A DNA stretch of 64,000 nucleotides from the NCBI GenBank assembly GCA_964234715.1, contig OZ174285.1; one strand, written 5' to 3'. Source of the DNA: Podarcis melisellensis. Lineage: Eukaryota. Under the pieces are notes generated by a model. The model did not search any database, was not told where the DNA came from, and saw only the letters and a program-made list of their open reading frames with translations. Below are positions 1-64,000 of the stretch, in pieces. The number at the start of each line of letters is the position of its first letter. Within the stretch, counting starts at the first letter, position 1. Both the position numbers and the translations under genes were made by a program.

Positions 1-534
1 GAAATGTAATCAAGTCATTTTTTATTATGATTACTACCCTACAGTAAAGCTCTTCATAAAACTGTAAGCTCCTTCTCAGTAAAATACAATTAGGATACTG
101 GGAAACTGACACAGTTAAGTCAAAACAAAACTGAAGCCAAAACAGGCTTCCAAGTCTTGTCTTCCTTTCTCAGTGCTCTGCCAAGTAAACCACAAGTGAG
201 ACATTATTCAGATTTGTACATAATACAGTGAGTTGTTCACATATCAAAATATGTTGCCTCTGTTTTGAAGGAGCTAAGAATAAAATAATATTTTTCCTAA
301 TTAGCTGCTGTAAATTACTAGTATCAAATGCAACATAAATGTGTGATGGGCATGTTATTTTTTGAATAAAGTCTTAGAAAATTACAAAAAAAATTAACAG
401 GCCACACCACATTTACGTGTGCCAGGTACCTGGAAATGGGGAACACCTGGTCAACCAAGTCCTTCTGTTCCTCTGGTTCGCAAGAGCTGGAGGCAGAGAT
501 GGAACAGTTGACGAATGTGCTCTTGCATAGCTGA

Positions 535-665
535 GCACTGCATAGCAGTTTCCCCAGATTTTAGGCAGGCATCTTTCTCAGCCCTATTTGGTCATGCCAG
601 GGATTGAACCTGGAGTCTTCTGCATGCAAAGTAGATGTTCTACTACTGAGCCATGGCCCTTCCCC
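535..665 (-). mobile_element. tRNA(Ala)-like-headed SINE, partial
   Basis: Minus strand GGGGAAGGGCCATGGCTCAGTAGTAGAACATCTACTTTGCATGCAGAAGACTCCAGGTTCAATCCCTGGCA with A/B boxes; related copy at 23155-23320. Confidence 0.7.
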
Positions 666-3600
666 ACTTAACAGCACAAGCCTATACATGCCTACTCAGA
701 AGTAAGACCCAGTGAATTCAATGGTGCTTACTCACAGGGAAGTGGGTACAGACTGGCAGCCTATGCAGACCTTGCATAGTTTTTGGTTTTATTGTTTCCC
801 AATATATGCACTGTTCAATGCAATGCACTTCTGCTTTTCAGTGGTAATATAAAGCTCTGTGAGAATCTGAATTAATATCTAAATCTTAAGAACTGCACAA
901 TGTATGTAAGTACTTTGAAGTGCCTAGCAGAAGTCAATGGAAATAGCTAAAGGCTCAGCACAAGGAAAGGGGCACTGGTTCTATATAAGATCAGGCCATA
1001 TCCATATACTATTTATATCTTTCATGTGCAGCGGAGAAAGATAATCCTATTGATCAGAAGCTGGTACTGCCATTGATTGTTTTAAACAGTGTGGTTACTA
1101 GGACTTTGGGAATCAATTTCTTGACACAGTATCCAATTTCCAACATTCATTAATCATATGGATTTATCAAATTTAAATGGCAACTTGACCATATGTGGGT
1201 GAGTTCAGGCATATGTGCACACGGGTCACTGCCATCTATTGGACAAAATACAAAACTGTGTTGCGTATTGGATAACCATGAATTCTCTTATGGTTATTGA
1301 ACAAGTCAATCACCTGCTGTATACTGAAACTCCCACTGACTTTGGTGGATCTGCCATGCAGCAAATGTAATTCCACCTGGCCCGGTGCCATAATTAGTCT
1401 TATAGCCATACCTGCATGGCTGAAGAAGAAGCAGACACTTTTATGACTGCATGTGCAAATGTTAAAGACTTCAACTATTCCTAGCACCACTCAAACAACT
1501 AAATTGCAACCCAATTTACAGCTACAACAGTAGAATTAACGTAATAATAGGGGCATCATTGCTTGCTTTAAAAGCAATGGTAGGAAAATAAAGAGGTACA
1601 AAATGGAAAGCAAAAATTAAAAGAGGATCATTAAAATTTCAGCAGAGGTGTGCCCTCAGGTCTGTACTGTGTTATTTGAAGCAAATCTCATTGGTTTCAG
1701 CTGAACTGTTCCCAATTTTCAGGAAATAGAATAGAAAGACTGAAGAACAGGGGAGGGGGACTCTATATTGGTGAGCAATGTGTTTGAGAGGTGCATTATG
1801 TATGCCAATAAATGGCAGTATAAAAAAAGTTCAACCCCTAAACTTTGTGTTAAAAGAAGATCAAATTTAATGGCAGGAACCATCTATGCTCAAATATACT
1901 CAACAAACTGCAACATGAAATCTCTATCCCAAATGTAATTATCTCCACGGTCTGCAAATGATTCATATGAGAAGGAGTAAGACAAACTTTAGGATAGCTC
2001 CTTTGGTCACAACAGCTTCTCCATTCACTTTAATGGAGGAAGAATGTGCACATGGAATTGCTCTTAGACTGAACAAGGTGCATGAAAGCCACAGAAGTAT
2101 ATATACTACAGGACCATATATTCAGAAAAACACACAATATCTCTGGATCAGGTTTGGACAATACATTTAAGACTGGGAAGCAAGAAAGCAATAGTGTCAA
2201 CCCTTATCTGATAACAGAACTTAAGTTACTCAATTTCTATCTGATATGACAGTGTATATCTTTTTGTGACACTCATGTGGATGGCACTTACAGAAAGAGA
2301 GTCACGGGTACAAAAGCACACAGAGAGTTATGATGCTTCCAGAAGCTGAAGCTTCACAGCCTGATTCTAAACACCAGAGTCAGAGACTTCTGTGCATTAC
2401 CTCCCTAAAGAATGTAAACCTGGATCTGTTTCTCCATTAACATCTGATAGGCTTATTCCATGTGAACACAGAAGCTTCACCTGTATGAAATATTCAGGAC
2501 TGAGACAACCAAGTGGAACTTCTTTGATCAGAAGTTATGTACTCAGATCAGAATTAATCTTCTTTATTGTGCAGTAATTTTTAATTACCATTTACACATA
2601 GCTGGAGCATTTTATATGCATTTCCATCTTTTAAAAAAAACCACTTCAGAGGGCCCAATATCTTAGCAAACATTCTAAGTGGCTAATTAAATATTATCTG
2701 CTATTCTGAACCTGGTTTGCTGGAGATGAACACAAGATGTGGCCAAGATATAAAACAACCTTCCTGTTATGAAAACTTTTCAACATTATCAAAACCATGT
2801 TTAGAGAATTAGCTCTCATCCATCATTCTTTAAAATACAAATTTGATAATACCTGCATGAGTCATTCTTCTGAAGGTGACATAATTCAAATCGAATTAAC
2901 TGCTAAAATGATGAACTTTTTAAAAAATTGAGGCCTTATGTTATGTGCTGTCATGGCATTGGTTAAAGATTTCATCAGCATCAGGGAGAGAAGGGGGATG
3001 TTTAAAAGTAAAATTTGGGCAAAATAATGTGTTTCCTTTGAAACACACTATTTGCATCCACAAACTTTAGTGAAACTTTTTTGCAATATATTTAAGCTGC
3101 CTTAGATACAGTGTTTTCAAGAGCAATACATTAAGCAATGTGAAACTTGTAAAAAGATAGAGAATACTAAAGCTCAATGCTCTGCCAATTTCACCAGCAA
3201 GTCACAGATTTTGAAAATTAAGCACATGGGAAGTGTCAAGAGAACAAGCTAAGGTGGCTCAAGCAGTGCAGAAACATTCATCTCCATTACCTGTAAGGAT
3301 CTCTCTCTAGATCAAGACTGGGGAACCTGTGACCCTTCCAATATTGATTGACTACCACTCCCATCAGCCACAGCTAAGCAGGGCCAATGGTCCAGCACAA
3401 TGGGAGTCAGGAGTTCAGGAACATCTCAAGGGATTAGGGGACCTTCTCAGGACATGGGTCTGCCTCGGTGGCCCCCTAAAGCCACTGCCAGAACTTCTAT
3501 GGCCTGTCGGCCCTCACACTTTGCTTCTGGACAGAGTCTTCCCAATAGATCCCTCTAATGGGGTACCTTGTGATCGTACCTGTTTGAGTTAGGGGTGATG

Positions 3601-6428
3601 AACCATTTCATCCTGACCTGTTATTAGTTTGGGTGCAGCTGTCCTTTATAGCCAGGCCCTCTAGCCACTTGATTAGCCAGTTTGCAATCAAGCAGATAGT
3701 GAGCTATCCCACCCTCCCTGAGGAGATTCCCCAAATGCTGGTCACCTGATGGGAAGGTCTTTTGCTCTGTGGAGCCGAGGGACTGCCACAACGGGCCACA
3801 ACTGCCGCTCACCTGGAGACTGGGTAAGCACCCATTCCAGATTGTAGCACCATCCTGTACAAGAATTTTGCCTAAACCACAGCTGCAACAGTGGTCCATA
3901 TCATGACCATAAGGTGATTGGAGTCTGGCTCATATTTATTTATTTACTGCCTACCACATGTGTCTGAAAATAATATTTTATTTTCAGAAAAAAGCCTGAC
4001 TTTATGTTTGATATTTTAAAACTGTTTCCCCCCAAAAATATTATTATGCACACATCTGCTTTTTCATATTTGAAGGGAAATTGTGGTTTTGTGGTTAATG
4101 CCTATGCAGTTAGATGATTTATTTTACTGGTTCTGAAATAGGGAACTTAACTCAAGAACATATTCACTTTGTGACATAACATCCTTATTATGTCTTCTCG
4201 GGGAAAATTGACTGAGATCAAGTTACCATACAGTATATCTATTGGTTAATTAGAACTTTAGGAAGAAACAAATAAAACACTTTATTGACTTTTATATCTT
4301 TAATCAAATAAATATTTACTACTGCAATTTACAAAAATTATTTACCTCTCAATAACAGGCTGCAAAGAGAATATTCAGTACAGATGGTATCGAATGTCTA
4401 AGACTGTAAGCAAGCAAATTAAGGGTGAAAGAAAAAAAGCTATCTAGCTATCTTGACTAGTCTATAAATAGCATGTGAGCCTTCTTTAAAGATGTGTGAT
4501 CTCTTACATTAAGAGACTTATTTCAGTGCATGATTGACCTTGAGATGGAGAGAAGTGCAATAGTAGAGAGGCATCCTATTTTAGTGAACAATGAATATAG
4601 ATATTCAAGTACATGCCTCTTGTCAATGATCATTGTTGGAATCTGCCTATGCCACACTGGGACAATCAATTTTGTAAATGGTTGCAATAATCAAGGAAAT
4701 TGCCTAATTTATAAATCCTTGCATACAGCATTTTAATGGATTCTTACATTTTAATGCTGATGCCATCAAAGCCAAATGAATTGTTGTCCAAGCTGTCATT
4801 GCACAAAATGATAAAAACATTCAGTCTTGTTAGTTACTACATCTCATGGATATTCAAACCCTCAGAATGTAATCACTCATTAGTGACTTTCATGATAGTC
4901 TTCCATTACAGAATAGCAGGATGAAGAGTCACAGTTTCCTTCCAAATGAAGCTTAGACCAAATCAGTGAATCAAATTACAGGCTTTGAGTGTATCACTTA
5001 ATAGATGAAAATTATTAAGCTTTACTGATGCAAGATAAAAACCATCATATATTTTCTCTGGCAGTGCTGTATCTGTTTTCCTTCACCCTTCTTCAGCCAT
5101 GTACTAAATTAGGAGGAGGAGAAAAAGTGGAAGGAGTACAGGGAGGAAATATAACAGCCAAGCTATGAACAGCCAAGCACCATCAGAAACAGGTGATGGT
5201 GCTATTATAAAAGCTCAGTGCAGTAAACAGGGTTTCTAGATAAAAATACAAAAATATAAGAGGCACCGTGGAGCTACACTATGGCATTTGTCCTACGGAT
5301 CTGATATATTCTGGCACCCACATTTTATGTTCTGCAAAGCGGCAATACCATGGAATGAGAAGATTTCCCTTGAAATAAGAGAAATACTTTAATGTAGGTT
5401 ACAGCTGGTGGTACCCTTTGTGTTGCCAATATGTAAATCTAATATGGAACTCTCACTACATATTTAGACATGGTTATACGTAGATTGCTATTCTCAGTTA
5501 AATCTTAAGCAATTGATTTCAGCCAATGGTGGGCTGTCAGTACTTTACTTACTGCTCAATCTCACTAACCTGACATTTATGGTGTACTGATTGGCCTCTG
5601 TCAGTGGTGGTGGTTGTAAATTCACTTTGAAAAGCTTTGTGTTAACAGCCTTCAACCAGGCTCTGAGAAAGGTATGAGCAGGCAGGCTGACAATTGCTCG
5701 ACCTTCTGCCCCTATTACAGTGAGTAAATCAGGCTTTGAGCTATTAAGCTGGAGCCTGAGGCCTACACAAAAAGGATTGACATGACTAAAGGTCAACCTC
5801 TGTCACACATGTGTAACAATTTGGATAATGGAATTCTGTGACTTATCGGGGGGATGGGAAGTGGCATTGGCTTAGAAGCAAAGCAAATATTGGGCTATAT
5901 TTCTGTGTGTGCACACGTGTGTGTGAGAGAGAGAGTTGTTCTTCAAGAGCATATGCATTCAAATTCACCACGCAAGGAATATCTGCAGGCCATAAAATCC
6001 CACGATGTAAAAGTAGATAACAAATGAGCAAGGAAACTCTCTGAAATGTTTCCAGCATGGCAGGTTTTATATGGCATTTCAGCACAATAATCAGGTTTTT
6101 ATCAGCATATCACATCAATATCATACTGACATCAGATGTGCACTCTATTTTAGGCATTAATACATCTTATTAAAGTGCCGCCTTTAGTCTTTCAGATGAA
6201 ATCAAAAAAATTCAATGAGGTATTTGGGGGTGGGGGATAAGTCTAAGCTTTTGAAGCCAGGTTTTATTCAGTATAAAGACTCATATTTATGAGCAATAAT
6301 ATTTTGCAGAACAACATTGTTTCAAGACTTTAAAAGAGATATGCCAAAAAGATTAATTCTATATAAATGAGAGGAGTCATGGGCTGCTGAAATACTGATT
6401 ATAATTTTGGGACGACAGTTCACCTATA

Positions 6429-6654
6429 CAGTGGTACCTTGGGTTACAGATGCTTCAGGTTACAGACTCCGCTAACCCAGAAACAGTACCTCGAGTTAAG
6501 AACTTTGCTTCAGGGTAAGAAGAGAAATCGCACGGTGGTGGCACAGTGGCAGCGGGAGGCTCCATTAGCTAAAGTGGTACCTCAGGTTAAGAACAGTTTC
6601 AGGTTAAGAACGGACCTCCGGAACGAATTAAATACTTAACCTGAGGTACCACTG
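6429..6654. mobile_element. Tc1/mariner (Tigger-like) MITE, 226 bp
   Basis: TIR CAGTGGTACCT...AGGTACCACTG with TA TSD on both sides; colinear copy at 61949-62174. Confidence 0.9.
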
Positions 6655-8811
6655 TATGACATACAGAATTGTATATTAGCATTGCAGTACCCATATAAGT
6701 AAAACATGCTTGTTCGAAAAATGGGATTTCAATGAAGAAATAAATTATTTATTTTTGGAAATAGATTTTAGGGGGACTCAATCTTGCTTCTGTTTACATG
6801 ACTGATGCAAGATCACCCACTGGTTAGAATGAAAACTGAAAGAGATCCACAGTTGTATTATATATTTCAACTGTTAAAAGAGTGCAATTAGATGTTTGAT
6901 AGTGATGAAACTGAAGTAAAAATAAAGTGAATATAAATTAGTACTGTCTCTTTCAGATACAGAGGCAGTGCATTATCTCTGTAAATAACTTTACTTATTT
7001 CAAATAAAATACCTTATATTTTAAATCACATTAATATCGGATTAAAACACAAATATAAATTTATGTATCAATGTTTTATTTTTCATTTAAATTCAACATT
7101 AAGCTTATTTAAATAGAATTCTCTTATACACACATTTTATCCAAACAAAGGTGGTCCATATGTTGCAGCAAACTGGACTGGACCCTGCACATGGAGTACT
7201 GAGCATATGGCTGATATAGTAAACTTTCTCAAAGCTGATCTCTGGTAACAGGAGTGGGGCCACTCCATTCCTCTAAAATGAGTGACCATTGTTGGTACAG
7301 TTGACAGTGTCAAGCATTTCTTAAGTAACTGGGTGTGTGCAGATGTATGCACAAAGTAATGCGCTGTTCATGGATACATGTATATTTCTGGACTAGAACC
7401 AGAAATATGGTTGACTCAAACTGCATGCTAACAACAAACAAACATAAACAAGTGAAGCAGGCAATCTATTACATGCTTACTTGGGAACTGCAAGTCCCAT
7501 TCAACACATTGGGCCTGCAGTCTAGCTTTCCCTAAACAAATTGAACCATTTACATAGATGGAGCAGGACCTTCCCTCTCCCCTCTGCAGTCCCTTGTGCA
7601 CCGAAAAAACTGCTCCTTGGTGATACAGATCAATGAAAAATGATGTGGAATGTGGGACAGGACTGACAATGGAGGGTTGTTGGTAAAAATCACATCCTCC
7701 TTTACATGAACCAAGCAGCAACTTAGGATCCAAGCCAGTAAGAGTTACTTCTGAGTAAACATGCATAAAATTGCACTATTAGTAAGATAGGGTTTATTTA
7801 GTAGTAGATAAGCAAGAGAACTACAATACTCATGGTAGCTAGTCAACAGAATTCCAACAATCCCTAAAATGGTTGTGGAGCAAACCGCGTTACAGAAATT
7901 TACTTCTACACTTACTTTCCTGTAGAGATGTTGAACCGGAAATGGTACTTTAGCTGAAATCCTATATGCATTTTCTTGGGAATAAACCCCACTGAATTCT
8001 GTGAGACTTACTTCTGAGTAGACAGTGTTAAGACTATAGATTAGACCAAATTTGCACCCCAACTCTAACTAATTTCCCAATAAGTTAGAGAACAGAAATG
8101 TTTCTAGCAGAATCAGTTTTACAATCTACATAAAAGTCCAAAATACTCAGACATTTTTTTAAAAAATGTAATAAAAGAGGAGTCTCGTGTAAGACAATAT
8201 TTTCCCATTATATTAGGCATAAAGTATAACTCTTTTACTCTCCATATTGAGAACTGTAATGATAACATTACTAAGGTTTATTTTCAGGGCAAAATTATTT
8301 GAATTTCATGAACATGACATATTTGAAACAGAGCTGACAAGCAGTCTAGAATTCTAGATGATGGATTGCTGAGAAACATAATTTTCATCTTAATAAAGCT
8401 ATGGTTTGCACATAATTTTATCCCCTTGTGCTTTCCTGCATCAAAAACCTAGACTTAAATGTAGCTTAGGGAATCTTGAGGCAAATCTATCAGTACAACT
8501 GGAACTTGCTCCTTACTAGGGAAAAAAGGTAAAGATTGTAGCTCTTTTTTGTATCCATGAGAAACGTACCCTCAAATTTCCCATAAGCAGATTCAAAATG
8601 TCTTGTGTAAATGGACCCTTGGCCATTTTAATTACAGTACAGTCAAATGTGTAGGCTCCCTAGGATTTAAATGTCTTTTTATGACGCCTGCCCTCAGCTG
8701 ATCTTATTTCTATTGTATTCAACTGCTTTCACTCATTAAATGAGCGATGCACCCTGATCAAAATAAGGCACCTTCTCTTAATATTCACATGTATAGAATG
8801 TGGATGAAAAA

Positions 8812-8950
8812 GCTGCTCAGCCATGAAGCTCACTGGGTGACCCCGGGCCCATTATAAGTCTTTCAGCCTGACCTACCACACAGGGTTGTTGTGAGGATAA
8901 AATGGGGAGAAAGAGAAAGGTAGGATATTAATGTAATACATAAAAAATAA
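8812..8950 (+). mobile_element. CORE-type SINE (MIR-like) fragment
   Basis: CTGGGTGACC..GGGC....CAGCCTGACCTACCACACAGGGTTGTTGTGAGGATAAAATG CORE-like sequence and A-rich tail. Confidence 0.7.
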
Positions 8951-11139
8951 AATATGTATATATTTTAAGTGTAGTGGAGATAATGGGAACACAACTTTGT
9001 GTTCATGCTACTACTGATATGCTTAAAATGTTCTCTGTGTCTCTTTCCCCCCATAGGTTGGATAGGACTATAAGGGTCCGCCTTTAATAGCATTTAAATG
9101 CCTTTGAAATTGAAGATTTGTTAGTTGTGAAAACTAGCTTCATGGATTTCAGCAGGGATTAAGCACAACTAATTGTTTTAGGAATAACGAGAGCTCCCTC
9201 TGAATCTTAGATTCCAAGTGCCAGGTTAAGATCTTAAACACAATTCCATTGATTTAATTTCCATTCGGTTGGACCCAGAGACAGACAAGCGGAACTCTAC
9301 TCACACAGCAGAGCTTTCCTGGCTGCCCCACCCACCTCCTGAGTTAAGGGACCCTTTGGAATTACATTTAATGGGACACATGGGAATGAAGTGCAACTAG
9401 GAAACTGGGATAATTCAGTGAAGCTGCCCTTCACAAGCGGAGGTGTACTTTCACGTAAGTCAAGTTATCTGTGGATCCAAGCTATAAGATCTGAGACAGC
9501 CATGTAAAGGCATATTTACTTTTTTTAGGTGACAAAACATACTATATAATCTTTTTAAAGAACATATCCGAAAATAAATTCTTACAACATTCCAAATTAT
9601 TGCTGCTGTTGTTATGATTACTAAAACTACTACTACTATAACAGGTTTCCTGGGAGCTGTACGAAAACTAAATATAACGTAGATCTTGACTGCAAACTTG
9701 CAATCTAATAAAGTGCCACACATTACAAGAGATCCTTAAATATCTCATAGAGAGGGAAAGCGTTAACTCATTTCTGGTGCACAAAGACTTAGGTGAACAA
9801 TTTATGACCATAAAAATTAAGAGTCAATAGAATCTTATGCTTCCATAGATCTGTCAATGGAACTTCAGCAAACGTTTTCATCTTTGTGCTCCAAATAGTT
9901 ACAATTCCCTACCTCAATGTTGGGGGGGGGGGGCAGCAAATTGCCATCCACAGCTTTCCAGACCTTTATTTTACTAAAACCTTAAAGTCTGAAAAACTTC
10001 AATAACAAGAACATTCAAGCCTTTAAAATGTCTGCATTATATTCCAATGGAATTTAAAGTGTGGCCTCTATGCATTCCTTAAGTCTAGTCTTATTACAAT
10101 TTGATGTTAAACAGAAAGTGGAAACCTTACGCAACTAGATTAATTTTTCTCCTGGGAATAAAGACACATTAATAACTGAGATAATCTTTTCATATATATT
10201 GGAAGCGAGTGCAGTTTCACTTCTTTATTAGAAAACACATTAAGAGAAAATTATCTCATTCTCATCAATAAGCCCCAATTTATTTTTTTAAAGGGTTGCT
10301 TTCTTTGCAACAAGGTTAGGAAAGAATTGTTTTCATTAACTCGAACTGAACAAACTCTAGAAATATTATTGAATTCGGATGGAATCAATTTATGTCTTAG
10401 AAAGAACAGTGTTTACTTGCTAAACCCAGCAATATTTTTTTGCTTTAAATAAATCAGTGTTTATTGTATTTTCATAACACACAAGCAAATTCTGCATTGG
10501 TTAAAAAAATGGCCAAAAGGAAAAATTAAAGGACTCACAAGTAAAATGATTCATATTTTTGGCTTTCAAAAGAGATGATCTTTTCTGTAAGCTATAAAAA
10601 GGACTTGGCTGATTGATAAAGAACTGTATAATTTCCCAATGAACACCCATAGGTGTCAGGCCATGTCGTGAGGTAATGGAATGGTGTTTAATTTACTTCA
10701 AACTGCTGTACATTGAACTGTATGGATTACATACAAAGCAAACACTGAATGTGTGGCAGGAGCTCTAACACAGGCATGCCAAAAAATATGTCCAAAGTGT
10801 CCAACTATACATCAAATGCAATAATCCAGATGTTTGCCAAAGCAAAGCAAATAAAAGAGACCACATCTGGACTGGTGTTTAATTGTCTTTGCAATGGTCT
10901 TTCAATGTTTTTTATTCATGCTGGAAACTACTATGGGACCATTCAGAATCAGCATTTTCAGAGTGCATTTAACAGCACTATGATTAGGAAGCTAGATGCT
11001 CCTTTAGTGCGCCGATTATGTTGAACATCCTCATTCTGAGAATCTTAACAGATTTTGCTACAGAGCGGTTTGTATAGCATAAATACAACTGGGCTGTCAT
11101 TTTCTCCCCTCTGGTCTCTTCTACATGTACTGTATTGCA

Positions 11140-12020
11140 ACAATGACCCTCATTTTTAAAATATAGCCTTTGATCTATTCTGTCTCTTCATATACTCTAG
11201 AATTTCACTCCTACCATTTGCCTCCAAACCACTGCCACAAACTCCGACTGCTTCCCCTATATTTTCTCAAAATCCTCTTTAGACCCACTACAAGCAGGCT
11301 TCCATCATCTGCACTGCACTGAACTATATTCATCCTGCTTGACTACATTCCGCTGTTTCTATCCTGGTTAGCTCCCTTTATACCTTGGTGTCCACGATTC
11401 TGTTCTCATCGACTGCTTTTGCAACATCACTCATTCAGTATTTCAGCCCTGGGCACCTTTTTCCTCTTCTCTGTTGTGGGGCTTCAGGGACCTATTCTTG
11501 GCTCTTTGCTATTCTCTCTACACACAAACATCTTGTGCTTTATGCTGATGGTATCTAGTTCCATTTCTCTGACTGAGAACATTCTCTTTCCATCCAATAC
11601 ATCAACTGCCTGCCTAATATTTCTTACATTGGCATCTTAAACTTAGTACATTTAAGAACAAACTCTTCATTTTTCTTGCTCTCTACATTCATTGGCCATC
11701 TTCAAAATCCATCTTGTAAATCAGGCACAAAGCTTTGGATTTATCTTTGGTTGTCTCCTCTTCTTTGCTACATACAGTCCATTTTGAAGTCATGTGATTC
11801 TTTCTGTACCACATTGTGAAAATACAGCTGTTCCTCTTATACCCCCTTCCCCTTGGTAAACTGCCTGGCCTTTAGTACTGCAATTGTCTCTCTAATTTTG
11901 TTGTCACACCTCAGCCTTCTCTGTTTTACAAATTCAACTCTCTTAATTCAGATCCCGAGGCTCTCCTCATTTAATCGCTACAATGGCTTCCTATTTGCTT
12001 CCCTATTTGCTTCTGTACTT
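11140..12020 (+). mobile_element. Old L2-clade LINE ORF2 (RT) remnant
   Basis: Degenerate motifs in order: DPLQAGF (11282), GLQGPILGSLLFSLHT (~11479; cf. GVPQGSVLGPLLF), YADG (11541; cf. YADD), LQWLPI (~11978). Confidence 0.7.
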
Positions 12021-12028
12021 AGCACTTC

Positions 12029-12384
12029 ATAGGATGTGACATGTGTGAAGACAACCATAATCAGGAGTGTTCCCTGTGCATAGGTCTTTTCCCCTACACC
12101 AGTGGTTCCCAACCTTTTTTTGGCCATGCTCCACCTAAGCATCTCTAAAATCTTGATCCACCCCTCCCCCCCGTGACATATAATTCTTATTATTCAAAAA
12201 GTGAATTCCTATTCACGTGTAGGAAGCCTAAAAGGCTTAGCTGTTAATAACTTGGTCCCAAATTGCCCCCTTAAAAATCAATTGCCCCCCTGTGGGGGGG
12301 GGATACCCCACGTGGGGAACCATGGCCCAACACTTTCTGTCACTTAGTGAGCACCTGAGATAACTGAGTAGTTTTCAGATCAGC
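12029..12384 (+). pseudogene. Degenerate inverted partial copy of PRDM6 exon 3 (acceptor + 5' half), interrupted by a MITE
   Basis: 12029-12047 ATAGGATGTGACATGTGTG is identical to minus-strand 13772-13754; 34/41 identity to 12069. Homology resumes after the MITE (12355-12384 CTGAGATAACTGAGTAGTTTTCAGATCAGC vs exon CTGAGATTCCTGAGTGGCTTCGGGATCTGC, 22/30). Confidence 0.85.
12100..12325. mobile_element. hAT-type MITE
   Basis: TIR CAGTGGTTCCC ... GGGAACCATGG. 8-bp TSD CCCTACAC (12092-12099) / CCCAACAC (12326-12333). Confidence 0.8.
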
Positions 12385-13460
12385 AACAGCAGAAGTGGGG
12401 AACTCGGTTTAGATGGATCACCAGATCCTTCCCCACTCCTTGTGGGACAACTTAACAGGTGGGCAGATCACTGACCTGTCAATCAACAGATGGGATAATA
12501 ACATCAAGTGTTTGACACCAGTGAAAGTTCATAGGCAGTGGCTGTAACAGCCGATCAGCTGATCAATGGTTACAGCAACTTTCTTTGAAGACATGCTTTC
12601 TGCACCAGTCAACTGATTAGGGTGCTAGGTGTGTGCTTTCCAAGAGGCTCTTTAAACCACGGTTCTCCATTTCAAAAGTAATGGGGGATCTGTAGTTTTA
12701 TGTTGGTTTACTAATCAGGATAAAAACATGGTTTAAGATCCTGTGCTGCTTAATAAACCAACATTAATACACAGTTATCTGTTTGGAATGAAGCAGGAAA
12801 CTGTGGTTTTAAAAGCCCAGGAATCCAGCACCATAATCAGCATATTAGAGAGATGGGGAAGAAAGAGTTGGCCTGATTCGCAGTTTAAAGTTTACAATGC
12901 TAGAAATGTTACATTTTAAAAAGGCCCTGTAAAACCCTTTGTTATTTAAAACAGGCTTATAAACTAAGCTTCTTTCATCGAACAACAGAGGATTAGTACC
13001 TGCTTTGGCAGTTAATACATAAGCTAATAGAAAAATTGCTCTCTTTTTTCACTTTTTGAATTAGCTGCAGATGGTTCACACTATGTCAGAAGAGAAAGTA
13101 AAAAGCAGCCCAATAACAAAATAATTTGCAAAACTACAAAAATTATGACTTTTAGGATTTAAGGGATTGTTATCCCTATAATCATGTTTGGAGTCCTACA
13201 AATTTCAGCTAAACTTACTTCCAGTTGTTTTGCAGAACTAAAAACAATATTATTGTACATCTTTCTTAACATCTGTAAGAATCTGTTTTATTAAAAATAT
13301 ATATACTGGAATTTGCAGCTTCTTGCTACTAATGACATATCCAAACAGAAAAGATGTGAGCTTTTGATAGTGAAAAAAAGGTCTTTTGAAAATCTCATGA
13401 AACATATATTGAATGCATTATCAGACATTAAAAACCAAAATGCTTTGAACTGTGACTTAC

Positions 13461-13768
13461 TTCCCAGAGGTGTTGGGTGTTCCTGGTGGCTCCTGCTTGC
13501 ACCTTTTCTGGCAGAAGGAGAACTCCCTGGAAAGGCCCGATCCAGGTGCCCTGCTGAATCCTTTGAGCAGCACAGATGCCATAGGCCAAACCAGGCACAG
13601 TGCTGGTGCACAGACACACTTCCCGGGGCAGATCCCGAAGCCACTCAGGAATCTCAGGTGGAGGGGCGGCGGCAGCAGCACTACTAGTGCCCACCAGGCG
13701 GCGTAAAGAGTGCAAAGGGCCATGCATGGGGCACTCTCCATTACGATTATCTGCACACATGTCACATC
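13461..13768 (-). CDS. PRDM6: PRDM6 coding exon 3 (zinc knuckle CDMC..CPMH and start of PR/SET domain); 308 nt
   Basis: Acceptor tttgctctatAG|GA TGT GAC ATG joins the phase-1 donor to give [29 protein letters not shown]...[10 protein letters not shown]...HLWE. Donor GAA|GTAAGT at 13460-13459. 559+308=867 nt = 289 whole codons. Confidence 0.97.
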
Positions 13769-15323
13769 CTATAGAGCAAAGACAAAAAACAAAAGGGAAT
13801 TAGCTTGTCACAGTTAGGCTACTGCCATCAGATCTCATGGCCGAGATATGTGGATTAATCCACCATTTTTAAAAATAGGAACATATAAACATACTCTTGT
13901 TGTGTGTGCTCATCTTTCATATCTCAACCACCGTTATAAGACATATGTGCATAAGCAGCATCATGTTCCCAAGGTAAACCTATTTGGGACATTAGAAGGT
14001 GTACAGAAGGTTCATTCAAGCAAAGCCTGAACACATTCACATGCATTCATAGGCTTTTAAAGCTATTATTTTTAAGAGTTGGCTTAGGTTCACATTCTGG
14101 CCACTTTAAGGTACTTTTCTGTTCTGTTCAGTTGCCCACAATGACCAAGACTTCAATCTACACAGGGCCAGCCCTGCCATTAGGCAAAAGGAGGTAGATG
14201 AGTCAGGCCATGGATACCGAGTTGAAGCATCCTCTGGCCCCCTCCTGCAGTTGTTCCTCCTGATCTTCCCTCCCACTGCCATTCTCATACTTGTGGACTG
14301 GCTCTCTGGTAATGGCAATATTTTGTGCTACTTTTTACTAGTATTGTTTAAAGCACCCTATTTTACTTTGCTTCATCACTGCTCCCATATCTAACATACA
14401 TATTCTATTTCCCTTTATCCGCATAAACTGCATTATCCTGAAGTCACTTGGCTGTCCTTCAGCTTGGCAATTTCTAGCTACATTTTCTACAGGTGTCTTC
14501 AATGACATAAGCACTGTGTTTTTTATAGGCTATGTATTCATCCATTTATGTCTGAAACTTTATTTTTATCCTTTTTTAAAAAATAAATGAATTATCAGTT
14601 TAAATTAGTTAAAAATGCTTTAAATGCATTATTTTTACATGTTTTCAAACATTTGTTAGGATTTGCTACGTTTTGTTGTCTTATTATCAGCTCATGGACA
14701 GAGCAATCCTAACTGGAGCTAACAGTGGACCCACCATTCAAACGCATGCTGGACCACGACAACAAAAGTAGAAGGTTGGGGGACATTTGTTTATTTTCTT
14801 CATATTTCGCTACACCAGCTCCAGGCTGGTGTACCTGAGGGTGCTGAGGATCCAGCCCCTTGAGGGATCTCGATGACTTTGGATCCAGATCTAAACCCAC
14901 TGGTGCCCTGTCACTACTCTGAAACGTGTCTTTTCAGGGTTTTCTATCGGCTACTGCCATTGAGGAAACCACAAATTGTAGCTTTCACCTGAATGGGCAC
15001 TGCTGGTGCCTCCACCACTCCAACTGGTGCCAGTCCTGCCACCAATGAAGGCTTGTGAGAAAGCAACTCCATGCCATTCAACACATCCCCTCAGTAATCC
15101 ATATTGTGGGGGTGTTGGATTACACTGCAACCTTTCTCATAAATATTTAAATATGTTGTTGATATGGGAAGTGTTGTTGCATTTAATATGTTTGATATGT
15201 TGTTGCTCTACTCTTGTCCTGATATGACACACAGTAAACTGTCTTGATATGCCAACATTTATATTTTACTATCTGCTTCTGTTTTCATTATTTGTTTTCT
15301 TCTTGTGTATTCTATGTAAGATT

Positions 15324-15494
15324 CTATATTTTTCTGTCTATAAAACACCCCCATGTATAAGACGCCCCCTATTTTGGGGGGACTCCGATTTAAGAAAATG
15401 GGGGGGGGGAGATCTATCTGTGTATAAGACACCCCCAAATTATGGACATTATTTTTTAGGGGGGAAACCTAGTCTTATACATGGAAAAATATGA
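15324..15494. mobile_element. Tc1/mariner (pogo/Tc2-like) MITE
   Basis: Imperfect TIRs (TATTTTTCTGTCTATAA / TTATACATGGAAAAATA), internal GTATAAGAC repeats; inverted relative at 24114-24246. Confidence 0.65.
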
Positions 15495-16782
15495 TACTTT
15501 GGGCACAGTCTTCTGTGGGGAAAGGAGCGCACAAAGTAAACCGATAATGACTAATTGAAATTATCATGAAAATAAGATGTGTAGTGACTGTGGTGGGGTA
15601 CAGAAATACTAATCTCCCAAGTTTTCGCTAGCCATGATTTCACTTAAGCCTTTTAGTCAAATAATTTTCACACAATTATTTCTGAAGAAATGTTTACTCG
15701 TTTCCACAGTAAAATGTAAGTGCATGTTATGTTTATGCCAACTTTATGAATGGAAAGCTATTCATGAAACTACACCTTTGGCCCTTCATATTTCAGGGTG
15801 GGTGTCTACTAAGCTGTGTGAATCGAATGAGACCTGCTCGTGCAATGGGAGTTTCTTCCTGCACTCCCTAAACCTGTCCTGGAGGGCTCAGGGAACCCCT
15901 ATAACAGGTTTCGGGGGCACACATGGGGAGAAGAGTGAGGAACAAATCTTGTTGTACAAGCAGATTTCATTCCCCATGTGCATGCCCCACTTAAAAGCCC
16001 CTTCAATTTTAGTTCAGTATTATAATAAGTTTCTAATCTTTATTGACACCAGAAAATGTTATGTACATACAGTAACTAATGCACAGCATCCTTATGATAC
16101 ATTAAAATTTTACTATTTTTCCCCTTATATGAATAAAAAGGACTTCAGAAGTTTTCATTTTATTATGTTTCATGTTAATGGTTTCCATATTCTTTACATG
16201 AAGGTTCTGGACTTTCAAGAGAACAGTTCATGCTCAGAAATATGTTTTGCAACTAAAATAAAAATGAATCCCTTTGAATCAATTACAGTTCCTGGCACAT
16301 TTTATACATTGTAACACAATTAAAGGTTTCAGACAACTCTTTTCCAGAAATATTTTCAAAAAGTAGTACTTGTTCTACATTATTTACACAGCAATTACTT
16401 TCCCCCTGATAATTCTGCATCATACACATCCAGCAGCTAAAAATAAAACAAAAATATTCACCAGTTGGTTAGGGATTTGGTGGTCGAAACCACAAATCTG
16501 GAATAAGTAAGCAGCCTAAAACCACAGGTTATAAACCCAGCAGGACTGTCACGGCCTTCTTGCCTCCTATGTTAGATAAACTTCAATACAGTATACTGTG
16601 TAAGAATCTTTCAGAGAAGTACAAAACGTTTCTACCTATTCAATGTGATTATGAGTCACATAACTAAAATGCAGCCTCTTATTTCTGCAGCTGATAACTT
16701 ACACACGTATATTATGGCACCTAGGTGCAATTTATCACTGCTCAAGTTAATTTATCACTGTTCAAAGGCTCATAATTTATTA

Positions 16783-17151
16783 CCGTATATACTCGAGTTT
16801 AAGCCAACTTTTTCAGCACATTTTTTATGCTGAAAAAGCCCCCCTCGGCTGATACTCGAGTGAGGGTCCCACTTACTGTTTGCTGTCACCGCTCATGCCA
16901 CCGCTGCTCTGCAAGCGCGGCTCCTGTGCCTGCCCTTGCTAGCGGCAGAGGCTATTGTTGGTGGAGGAGGAGGAACGAGCAGCCCAAAAGCAGCCCTTTT
17001 GGGCTGCTCCTTCCTCCTCCTCCACCTTTGCCGCTGTCGGCATTTCCCACCCTAGGTTTATACTCAAGTCAATAAGTTTTCCTAGTTTTTTTGTGGTAAA
17101 ATTAGGTGCCTCGGCTTATATTCGGGACGGCTTATACTCGAGTATATACGG
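16783..17151. mobile_element. Tc1/mariner-type MITE, CpG-rich (young)
   Basis: Perfect TIR CCGTATATACTCGAGT / ACTCGAGTATATACGG with TA TSD. Confidence 0.9.
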
Positions 17152-17478
17152 TACATGCTTTTTTTTACAACCATCTAGATGAACAGTAAATCAGAATATA
17201 TATATTAAAATATAATTAATTTGAAGATTCCTTTAAAAATGCAAGGCTGTAAGGAATACTGTACCGCATTAAGCAGCAAAGTAAAACAGTTATCCTCCAG
17301 CTGTTAAGCACCTTTGCCAAAAAACTGATTGAAGTGCACTTCAGCGTACAAAATGGGATTTTTGACTTTTTCTTTGAACAGCCGATCTCTATACATATTA
17401 CTTTTTTAAGGTCCTAGATTTCAACAGCAGTTTGCCATGAAACACTGGATGCTAGTGTTTGAGACACGTGAACCCGAA

Positions 17479-17618
17479 GCTGGGACAGCTCAGCTAGTAG
17501 AGCACAAGACTCTTAATCTCAGGATTGTGGGCTTGAACCCCACGTTGGGCAAAGGATTCCTGAATTGCAAGGGATACACTAGATCACCCTTGTGTTCCCT
17601 TCCAACTCTACAATTCTA
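17479..17618 (+). mobile_element. tRNA-Lys(CTT)-headed SINE with CR1-like tail
   Basis: GCTGGGACAGCTCAGCTAGTAGAGCACAAGACTCTTAATCTCAGGATTGTGGGCTTGAACCCCACGTTGGGC resembles tRNA-Lys-CTT; followed by ...CCCTTCCAACTCTACAATTCTA. Confidence 0.8.
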
Positions 17619-17764
17619 GGGCACAAACAACTAGTTACCTTCCAATTCTAAGATTCTATGACATAGTTATTTAGATTCAGGAAAATCACTTGGTACTCTA
17701 TTAGGTCCACTTGGAGTGGTACATACTTACAAGTGAGTATGTTAGGGATTCCAGCTAAAAGCCA

Positions 17765-18156
17765 GGTTCAGGTGTAATATTGCTGACCCAACAAACTATG
17801 GTCAGTTGAAGAAGGAATGAGTGATGAGCTCAAGTGTTCCCTCCTTCCTTTTCATGTCCAGCTGAGGAGACTTTCTGGTTTGCGAAACAATCATTTCCCC
17901 AAGGCATCCAAACTGACAAACTCTAGTTTAAGCACTGCCTGCAACTAAAACTGTTCTGCAATCTTGGATTGCAGGCAGCGCTTAAACACAATTCCTGGTC
18001 AAGACACCCTGAGCGAACTATGATTTAACAAATCATGAAGTCACTTCTGCAGCCAGGTGTATGAAAGTGGAAGATAAAAAGAGCGTTCAGACTCATTGCT
18101 TTCCGCCCACTCTAACAAACTATAATCTGTTGGACTAGAATCATTATGTATGAACC
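17765..18156. repeat. ~390-bp imperfect palindrome (probable old MITE)
   Basis: Central arms GTTTAAGCACTGCCTGCAA / TTGCAGGCAGCGCTTAAAC (18/19 complementary); outer arms also align (CTTCCTTTTCATG..CAGCTG vs CAGCCAGG..ATGAAAGTGGAAG); ends GGTTCA / TGAACC. Confidence 0.75.
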
Positions 18157-21100
18157 AACCCACAGAGATACAGGACATTTGGCTGTGGTCAAAAGGATTA
18201 TAAATCCTATATACAATCCTATCCCATCCTCAGATGAAATACTTGAAATCACTTTAATTCTGTTGGCTTCAATGCAATTTAAGCTTACTTAAATCCTTTT
18301 ATTTGTACCCAGAAATTATTTTGGATCAGGATGATAATTCCTGTTAATACAGGCAGATATATTCCCTAGTGCTGTAGAAAACTACAGAAGCTAATGCTGA
18401 TAAAAGTGGCATTAAGGCTCCATGCATTTCTTTAATGTTTTGTGAAGAAGAGATAGGCTGTTGTCTACACTTTCTTCCTATTTCCCTCATAACTTTTTCC
18501 TTTCATTTCATAGGGTAGATATGGTTTTACAGGTGTAAAACTAAAATTTCTCACTACTGAATATTCGCATACACGTTCAAACTATGGACCATTACTTTTA
18601 TTTTGGAAGCCTATTATATAGGATGTGGTTTGGAAAATATCATATAAACACTACATATATGCATTGCTTTTGTTAAACCGTTTAAGGTATGACACAAATA
18701 TACCGTATTTGAAAAAGCACACAGACATGGAAATGTTCCAAGCAGTGCTGGTGCCAAGCTATTTTGCACCCCAGGCAAGGCTTACATCACCAAAAAAATA
18801 TTGCTAACTTCAGTTTTCAAAAACTGATGTCATGTAGAAATGATAACATTATTCAAAATATAACTTTCTGATATTTTATTTTTATATTTTGAATAATTTT
18901 ATCATTTTTACACGCCATATGTTTCTGAAAATTGAAGTTAGCCTTTTTTTGTTATATAATCTGTATAAAACTGTGTCCGCAAGGTCAGTACTGCGCTCCT
19001 CTGAGGTCTGTACTCTACTCAGCTGCCTAGTTTTCCTAATGATATCACTCGCCCTGGTTCCAAGGACAATTGTTTGCTAGTGGTATCATTACTACATGCC
19101 AGACTACAATCCTGAAATCAATTAAACCAGGATCCTTGAACCCTGGTTTAGTTCCATTACCTTCTATAAACTATACCACTTGGTTACGTCAATCCTTACA
19201 CCTCTGAAAGCAATACAATTTGCTTTTGAGTAAGTATGTGTAAGACAGAGGAGCACATGCAAAAAATTAAGTGTTTTGTGGACTGCACTGTAATTGAAAT
19301 GTGAGATGAGAAAGATGCAGCCTAGAGTGGACACCATCCTAGATAGGAAAATAGCTCAACAAAATGTTTCCCACTACAAAGAGGTGGAAATTCAAGGAAG
19401 CCTACTCCATGGGGGGGGGGGGAATGCAATTTTACAGTATTTGTTTGAAAGCATTTATGAACCACTGAATATTTTTTAGAATCTCTAATCAGTGTACAAC
19501 ATAAGATCAATAAACAATATCATTAAAACAAAAATATAACATAAAACCAGTAAAAGAACATAAAAGAACCAGTAAAAGCACATAAACAGAGTTTCAGGGA
19601 ATTCAAACAAATAAAAACAGAGCCTGGGTCAGGGAAAGCTTGGCACTATCATTTGATTTATACTAATCTTCTTTAAGCAAAATCAATAATAAACCCAATT
19701 GATTGTTCCTTATAAAGAATGAACACATGCTGGCTAGCCCCAAAACTAAACTTGCAACCATTCTCTCCCCCCCCACCCCAAAAAACCCCTCCCTCTAACC
19801 TTTCATTATAGCCTCTTTAAGATTTCTTTTACTGTATGAATCTGGGGGGGGGGGGGATCTTGTTGGAAAGTCTTAAGATTTAGGAAACGACTGATCAAGA
19901 TTTCAGTTACTTTTCAGAGCAGACCCTTGATTCTGGAATAATTTGTTCCCTGCTGACAATCTTTTAGATGTGTAACCTCCTCCCAGCTTCCTGATTATTA
20001 ATGGCTCTCTTGGAGACACCATGTCTACTGAACAGCTTCAATTAAATGAAGCCAAAGCATCTTTTTTACTCCAGCCAGGCAGCTTTAAGCTCAAACTTCT
20101 GCACTCTGCCACTAGATATGTAACATCATTCACTTTTACACATACATGAGGGTTTTAGAACCTCTGATAAAACATAAAAATATGAGATAGGCATACATGC
20201 TGGAATCAATAGCTTTTGGGGGGGGGACACTCTTTGCTCCTTTCCTGTAAAAGAAATAAAAATGAGTACTGTACTACAAAAAATTAGGGGGGTGGGATGT
20301 AGACTACATAAATGCCAATTGTTTCCCAGCTCTAAGAGTAGATTCCACCTGTGGAAACTATGCTAATAGACAAATAAACAAGTGATCTGCTTGACTTATG
20401 TAAAGAATGTGCTTGTTTTATGCATTTTCCTTATTTATACTGAAACTGCATATCCAGAAAGACTGACAACAGTTTCTGTAGCCAGAATTGCTAGCATACA
20501 TAGTCATAAAATTATTATAAATGTCTTGGCTATTTACTCTGAACACTATCTAAGCTACAAGCATTATTCATGATGTAATATAAACCCAACTTCACAATTT
20601 GCTGAATTCTACTATATTCCAAAAGGCATTCCAAGATTATCTGAGTACATAAATATATGTTTGCCTTGATTTCAGAGTAGGTCTGTAAAACTGAATTTTA
20701 CAGTATTTTTATTATGTCCCCAGTATTTAGAATGCTATTTAAACGCTGACCACAATGTTCCATTTTTTAAAAAAGCATACCATTCAAATCCTAAACTCAT
20801 TATTTGGAAGTAACTGAAACAGTTCTGCTCAAGTATTTAGGAGTCAAGCACATCTCTAAATGGGTTTATAAATAAATTTCATTCAGATTAATTGAAGACT
20901 GAATGTAAGGTGGCCCAGTCCCATTCAGTGTAAAGAAGTAGCTCCTATTGGCTTCAGTAGAATTTGCATCATACAATTCATAACATGGATACAAATTGTA
21001 TTAATTTTAGTTAACACTACTTCTAAGCAGCGTGCACTTAGAAACTAAACAGATGTACATCTAACTCCAATGCACCACTGTATAAGTCTGTTCCACTGAA

Positions 21101-21944
21101 ATCAGTCTGCTTACCTGATGTATAAAGACTGCTTTTCGCAATGTGAATATTTGTTTCAAAATAATAATAATAAATTGGTAAAGTGTAAATGGTGCAATTA
21201 GCCTTTTAGCTACAGCTATACAGATCAGAAAGATGTGCAATTTATCTGCTCCCTGGTCCATTTACAAGAAACTGGAATTTACACATGTAATACACTGCTC
21301 AGGACAGATATTAGTATTTCCCTTTTTAAAAAAAGAAAGAAAGGGAGAAACCGCTCATTTCCAAGGAAATAGAAATGGGGGAACCTACATTTCAAAGCAA
21401 ACAAAGTGATACAAAGGAAGAGATCAGCAATCTGTATGAATAATCAGTTATAAAGAGAAAACTGCAACATAGGCCACATTCTGATTTACTGCACTTATCA
21501 AGAGAAAATTCTAATACCGTAGTCCGAACTTGCTGTTAGATGTAGAGAAATCCAAGAATCTTGAAACCAGGAGATTTTAATTGAGGTTCCTTATGGTGCA
21601 TGTGAAACTACTACTGTGACTTTGACATAAGTAACAGAACAAGTCTGATATTTTGAGAAGATCTGTCATGAAGGGCAACAAAGAGTCGGAGACATGAGGA
21701 ACTGCTTCTTCCCTACATTTTTGACCACAGAATTAACGCTTGAAACTAGAAGGAGCTGTTCTGTTTACTTCAGTAGGCTTTTTGAACAGGCTCCTAATCA
21801 GCAAGAGGAAAAGGTAGAAGATTGTCACAATATATTGGATAGACAATAAAACAGGGGCAACTTTTATTGCAGGGGGAATTTATTCTGTAAATTAAGAAAT
21901 AAGTTGCAGTAAAAGCATTTGAATGGGGTACATGGTGCATTTTA

Positions 21945-22158
21945 AGGCTGCGATCCTACACACACACTTTCCTAGGGATAAGTTCCCATTAAACTAATGA
22001 GACTCACTTTTGAATAGACATGTGCAGAATTGCACTGCAAAAGTCTCATGCAAGAATTTACACTTACAGCACAGTTCTATTCATATCTACTCAAAAGTAA
22101 GTCCCACTGAGATCAATGGAGCTTACTCCCAAGTAAGTGGGTATAGAATTGCAGGCTT
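21945..22158. mobile_element. Two adjacent ~90-bp palindromic MITEs (TAA/TTA flanks, Harbinger-like)
   Basis: GGCTGC.ATCCTA...GTAAG.CCCA.TGA...ACTTACT...GGATTGC consensus. Further copies at ~670-762, 7950-8040, 22935-23070, 29680-29800, 31928-32165, 32883-32968, 33687-33750, 43055-43222, 54605-54680, 55075-55150. Confidence 0.7.
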
Positions 22159-22632
22159 GACTAAAGCCATGAGCCACCATATATTTAATTCAAGAGTAAT
22201 TCTGTTGGTGTGAATTGGCATTACTGACATAAAGAAATGGGGATTTTGATTGAAGATCACTTGGTGGTGGTGCGGAGTATCCAAAAATGTTTAAAAGGAA
22301 TTCACATTATTCTTCCTTAAATCCCCACATTGTGTCAATAGGAGAATAAAAAAGAGAGAGAAAATTTATCATTTCCTGGGGGAACTGTTAACAAAGGTTT
22401 CTTACATGATCCTCTTAGGAAGAATCAGTTGTAAACAAACAAACAAAAACCCAAATACATTAGGGTTGTCAGTGAATTAGAGGTTTTTAGTCGATTAACT
22501 GTCGTGTTTTTTTACCAATTAATCAATTAATTAACTGGATGCGGTAAACATTACACTTCCTCAACAGAGATCATAGCAGTTGATGACAATAACATTTTTT
22601 CTTGATACGCACAATGATTCCGAGTATGATTA

Positions 22633-22932
22633 AAAAGGTAAAGGTACCCCTGCCCATACGGGCCAGTCTTGACAGACTCTAGGGTTGTGCGCTCATCTCA
22701 CTCTATAGGCCGGGAGCCAGCGCTGTCCGCAGACACTTCCGGGTCAAGTGGCCAGCGTTACAAGCTGCATCTGGCGAGCCAGCGCAGCACACGGAACGCC
22801 GTTTACCTTCCCGCTGGTAAGCGGTCCCTATTTATCTACTTGCACCCGGAGGTGCTTTCGAACTGCTAGGTTGGCAGGCGCTGGGACCGAATGACGGGAG
22901 CGCACCCCACTGCGGGGATTCGAACCGCCGAC
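22633..22932 (-). mobile_element. Sauria SINE, 5'-truncated, CpG-intact (young)
   Basis: (ACCTTT)n tail seen as AAAGGTAAAGGT; diagnostic body CTATTTATCTACTTGCAC...GCTTTCGAACTGCTAGGTTGGCAG; B-box GGATTCGAACC. Confidence 0.9.
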
Positions 22933-23154
22933 TCAGCAGTAATTCCCATGGAGTTCAGCAGGCTTTACTTCCAATAAAGTGTGCTTAGGACTGCTGCAAT
23001 CCACCGAACCCAAGTCTCACTGAACTCAGTGGAAGTTACTTCTGAGTAAACATACAAACTTTTGTGCTACAATAACAGACTTTACTGCTTGGAAAAGCAG
23101 CATAACAACTACGCCAGAATAAAAAGCAATAGGTGGATTGGACCCCACATAATA

Positions 23155-23320
23155 TGAGTCAGACCCATTGGTCCATCTAGCTCAGTGCTGCTTGCACCAA
23201 CTGCCAGTAGCTCTCCAGGGCTTCAGGACGGTTCTCTTCCAGCCTTACCTAGAGATACTGGGAATTGAATTGAGACCTTCTGCATACAAGGCAGATGCTC
23301 TCCACAGAGCTTCCCATCTG
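23155..23320 (-). mobile_element. tRNA(Ala)-like-headed SINE
   Basis: Same family as 535-665, with tail GAGCTAGATGGACCAATGGGTCTGACTCA. Confidence 0.65.
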
Positions 23321-24113
23321 CAAGTTTATACAATAAGAATATCTATATATCACGCCATCAACACTGTAGAAGTCATTATTGTTGGCCAGTGCTTTTTATT
23401 TAAAAAAAAACCCAACAACACTAGAAGTCACTGAATTGGCTACTAATAAAATATGTTAACTTCTCTTATCCATTAATAGTTTAATCTCTTCCGTCTTAAA
23501 ATGTGCATGGTTATCTCTACCGTCCCAATTTTACAAACAAGGAATGCCTTGTGTTATCTGTTATTTAACTGTTCGAACATACCTGCACAAATAAATAGCG
23601 GTATAATTGTCTCAAATCCAACAGTTAATTTTCAACAGTACATAAACACCACCATCATACAATAAAAATAAAAACACCTAATGAAAATACAGGGGCAGAC
23701 TTTGGTCTTAATTTTCAGCAGCTCCCTGTGCGAGGCCAAAATTAGGCACCCTCCCCAACGACCTTTTGCCTTCTGTTCTGAATGTGCACTACATCATAGC
23801 TGAGATGCCCTTCAGTCACCCCTCAGTTCAGTGTGGGGAAACCAGCACCCAATCTGCCTTTGGAAAATACTTGTGATACTGCTATGCAACGAACCGACCA
23901 TTCACTAAATCTTAAAGAGTTTGGCATCTAAGGATGCGTCATACTAAAGTCACCTAATCTATGGCAACATACACAATCAAGCATTTTCACATACTACACA
24001 ATTTTTTTTAAAGGCATTTCTGAGTTTCATGTGTGCCATGTTCGAATGTCGCCCGTGTAAGAAAGAAAGCAAAAGCAAACACACATTTTTACTCAGTGTG
24101 TATTTTATATTTA

Positions 24114-24246
24114 CCATACTTTTCCATGTGTAAGACTAGGGTTTTTTACTTTAAAATAAGATTAAAAATCTGGATAGTGCATGTGTCCATTTTTTAAATT
24201 TGGGGTCCCCAAAAGTAGGGGGCATCTTATACACGGGAAAATATGG
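24114..24246. mobile_element. Tc1/mariner (pogo/Tc2-like) MITE
   Basis: TA|CCATACTTTTCCATGTGTAAGA ... TCTTATACACGGGAAAATATGG|TA. Confidence 0.75.
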
Positions 24247-24802
24247 TATATTACGTATTAATTTAAGCATATACAATTTAGTCTCATCTACGAAGTTTAA
24301 GTGAATTTTATGGGGAAATATCTACCTTTTTAATAGACACTGGCACATAACTGCTCGACACTAAAGGGTTGGTTGAAATCTATATATTTACTTCATTTCT
24401 AACTCACACAAACCTTGAGCAAAAGATGGTCAAGCTTTTTCATCATAAAAAAGCCAGGAATTCTTAAAACTACATAAAATATGAAGCTAAAACTACACAA
24501 GATATACAAATAATACAATGTCACATCTTGGGCTACGAACATTCCTACTTTTAATAAAACAGGGAACACAACTTTTTGGAAACATTCAGGGTCAGGCGTC
24601 TGAGGCAAGAGGGCTTCTGAAACAAAATGAAACCTTCAATCATGCCTCCCAAAACAACCTTGCTATTTTTATGTAAGGCATCAATAGGAGCAGATAATCA
24701 GCCATTCCTCCTTTAGTTTTCACAAGTATGCATTTTTGTAAGACAAAACTGCATGGGAACCGTGTTAGACAAGAAGTGTCTGCTCTTGACATAGCCATAG
24801 AG

Positions 24803-24938
24803 CAGGCATAGGCAAACTCGGCCCTCCAGATGCTTTGGGACGACAATTCCCATAATCCCTGACCACTGGCCCTGTTAGCTAGGGATGATGGGAGTTGTAG
24901 TCCCAAAACATCTGGAGGGCCGAGTTTGCCTCTGCCCG
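24803..24938. mobile_element. Palindromic hAT (Charlie-like) MITE
   Basis: Arms GGCAAACTCGGCCCTCCAGATG / CATCTGGAGGGCCGAGTTTGCC; 8-bp TSD CCATAGAG / CTATAGAG. Confidence 0.9.
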
Positions 24939-24946
24939 CTATAGAG

Positions 24947-25080
24947 TAAGGATGGAGAACCTCCCCCCAGATAGTACTGGATTTCTACTCCAATCATCCC
25001 TCACCATTGGCCATCCTGGCTGGGCTGCTGTGAGTTGGAGTTCAATAGTATCTGGAGGGCCCATAGGTTCCCCATGCCAG
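24947..25080. mobile_element. Older related palindromic hAT MITE abutting the previous one
   Basis: GGATGGAGAACCT...CCAGAT / ATCTGGAGGGCCCATAGGTTCCCCATGCC; similar copy at ~3312-3447. Confidence 0.7.
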
Positions 25081-25732
25081 ATTTAGACCTTCTCACTTGA
25101 GCTGTTTCTTTCTTGGTGACCTGTCTTCCTACAGTTTTTCAGCTGATCTGCCCCTGTGTCTGTTCTTTCTTTTTCAAAACAAGCTAACAAAAAAACCAAT
25201 ATATGAAATGCAACCACTCGTTTCAAGTATCATCTAGCTCTGCCCGAATTGGGCAATCTGATTTTCACTAGCTGAACTTTAACACGATACTAAACATAAA
25301 TACAATACTAAAAGGTGAAAGCAAAGAAGTGAAAGCCATAAAAAATGAAAACAAGAAAACAGTGTTCCAGGTTCCTCTTGATAATGTGTCATGTTATGTT
25401 GCTCAAAAGAAATTTGAATACATCTTTAAAAAGTAAGAAATGCATAGGTAGCCTTAGGTCCAGGATACTGTAAATCTTTGACCTACGGTCACTAATGTAT
25501 TCTTTTGTGCATTTTCCCCTTGTTGATAGCTTGCATATTCCTTTAGCCTGGATAATTTTGCTAAACTGTGTTGATGAAGAAGTTGCCATTCACTAGTCAC
25601 AGAAAGCAAATACCTAGCACTTCATATTCATGAAACGGACAACTTGTTAATTGAGAATATATTCTGGCTTGTTTGCAAGGCAGCTGACTGATGTTGCAAT
25701 CAAAAAGTGTTACTCCAGTGCATTTTCTTGTC

Positions 25733-25842
25733 ATAGAATTGTAGAGTTGGAAGGAATCCTGAGCATTATCTAGTCTGACCCCCTGCAATGCAGGAATATG
25801 CAGCTGTCCCATACGGGGATCAAACCTGTAACCTTGGTGTCA
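25733..25842 (-). mobile_element. tRNA-Ile-headed SINE with CR1-like tail, 5'-truncated
   Basis: Matches 40140-40293; tail reads TCATAGAATTGTAGAGTTGGAAGG on the plus strand. Confidence 0.8.
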
Positions 25843-27471
25843 ATTTCCTTATTCTTAGTCTGATCTTTTGGGAAAGCAGGTTGCCAAGACTATAACCATG
25901 AACTATAACTTCACAACCTGAATGTGACTGAACCCCACCCAAAAATAGTAGCCAAAGTGTCATAAGTTCATTTATTTTTTTTATGAATTGTACTCAGCAC
26001 TCCCCAACTTCAAACACATACTCCTGATTGTAGGATCAACTTCTCTGAACAGCAAAGTTGACAATAATTTGCCACAAACTGTCCAATTCTTAAACCAAAC
26101 AACTTCCCCCTCTCCCAAAGTCCTGCCCTATATAAGATGTATACTTTGAGGCTAGCCTGCCTTTTGATTTATTAATAAATAACATAGTTTTCTGTATTAG
26201 CTGTGTTAACTCAAAATTATCTCCAGAAAAGTGTCTCGTAGTCAAAAACGGCAAGATAATTATAGGGATTTAATTCGCAATTCATACCTCTAGGCTATTT
26301 TTCACTTGCTAATATTTGGTTGAAAAACCATGACTCCAAAAATCACAATGAATCACTTGTAAATGAAAAAAAATAAAATAACAAGGCTTCAAAGAAGCTT
26401 CTTTTTTAAATTATTATTTCTCAAACAGGAGTCCCCACCCTAAATATCATTATCAGCAACCAACTTCTGAAACTGAGGAAGTTTCAAAAGTATTTCGTGA
26501 TCCAGCATGGGTTTGTTCCCCCTTTTTCCTATACATGACTTTACTAATAACTACATACAGCAACAACAAATAATAGAAACACACCAAAATTTTGTTTTTA
26601 GCAGTTACAAACCACCCAAAGTTTTTGGATATCATCAGATGGCAATGCAATAATGCATTACAAGCTAATAACTACAGGAACCCAACATGTTCTGGTTCTT
26701 TGATATTTTGCACTTGGGGTGGGATTTGATATTTATTTATAATTCAATATTCAAGTTACGCCCCGCTCTGAAGGGGCCCAAGCTTGGCCAACATCCCCTG
26801 AACATCTAAAAAAAAGGAATTATCGTACACAAACCTTAGAACAGGTCTATTCCAAAGAAAATGTACCTGTGGTTTAAAAAGTCTTCTCCATTTTGCACCT
26901 GGTGCTGTTGTACTGAGGTGAAAAAGAGGGTGAGGGAAAATAAAAATAATAAAAAGATTGGGGGGAAGCTAAGAGGCACCCCAGTGTGTCGCCCCACATA
27001 GCCAGGACAGGTTGGTCCGTCTGGGGAACCTGAGGAGAAGCCCCATTACCTGAAACAGAGGCAGGAAAGCGAGTGACTAGGCCTCTTCCGAGGCCCAAAG
27101 GCAAGCTAGGCCCGCGTTTTCGAGGGAAGCAGGCCTTCCTTCGGGCTCCTCTTGGGGACGCCCTTGTGCCCTCGGCCCGAAGAAACGCCCTCAGAGGGGA
27201 AACTCTACCGCCCGGCTCAGCGGCCTGTGGGCGAATAAGCGACCCTGGGAGGCGGCTCGGCGTCTCCCTCAGACCCCGCGCGAGGCGGCGGCGGCAGGTG
27301 ATCCTATTGGTCAAGACGCTCTCGGCCACCTGAGTCCCAGGTGCTTCCGCGGAAGCAGCGCGCAGGCAAGGGAGGGGAGAGCGCAGGAGGTGGAGATCTA
27401 ATCCTAAAGCGATCCCTAAATCTCAAGGGCGATGCAAAACTCAAATGATCCCGGGAAAGGAGGGAGAGATC

Positions 27472-27651
27472 CATAGGAGCCCCCCCCCATGAAATATGCG
27501 AGCCTCCCCCCTCAAAAAAGTTGATTCAAATAGTGTGCACGCGCCGCCTCTTGTGATCGATTGTGCGGAGCGATTGTCACCTCCCCCCCCCATATTTGAT
27601 TATGTGATTATTACCACCCCCACAAATATTTTATTCAAGTTAGCACCCCTG
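27472..27651. mobile_element. GC-rich hAT-like MITE remnant in intragenic CpG island
   Basis: Shares CTTGTGATCGATT and terminal ATTCAAGTT.GCACCCCTG with 35880-36068. Confidence 0.55.
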
Positions 27652-28403
27652 AGCTGAAGAGATCGGTTGTCTAGCGAGGAGTTATCTGCCGTCCGAGGAC
27701 CTGTTTTATTATGAGGCTCCTCCGCCGGACAGATTTGCGCGCTGCTTGGAGAGCCCGCACAGGATCGGGCTGCCCATCTCGAGTTCTCGTAGCCAGGATC
27801 CGTACATGCACACCGGTTAATCCGGGGCATCTGGATCTGAGCAGATGCGGGATTAGACGGGTTCTCTCCAAATCCGTGCAGATCACTCGGGAGAAGTTTT
27901 GATGGGGACGGTTATGCATATCAAAATAAATGTTGATGATTTGCAATGTAGAGGAGCCATTTTAACATAAGTAAGTAAGCATTCCTATTTCAGGAAATTA
28001 AATCATTATGCTTAACGGGGTGGGGATGTCCACTGCACGCTTGCCTCGCCACTGCCTCCGTTTAAGTATGTGCATATACTGTATTCGGACCCTTAGTTGT
28101 TTTATTGGGGGGGCAGGGAAATGAATGAGAAGAGGAGAGACTACGAATTAAGCGGCTTTTGTGCGAAGCCATGTGATACGCTGGGAAAATGCGTGTGGAT
28201 AGGGCGCGTGTGCATTTTGTGTGTGAGAGAGTGCATCTCGCCTCCTTCGATCGCGCGTATGAATGAATTAAATTTCGGTGTCAGGTATCAGAAGGTTAGG
28301 AGAATATTGTGTGTAGATAAACCTTGCCACCCCCTTGGCCCTGGGGGAGCCCCATATACAATGTGCGGATGATGAATGGGCTTTGGGAGAGGAGATCGAA
28401 GCG

Positions 28404-28543
28404 NNNNNNNNNNNNNNNNNNNNNNNNNNNNNNNNNNNNNNNNNNNNNNNNNNNNNNNNNNNNNNNNNNNNNNNNNNNNNNNNNNNNNNNNNNNNNNNNN
28501 NNNNNNNNNNNNNNNNNNNNNNNNNNNNNNNNNNNNNNNNNNN
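28404..28543. other. Assembly gap (140 N)
   Basis: Run of n characters. Confidence 1.
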
Positions 28544-31500
28544 CACCACCTTTTCTAACCTCAATCTAATATATGGGCCGCGAGCTGCTCTCTTTAAGGG
28601 TGCTGCTGCTGCTGCTGCCGCCGGCGAAACGGATGATGATGGAAAGTAGCTAAATCAGAGGCGTTAGTAGCAATTGGGGAAAATGCGGATTTAAAACGTA
28701 AAAGGCAGGGGACGGTCCACATTCCGCCGAGCGTTGCTGCGGGCAAACGCTCCTGCCGTTCGATCCAGTAGGACGGACAATGAAACTGCTCTCTTGCATT
28801 ACTTTGACACGATTCAGAGCAGCTGGGGTCAGAAAGATCCCTTTCTTTGTTGTCGGCGTTTCAGTGCGAGGGAGGAAGAAGAGCCGCGCCACCTCCAGTT
28901 CCGAAAGCTGCAGCGCAAGGACATAAAATACATGGATCTCTGTTGCGATCCTAAAGACCATGTCGCCTCAAGCCCAAAATCACTGTCTTCCATTCGGGAT
29001 TAATTAATGCGGAGTAGGTTTTTAATCCTTTCTTCTGCACGTCACGATAATTAAAAATGAATTAAAAGCCCCGTTTCTTCCATAGGTAAAGAATCGAAAC
29101 ATCAAAACATTTACCCCCCTAAAGTGAGTAGGAGCGAGGACATTTCAAAGACTTTGACGTCAAATCCCAACTGGAGTTATTTGATTTGAATGTCAGCCTT
29201 CAGTAAAAAAAAAATCTGGCATATCACACATAGCCAGAAAAAGCCTTTTGAGCCTTTTTTTGCGCCTCGTGTGAAGTTTGTACATACAAGATAGAAGCTT
29301 AAAAAGAGGTTTCAAGTGGAAGGCGCTTTCTGGCCAAGACAGATTTATTTCGCAGTCGCCTTTAAGACCAATACAAGCTTCAGGCGTAAAAACGCCCTAA
29401 GTTGCTCAGGATCATGGGCGTGAATCTAGACATTAAAATGCACAACTGCCGCTTTATTTAAGCAAAATCCCATTTGATTTCCAATCGTAATGAGTCAGAC
29501 TGTGACAATTTATTAGCTAGAAATGTCTCCACTTGAAACAATAACATAAATCACTTTTCCTTTTTTCCCCCTTAAAAAAATACCCTCAAACAGATCCTCT
29601 TTGAAAATTGACTCCTGGCTAGTACCTATTGAATAGTCTCTCAAATAATCTATATCTGTGATTGAGGAGCCTTAAATTAGTTAAAACCTACTCCCATTTA
29701 CCTGGGAGTAAGTTCTACCGAACTCCGTGGAACTTACTTCTGAGTATGCATGATGGCGCTCTAACGAGGCAATACTTTGCACGTCTACTCAGAAGTAAGC
29801 CCCGTTCAGGTCAATGTTGTTTGGCGCCTCCAGGATTGTTAAACCTCATCTACCCAAACAGAACACACACAGTGAAAAAGTAGAATATTTTGCTTTACAT
29901 TTACGCACGATATGAATTGAGAAAAATTAGCCATGTCGGAATGTCCACAGGTAGTCTCACACTGGGATCCTCATCATCTCTAGTTTATGACTTTTAAAAC
30001 AGTACTATGCAATAAAAGATATTCAGGTGAAACTAAGAGTCTTCTGCACTATTCCATTTGCAATTAGCATATGTCGATATTAATCATAATCATAGTCAAA
30101 GGTTGACGGAATCTGGTTATGTGAGATACAATGCAGCAAGCTTTATGTCCCCGACACAAACCTCATTATCCTTTAAAATTATGGTACACATTCGGACCAC
30201 AGAGCATCTGGACTGAACAAGGTTTACCCGCATCGGGTTAGGTGTCCCAGTTAAGCCAAACGACTTGGACTCAATGAGGCTGAGTCTGCTATCCTTACTT
30301 GAAACCTTCAGTGGACAAGAGACCCATCGAAATGTGTAAATGTGCTTCAGATAAGAGTGCAAAATCCAATAACCTGCCGTAGTTCGATTACAAGGGCAAA
30401 CTCTGCATTTTTAATTTACTGGACTCTCCACTTTTTAAAGAATGTAAGAGAGTTTCTGGTCAATCAACATGAAATTAATGGGAGGCGAGGTCGGATAAAT
30501 AGAGCTAAAATCAACTCCAACAGGTCATCGTGTTCCGTACGATGACCGCCCACCCTTGCAGATCTGCTATATATTTCTGGCGCAGAACTTCAGAATTTAG
30601 GGAACCCGTTCCAAAAACCAGCGCGCTTTCACAAGATGAGGGCTGAGAGCTCGCTTTAGTGTGGAATGCGACACTTGTGCATGCTGTTACGGCGGGCACG
30701 TCGCGTGTACAGCTAGCCAATGGGCGCATTCAAAACGAGAGGCGCGCGAAATTGCAAAGCAAAACCAACTCTCCACAACCAGCAGCCTGTGAAAAGAACT
30801 CCAAAGGCGCATTAATGTGGGCTGGACGACCGTTCTGTGATTCCTTTTAGCCTCTGCTGCAGTCACCCCTGGCCCAACAACTGCTTCCATAGGCCAGCGA
30901 TCCCCGCTGCAAATCAAAACTAGTCTCAAACCAAAGACAGTCCACCACTCTCTGGCCAAGGATCTCCACCTTCCCGTGCCGAAAATCCCTTTATCTTTTG
31001 ACCGTCCCTATATCCTCTGAAAAGGATCCTCCTCTCCTTATTCCTGAACCCTGGAAAGGCACCACTTCTGATCTGCGACAGAAACGAGAGATACCAGACC
31101 ACGAGGCGCGTGGGAAGAGGGTTTTGTGGCACATTCGGGGGGTGGGGGAGAGAGGAGAAACAGACGGGCTCACTAACAACGGGCTCGATCCACCACCCCT
31201 CGACACAGCCCCGAGATGGTCTGCCCAAACCCTGAGGTTGTGCGTTTGAAACTAGGAAGGATCTCAGTTCGGAGTTGCTTCCAAAGAAATCAGAACGGGC
31301 TGATAGTTAAGGATGGGTAAAGAGGGATCAGCGCATTGGGATTTGGATTAGAGAGCGGATTGTGGAGCAGATTGGGAACCCAGCCTAGAACTAGGCGCGC
31401 TCCAGTTCCCTGGCACGCCCAGGGCTTGAACCCGTGCGGAGCTGCGTTCGCCAGCAAATCCGACGGTTCCTCGCCGCGTCGCGATCCCGCGTGGACCACG

Positions 31501-34088
31501 TGGAGTATTTTACATCAAGTACCACTGGCTTTTACAAAGCTCTTTCTCTAAGTGCTGGCGAAGGAAGCACGAATTGGCCTTTCTGAGGTCACCCTTTGTT
31601 TTACCTTTCCTGCTCTCTTGCAAGCCCTTTATCTTCTAGATTTACCGAGCTCTGTCTCTGAAAAGTAAGCCGCGTACTGTAGGCCATTAAAAGCGCGTTT
31701 CAGAGCCCATTAATTTATGAGTCTGTAATTTATGGGAGCAGATTTTCTCTCTCTCTCCGCCCGAGAAAACACGGGCTGAGTCGCCTCTGGAGGCAAACGA
31801 TGCGCTGAAATGCTCAGGTTTCCCACAGCCCATGATCGGGATCGCGAAACCTTTGCGTTTTGCGACACCGGCGCGAACCGAAAACCCACTTTGCGGTTAA
31901 AACGTCACATTTAATGTGCAAAGTTCCGGCTGCAATCCTAAACCCGCTTGCAACTGGAGGGTAAGCCCCATTGAACCCCATGGGACTCACATGTGAGGAA
32001 ACATGCATATAGGATTGCGCTGTAAGGCTGCAATCCTGTACCCGCTAGATCTTGGTAGCACCGTTTATGCTTCCTGGGGCCGAGTAAGCAGGAGGATATT
32101 GATGCAGGTCTCTGGTCCTATGAATACTTACCTGGGCTTACTTCCGAGTAAAAGTGCATAGGATCGGACGGATCCTCGCCAGATTCAAAATACATTGAAG
32201 TAAATTCAGTGCGGCTTACTGCTAAGGAACTGTGTGTTTCGTGACATTGTTTCAATTAAAAAGAACCACCCGCGTTACCGTTAGCACTGGGAAGTTTCCT
32301 CAACTCGTTGGAAAAAAATATATACAGAAACTTTCTAAGTTACATTGAAATTGCGTTTTTCCTGCTCCATGCACTGACCAGTTAAACCGGACTGTTTATG
32401 TTTAAACCGATTTCCATCCCATTTACGTCCAGCAAGGTTTAGAATGCAATTACTTCTGCTTAAACAAGTTGCGGGCTTCTTTCCCCCAGTCCTTGCAAAG
32501 TCTCTGAGCTTGCCTCTTTCAGCCCAGAGCCCATTTACTCCAAATCTCCTCGTTTTGATAGCATTTGTTGTCGTACAAATATTGTGAGGATCGGTTGTAA
32601 ATTCATCCAAGTGCAAAGATTGTTTAACCGTAGTTCGTGAAACTAGAAAAATACTTTAAAAAAACCAAACCCTTATTTCAACAGGAGAAATAGTGTTTAA
32701 AAGCTACGCATGTGCCATTGATAAGGTTGATTGCTCCTAACTATGCCAATAATAATACATAATGTTATTTAAGACAGCTGAAAAGATTTCAAGCAATTCC
32801 AAAGGCGTACAAGTAAAGGAACATGCTGTAATTGAGAAAAGGGTATTTGGTCAAATCCACACTTCAAAAAATAAACGTAACAGGGCAATCCTAGGTGTGT
32901 CTACTCAAAAGTAAGCCCTACTCCGTTTAAACTTACAGCAGGGTAAGTGTACATGGGGTTGCAGCCTAAATCTCACGAGGGGGGCTTTTCGACTCCCCGG
33001 TTTTGTTTTGTTTTAAGGTCAATGTGGCGGTCTCAGTAATTCTGAAATCCCCCATAGCATATTGGTTTTGACACCCAATTAGGCTTTTGACATTTATACT
33101 TTTGAAAACAAACTTCCTAGGGAACGAACGTGCCTTTGACGCTGAGAAGGCAAACCCAGCTGCGTTGTGCTACTGGCATGAACAAGGGCCGAAGGGGAAA
33201 GGATACAGTATTTTTAAAGGGACAAAAAAAAGTAGTTCCCTTATAAAAAGCAAAACTTTTGTTTGCTTGTTCTCAGTGTAGAAAAAAACATCTTCCACAC
33301 ATTTTAGCTTTCCATACAATAGTTAAATAAAACATATTCATTTTTTTAAAACAACAACAACCACCCTATTTTCAGCAAAGTTCTAGAAAACATTCGGTAT
33401 GCAGCCGGTCACTCTCCAGTCCTGCTATAGCGCTAAGTGCTTCAGACGACCATAAAGTCCTGCCTTGCCAATGCCCCGTTGTTGGGAGTGGGACTTATTT
33501 CGGAGTATGTGCTCTTGAGACTTTGGGGGAAGTTACAAAGTTTCCCAGCGATCATCTGGGGGCATTCTGCAACGAGGAGGCGTCTAAAGGCTGCATCTTG
33601 AAGTGTTTTATTTAGTTCCAAGTAGTAATTCTAGGAGAGTCTGCGTGTGCTGGGTGACCAATTCTGTTTGGGGTGCCCTTAATTTAGGCTGCAATCTCAC
33701 GCACGCGATATCTCTGGGACTAAGCCCCACTGCAGGGCTTAGTTTTGAGTCAAGGGCTTAATTATTTTATTCTTATTGTTCGTACCATGCCCATCTGACC
33801 GGGTTGCCCCAGCCACTCTGGGCGGCTTCCAGCACATATAAAAACATAATAAAACATTGCACATTAAAAGCTTCCCTACAGGGCTGCCTTCTAAAGGTTA
33901 TATGGTTACTCATCTCCTTGACGTAAGCGCCTTCTTCCATAAGCTCTCTTGAGTTCAGTGGCTCTCTCACTTTTGAGAGTGGGTCCTTCTTTCTCTCCCC
34001 CCCCCAATATGAAACATTTGCACCCCAAACTTTAGCCAAAGTGGCTGTGCCCTGCCGCGCGTCGGGAGGGTTGGAAGGGGGTACATAC

Positions 34089-34647
34089 GGTTGTTGGGGT
34101 CCCCGGTGTGCTGGTTGAGTGGAATGATCTCCATGCGCTGCTGCCCATACAGGTAATAGTCCAACTCCTCGGCGGTGCAGCGAAAGCGGGCCGGCGCCCT
34201 CTCGCCGCCCTTGGCCACCCCGCTGCCTCCGCCCAGGTCCTTGGTCTGCAGGAGGGCGACCGGGGCTCCCGTCGGGGAATCGGAGCTCTGAATCGGTCCA
34301 AAGACGGGGATCTGCGCCACCGGCAGCGCAGTCAAGCTGGCCAGGGAGGCGACGGCGCACGAAGACGGGGCGGACGACGGTGTGGAGGAGGAGGAGGAGG
34401 AGGAAGACGACGACGAGGAGGACAAGGAAGAGGACGAGGACGCCGCCGACGAGAGAGAGGCCGGCAGCGGGCGGAGGCTGTCAGCCTGGGTCTCGACGGC
34501 TCTCTCGGGCGCCTGGAGGTGACCTAGCAGCCCGGCGCCGCCTTTGAGCTGCTGGCTGCTGTGCGGGAACAGCTGCTGCCAGTGCTGGAGGTACGCGGGA
34601 TCCACCTTGAGGAAAGCCGATCCGCCGGGATCGCCGGGCTTCAGCAT
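34089..34647 (-). CDS. PRDM6: PRDM6 first coding exon (exon 2), N-terminal low-complexity region; 559 nt, phase-1 donor
   Basis: Translation [29 protein letters not shown]...[33 protein letters not shown] is the recognisable PRDM6 N-terminus. Donor AAC C|GTATGT at 34088-34087. Polypyrimidine tract plus CAG acceptor at 34660-34658 gives 10 nt of 5'UTR (34657-34648). Confidence 0.97.
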
Positions 34648-35212
34648 CTCTGCGAGCCTGGAGGAGAGGAAGGAGGAGAGGGAGAGGGGAGAGAAAGAGC
34701 CGTGAGAGGCGCCGTCGGGACTTTGCGCTCCGCAAGGCGTCCGGCGGTGAGGGGCTCAGAGTCTGAAGGATGCTACTCCCGACGGACTTCGACCCTCTCA
34801 GCAGCCGCTCCGCGAGGGAGAGGAGGCGCATTTGGTGCCCGCCAACGGCTCAACGTCTGCCGCGATCCTGAGTTTCGGGGGGGGGGGAGAGGAAAGCGAC
34901 CCCGGGGCACCCATTCTTGCCAGGGATCTGGCCTCCCCATTCCCAAATTGCTCCCAGGCGAGTAACATTCCGGATCGCGTTTGAACTACCCACCTCCTTC
35001 CGCCGCCCCACCCCGGACCGTCCCATCCTGCCAAGTTCTGGGGCGAGGGAAGTCCCCACGGACTTCCAGGGACCGAAGATCGCAAAACGAAACGGGAAGC
35101 GAGCAGCCAGCCAAACGCGCCAGGCCACTTTTCTCCCCAGCGTCCCGGAGAGAAGTTGGCGCGCGGCGAGGCAACTTGAGCAGAAGGCGAAGGATCCCGC
35201 CAGATCTCTTAC

Positions 35213-35650
35213 CCTGATCCCCCAGCCATCTAGCCTCCCGCCCGCCTCTCTTTTACCTGGATCTCTTTGTGGGCTACCCGGATCTGAAGGCGCGCAGGGC
35301 TCTTCTTTCCCGGAGGAGATCCAGGGTCGTGGAGGGGAAAGAAAGTGGGGGCGGTGGGGAAGGGGGGGCTGGAGAGATGATGTTCCCGAAAAGCTCCGCT
35401 CAAGCAGCCGGAGAGGCGCCCGAGCGGGGTTCGGACGGCAGGGACGTGGGAAGGCTGTCCCGCGTGGAGATCTCCAGCGTCTTCCTCGCTAGCTCTCGCC
35501 GAGGCGCTCTACGGCAGGAGCGGCGGGGCTCCGCTGCGCTCGGCGCTCTGGCAGCCTCCGGGCGAGACACGTGGGTTTTACGACAGCACTAAACACAAGC
35601 GTGTGAGGGAGGCAGGAGGGAGAGGGAGGAGAGGGAGGGGGAAAGAGCGG
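35213..35650 (-). other. PRDM6: Candidate non-coding first exon (5'UTR) of PRDM6; TSS approximate
   Basis: The coding exon has a strong acceptor, so an upstream exon is required. Donor-like sites AGG|GTAAGA (GT 35212-35211) and CAG|GTAAAA (GT 35256-35255) lie inside the CpG island. The 5' end is inferred, not observed. Confidence 0.5.
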
Positions 35651-35879
35651 CGGATCGGAGCGCTGCTTAAACTCGCAACAAAACCCCCACCCTCCCCGCC
35701 GCGCGCAACCTCGCGTAGGTTAAGTTCAGAGCAGCCTGATTCTTGAACAGGGCGAGAAGGCTGCTGCTGCTGCTCCCGTCGTTTGCCAGACGGCTGGAGG
35801 GAAGGGAGGGAATCTGCCTTAGGGGCAGGGTTGGGGGTCATTGGTAGACCTCTGGGTTCCGGAAGAGGGTGAAGCGTCC

Positions 35880-36068
35880 CCAGGAGCCAACTGCTAGGGG
35901 TCGAGGTCCCTTCGCCCCCCAATAAATATTTGAGGGGCGTGGTCCGTCGTCGTCCCCCCAGTGGATGGCCAGGGTCCATTCAAATGGTGTGCCGTGTCTT
36001 GTGATCGATTATGTGGGGCGCGACTTACTTGCCCCTCCCTCCGTATTCGATTCAAGTTGGCACCCCTG
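35880..36068. mobile_element. GC-rich hAT-like MITE in proximal promoter
   Basis: Termini CAGGAGCCAACT / AGTTGGCACCCCTG are complementary; homologous to 27472-27651. Confidence 0.6.
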
Positions 36069-39000
36069 AAAGTCTGCCAAGGCGAGCCCCTTCCCAGAGC
36101 CCCCCAGGCTCCACCGAGCAAAACTTCGGAGTCCCCACCTCCCACCCCACAGATCAGCCTTGCTGGTCTCTGGATGTCCCGTCGGCTCAGAGGTATTCCA
36201 GTGCTTGGCTTTCGACTCTCTCCCCCCACGCCCCGCCCCACCTTTCCCCATCTTCCACCCCCCCCATCCCCCAGGTCTTAGCTGCCGAATAAAACCATTG
36301 GTTCATAACTTTCCCCTTGTTGGAAACAGGGAATTAAACACGGTCCTCTTTCAAAGCCAAACCGCTTTTTTGCGATTCACAAGCCACTTAGGTCGGTGCC
36401 AGGAGAACGTGCACCGAGCCGCTTCCAGGCCTAAGGAAGCGCCTTGTGGACTCCGTCATTATGTTGACGTTGCAGGGGGTTGGACTAGATGATCCTTAGG
36501 GTCCCTTTCAGCTCTGCAATTCTGTTATTCTATCCCTTGGCCAAGAGCAGCTCCAAATGGAAGGTGCTAATCTATTCATCCATTTATCCATTCCTCCTGT
36601 CCCCAGGATGAAACAGTTTTTACAGAATAACTCGTGCAGCAACGTGCTGAGCGTTTGAGGCGCAGTCGCCGGGCCTTTGCTCAAAACGACACATAAACGC
36701 CCAGCAGTTAGGAACTGGAGGTCGTGTGCACCAACGAACGCGCTTCTGCTCCCTTAAAGTCTCATTGGCTAAGCTAAACACGATGGGATTTCAGGCGAGG
36801 TCAACGTTTGAACCATTTTCCTGTACCCCAACCAGCCCGCGCTTTCCTTGGGTTGTTCATAATTCGGAGCATGAGCACACTGCGTGTAGCGTGTAAACCT
36901 AACCCAGGGGGAAGAAAAGAATACATATGACAAACTTCCCCCCAACCAACTTCTGCTGTGCTTCCTTTGCAAGGCGGATAGATTGCGCGGGGCATTGATC
37001 TGCTTTAGCGCGCACAGCCTGTCAAAAAGCGCTTTCTGCTCAGACAGAAATGAATGGTTCCGCTTCTAGACCCGCTTCCCTGCGTCACGCGTGTCCGAGG
37101 ACGCATGTTCCACGCTCCTCGTTTAGCAATGAATAATAGCCCACGCAGGCAAGTGTTTGCGGAGCCCGTGTCTCCTCCTGCCCCCCCACCCTTCCCTCAC
37201 TGCTCCACACTCCTTGCTTTTTTTAGAGAGCCTGGGAAACGCTGGTGCTGTTTAGTTTTCGTCTGCGTCCAAGGCAAGACACTTTCACACAAATCTGAAC
37301 AGAACTGCTAGGACAAAAGGCGGCGGCGGGGCAGAGCGAGAGAATGTTTTGACTGGCGTCACTGTGACAAGGTCATTCGTCATTTTTCCAAATAGATTGA
37401 TAACACCTAAGTTAAAGGCAAACACGCAACTAAAGGGGGGCGGACGGAGGGAGGAACGGAGAAGGAACCAGCGCCTCTGATTTCTGAAATTTAAAGCTGG
37501 CTGATTGTCAAAGTCCTTTCGCTGCCCTTGATCAATTCGATCGCCTCGAATATTACGAATTTCCACTCCTACCACCCTTCTAAGTCGTCATTTTCTAAAA
37601 AGAAAAAGTTCTGTTGCTTTTTTAAGCACGCGGGTGGAGGAAAGAGAGAGGGGACCCGCGAAAACAAGTTTTCTTAAACTCTTGAGTGTAAGACGGTCGA
37701 TGATGCGCTACAAAACCAGGAATAATTCGAAGAGTTCCTGCAAAATTACTGCGTTGATCTAAACTCTGTCGCCGCTTTTAGGCTACGATCCTAGGCATAG
37801 TGACTGAAGAAGCAGGATGGGACTTCTTGCGCAAGTTTGAACTCTCAGCGACTTTTATTTTGCCTGAATTTCATTTGTAACTGTATCGCTTTCAATCACT
37901 TATAATTTAACGCGTTGAGAATGACAACAGGCCCTTAGGTGGTCTCTAGGTCCGGGTCCAGTTCTCTGATTCCAACTATTGGCCTTCTCCTTCCATAAAT
38001 ACACTTTTTTTTTTTTTTTTGCTAATAACCCTTCAGATGCGAAGTGGGAAAAGCGGGAGGAGGGAGGGGAAAACAAACCTCCAACTAGGATTGCTCATCT
38101 CCCTTCCTGGCGCTTAAATGCATTGTCAATAGCTGCATTTGTCTTACAGGCTGTTTGCAGGAGGGAGAGAGGCAGTCTGCGAGAACGAATCAAACGGATC
38201 CTTTCGGGATGCAATCCGCTCTCCTAGCCGGAGATCAGGGTTCCCTCGGAGATCCCGCACCATTAAACCCGAACTTTAAATAGGGGTTTATGCCGGATTA
38301 GTGCAATCCTACCCTTCGCTCCTCCTCCCAATTTCCTTATGAATTAAGGCCTCGGACGTTGCGGAACCGACGGCGCTTACTATTATTTGTGTAGGTCTTT
38401 CCGCTCTCTCTCGCGAAAGTTTGCGGCGGCTTTGGATCTGACCTGCACCGGCCACGTGTGTCCCTTCCAGCACCCGATGACGTCTCTCGGTTCCCGAGCC
38501 AACTTTCCCTACTTTCCCGCTGTCATTCATGCAGCGAGGGACAAGGAGATCGATTCCCCTTTGCCCAGGGGATTGCTTTTCCTCTTTCTTTGCACAGAGA
38601 GGTACATAATTCAATCGGCGTGGTGATCCACGTTTCTTAAAAGTGGGCAAGGAATAGCCATGAAATATAATGGCCCAAATAAGATACCCAAGAATTGGGG
38701 AGACAAGGTGGAACACACACACACACTGCTGCTTAGGATTGTTAGGGTCAGCGCAGAAGCGAGAGAGCCTGGCGGTGCACGCGCATTTTAACAGGAGGCC
38801 GGTTCTGCGTCCGGATGCTCAGCGACAGGCGCGCGAGCAAAGAGCTTGACCCTTTCGCTCTGCATCTGCCTCGCCAGACAGTTTGGTGCGCGCCAGCGCG
38901 CGTTGTGCCTCGCTTTCCTCTTCTTGATTTCCTTTAAATGTGCCTCTTCTCAGCGCGTGCTCTTACTTTCTCGCTAGTTCCTGCGTTTAAAGAGGCAGCA

Positions 39001-40139
39001 AAAGCTTATATCCTATGAACACCCGCCCACAACACGCACACGAACGCACACACCTGGCCTCCTCGCGCTGTCTTCCTCATCTGATTTTTTCCCCCATAAA
39101 AGAAAGAAAAAAGATTATTATTTATAGGACGAACGCTGGAAACAAATCAAATCGATCGGTTTCGCGAGCGGTCAAACTTTGATAAAAATCCATCGCCCCC
39201 TCCACCGGATCGATCCGCGAATATTTGTTAGGAATCCATTCCCAGAGAAATAAATAAGGAAGGGGAAAGTGTTTGTATTACATGCAAAAAGGTGAGACTC
39301 GGTGGTGTGTTTTTCTTCATTGATTAATGACCTCTAAAATAAAACAAGCGGGAAGAGGAGCCAGGATCGATAAATTATCTACCCCCAAATCCATCATTTT
39401 TTCCCTCCTTGGGAATATTACATACATACCGCCCCCCCCCCAATATCACCCCTTTGCTTCTTACACTTTCTCCTTGTGAAAGATAGGGGGGAAATAAGCT
39501 GGAAGAAGCGAAGACCCGAAAGAATATATATTGAATCTGGGAGGGGCGGAGACCCTATCTGATTTCGTTTGACACACAATTAAAAAAGTTTCCTTTCATA
39601 TTAATTAATTCTCGCGATCTGAGGGGGAAGACAAATGGTCGGGCGCCTCTGACAGGAGACCGATAAAGGCTCCAGCAGCTTTCCTTTCTTGCCCTGGGCG
39701 CCTCTTCATCCCACTTTTAAGGTCAGGAGAGCCGAGCTAATAATTCATTAATAGAGACGTTTATTCAGAAGCGATTCACGCCCCACTCCGCGCGCCCCTG
39801 CGCAGCGTTGCCACGAGATAGTTTTCTTCGACGGAAGGGGCGAGGAGGCGGCTGTTAGGGGAGAGAAACTCTTCTTGCGCTCCCAGGATCTGGAGAGAGC
39901 GTGTATGTGGGGAGATGAGACCTCCCCCCTCCGCAACCGATGCCAGGTCCTTCTCCGCACCCCATACAGACGTGACCGTCTATCCAGCTTCAAAGCCAGC
40001 CCCGCTTCCTCTCCCGCCGCACGTCTAGGATCCCCTGCCTCATTCCCTCGCAGGCACCGTACTTTATATGGCCACGGAGAGGTCGATCTTCCCTTGTCTT
40101 CAGCTGCTGGTTTACAAGGACCCACTAATGTGGCACGTC

Positions 40140-40293
40140 CTGATCACAGAATGGAAGGGATCTTGATGATCTAGTCCAACCCCCTTCAGTGCAGGAATAT
40201 GTAGCTGCCCCATATTGGGGATCCCATATGAGGATCGAACCTGCAACCTTGGCGTTATCAGCCCCTCGCTGTAGCCAGCTGAGCTATCCAGGC
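40140..40293 (-). mobile_element. tRNA-Ile-headed SINE with CR1-like tail
   Basis: Minus strand GCCTGGATAGCTCAGCTGGCTACAGCGAGGGGCTGATAACGCCAAGGTTGCAGGTTCGATCC (tRNA-Ile-like), then ATTCCTGCACTGAAGGGGGTTGGACTAGAT. Confidence 0.8.
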
Positions 40294-41378
40294 ATATAAG
40301 TCATCTGGTAACAGTGGGGTCACCACCATCAATGAAATAGTGTACAATTCTGCAACAGGAAAAGATTACACAGAGAAAAGGAGGGTAACCCAAAAATGGA
40401 GTTAAGGAAAAGAGGGAAATTCTGCTGCTACATGTTCATCCAACTGCACACTCCAAAAATCTCCTATTTGACACAGCTATTCAGGAACACTCTTCCCCTT
40501 TCCGTTCCGTTCTCACTCTTTTAAAAAGGAATGGAAACCTTACATGGGTGTATTTTGTATTGTAAATTAGGATTATGGGAATGTCCTCCTTGGTCCAAAC
40601 CAGATTGCCAATCTGCTCCATTCCTTTGTGGAATCTAATTCAAAGGTCAACCTGTAGACTGGTTCCAGAGTTCGAAACTCCCACTATTCTAGGCACATTT
40701 TGCGACAGGGAATTTAAACAGCGTGATAAGTTTCTGAGCTCTGGGCACCGTACTGCGCCTAAGATTTCAGATTAAAATTGCAGAGTGGAAGGAAAGGAGG
40801 ACCTTTTTCTGCCTCCCCACTTCCAGCTACTCTCTCAAAACTGGAGAAGAGACCCTCTTAAGAATATTAGGGGGGTGGGCAGGGGAAGGACCTGACCATG
40901 TGAAAAATGAACATAACATTTTAGCTGCAGTTCATTCATTTTCAGCTTTGTATTCTTGTTATAAAAAAACCGCACCTGGACATTCCATTGTTGCACCCAT
41001 AACCTCGGTTTAAGGAGCCATCTAGCTCCTAGCTTTCATATCTCAGTTTCTAACACTGACTGGTTCACACATGCATATAGATATGCATTGCTTGATTATT
41101 GGACATGTGATGACTGACAGCTGAATGTGGCAGCCTACTCTGTTAAACAGCTCTGCATTTGAGGTGTTGATGTCACCTCATATGAAACTTCCATCAGTGG
41201 TGAAACAAATGCAGCTTGTTGTGCTATATCTGTGACAGTCCAGTTATCACTTGATGTTGTCATCAAGGGATGAGCAAGCAGCGTGAGCCTGGCCCTCACC
41301 ATCTTGATTAGCTGTGAGCCTCAACGCAGTGGAGACTAGTCCTTTAAGGCTACAGGGGCGCTGTCCCACCCACTTGTC

Positions 41379-41725
41379 CATAGGCGCCGACTCCATGGGG
41401 CTTGAGGGGGCCCGAGCCCCCTCAAAAATTCGTTTGGGGGGGCTCCGCCCCCCCAATAATCTCCGGCGCCCCTCCAGCAGAGCGCCATCGCCGCCCCTCC
41501 CCCAGCCCAAAATGCACAGGGAGGGGCGGGCTGCATGCCTCCTGCCCTCCCTCCCGAGCAAAAGCTCCACCCAATTTCCTTTGGAGCTGATTAATAGGCG
41601 CAGCACGCTCTCCCCTATTCGCTCACGAGGAGGCGGCGCCACTTTATTTGCATATTCATGAGCTTATTTATTATTCATGAGCTTTCCCGGGCCCCCCCAA
41701 TATTTTTTATAAGTCCGCGTCCCTG
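41379..41725. mobile_element. hAT MITE, GC-rich
   Basis: Perfect 8-bp TSD CACTTGTC (41371-41378, 41726-41733); imperfect TIR CATAGGCGCCGACT / AGTCCGCGTCCCTG. Confidence 0.85.
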
Positions 41726-42757
41726 CACTTGTCTGCTTTCAAATACAGTACATGGCTGCTTATGCAGTGAGGCTTGGACAAATTCAGTTTGTTATTCTCA
41801 GGGTTAACAACAATCATAGCAACAGCCGGGTTGTCCTTGCAGACTTAAGGGCACAGGGTAACCGAATAAAGTTTCTCATGTGGTAGCAGCAGGCTGGTAA
41901 TACCAACAACAGAGGCTGATTTAGGGTAGCGTGACCAGTGGGGTCACACTGGGCCCTGTGCTGCAGGGGGCGCAAAACACACACATGAGTGGCGCATGAG
42001 AGGCTGGGGGGGGGAGGGCATGCGAATTTTAGATAGATGGCATCCCTGATTCCAAAGTGTTTGTCATGACCAGAAGTTAAGGACAACTTATCACCGCTTT
42101 ACTACTGTTTTCGTTACCGTGCTCACAACCGCTGGTTTTTCTTTTCTTTTGCTGCTACAACGACGACATATCAGGCATCAATTTAGATGCTTTACAGAAC
42201 ACAGAAATTGTTACACGTAAGACTTCTTACCCAGAGAGTATTTTGCATGGACCGCTCCTATCGCAGTTGACAGTATCGTCAGCTAAGCAGCAACAATCAC
42301 GACAACATTGGCTTGGAACAAATGAGAAAATACAGTTTGAATGCCTTGTTCTGAATAAGTTGTATATTATACTTAATAACAAGGTTTGATTTGGTTACCT
42401 TGGATATTTAACACTTTTCAAATACACATATGGCCCAAACAGCAAGAAAAAAACCTTTAAAAGCGACATTACAATTATTTTTTTCAGCCATTATGCTAAG
42501 TTCTTATAAGCTTTTCTCATGACATCATCTGTATTATTATGTGGGATGAAGACTTTTAAAACCTATCTATGAATTCTACCATATCTATATTATTTATTTA
42601 TTTGGATAATTTATATACCAATTACTTACAATAATCTTTAAATGGTGTTTGTCTGTCTCTAAGCAGAGTGTTTTACATTTGTGTTAAAAATCCCATTTAA
42701 TGCCATGTGAAAAAGCAACTTTTAACAAGTCCTTTCCTCATAAGGTTAACAAGGTCT

Positions 42758-43022
42758 GCCAACCTAGCAGTTTGAAAGCATACCAGTGCAAGTAGATATA
42801 TAGGTACTGCTGTGACGGGAAGATAAACAGCATTTCCGTGCGCTCTGGTACTTGTCACAGTGTCACAGTGTCCCATTGTGCCAGAAGCAGTTTAGCCATG
42901 ATAAAGCTGTCTGCGGACAAACGCCAGCTCTCTCGGACTGAAAAGCGAGATGAGCGCCAAACCCCATAGTCACCTTTGACCGGACTTAACCATCAAGGGT
43001 CCTTTACCTTTACCTTTTTACC
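42758..43022 (+). mobile_element. Sauria SINE, 5'-truncated
   Basis: GCCAACCTAGCAGTTTGAAAGCA...CCTTTACCTTTACC tail; TSD TAACAAGGTCT (42747-42757) / TAACGAGGTCT (43023-43033). Confidence 0.9.
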
Positions 43023-46000
43023 TAACGAGGTCTACAAATAAATGAACAAAGGATTCTGTACACACCTGAAAGTAAATCCCACTGAACTCAGTGGGACTTG
43101 TTTCTGAGTAGACATGTAGAGGACTGCACTGCTAGTCTGTGGTGCTGTACATTTTTACTAGGAAGCAAGTTCTTTGAAAACACTGGTACTTATTTCTGAG
43201 TAAACATGCTTAGGATTGTGCTAGAATACAGCAGTTCAGGGGATATATGCACGGTCACAGTACATACTGGTAATTCTTGGTGCTGTCCTCATGATCACTA
43301 GCACAGATTAGATTGCAGATTTGATCCCCATATTCCTGCAATGCATATTCCTGCAATGCAGAGGGTTGGACTAGATGATCCTCAAGATTTAGGGGAGCGT
43401 GACTAGTTTGCCCAAGACAGCATTGCAGGGGTGCCGCAATGATTTAAAATGTAAGGTGAGAGGCGAGAGGGCACCAACTTTGGGCATTGTACAGTGCACC
43501 ACTGAAATTTGAAAGCCCAAAGTTCACCGTTGCTGGGCCAGATTTGACAGGTGGGCAGAGCCATCCACCTGCTGATCACCTGATGTCCAATTGCACCAGG
43601 TGATGCAATCACGTGGTTGTCGAGACTTCAAAGTACCATGCAAGGCACTTTCCAAGGAGAGGTAAACTTGCCTCTTTTAAAGCACACTTTAATCATTCTG
43701 CTCTAATGAAAATCTGGTTACTGTTTGCTAGCTGAGAAGTGTGTTAAATGATCTGGAAAATGCATTTCCAGACACATTTATGGATCCAGCATTCCGTCTC
43801 TAGGTCAGGTACATAGCAACAACTGAATTGGGAGGAGAAAGCATGCGGCAGGATTTATTTTCACATATTTGAATTTTGTTCCTTACAATAATGGCACAAG
43901 CTAGCCTCATGGAGCTTGTCTTTTTAATATTGGGTATTTGGTTCCAGTTTTGGAAGCAGTCTTTCATTTTTCTTCCATATCCTTTCTAATGATGCATGAC
44001 CAGATAATGAGCTCCGCCTAGATTGTCTGCTAATAGAGGTACAGCTGCCCAACTCTTTACATGACTGATGCATAGTCCTTGGAATTAAACATTAGAGAGC
44101 ACGCAACATTTCTTAAGAAATCTGCACAGATATCAGATTTTGCAGAATCCACATTTGGAAGCCAAACATGATCTGTTGGGTGTGCATCTAACTCCAGGGT
44201 TCCTCATCCCAACTCATACCAAAAGGAAAGATTCCACATCAGACCACAGGATTTATCTTTCTCATGCCTTAGTGTAATTCTCACTAAGTGGTATAGTCAA
44301 GTAACAGGCTTATCAAGTACAATACTGTTTGTGAGAACCAGGCAACAGTAGTTTAGCTGCTTTATAGTAATGAAGAGGCAATCCAATCTCATACAAACAA
44401 TCACGAAATGATTGTGTTGTGTATCTTCTCAGCATAAATGTGTTACTCCTTGTAACAAGGGGTTAGCAAAGCAAGGACTCTGAAGTTTTGCAAAGAGTTG
44501 CAGGATACCTTGTACAGCCTCTATGCGAAGAGCACCTGTTCACTTGGTACTGGTCTGAAATCTGTCAACTGATTCCACAAAGGCCACCAAACAGATGCCA
44601 GTCAAGTAATGACTTTCTGCCACTATTGACCTAATACGGATGTGATCCAGTGACCCAAGGGGTGAAAGGTCATGTATCTTATTACCAAGTCCCTTGGCCA
44701 CCACTTACCAGATTCAAATATCAGTGTTTATCATTACGATAAATTTAATAATCTGACTCATGGATCCCAACAAGGAAAACTATCACCTTAAATCTGAGTG
44801 ATGAATACGATTAATATACAGTAAATGTTAAGCTATCTAATCTGATAACCCCTAATCTGATAACCCCTGTAAAACAATATACAGTATTTTAGGGTTTTTG
44901 TTTTTTAAAGACACAGGAACTTTATCCAATGAGTTTTTAGCAATCAAAATTATTTCGGATTTGAAGCACTGACTTTCAATATTTCATTCCAGCATTCTCC
45001 AGTATTCTTTTCCCCAAAGTAAAGTTACTCACTTCGAACTATAATTTAAAGAAAATTTATTGGCATAAACAGGGATGCACTGAAAGTCACCTCTGAGAGT
45101 GAGAGCAAAAGCAAGCTTTAAGTGCTGTGCAAATCAAACATAATGGCAAACCTTGTATCTTTTGGTAAAAATCACCATGTTCTATTAGTTACATAATCAA
45201 TAGCATGTGGTTGTCATCTACTGGGGTGGCAGATATGCCCGGCATATCACACAGTATGATCTGTGTAGACAGAAGAGGCATGTTTCTTCTGACTGCCATT
45301 TGCTTTGCTGCTTCCGTTTCATAGCTGGGTGTGGGCAATCAAGTGTCAGGAAGCTGAACACTTATAGAAACTTGAGAGATCTTAGGAGACAGGGGGTAAT
45401 ATTGTCTCCCAAATAGTGTGTGGTGCCTCCAACCAATCAGCCTCCATGTTTCCTGAAAGGAAGGTCAGTATGCAACTTGATAAAGTGGGAAAACAAGGAG
45501 GAATTTATTTAACTAGGAAAGGAAGAAGCAAGAGGAGCATTTCAGATAAATGTGGCCTTTAAGAAAAGTTTTTTAATGCAACAAAATTAGAAGTGGGGAA
45601 AAAATCAAATAGGGTTTTTTTTTTTTGCAGGGGGAGGGTTGCAAGTGACCAATTAGCTGTCTGCTGTGACACAGTGTGGGACAGGAATGCACCTTTGGGC
45701 CTCTGTCACTCTCTGGCTGTGGAGCTGTTGCAGGATGAATGCTCTGCGAGGGCAGAAGGCTACTGCTGTTGCAATCTCTTCCAGTGGCTCTTCTTCTTTC
45801 CCTAATAATCAGTTCTCCTTGTTTGAATTTTCTCACGGAGTCTGTCTTCCAGAATCTCCTCACAAATCTTCATGTGAAAACAACCCCAACAGTAGCAAAA
45901 AAAGGGAGAAATATTCTGTTCCAGGCTTCCCTCAGGGGATTGCATTTCAAAATATCGCACTTAAATTAGACAGGGCAAGTAACACAAATGCAAGATTTCT

Positions 46001-49000
46001 CTCTGGAGAGACTCTGGGCTGCAAAATATCCAGGAATACCATGGACGGTTCTGGCACAGTATAATGTCCGGCAAACATTTTAACCCTGTCCCCGATATTC
46101 TGTGCGTGCATGTCAAAAGGATTGCTAGCATCTCTTTAAGCACCAGAGAGGGAGAGAAGCTGTACATGCTCAGAGAGCACCACCTTTAAAATGAAGGCCA
46201 GAGAATATTCAAAAAGCCATGCAAAAGGAATTTTACTGACAGCAGCAGGAGGTATCTGGTGTCCCTCTGTTAAGCACATCTTGAAGAATTTGGAAAGGGT
46301 TACTTAAAAAAAATAAGGTTGACTGAGTTCAAACGAGAAGAGCAGTTTTTGGGGGTGTTTATCTATTAATATTCTTTGTGGAGACTGGATTCTGTCATGT
46401 TATAGTTCTTGATTCTGTGACAGTGCATCAAATATTGTTTTAATTCTGAAATGGCTGGTTTTATGTGATAACGGAGCAGCCAGTAACAGGAAATTGATGA
46501 CTGCTATAACTAGGGCATCTCCTTCAATGATAAAATAATAGAACTAATCTTTTGTATATTGTTCCACATTCATAACTGTATTCCCACCCCTTTAGAAACC
46601 ACTTGCTGGTCTGGAAGGGAGAGGTATCAGAGGAAGCTGATGTCAGGAAGGAAAAGTAACGGAACTTTGTGGGCATATTCAGTGCTTTATCTGGAAAAAG
46701 TAGATTCATTCCTTCCCTCTGTCCAGACCTATCTGGATTACTAGAAAATCTATCTAAATGACAAGAAGGGGTAACTTGTGCCCTAGTGGCTTGGAAGGGG
46801 CCCTCACCTGCTAGACCTGGCTGTGCTGCAATTCACAGCCCTCCTGGTCAGGGACATCCCAGATCCTGATATTTCAAGCTGCAAACCTAAGACCTAGGAG
46901 CAGGCCCTGGCAATGTCATGGGTAGGCTCTGGTGATGTCATTAAACATGACACATTAGGCATTAACCACAGTACAGCACCTGAAAAGGAAGAACAGAGAA
47001 CCTTGCACTTTTTCTTAAACACACTTCGGCCCGTCTATCATTCCAATTTTTCCCCATATCCAAAATTATTCCTTATGCCCATACCTAGGGTTTACAACTG
47101 GATTATTTTAGGGTGGAACAGGTGGGTACCTGGAAGTAAAAGGGAAAAAAAAATGCTAGTATGGGATTGGGAACTGGCAACCTTTGCCTTTGCCAACCTA
47201 GTGCCCTCCAGATTTTTTTAACCGTAACGCTCATCAGCCTTGGAGTTGTTGTCCACAGCATCTAGGCTGGCAAAGACTGATCCAATATCTTTGTTCAGTT
47301 AGCACTGCACGCCCCCACTGTCACTCCAAGAGCCAATTGCTGTGTAATTGTCTCTCCTTTTTCCTGCACGATGCACTTTATTATAGTTCCCTCTTGACTA
47401 ACAGCACATATATTGATGCCTGGTTTTGATCCTGTCCAACGCCTGCCAAAGCAACATATTGCTGATCCTGCCCAGTATTCATGAAGACAATAAAAAATAA
47501 AAATAAAAGCCTTGCCTTCTTAATAGGTTAATGAAGCATATATTTCCCTCTCTTTTTGTCATTAACTGGGAATCACAAGAGAACTGTAGACTTGAAAAGC
47601 ACGTATCAGACAGTTAAACACAAGCACCATGAAATCATTTTAATAGAGACTTAAGTCATGCCTGGGGACTAGTGTAATTCCCTAAAATAGCAATTTAATA
47701 GGAGGGAAATGGCTCCTTAGCTGAAACAAAATGGCCTAAAGAAATGACAGAATCATCATTACTTTTTTTCCTACAGCTTTTCCCCATAGTATAATTGCCC
47801 ACAAAAGAGGAATAGCAACCACGCTCTGATAACACATTTTGTTTTATTTTGATTCACAGAAGGGAAAAAAAGTATTTCACCATTCTCTAGGTTTATTAGC
47901 CTGATGAAAATGTGTTGAATTTGGTCGTCTGGCTCAGTTTCTGTGGAAACCATGAGGGACAGTAGTTGAATTTATAAATAATGGCCAGCATGATGTTCCT
48001 AAACATGTAGTTCAAAGAATCAGGACTCTTATAAGGGCTTATTCACACAATGCATGTTCATCACTTGGTAGCTCACTACTCCGTGACACAAACCTGAGTG
48101 TATGAACTGCTTCCACTGCAAAGTATTGAGTTGAAGTACGGTAGGCAATACAAAACCCCTTCTTTTGATTTAATTCATCTATGATGGCTGTTTCACATGT
48201 TTGTAGTCATCAAAAGACAAAAATGGATGTGTAAACCAGGGCTCTAAATTCAGTGAAAACTATCTTCAAATAATTATTTATTTGATTCCAACATTTATAT
48301 ACCGCCGTTCTGAGACATAATCAAAATCTAGGATATAAAAAAGCCCAACAATACAACGCATTAAACAAATAGCAGTAAAAAGCACATCGTATACAAGATG
48401 ACAACAGATAAAGCAGTCTTAAAAGTGGGCAAAGAGGGGATCAGATATGCCCATCTTAAGGGCATAATCCTTGCAAAGATGCCAGTACTGAAAAGGCCTC
48501 TCTCTCACTTGTTCTCTTAGTTGCACTTCAGTTGGCAAAGAGACAATGAGAATGAGCAGGGGCTCAGGAAATGAGCAAGTTAATTGCAGGCTCTGGAGTT
48601 AAAGGGAACTTGGCCAGAACTAATTGCACTGAGAATCTAATCTACTGCTTAGTCCTCTTGGTATACATTGAGTTCGCTTGCTTAATTTCAGTAACATCTT
48701 ATGTAAGGCGATTGAGGCTGGCGAGAGATGGTGTGAGATAGAGGTATGAATTGGCCAGTGTGAGAACAGGATGCTGAACTCGATGGGCCATTAGCCTGAT
48801 CTAGCAGTCTCTTCTGATGTTCACTGTTGCTTGTAGCATATACATGCACTCATTTCTCTTTCTGTCCCATAACCATCCCTGATCAAACAGGTTTTTCACG
48901 TTCCTGCAGCACTTGAAAGAAAAGCCAACTGTTCAACCGGAGCTTATGGCATGGCAAAAGAAATCAGAGTGTGTGCACCATGAGCAATGTAGGCTCTATT

Positions 49001-49717
49001 GGACCACCTTAATTCTTTGGGAAATGGTGTGTCTCCAAATTCAGAGACACACATCTCGTTATGCAGCTCTCCAGTGGCAATCCATTTTTTAAAAAGGTTA
49101 CGACGATATATCAGGTGTGAAGTGTTTCACTGACATAACTGACTTGCATGGGGGGAGAAGGCCAAAAGACTTGCACAGAACAATTCTATGCATGTTTACT
49201 TCGGTGTTAAGCCCCTGGGACTTTGGCTGTGCACACATTCTCATTTAATTTGCATTCAGTGCACTCCCACCACTGGTTTGGGAAGAGGTGTACACACAAT
49301 GTTAGCTATAATCCCTATCTATCCTGTATCTAACCTGTGGGTTCTCATGAAATTGCAGTGGCTGAGTACACATTAATGGCTTAAAACCCAGCTAGGGTTT
49401 GTTTTGGATTGATGCTGGATTGGGGAAAACCATATCAAAACACAGTATTTCCCAAGCAAAAACAGGATAGATGGATTGAGTGTATATTGCTTCCAAAACC
49501 AGTAATGGGAATGTACTGGATGCAGAGTAAGCAGGCATGTCTACATAGTTTTGATGTGTTTTCCCCAAACCAGTTTCAATCCAAGCTGAGAAAAAGAATG
49601 ATCAGTTTTAAGCCACTAATGTGTACACAGCCTGTCACCTGTTCACATGTTCATTGGGGGTTAATCCCACTACTGGCCATGGTGGGACTTAGTTCTGAGT
49701 ATAGGTATAGGTTTCCA

Positions 49718-50092
49718 GAGATGCAGGTGGCACTGTGGTCTAAACACCGAGCCTCTTGGGCTTGCCAATCGGAAGATTGTCCGTTTTGAATGGGGTGAGC
49801 TGCTGTTGCTCTGCCCCAGCTTTTGCCAACCTAGTAATTCGAAAGCACACCGGTGCAAGTAGATACCTAGGTACCACTGTGGCGGGAAGGTATTTGGTGT
49901 TTCTGTGCACCCTGACTTCCATCACGATGTCCCATTGCACCAGAAGCAGTTTAGTAATCCCGGGAACATGACCTGGAAAGCTGTCTGTGGACAAATGCCA
50001 GCTTCCTTAGCCTGAAAAGCAAGATGAGCACTGCACCCCATAGTCACCTTTGACTGGAGTTAGCTGTCCAGGGGTCCTTTACCTTTTACCTT
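49718..50092 (+). mobile_element. Sauria SINE, near full length, inserted at the end of a palindromic MITE
   Basis: Head GCAGGTGGCACTGTGGTCTAAAC, body GCCAACCTAGTAATTCGAAAGCAC, tail CCTTTACCTTTTACCTT; flanking TATAGG repeats. Confidence 0.85.
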
Positions 50093-50399
50093 ATAGGCTT
50101 GTCACCTCTTCCCATTTCTGTACTCTCATGGCAATCCTGATACTTCAATACTATATATTGAAATAAGGGCTGTCAGCTATGCACTGTTGGCAAATACAGG
50201 TTTATCTTTGCTTGGTAAAGCCACAAATTGTGATGTTCTGCTGTCAAAGCCGTTGCTGCCCCCAATCCTGCACACATTTGCTTGTGTGAAGCAGAGGACA
50301 CAGTTAAAAGAAAAAGAAAAAAGGAGAATCAAATACTGAAACACAAGTGCTTCGAAGAACAAGAACATCAATTCAGCAAACTCTAAAACAATAAAAACA

Positions 50400-51010
50400 C
50401 CCATACAGACTCTAAAAACAGTAAAACCATTTCATCAGATATAAAATTGATCTTCCATAAATGACTGGGTTGCACCTCAAGGAAAGCCTTCCTAAACAAA
50501 TATGTCTTCAGTAGGCACCTGAACATCATTGCGCTAGGCACCTGTCCGATTTCAGCTGGTGATTTATTGCAGATAACTGGAGCTGCAACACTAAAAGTCT
50601 GGTTTCTAGTGCAGGCTAAGTGCACCTCTGGGGCATATGGTACTCTCATCCGTGCTCAATCCGAGAAGAGCAGTTGCCGGGCAGGGATATAGTGTACAAG
50701 GTGGTCCCTTAGATATCCTGGTTCCAAGTCATTTAAGGCTTCAAATGTGCCGTTGGTAGCCAGTTCAGTTCCTTCATGTTATATGGTGTGATGGGCTACC
50801 CCAGTCAACAATCTCACTGCTGCATTCTGCACCAATTGCACCTTCCAGGTTAAGCCCAATGGAAGCCATAAATAGAGCACTTAGTAGTAATCCAATCTTG
50901 AGGTTATCCACATCAAAAATATAGTGGCTGAACTCTTTTGGTCCAGGAATGGCTGTAGTTGTCTTTCCAACTTAAGCTGGTACAAGGGACTACTAGCCAC
51001 CGATACTACC
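50400..51010 (-). mobile_element. L2-clade LINE 3' remnant
   Basis: Minus-strand peptides ITSRLDYY and FSVAAPVICNKSP...FRCLLKTYLF, typical of the L2 ORF2 C-terminus. Confidence 0.75.
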
Positions 51011-52665
51011 TGTGCCTCAAGCAGGGCTGCCAGCTCCTGGGGGCTGAGCCCTTTTGGTTCCCCCCTAATATTTTTCGAGGGGGCGGGCCCCCCATGTCCC
51101 AAAAGACCAGGGGGAGGAGGAAGAGGCCAAATGCGGAGCCGAGTGCGGCACAGCTTCAGTGGCCAGCTCCTCCTGCTGCTGCTGCGGCGGAGGGGGTCAA
51201 AGCAGTCTCCCACATTTGGAGGCACCACCAGGAAAGCTCTGTGAGCCTCAGCCCCTTCATGCACCTGCTGGCAAAACATGAATTATTAGTTTAATATCCC
51301 ACAAAACAGTGGTCCGTCGCTGCTGTTTGTGAGAGTAACCATGCTGGAGCGGACCCCTTTAACGAAATGATTGTTGAAAGATCGCATGTTAGTGCAGCCT
51401 TCACCAATGGTGCCCTCCAGCTACTTTCAACTATACACCCTATGGCCAGTATGTTACAATATAGAAGCAGCCTGTGAAGCATTTCTCTATTCAGATTCCC
51501 AGTATCCAGTCAGAGGCTATCATGGTTTTTTCCTACTAGTTATAGCCACTTTTGTAGAAAGAGAGCATTCGCCTGGAGTTCAGGTATGTCTGGGCCTTGC
51601 CAGGGCTCACTTGTGAGAACTAGATAGTCAGGAAGTGGCCCGTGCATCAGGGACACGTGTAGATCGTGCCTTTACTGAACTAACCCTGATAATCTGGGAA
51701 GCCCCATAGACAGCCTTTCCAGATGATCATTGGTCAGAGAAATGTAGTCAGAACCACTATTGAAATTCTATGAGCAGCAGGATTTTAAATTAACTCACCT
51801 ATCAGTTTGCTTGTGGGAGGGGATCTATTAAAATCCATTGTTTTGCACTTTTCCTCCACAATTGTGCCTGTTTAACATTATCTATCACTAAAATGTGGTT
51901 AATGTATAGGAAAATTGTTCTGCTAAAAGGTCTGTTTCCAGCAACTCCGTTTTCCCATCTCAGATTTCTGTTTTCTTGTTTTTTTATTATATGTTCCGAG
52001 ATATTTTGGTGCTTACAAGTAAGAAAACATTCAAAAACCAATGTTTTAGATTAGGATTAATAATACACATCTGCTTTGCTTCTTCTTCTTTTTTCCCCTT
52101 AAAACCACAGAATCATGTCAATTAGCTCAATAACGTTTTAAAGGGCAGTCGCATTAAATTCAGACTGGAAAATATGGCACTGCAGTTAAATTTATCTGCC
52201 TTGATGCAGATAATGCCAGCATAATGTCATCTTTGGGAAGTTGTGCATCTATCATAAACTTATTAATAATATACCTAAGTACTTCTGAAGTGGTGTCACA
52301 AGGACTGGGTTATTAGTGGACTGGTACTGCTCCAGAATAAATGATTTTGTAGCCTAAAAACTTAAAAGGAGAAAATATTTGGACAATATGTACTGTACTT
52401 ATAAAGAGGCACAACTTGAACACCACAAACATTATTGGGTGTCTGAAGCACCGCAGAATCCCCTTCTTACATCTCATGAACTCATTGGCAGACACCTGTT
52501 TCTCTGTGAAGAGCTGATTCTCTGGATTGCGACCATTTAATCTCCTTAAAACTAATGTAATTCTGAATTGTACAGAATATGGTATGAATTAAAGCAGCTG
52601 TTTATAGTTAAACTAATGGAGTCATATAAATATAACCCATTCTTGCATCAGTTGGCAGCTACAGA

Positions 52666-52685
52666 TGTGTGTGTGTGTGTGTGTG

Positions 52686-52731
<46 letters not shown>
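52666..52731. repeat. (TG)10 directly followed by (CA)~21 microsatellite
   Basis: Read directly from the sequence. Confidence 0.95.
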
Positions 52732-52733
<2 letters not shown>

Positions 52734-55700
52734 GAATGTCCAAATTTGATTATTCACATGCAAATGTTCACAGTTCCATGTAAATGTTGTGTGAATATCT
52801 GTACATATACTAGAGAGTTCTGAATGTCTGTGTGTGCATACACAGATAGACAACACACACACACACACGCACACACACACACACAAACTGCATCGAATGT
52901 CCAATTTTTGGTATATAACATTCACATGCTGACAATCCCAAACAAATGTAACTCTCTGAAAAGTCAGAGATTTATCAGTGATCAGGACCAGTCGCCTAAA
53001 AGTCATTGTCAACATTCACTTGATTATATCACAAAATGACGATATATATTCTACTTGAGAGTGTCTGTCTACAAAGTGGTCTCCCTAGCAAATCATTTCA
53101 AACTTCTTCAGTTGGCCCAAGGGAAGATCTGCAAACATTTTCATGTACACGAGGAAGAACAAAGAGGATGAATCCTCCAAGTATAAGCACAAAGAACGCA
53201 TTTTGAAACTAAGTTGATGTTACTAAACATTTATTACATTTTATAGGGGGTGGATACAATGCAGGTAAAGGTAAGTTCGAATGAGGAAATTAAGTGGCTT
53301 TGATCTTAACTTTTCCCATGACTATTACTGGGTTCCTTTTTTCAGGATACAGCTTTCTGCACCACACTCACCAGCTCCCTCTTCCCCTCCAAATGCTTGG
53401 GTTATGTTGTGGGGCAGGGGATGCAGGTGGAGTGGGTGTTTGTGGAATAGGTGCTCTCCTTACATGAAAGGGAGCAATTTAGGATTGAAGCCATTGGCTT
53501 CATGGGCATTTAAAACGAAGCTAGATACCATTCTTCAGGACCACCAGCTCCATGTTTTATTACCTCTTTGAAAGTACAAGGAAAAATGCTACCCTACCAG
53601 TTATCACACTGGACTTTACACACAATTTTTCCCATGCAGTGCAGTGACACTGGTGCAGTCCTGCTGCTAATTCTTTGGTCTGCCTTTGGCACGAGCAATG
53701 ACGCAGAAAGAAATCTGCATGGATGACTTGCATGTATCAGGTTTGCTAAGTCAGTATACCTACCTAAGCAGTTTCCCACTTAGAAGCACCCTTAATCTGA
53801 TTTAGCTTTCTTTGGATTTTGCTCAGTGCCTAATGAAGGCAGAGTTTAGCTTTCAAATTTCAAGTTTGGGATTGGCTGTGGTGAAAAGGGGTGCAATGAA
53901 ATTGCCTGTGTAATTTCAGATCTGGCAAATTTGACCTAGAAACACCAACTTTTTTTTTTAAAGAACCACATCACATGTCATTTTTCCAGAATTATTTAGA
54001 ACCACTTTCCCCCCATTTAATTGCCAATTCTAAAAATCTCTCATGATGTCACTGAAATAATGCTTGATGTCAGTTCCTACACACAACATAAGCAGCTTTT
54101 CATCTGGCCACACTTGATTAACTTTGTGTATCCTTTGTGGTATGTATGGGAAAGAATGAAACAACCTGGCTGGAACTGTGATTTGATTAAAAAAAGGAAA
54201 AGAAAGGCAAAACCTAAAACCCCGAAGAACACTGAAATGGCTTTGCTTTGGTGACTTCATTTTCAGCTTGATGAAACTCAGATCACTTATGGGAATGTCC
54301 AGGACAATTTCAAAATATTGTGGCAAATTGAGGAAGACATAAAAAGGGCTTGACTCTATAAGACATTTAAAATAATCTAATCTACAAAGTGGAATGAATC
54401 AGCATTTTGGCAGCTCTTTAAAAAACACACACAGTACAAACTAATTCCAAAAGTTTAGGGTTGGGGGAAGAGAAAATCTAAATCTCTTACCTTTTCAATG
54501 TCTGTAGCACAATGATTCCCCCCCCCCAAAAAAAATGCACTCTCTTTTCAGGGTCAATCGAAAATCATCTAGGAAGAATGCAAATAAGGAAATTAGCTTT
54601 TAATGGCTGCAATCCTAAACACACTTGCTGGAGAATGTCCCACTGAACTTACTTCTCCATTTATGTATAGGATTGCAATGTATGAGACAGACCTGGATTT
54701 TTGCACATTTCCTACCGGTGCAAGAACTCTGGTGTATGCATAACTTCCCCCAGGCCATAAAATGGTTCTTCACATTTATTTCAACTTAGGCATCTGATCC
54801 ATCTGCAGACAGATTTGCTGCCTCTGTGGATAGGAATGGAAACTCATGTACAATGAAACACACAGTAACATGCAGTTGTGAGAAGATAATAAAGACCTAA
54901 CCCTAACCCTAATGCAAAATAGATGCCCAAGACATTTAGTGAAGGGCATCTAGTGAAGGTGAATGGAATACACCAAGAGAAAGAATTCATGGGAAGAGAG
55001 ATGGACTCCTTCAGAACTTCAGCATGAGATGACCTGGCAGTAAGGAACTTGAAAACAAGGTTGAAGAACTTCTAAACACATTTACTACAGAGTAAGCCCC
55101 AATGAATACTGTGAAACTCACACCTGAGTAAAGATGTGCAGGATTGCACTGTTGGATGCTTAACAAGGAGAATCCAAAATGCCTCTTTTCTTATTGCACA
55201 TATAGTTTTATTCAATGGAGGTTCCCTAAGTGGAAGGGAGAATTTGGGGGCAATATTTGGGCATATATTGAATGGGTGTGCCAGACTGGGTCAATTAGTT
55301 TTGCACATCTGTGAAATCTAAAAGCAGAACACAGGTATGTTAAAGCTCAATATGATATCAGCACAGCTGAAATTGGAGACCTCCAAATATGACCATTTTT
55401 ATGTATCTCAAAATGTTACTTTTCAGTGGGATGAATCCCTGGATTTGGGAGTTAAACAAAATCATTGGGGAAGAAACTGAATTACCTTTAGTTCAACATG
55501 GCTGTGAGAATCAGTATGAAGTATAGTCTCAACTCCACTGAAATTAATAGTTCATTTTTACAGGCTTCAGAAAGGCAACAATGTGATTTTGCTTCTTGTT
55601 CTAATATATGCACCTATTTGTACTTTGTTTAGCTGCCTGGATATCTACTATAAAATATATGAATTTAAAAATCCACAGCTTGGTGGTTGCCAACAACTCT

Positions 55701-56703
55701 ACACCCTTCTCTTTATCTTTTGCATGCCATTTTGACTTATTCATTTGGCTTTATGTAGTTCTTGCTGATTTATTTTTTCTCATTTCTCTTCAATTATATA
55801 TTGAATTAACCATTTCTTAGAATATTCCTTATATGACTTGATAATTCTTCTTCCCACTTTGCCTCGGCCCTCATTCCTTTCAAATCCTATGCAATTATTT
55901 TATTGTTACCTTTCTTGCCAACCCACTTTGCACATTATTATTCAACGCCATATTTCAACGTATTTTTTGTCCATGCTTTTCATCCATACACAGTTTTAGA
56001 CATATTTGTTATATGATCTGTATTGTTTTATTGGTACTGTTGCTGTAGGTCTGTCATGGCCTTTGGTTAGAACAATAAACTTAAACTGATTGATTGAACT
56101 TATTCGTCCTCTCAACAGGTGTTCCTTCCTATATTTTTCTGAATTTTATATATATATTATTTCTGAACCTTATATATTTTTCTGAACCTATGCTTTTAAT
56201 TTCTGCTCCTGGGGCTATAAACTTCTTTAAATGGGTCTGGATATTGATGGATAAAATAAGTGGGAGATATTAATGATGGCAATCACTTGGTCTATTAATA
56301 GCATGGTAAATGAACCAATGGGATTTGGAGAGCTAAACAGGATTATCAATCTTAAAACATTTGGGTTCTAAAAGCAATCCTGTAACATCTGATTTATTGT
56401 ATCTTTACATTTTGTTCACTTCGCTCTCCAAATATTTCACATACTTGTGGGTGGAAATGCAACATTTCATGCCTAACTTCAAGTATACTCACAAACAATT
56501 TATTTACTTAAAAGCATTTTTTTCACCTCTGACAAAAAGAGTCCTGGAGTGGTTTTCAAAGTAGACAGTCCCTACCATCAGGCTAACAATCTAAAAGACA
56601 TGACACAGAAGGAGAAAGGGATTAGGAGAGAAAAAGAAAACAAGCAAATTTAGACATCAGTAGAGCTTTAAGCTCATTTTGTCCTATTGAAGAAAACTAG
56701 TGT

Positions 56704-56731
56704 ATTATTATTATTATTATTATTATTATTA
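56704..56731. repeat. (ATT)n microsatellite
   Basis: Read directly from the sequence. Confidence 0.9.
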
Positions 56732-56749
56732 CTTATCTGGGCTGAGCAA

Positions 56750-56848
56750 TCATAGAATCATACAATCGTAAAATTGGAAACAACTCCCAAGGGTCATTTA
56801 GTCCAACCCTCTGTAATGGAGGAATCTCACCTAAAGCATCCATGACAG
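56750..56848 (-). mobile_element. CR1 3' tail fragment
   Basis: TCATAGAATCATA...GGGTCATTTAGTCCAACCC...CTAAAGCATCCATGACAG is the reverse complement of 61317-61413. Confidence 0.8.
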
Positions 56849-59521
56849 TAGCATATTTCCCTTCTTTTATTTGCAGGGAGTGTAAGAAGACTAGGAAGGC
56901 TTTGGGCCTGTGAAATGATACAGGCTGCAACATATAAACTCCAGTGAGTCGTAAAAAGGTCTTCAGAAAAGGCTTGTGCAACGTGTTATGCAGGGTATTG
57001 TGCAAATGGAACAACTTATTAGGATTCAGGGTCACTTTTCCACCCAGCACTCTTCTGCATGGTCAGAAGAAACCCTTTCATGAACAGAAGAGCATATTTG
57101 GTTTTTCAAGGGTGTCCTAAAAGAAGCATCTCATGATGTGCCCACATTTTTAAAATTGCAAATGTTTATATAATCATTGTGTACCAGATTTTTTTTTTAA
57201 AAAATGCACCAGTAATCTTAATTTTGTCCTAAAAGTGGATGGGAGCAGCTCACACATTTCTGCTGAAAGAGGAAGAGCCAGGTCTGACAGTTTCCCTACA
57301 TTAAAAAGTTGCAGGAGAGCAGGGCAGTCTGCCCGTTCTGCAATTAAGTTGGAAAAGTAAGCAGATCTGGCTTGTTTCAAATGTGCCTGCACACATTTAT
57401 ATGTCTCAAACCTCTAAATGTACACGAAGTCAAGAAGCCCTCAAAGCGCATTTAACTTATGGTGTATAGCCTTATTTAATGTTCTCCATATATCAAGATT
57501 AGAATACAGGAGTAACTGCCAATAAGTGGAGTAATGGGTGAACTTTGATTAGTAGTGAAAAGTCCAACCTATGTTTGCATAATGGGGACTGATCACTATC
57601 CTTTCACCAGCTGAGGTCATGTTCCAAAGAAGCTTTGAATTCAGCTTACAGGTTGCTTCATAACAGGCCCAATCCAGGACTGCAGCAGAATTCCAGAGTA
57701 CCCAGAATAATTGCAGGCTAGTGTGAGTTGGAAGGAAAGCGAAGAACGGTAGGTGTATGTTTGAATGGAGACGAGATTATCAACTCCACAACCTTTCTCT
57801 CTCAGAACCATACACTATCCAACCTGTTCAGTCTCTTATACCCTCCCTATGTCTGAAACAGTAAAATAGTAATATACAGTACGGCATTCAGAGATGAGAA
57901 ACAGGAGTTAAAACTTAGTTTTTCACTCCTTAGTGAACAGGCACATGGGCTATTCAGATTTTTCTCCATTTTATACTGTAGAAAGTTAATCTAGTCCAGA
58001 AATTAGTCAATTTCCTTTGACTACGCCCTAAATCTGATAGCAACTGATTCTAGATGTTCATTTTCACTGTGATTATATGGTTGAACCCTCAACTCAGAAG
58101 AAATATTTTACGAGACTCTTTCTTTGCTGCCAATGCTGCACAGCAAATGTTTACTTTCTTTTGAATTGCCCCCATGAAATGTAGTGATTTTGGTTGTTGT
58201 TTTTTAAAATCTGTCCTCCATCTCCCATCATGCCCCCAGATTCACTAATACCAATGAGAAATGTTTCCCTTGATGCCAGAAGACATCTTGGTATCTATCT
58301 GCACTTCATGCCATTGACTTTGGCTCCCCTTCTCTTTGTTTCAGCAGATGAATTTCCCATTTTAATCTCCTGGGTTTCTATATTTCATTTTAGAAGCCAA
58401 ATACACAGTATCGCCAAGTTTTCTGTTCTATTGCCAAGATTTTGCACGAGAACTAGAAAAGCTTCCACAACCTCTGAGATTTACATCCCAATATGTTTCA
58501 TGTCCATGTCAAAGGGATTTCTGACAGTTGGGAAACCTAGTTAAGACTCATTGTTTAATATGTTTTCTTCTCTGTGAGTCCTACCTGTTTCTTCTTCTGA
58601 ATCACCTCAAAGCTAACAGAAGATACTTACGGCTGAAACTTACTAGTTTATGGAGCTCATAGGCTTTGCAGAAGCCAGGTGTAGAAGGCCAAGTGAACAA
58701 AAAACATCTGCATAAATATCTCATTTGACATCCTGGAGTAAGTATAGCAGAACATCAAATATCTAGAGAGTTTACACTAGATTGTAATACCCTACTGTCA
58801 TCCAATATGAAAATCATATCTTCCAGGTTTAGGACTGGCTTGTAAAAGAACAAAACATTTTTGTTGGCATTCGTCTGTCTTGGGAGACAATGGAGGAATT
58901 TGGGTTGGATTTGGGGTTGAAGTCAAACTGTTGGAAAATTACAGCACCTGCTGTGACTGTCAGGGACCAATACAGGAGAGAACAATACAAATAACTAGTT
59001 AAACATGTTTACCAATATCTATCAATATCACAAAATAGCAAAGGAGATTGACTGAAATTGAGCTCATTTTACAGACGTTACTCATAACAACCCCATTGGC
59101 TTCAAGGGGGATTACTCATGTAAGTGGCTTGGTCCTATAATACTACTTTATTTTCCCATGCATTTGTTTCTCAATGAGGCTTTAGTTTGATGATATAATA
59201 TATTCAGTTGATATAAATATTCAATTAGATTTCTTTCAAGTGATTGCTATTAAACATATAGTGTCAGGTTACAACTTTCTATTTCCAGGTAATAGTTTTT
59301 CAAACCAGAAGCCTGGGGATTTATTTATTTAAATATGCATTTCTACTTTGAGTTATTGCTGCTGCTGTTATTATTATTAAACAAAGTGGTTACATTTTCT
59401 TTCCTGTGGAAAGATTTATACAATGATTACAAATTCTGGATCCCTTAGAATAAGTTTACAAGATTGTTTATTTTGAAAGAACTGTTCTCTCAGTTCTAAG
59501 GTCCATTTGACCAAATCTAGG

Positions 59522-59767
59522 CACTGGCAGAGGAACAGGGGTGTGGGGGGGAGCGCACCGTCCCCGGCGGCACAATCCTGGTGGGGAGCCATTGTGGCTC
59601 CCCCCCCCCAGCGCTGTGCACCATGCCCCTGCAGGCGTTGCACCACACGTCCAGGATGTGTGCCATGGCCCTGCGGGCAGCATGCCACACCCCCAGGACG
59701 TGCACCAGCCACGCCCCCGCCTGCTCTCCACACACACACCCCGGCAGAGCTTGAAGCTCCGCCACTG
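59522..59767. mobile_element. hAT MITE, GC-rich
   Basis: Perfect 8-bp TSD AATCTAGG (59514-59521, 59768-59775); TIR CACTGGCAGAG / CTCCGCCACTG. Confidence 0.85.
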
Positions 59768-60862
59768 AATCTAGGACATAAGTAGATGAAAAGAGTTCCT
59801 GGATAATCAGGGGCTCTTTCCTCACTTCTGTTATCACATCAGAGAAACTGACTGTGCATACAGTACCATGGTCAGTTCCCTGGTTAGTTCCCTGGTTAGA
59901 AACATATGTGCCCTAAAGGATATTACTTCTTTATTGAGGTACTAATTATTCTTTCATGAAGCAATATTTCAAAGTGATACAAAAGTTAGCGTTTCAACTA
60001 GTTGATTAAGACTGAAATACTGGAGCCTAACAGCGATAGCTCAATTTCATTTACATTTCCACACTTGCAAACAACGAAACTGCCTTTTACTGAGGGTAAC
60101 ATAGCCATATTGCCTACTCCAGCTGTCAGTGCTCCAAGGTCCCAGGTCAAGGGTTTCCCCCAGTCTGCTCTCCAAAATCATTTTAAGATACTAGAGGTGA
60201 AATCTGCCAACCACTGGCATGCAAAGTATATGTTCCATAACTGGCTATGATACATGTGCTCTATTTCCTCAGGCAATGTAGGTCCATAGGTCTCAAGTAT
60301 CCCTCACTGTGAGGAATATGTTGAAGGTAGCTCAGCTTATGAAACTGTCCCATCTTACTTATTTCACTGGTTTTGCAAAGTCCTCATTTCTTACTAGTCA
60401 TTAAGACCTACATTTAAGCAGGAGTTTTCCTTACTGAATTCTTCTTCAAGTTGAAGGTCACTGTTCACATTTTTTTAGCTTGGACTAAAAGGCATTGTTG
60501 TTGTGCAAACCATGTAAGAGAAGATGAGTTGGATCTTGCGTGTACCTTCCACAAATTGACTCCATCCATTTGCAGAAGGAACTGAGATCCAGCAGAGACT
60601 AGAGGAAGAGCAGAAGCTGACTTAGCTGCAGATCCCATACTGTTTTGGAAGGCCTCCCCACCTATCTTTTAATGGAGCACAGGGAGCTGCAGTGGGAAGG
60701 AGAAATGGGCAAAATGGTCATTCTTCCAGGGGAATGCATCATCCTCTCTTTGGGTGGAGTGGCAGGGAATACTGGGTCCACTGAGGGGAAGAAACACAGG
60801 ATTCTGTCTTAGACCAATTCAGGTCATTGCTCCATCTGGCTTACTATTGTCTATGCCTTGAG

Positions 60863-61416
60863 TCAACAGAAGTGTAGTGTCCAGATCAAGGGAAACAACA
60901 GTACTACTTTATTCTGCCTTGGTCAGACCACACCTTAAGTACTGTGTCCATATCTGGGCAACGCAATTTCAGAAGGATATTGACAAGCTGCAACGTGTGC
61001 AGAGGAGGGCGACCAAGATGATCAAGGGTCTGGGAACCAAGCCTTCTGAGGAATGGTTGAAAGAGCTGGGTATGTTTAGCCTGGAAAAGAGGAGAGAGGA
61101 GATATGATATCTCTCTTCAAATATCTCAAGGACTGTCACATGGAAGAGGGAACAAGCTTGTTTTTGTCTCCTCTGGAGGTTGGGACTTGAACCAATGTCT
61201 TCAAATTACAAGAAAGGAGATTCTGACTAAGCATCAGGAAAAAACTTTCTGGTCTCCCTCAGGAGGTTGTTGACTCTCCTTCCTTGAAAGTTTATAAGCA
61301 GAAGTTGGATGGCCATCTGTCATGGATGCTTTAGCTGAGATCCCTGCATTGCAGGGGATTGGACCAGATGACCCTTGGGATCCCTTGCAACTCTACAGTT
61401 TTATGATTCTATGAAT
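60863..61416 (+). mobile_element. CR1 LINE 3' fragment
   Basis: [39 protein letters not shown] (CR1 ORF2 C-terminus) and terminal TATGATTCTATGA repeat. Confidence 0.92.
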
Positions 61417-61948
61417 CTCCAATGTGACCCCTGTGGGCACCATAATGCCATCAGACACCTCCATTACTTCTAAATGTGCAAGCCATGTGATTCACACTAC
61501 TTCACAGGTCACAATCTGAGCCTTCTGTTGAGGGCTCTTCATGCCCATCAGGAAAAAGCTGGACATCCTTTTTTGTAACACGATTATGTCATCTTCTAGC
61601 TCCAAAAAGGTGTGAACTGTGAACTCCTGCCTACATGCAACCCAATCCATTGGCTGTGCCAAGCAACCTACTAATCGAAGCTAACTTACCAACAAAGATA
61701 CAAAATAAATTTGTTTGTTTTCTTCTTTTCATGTATTAATTGCTCCTTATGAAACATCTCAAGGTGATTTAACAGTAAGTATATGATGCTTAGGTTTTAG
61801 GGTAAATGGGATGTCCTGGGGGGGAGGAGCGTCAAGTAGGTTTCATTTATGCAAGGTACCTTGTACAGAAAACTGGAAACCAGGAGATTTACTTCTTCTT
61901 ACTGAACAATTGTGTAGAATAGTGCTGGTAGAACTCTCCTTTCAAGTA

Positions 61949-62174
61949 CAGTGGTACCTCGGGTTACATACGCTTCAGGTTACAGAGTCCGCTAACCCAG
62001 AAATATTACCTCGGGTTAAGAACTTTGCTTCAGGATGAGAACAGAAATCGTGCAATGGTGGCGCAGAGACAGCAGGAGGCCCCATTAGCTAAAGTGTTGC
62101 TTCAGGTTAAGAACAGTTTCAGGTTAAGAACAGACCTCCAGAACAAATTAAGTTCTTAACCCGAGGTACCACTG
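61949..62174. mobile_element. Tc1/mariner (Tigger-like) MITE, 226 bp
   Basis: TIR CAGTGGTACCTCGGGTTA...TAACCCGAGGTACCACTG, TA TSD; same length as 6429-6654. Confidence 0.9.
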
Positions 62175-64000
62175 TAAAAGGTCCAGAAACCTACTTGTTG
62201 TTTTAAATGGCTGAAATAAATAAAAGTACATCAAGGAATAGCCTAGCCCCCTATATCTCCATCCACACCCCATGGCCACATCAGTTTTGAAAACACAAAA
62301 TGCTATATGGTGTGCAGTCCACAATGGGCCACATCCATCAGCAACACTACTGCAAATATTTTTCAATGAAATGGTCTTATAAGGAGCTGGCAAAGGTGAA
62401 GCATTCCCCCCCCCTTCTGTTCTCACCATTGTTTTGATTCTCATTTCCTAATTAATGACAGTATAATTTATTCCTCATGTTATTAAAAGACAACACTTTT
62501 GAAGAAAATGACAGTGTTTACCTTCCCTGGGAACACTGGTTGCTTAAGACATAAACACATTGCCAGGATGTTTATAAAATAACTGCCAATTAGAACTTTG
62601 AATTAAAAAAGGTTTACCAGCCTGAATCTACAGATTCAGATCGGATGAAAAGTATGAAATGAAGTAGTTTGCACTTCATCTCTTGCTTCAGTCTTATTTT
62701 ATGGCTCTCTCTTCTCACAACAGTTGTGAATATAGACGGGATTTACAATAGTACTAAGCTCTCCTACCAAGAGACACATATAAAACTGTCATTGGGCAGC
62801 TCATGCTGTCTGAAGTTAGTGGATGTTGACAAAGAACATTGCTAAGACTTAGAAGGCACTGAATTTTCTTCCAGCTCAGAGTGAGACAAGACTTGGGCCT
62901 GGGGGAAGGGAGTTATTGGCGAGTTTATTTAACTGTTCACTATAACCTCCTTGTCTCGACAAGCATCCAGGACTGGCAATCTTAAGAATGACTTTTTTCT
63001 CACTTGTCAACTTGATGGAAGGAAAGACCTTAAAAGAAGAGCTCTCTAAAAAGCTAATTTGCTAGAAGCCTGTGCATGTAATGGGTCCGATGTAATGATT
63101 AGAATGCTAATGTTTAAAAAAGCTTGAACATTTTGGAACGCAGTGGAATATGGACTTTATCAAGCTGATGTTTTAATGAGGAGAAAAATGCCACCAGTTG
63201 TCTTGCCAAGCCAAAATCTTTCTGCTTCTAAGAATACCATTGACATGTCCCTAGATACAATCAAAGAAACATCTGCACTGCTTCCAGGCTGCTATTGTTG
63301 CTGCTAGAAACCAGGGATGTATTCAGACATATGCAAAAATGGACTTTGGAGTAAATCATCATCAGATAGACGTTTTAAAACCTGTGTTTGAATCCCCAAA
63401 GCTATAAGTTTTGAAGGGGAAAGAAGACATCTAAGACATAACAGAACATTGACATTAATTCATCTAAGCAGATTTGATAATGTAGGTATGATTTCCTAAC
63501 ATTAAAACATGTCTGCAAAACCTTTAATTTGTTATAATTCATTGCTATATTTTGATATAATTCCTTGACTGAGAGGAAGAGACTTGAGAATTACAACCAC
63601 ATGAAGTCTAGCATGCTTTTAAAGATATTTTGTCTTCCATTCTCTGGAACTATTTTTCATCAAGGTACCTAGTAAATTATACTAGAACTCAAGTAACTGC
63701 AGTCTACAAATCCCTTCCTCTCTAGCAATCGTAATGAAGCTAATGCACATAATTACAAAGTAAGTTGTTTATGGACTGAAACTGAAGCTTCATTTGCTTC
63801 AAGCTGTATTAAATGTAGCTTTATATCTACGTAAAAGAGTAAAGCAAAAGGGAAGCTACATCATCTACTGTACCTCCTGAGTTCTTCATTGCACAGAAGA
63901 TGTAAGCCAGTTGTAAATATAGTGTTTCTTACTGTATTTTAGTGCTTCATTTTAAAGCAACACAGGAACAAGTAACAGTAGTATAAAACATGACTTGTAA

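Follow-up and report, generated by a model that had tools for sequence, protein, structure and literature searches.

In a window of 64,000 nucleotides from Podarcis melisellensis (contig OZ174285.1), intron 3 of PRDM6, a gene read from the minus strand, carries on the opposite strand a copy of the beginning of the exon just upstream. The question is whether this arm, which would be antisense to an acceptor within the same pre-mRNA, has been kept as a regulatory element, as a sequence-only reading of the locus had proposed, or is the relic of an inverted duplication that is decaying neutrally.

The exon in question is preceded by an AG at 13770–13769 and followed by a GTAAGT donor starting at 13460 (GT at 13460–13459), and it contains an internal in-frame ATG at 13760 (Table 1). 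Its orthology to PRDM6 is evident from relatives that are 96–99% identical, several of them named PRDM6; Pfam hits on an exon-3-sized piece are weak and below threshold (PRDM2_PR at E 0.01, SET at E 0.078). All searches for relatives used exon 3 alone as query and not a joined multi-exon model. Exon 4 lies outside the window, and a run of N is present at 28404–28543.

Table 1. Features of the PRDM6 exon 3 region and of the inverted copy in intron 3, in window coordinates.
Feature	Position	Strand	Description	Basis
PRDM6 exon 3	13461..13768	-	308 nt, phase-1 start, zinc-knuckle codons, start of PR/SET domain	translation
Duplication source	13617..13799	-	intron 2 end with polypyrimidine tract and AG (13770-13769), followed by about 150 nt of exon 3	
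Copy block 1	11999..12099	+	AG with some 30 nt of polypyrimidine tract before it and about 70 nt of exon 3 start after it; antisense arm in the minus-strand pre-mRNA	BLAST, alignments
Perfect 19-nt core	12029..12047	+	ATAG and first 15 exon nt; partner 13772-13754, minus strand	
hAT-like MITE splitting the copy	12100..12325	.		TSD 12092-12099 / 12326-12333, terminal inverted repeats, copy number
Copy block 2	12334..12397	+	matches exon 3 from ~13705 to 13617, minus 29 nt	repeat search, alignments
Intron 3 segment, donor to arm	12398..13460	-	would be looped out by the predicted helix along with what remains of exon 3 (13616-13461)	

The inverted copy of the exon 3 start is real. Plus-strand positions 11999–12099 and 12334–12397 together correspond to minus-strand 13799–13617 at an identity of about 78%. 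In line with the earlier reading, an ungapped comparison of 12029–12069 with the reverse complement of 13732–13772 gives 34 of 41 matches, the first 19 being identical and spanning the AG of the acceptor as well as the in-frame ATG, and four of the seven mismatches would be G·U pairs in minus-strand RNA. A repeat search returned two pairs of inverted arms, 12029–12076 with 13725–13772 (48 nt, 79% complementary) and 12352–12384 with 13628–13660 (33 nt, 76%), and BLAST with this region as query and the whole window as target yielded 11999–12089 versus 13799–13714 as the sole match (74.7% over 91 columns, E 6.6e-8). With the inserted transposon removed, the gapped local alignment of copy and source scores 111.5 against 27.9 ± 4.6 for shuffled sequences (maximum 43), that is, 18 SD above them. 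The copy continues beyond the transposon into a second block, as had been stated, and its ends lie at 11999 and about 12397. The intronic AG is part of the copy, and homology extends about 30 nt upstream of it into the polypyrimidine tract, further than had been described. Relative to the exon, the copy bears a 2-nt insertion and the 29-nt deletion already noted, the latter appearing as a single gap in a MAFFT alignment with eight orthologous exons. No homology was found past either end, only chance-level words being shared by 12398–13250 with the remainder of exon 3 and by 11000–12030 with intron 2 upstream of 13800. Protein-style searches with the ORFs over the arm and over a conserved block near it gave no match, and an Rfam scan of 9000–17000 gave no credible family.

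The interruption of the copy, previously attributed to a hAT MITE, has the expected features. It is flanked by an 8-bp target-site duplication (CCCTACAC at 12092–12099 and CCCAACAC at 12326–12333, 7/8 identical), its ends form terminal inverted repeats with 11 of the first 15 nt matching, and its body of 226 nt is short and non-coding, so that element and duplication together amount to a 234-nt insertion in the middle of the helix discussed below. In two related species, its summed contig depth reaches 12,000–18,000 compared with 12–15 in the flanks, an excess of about 1,000-fold, and 41–47 contigs break off exactly at 12100. By target-site duplication, terminal repeats, size and abundance, the element is a high-copy, hAT-like MITE; its placement in hAT and not in another group with 8-bp target-site duplications we take from the likeness to hAT-Charlie termini.

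In the PRDM6 pre-mRNA, the copy forms an antisense arm 1.06–1.46 kb downstream of the exon 3 donor, close to the distance originally given. Folding predicts a block 1 duplex of –93.6 kcal/mol (shuffles –31.5 ± 5), with a helix of about 75 bp around the perfect 19-bp core, which exceeds in silico the dsRNA length of about 20 bp that serves as a criterion for editing-complementary sequences (ECSs). In a 1.9-kb fold, the long-range pairs are present in the MFE structure, core pair probabilities are 0.92–1.0 and scrambling of the arm costs 44 kcal/mol. With the arm, the unpaired probability drops from 0.50 to 0.15 in the polypyrimidine tract and from 0.40 to 0.05 in the first 20 exon nucleotides, so that tract and AG are predicted to be sequestered whenever the arm pairs. 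The duplex of the minus-strand transcript is 11 kcal/mol more stable than its plus-strand equivalent. In silico, the structural half of the proposal stands: at equilibrium, the arm is predicted to pair over polypyrimidine tract, AG and exon start. The functional half, in which it would serve as an ADAR ECS, a splice mask or a dosage switch, finds no support in the wobble, conservation and decay tests described in the following.

Differences between copy and exon were polarised with the orthologous exons of other species as reference. Thirty of the 36 polarised differences fall on the copy, two, both synonymous, on the exon, and four are ambiguous. Among the copy-side changes, 10 keep a G·U pair, 9 give A·C and 11 are transversions, pairing being disrupted by 20 of the 30. 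Since G·U-keeping and A·C changes are nearly balanced, there is no wobble bias; the excess suggested by the four out of seven mismatches in the first block was already insignificant overall in another, unpolarised alignment (9 versus 5, p = 0.21) and was rejected on the copy-side counts. Compensatory changes between arm and exon were likewise not seen in the polarised alignment. Substitutions are spread evenly over codon positions (8:10:9), and all seven CpGs of the source stretch are lost from the copy. Frame loss, even codon positions, CpG depletion and a tolerated MITE insertion are together what neutral decay should leave. The length of the 19-nt run is marginally unusual (permutation P 0.03–0.09 with indels collapsed), a value before correction for ascertainment, since it was such a run that made the repeat visible.

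With exon 3 ORF fragments, contigs were retrieved for 11 other samples; the ortholog sampling left out proteins bearing ELPEWL and LLPPEK, residues of mammalian type. Two close relatives (organisms D and E) carry the arm. In organism D, whose differences were fully listed, the arm blocks show 2 substitutions compared with 2.3 expected from 36 in 2,659 flanking intron nucleotides, while in organism E the block 1 contig differs by 2.7% versus about 2.2% elsewhere; the power of this test is low because the relatives differ by only 1.4–2.5%. Divergence at the neutral intronic rate, which the sequence-only reading itself had named as speaking against a function, is what organism D displays. In a bird-like species, the 4 kb downstream of the exon yielded no inverted copy, and none turned up in five other loci. 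Comparison of the window with the bird-like locus shows conserved blocks at 9986–10856 and 8232–8504, the arm not being among them. The five closest loci among more distant species have exons of 85–88% nucleotide identity and unalignable introns, and they end 73–958 nt past the donor, before the expected arm site. At acceptor position –3, exon and copy share a T where all nine other species have C, which fits a duplication after the split from the lineages of these species. Neither conservation of the arm outside close relatives nor the pair-preserving or compensatory changes by which ECSs and PCCRs (conserved long-range complementary regions that mask splice sites or loop out exons) are recognised were observed, albeit with limited power.

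The copy is thus probably a lineage-specific, old and neutrally decaying relic, its duplex capacity being a by-product and not a selected function; the substitution, CpG, indel and close-relative tests favour the null model that accompanied the original proposal. Counted against this reading are the very strong predicted duplex and the position of the longest perfect stretch exactly on AG and ATG. In the lineage of P. melisellensis, a segment that starts about 32 nt ahead of the acceptor and reaches some 150 nt into exon 3 would have been duplicated and inserted in inverted orientation into intron 3, 1.1–1.5 kb downstream, presumably by replication template switching or fold-back repair synthesis. 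This event is probably old, and the copy would since have decayed like ordinary non-coding, methylated DNA, leaving a record of about 23% substitutions nearly all on its own side, vanished CpGs, a 2-nt gain, a 29-nt loss and a split by the MITE. The pair is still recognisable because protein constraint holds the exon side fixed, and the transcript therefore keeps the capacity for a thermodynamically strong exon–intron duplex. Should this duplex form in vivo, an effect on splicing or promiscuous A-to-I editing would presumably be tolerated.

A regulatory duplex is possible but unsupported. That the arm is a selected element, masking the acceptor so that exon 3 is skipped and dosage lowered, or recruiting ADAR to edit the acceptor or the zinc-knuckle codons, is unlikely, although several points are in its favour. 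The long-range helix is strongly predicted and would sequester polypyrimidine tract and AG, its perfect core sits on AG and internal ATG with a marginally unusual run length, the arm is retained across three related organisms, and long-range complementary regions are known to block splice sites and to attract editing (PMC8052449; PMC3479170). Skipping of exon 3 would shift the frame, as had been pointed out, because 308 mod 3 = 2, and PR-minus PRDM6 isoforms exist in mouse (PMC4009873). Against a selected element stand the lack of wobble or compensatory bias, with two thirds of the arm-side changes breaking pairs, the loss of all copy CpGs, the indels and the 234-nt insertion tolerated within the helix, the missing excess of conservation in close relatives and the absence of the copy from the other species' contigs examined. 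Moreover, the acceptor is transcribed about 1.7 kb ahead of the arm, so that splicing factors could bind first. An effect in vivo is nevertheless plausible because of the strength of the duplex and because human complementary regions with energies under –30 kcal/mol show a strong enrichment in A-to-I sites (PMC8052449). In two runs, presumed to be RNA of a related organism, contig depth is 0 over 13406–13906, in contigs that also drop rare variants, and the small share of words that these runs contributed stemmed from the MITE and one other repeat rather than from exon 3. Slightly more doubtful still is the specific idea that the exon's acceptor self-duplicate has been co-opted as a PRDM6 pre-mRNA switch, by which the acceptor would be masked or the UAG adenosine edited, the exon skipped and the dosage reduced; if true, the locus would present such an element, editing-complementary or splice-masking, shortly after its origin by exon self-duplication.

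It is quite improbable that the relic is neutral but has its core identity maintained by occasional short-tract gene conversion between the arms. The core is identical at 19 of 19 positions compared with about 78% overall, and the derived T at –3 shared by exon and copy lies within it; however, this T is equally explained by a duplication later than the substitution, the length of the run does not go beyond chance expectation, and the homology near the core probably lacks the length and similarity that efficient conversion needs. Chance similarity or an assembly artefact, to which at most the low complexity of the polypyrimidine part could point, is practically negligible given the match statistics above and independent contigs from two other organisms that span the arm and the MITE junction.

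As the evidence favours an ordinary duplication in decay, the importance of the locus is modest. Were the duplex without effect, an acceptor that is essential and deeply conserved would be tolerating an arm of about –90 kcal/mol located 1.7 kb downstream, which would bound how far thermodynamic long-range pairing predicts in vivo behaviour; were it to have one, the locus would show how a single inverted self-duplication at the edge of an exon can create a regulatory arm complementary to that exon.

Like the ADAR ECSs of GRIA2 (Q/R and R/G sites) and the intronic element of Gabra3 (PMC3479170), the arm is intronic, downstream and complementary to the exon, and, as there, the dsRNA, predicted here to exceed 20 bp with a perfect 19-bp core, could form only before splicing. 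Known ECSs, however, are conserved along with an observed editing site, whereas the PRDM6 arm is evidently an exon duplicate and no conserved element, decays at the flanking rate and has had most of its substitutions break pairs. A literature search for an origin of ECSs by inverted duplication yielded no direct precedent. With arms of one gene about 1.65 kb apart, the pair also falls within the ranges set for PCCRs (<10 kb, ≤ –15 kcal/mol), with an energy well past the –30 kcal/mol class (Kalmykova et al., 2021; PMC8052449), and, as in splice-masking PCCRs, the predicted helix overlaps a 3' splice site in a geometry that would obstruct the acceptor. PCCRs, though, are defined by conservation of both arms, while the PRDM6 arm is conserved only in close relatives and without compensatory change, and in the human catalogue active splice sites are depleted of such regions (PMC8052449). 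The origin model for plant MIRNA genes (for example bioRxiv 10.1101/682591) likewise starts from the inverted duplication of a gene fragment, giving a transcript hairpin complementary to that gene; those hairpins, in contrast, are separately transcribed and processed into small RNAs, whereas the PRDM6 arms share one vertebrate pre-mRNA. Intronic pairs of inverted SINE or Alu elements form dsRNA, undergo promiscuous editing and can promote back-splicing. The PRDM6 arms resemble them as inverted repeats 1–2 kb apart whose dsRNA would be a passive, historical by-product, but one arm is a functional exon with its acceptor and not a second transposon copy. Lying on this acceptor, the upstream arm would hinder back-splicing, and a promotion of circRNA formation by the arms was for this reason judged unlikely.

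An inverted copy of the start of PRDM6 exon 3, together with its acceptor, is present in intron 3, as the sequence-only reading had correctly observed, and exceeds what chance would give. A repeat search recovered inverted arms (12029-12076 / 13725-13772 and 12352-12384 / 13628-13660), and BLAST against the whole window returned a single pair, 11999-12089 versus 13799-13714, at 74.7% identity (E 6.6e-8). With the insert taken out, gapped alignment scores 111.5 versus 27.9 ± 4.6 in shuffles. The 41-mer highlighted earlier is identical at 34 positions, including all of the initial 19 nt, four of the seven mismatches would be G·U in the minus-strand RNA, and the deletion postulated in the copy reappears as one 29-nt gap when aligning it with eight orthologous exons (MAFFT). 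Homology extends further than first described, reaching about 30 nt of polypyrimidine tract 5' of the AG, and none is detectable past 11999 or about 12397. The outer edge of the copy coincides exactly with 2.4 repeats of the 12-nt unit GCTTCCCTATTT (11986-12013), which may have arisen afterwards by tandem duplication of the copy's initial bases.

Coordinates of the inverted copy, its source exon and neighboring features (plus-strand numbering)
Feature	Coordinates	Strand	Remarks
Copy, block 1	11999-12099		inverted in intron 3
MITE insert in copy	12100-12325		flanked by CCCTACAC / CCCAACAC; terminal inverted repeats
Copy, block 2	12334-12397		inverted in intron 3
Identical core	12029-12047 / 13772-13754		19 nt, over acceptor AG and in-frame ATG
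PRDM6 exon 3	13768..13461	minus	308 nt; phase-1 start; AG 13770-13769; donor GTAAGT from 13460
In-frame ATG in exon 3	13760	minus
First PRDM6 coding exon	33967-34647	minus	MLKPGDPGG..., long serine run; initiator ATG at ~34647
Intron-3 block	9986-10856		74% over 894 nt to L005 8008-8883
Intron-3 block	8232-8504		80% over 277 nt to L005 9530-9804
Intron-2 blocks	16050-16615, 15617-15770, 18223-18288		67-78% to L010, L011, L012

Used as a query on its own, the peptide encoded by the 102 full codons of exon 3 shares 96-99% identity with amniote protein fragments, several of them named PRDM6 at source, and Pfam gives weak matches to the start of the PR/SET domain, as expected for a query of only exon size. 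The following exon is outside the window. Since 308 mod 3 is 2, skipping of exon 3 would shift the frame. In mouse, a PR-minus isoform of Prdm6 without exons 3-5 has been reported (PMC4009873); splicing variation at this place is thus possible in mammals, which is uninformative on the arm. The first coding exon, upstream of exon 3, lies inside a stretch of 65% G+C (34000-36000) that is probably a CpG island.

From its flanking repeats, terminal inverted repeats and a summed contig depth about 1,000 times that of the flanks in two related genomes, the insert is a MITE, high in copy number and bordered by an 8-bp target duplication; dozens of contigs from two related genomes part company exactly at 12100. 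Presumably it belongs to the hAT group, judging from the 8-bp duplication and a resemblance to hAT-Charlie termini. A second very high-copy repeat begins at about 15326 (15326-15400 and beyond), showing a summed depth of 14,000-20,000 in two related genomes and numerous contig breaks at 15326/15327.

Transcribed as part of the PRDM6 pre-mRNA, the copy reads as antisense, 1,064-1,462 nt 3' of the exon-3 donor, and the proposed exon-intron duplex over the acceptor is thermodynamically supported as a predicted capacity. In equilibrium calculations, which describe capacity and not occurrence in the cell, RNAduplex yields -93.6 kcal/mol for block 1, compared to -31.5 ± 5.0 for shuffled arms, and -58.1 kcal/mol for block 2, while the long-range helix is within the minimum-energy structure of the whole 1.9-kb stretch, with the 19 core pairs at probabilities of 0.92-1.0. 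By the same equilibrium measure of capacity, the mean probability of being unpaired falls, once the arm is included, from 0.50 to 0.15 in the polypyrimidine tract and from 0.40 to 0.05 in the first 20 exon nt; with the arm scrambled, both values return at a cost of 44 kcal/mol. In the predicted 1.9-kb fold, the C-rich MITE segment 12123-12164 (G-rich in the minus-strand transcript) additionally pairs with 13625-13667 of the exon, a CCGCC/CCTCCACC stretch, lengthening the modeled helix through chance complementarity. For comparison, human conserved complementary regions have a median of 13 nt and -17 kcal/mol, those below -30 kcal/mol being strongly enriched in A-to-I sites, and are depleted over active splice sites (PMC8052449).

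Nevertheless, a selected function of the arm in splicing or editing appears unlikely. The copy is alike in kind to editing-complementary sequences and to splice-masking long-range structures, but it lacks the conservation that characterizes both. When assigning each exon/copy difference to the changed side via orthologous exon-3 sequences from contigs of other species, mammalian-type hits with ELPEWL and LLPPEK excepted, 30 fall on the copy side, two on the exon side (both synonymous) and four are ambiguous. Two thirds of the copy-side changes break pairs: 10 keep G·U, 9 lead to A·C and 11 are transversions. The suggested wobble bias disappears after polarization (10 versus 9 on the copy side; overall 9 versus 5 in an alternative alignment, p = 0.21), and although the minus-strand duplex is 11 kcal/mol stabler than its plus-strand equivalent, the polarized counts do not support a directional bias. 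Substitutions are distributed 8:10:9 over codon positions, the seven CpGs of the source stretch are reduced to zero in the copy, and the copy has in addition gained 2 nt and the MITE and lost 29 nt. By permutation, counting each indel as one event, the probability of the 19-nt perfect run is 0.03-0.09, and this value precedes correction for ascertainment, as such a run is what makes old repeats visible to readers. That conversion holds the core identical is even less credible than a selected function.

Most likely, the copy is a neutral relic of an old inverted duplication, specific to this lineage, of part of the exon edge; were the exon side not frozen, it would no longer be recognizable. 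Every evolutionary test run agrees with the neutral decaying duplication that the sequence-only reading had itself set as null model. Compared to loci L010-L016, exon 3 carries only 2-4 synonymous changes of this lineage's own over its initial 150 nt (13617-13768), versus about 30 changes in the copy; either constraint on synonymous sites is unusually strong in this exon or decay of the CpG-rich copy was rapid.

Among sequencing runs, five related organisms hold the stretch. Contigs of two of these close relatives, D and E, cross the arm as well as the point where it meets the MITE; arm and MITE insertion are thus older than the divergence of these organisms. In organism D, 36 of 2,659 sites in the flanking intron depart from the window; 11958-12120 has zero substitutions and block 2 has two (12336 and 12390), with one more at 12401. 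Excess conservation of the arm is not seen in D (2 substitutions versus 2.3 expected over both blocks), nor does the block-1 contig of E (2.7% different versus about 2.2% elsewhere) point to it, in a test of low power because these relatives have diverged by just 1.4-2.5%.

In more distant species, an inverted copy of the exon start was found neither within 4 kb downstream or upstream in the bird-like locus (L005-L007) nor in L001-L003, L008 and L009. A 19-22 nt match in L002/L003 (score 29 versus a shuffle maximum of 26) was taken for chance. The age of the arm is only loosely bounded because the five closest loci (exon 85-88% identical in nucleotides, introns unalignable) stop short of its expected site. 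Acceptor position -3 is T in both exon and copy and C in all nine other species, which fits a duplication that took place once those lineages had split off. At about 23%, divergence on the copy side would amount to roughly 25-fold that per lineage among the close relatives.

Within a 5-kb stretch, two presumed-RNA runs gave contigs at repeats, at 11863-12086 (one, low-depth) and at 14408-14741, and none over exon 3. These two intervals are the sole non-repeat places with such contigs (depth 2-12), one overlapping block 1 of the arm; they may stem from unspliced pre-mRNA, from carried-over DNA or from a transcript not yet annotated. Elsewhere in intron 3, two blocks align to the bird-like PRDM6 locus L005 and the remainder is unalignable to it; the alignment probably marks them as non-coding elements of deep conservation, possibly enhancers. 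The intron-2 blocks, apart from which the introns of the closer relatives are unalignable, suggest another such conserved element upstream of exon 3.
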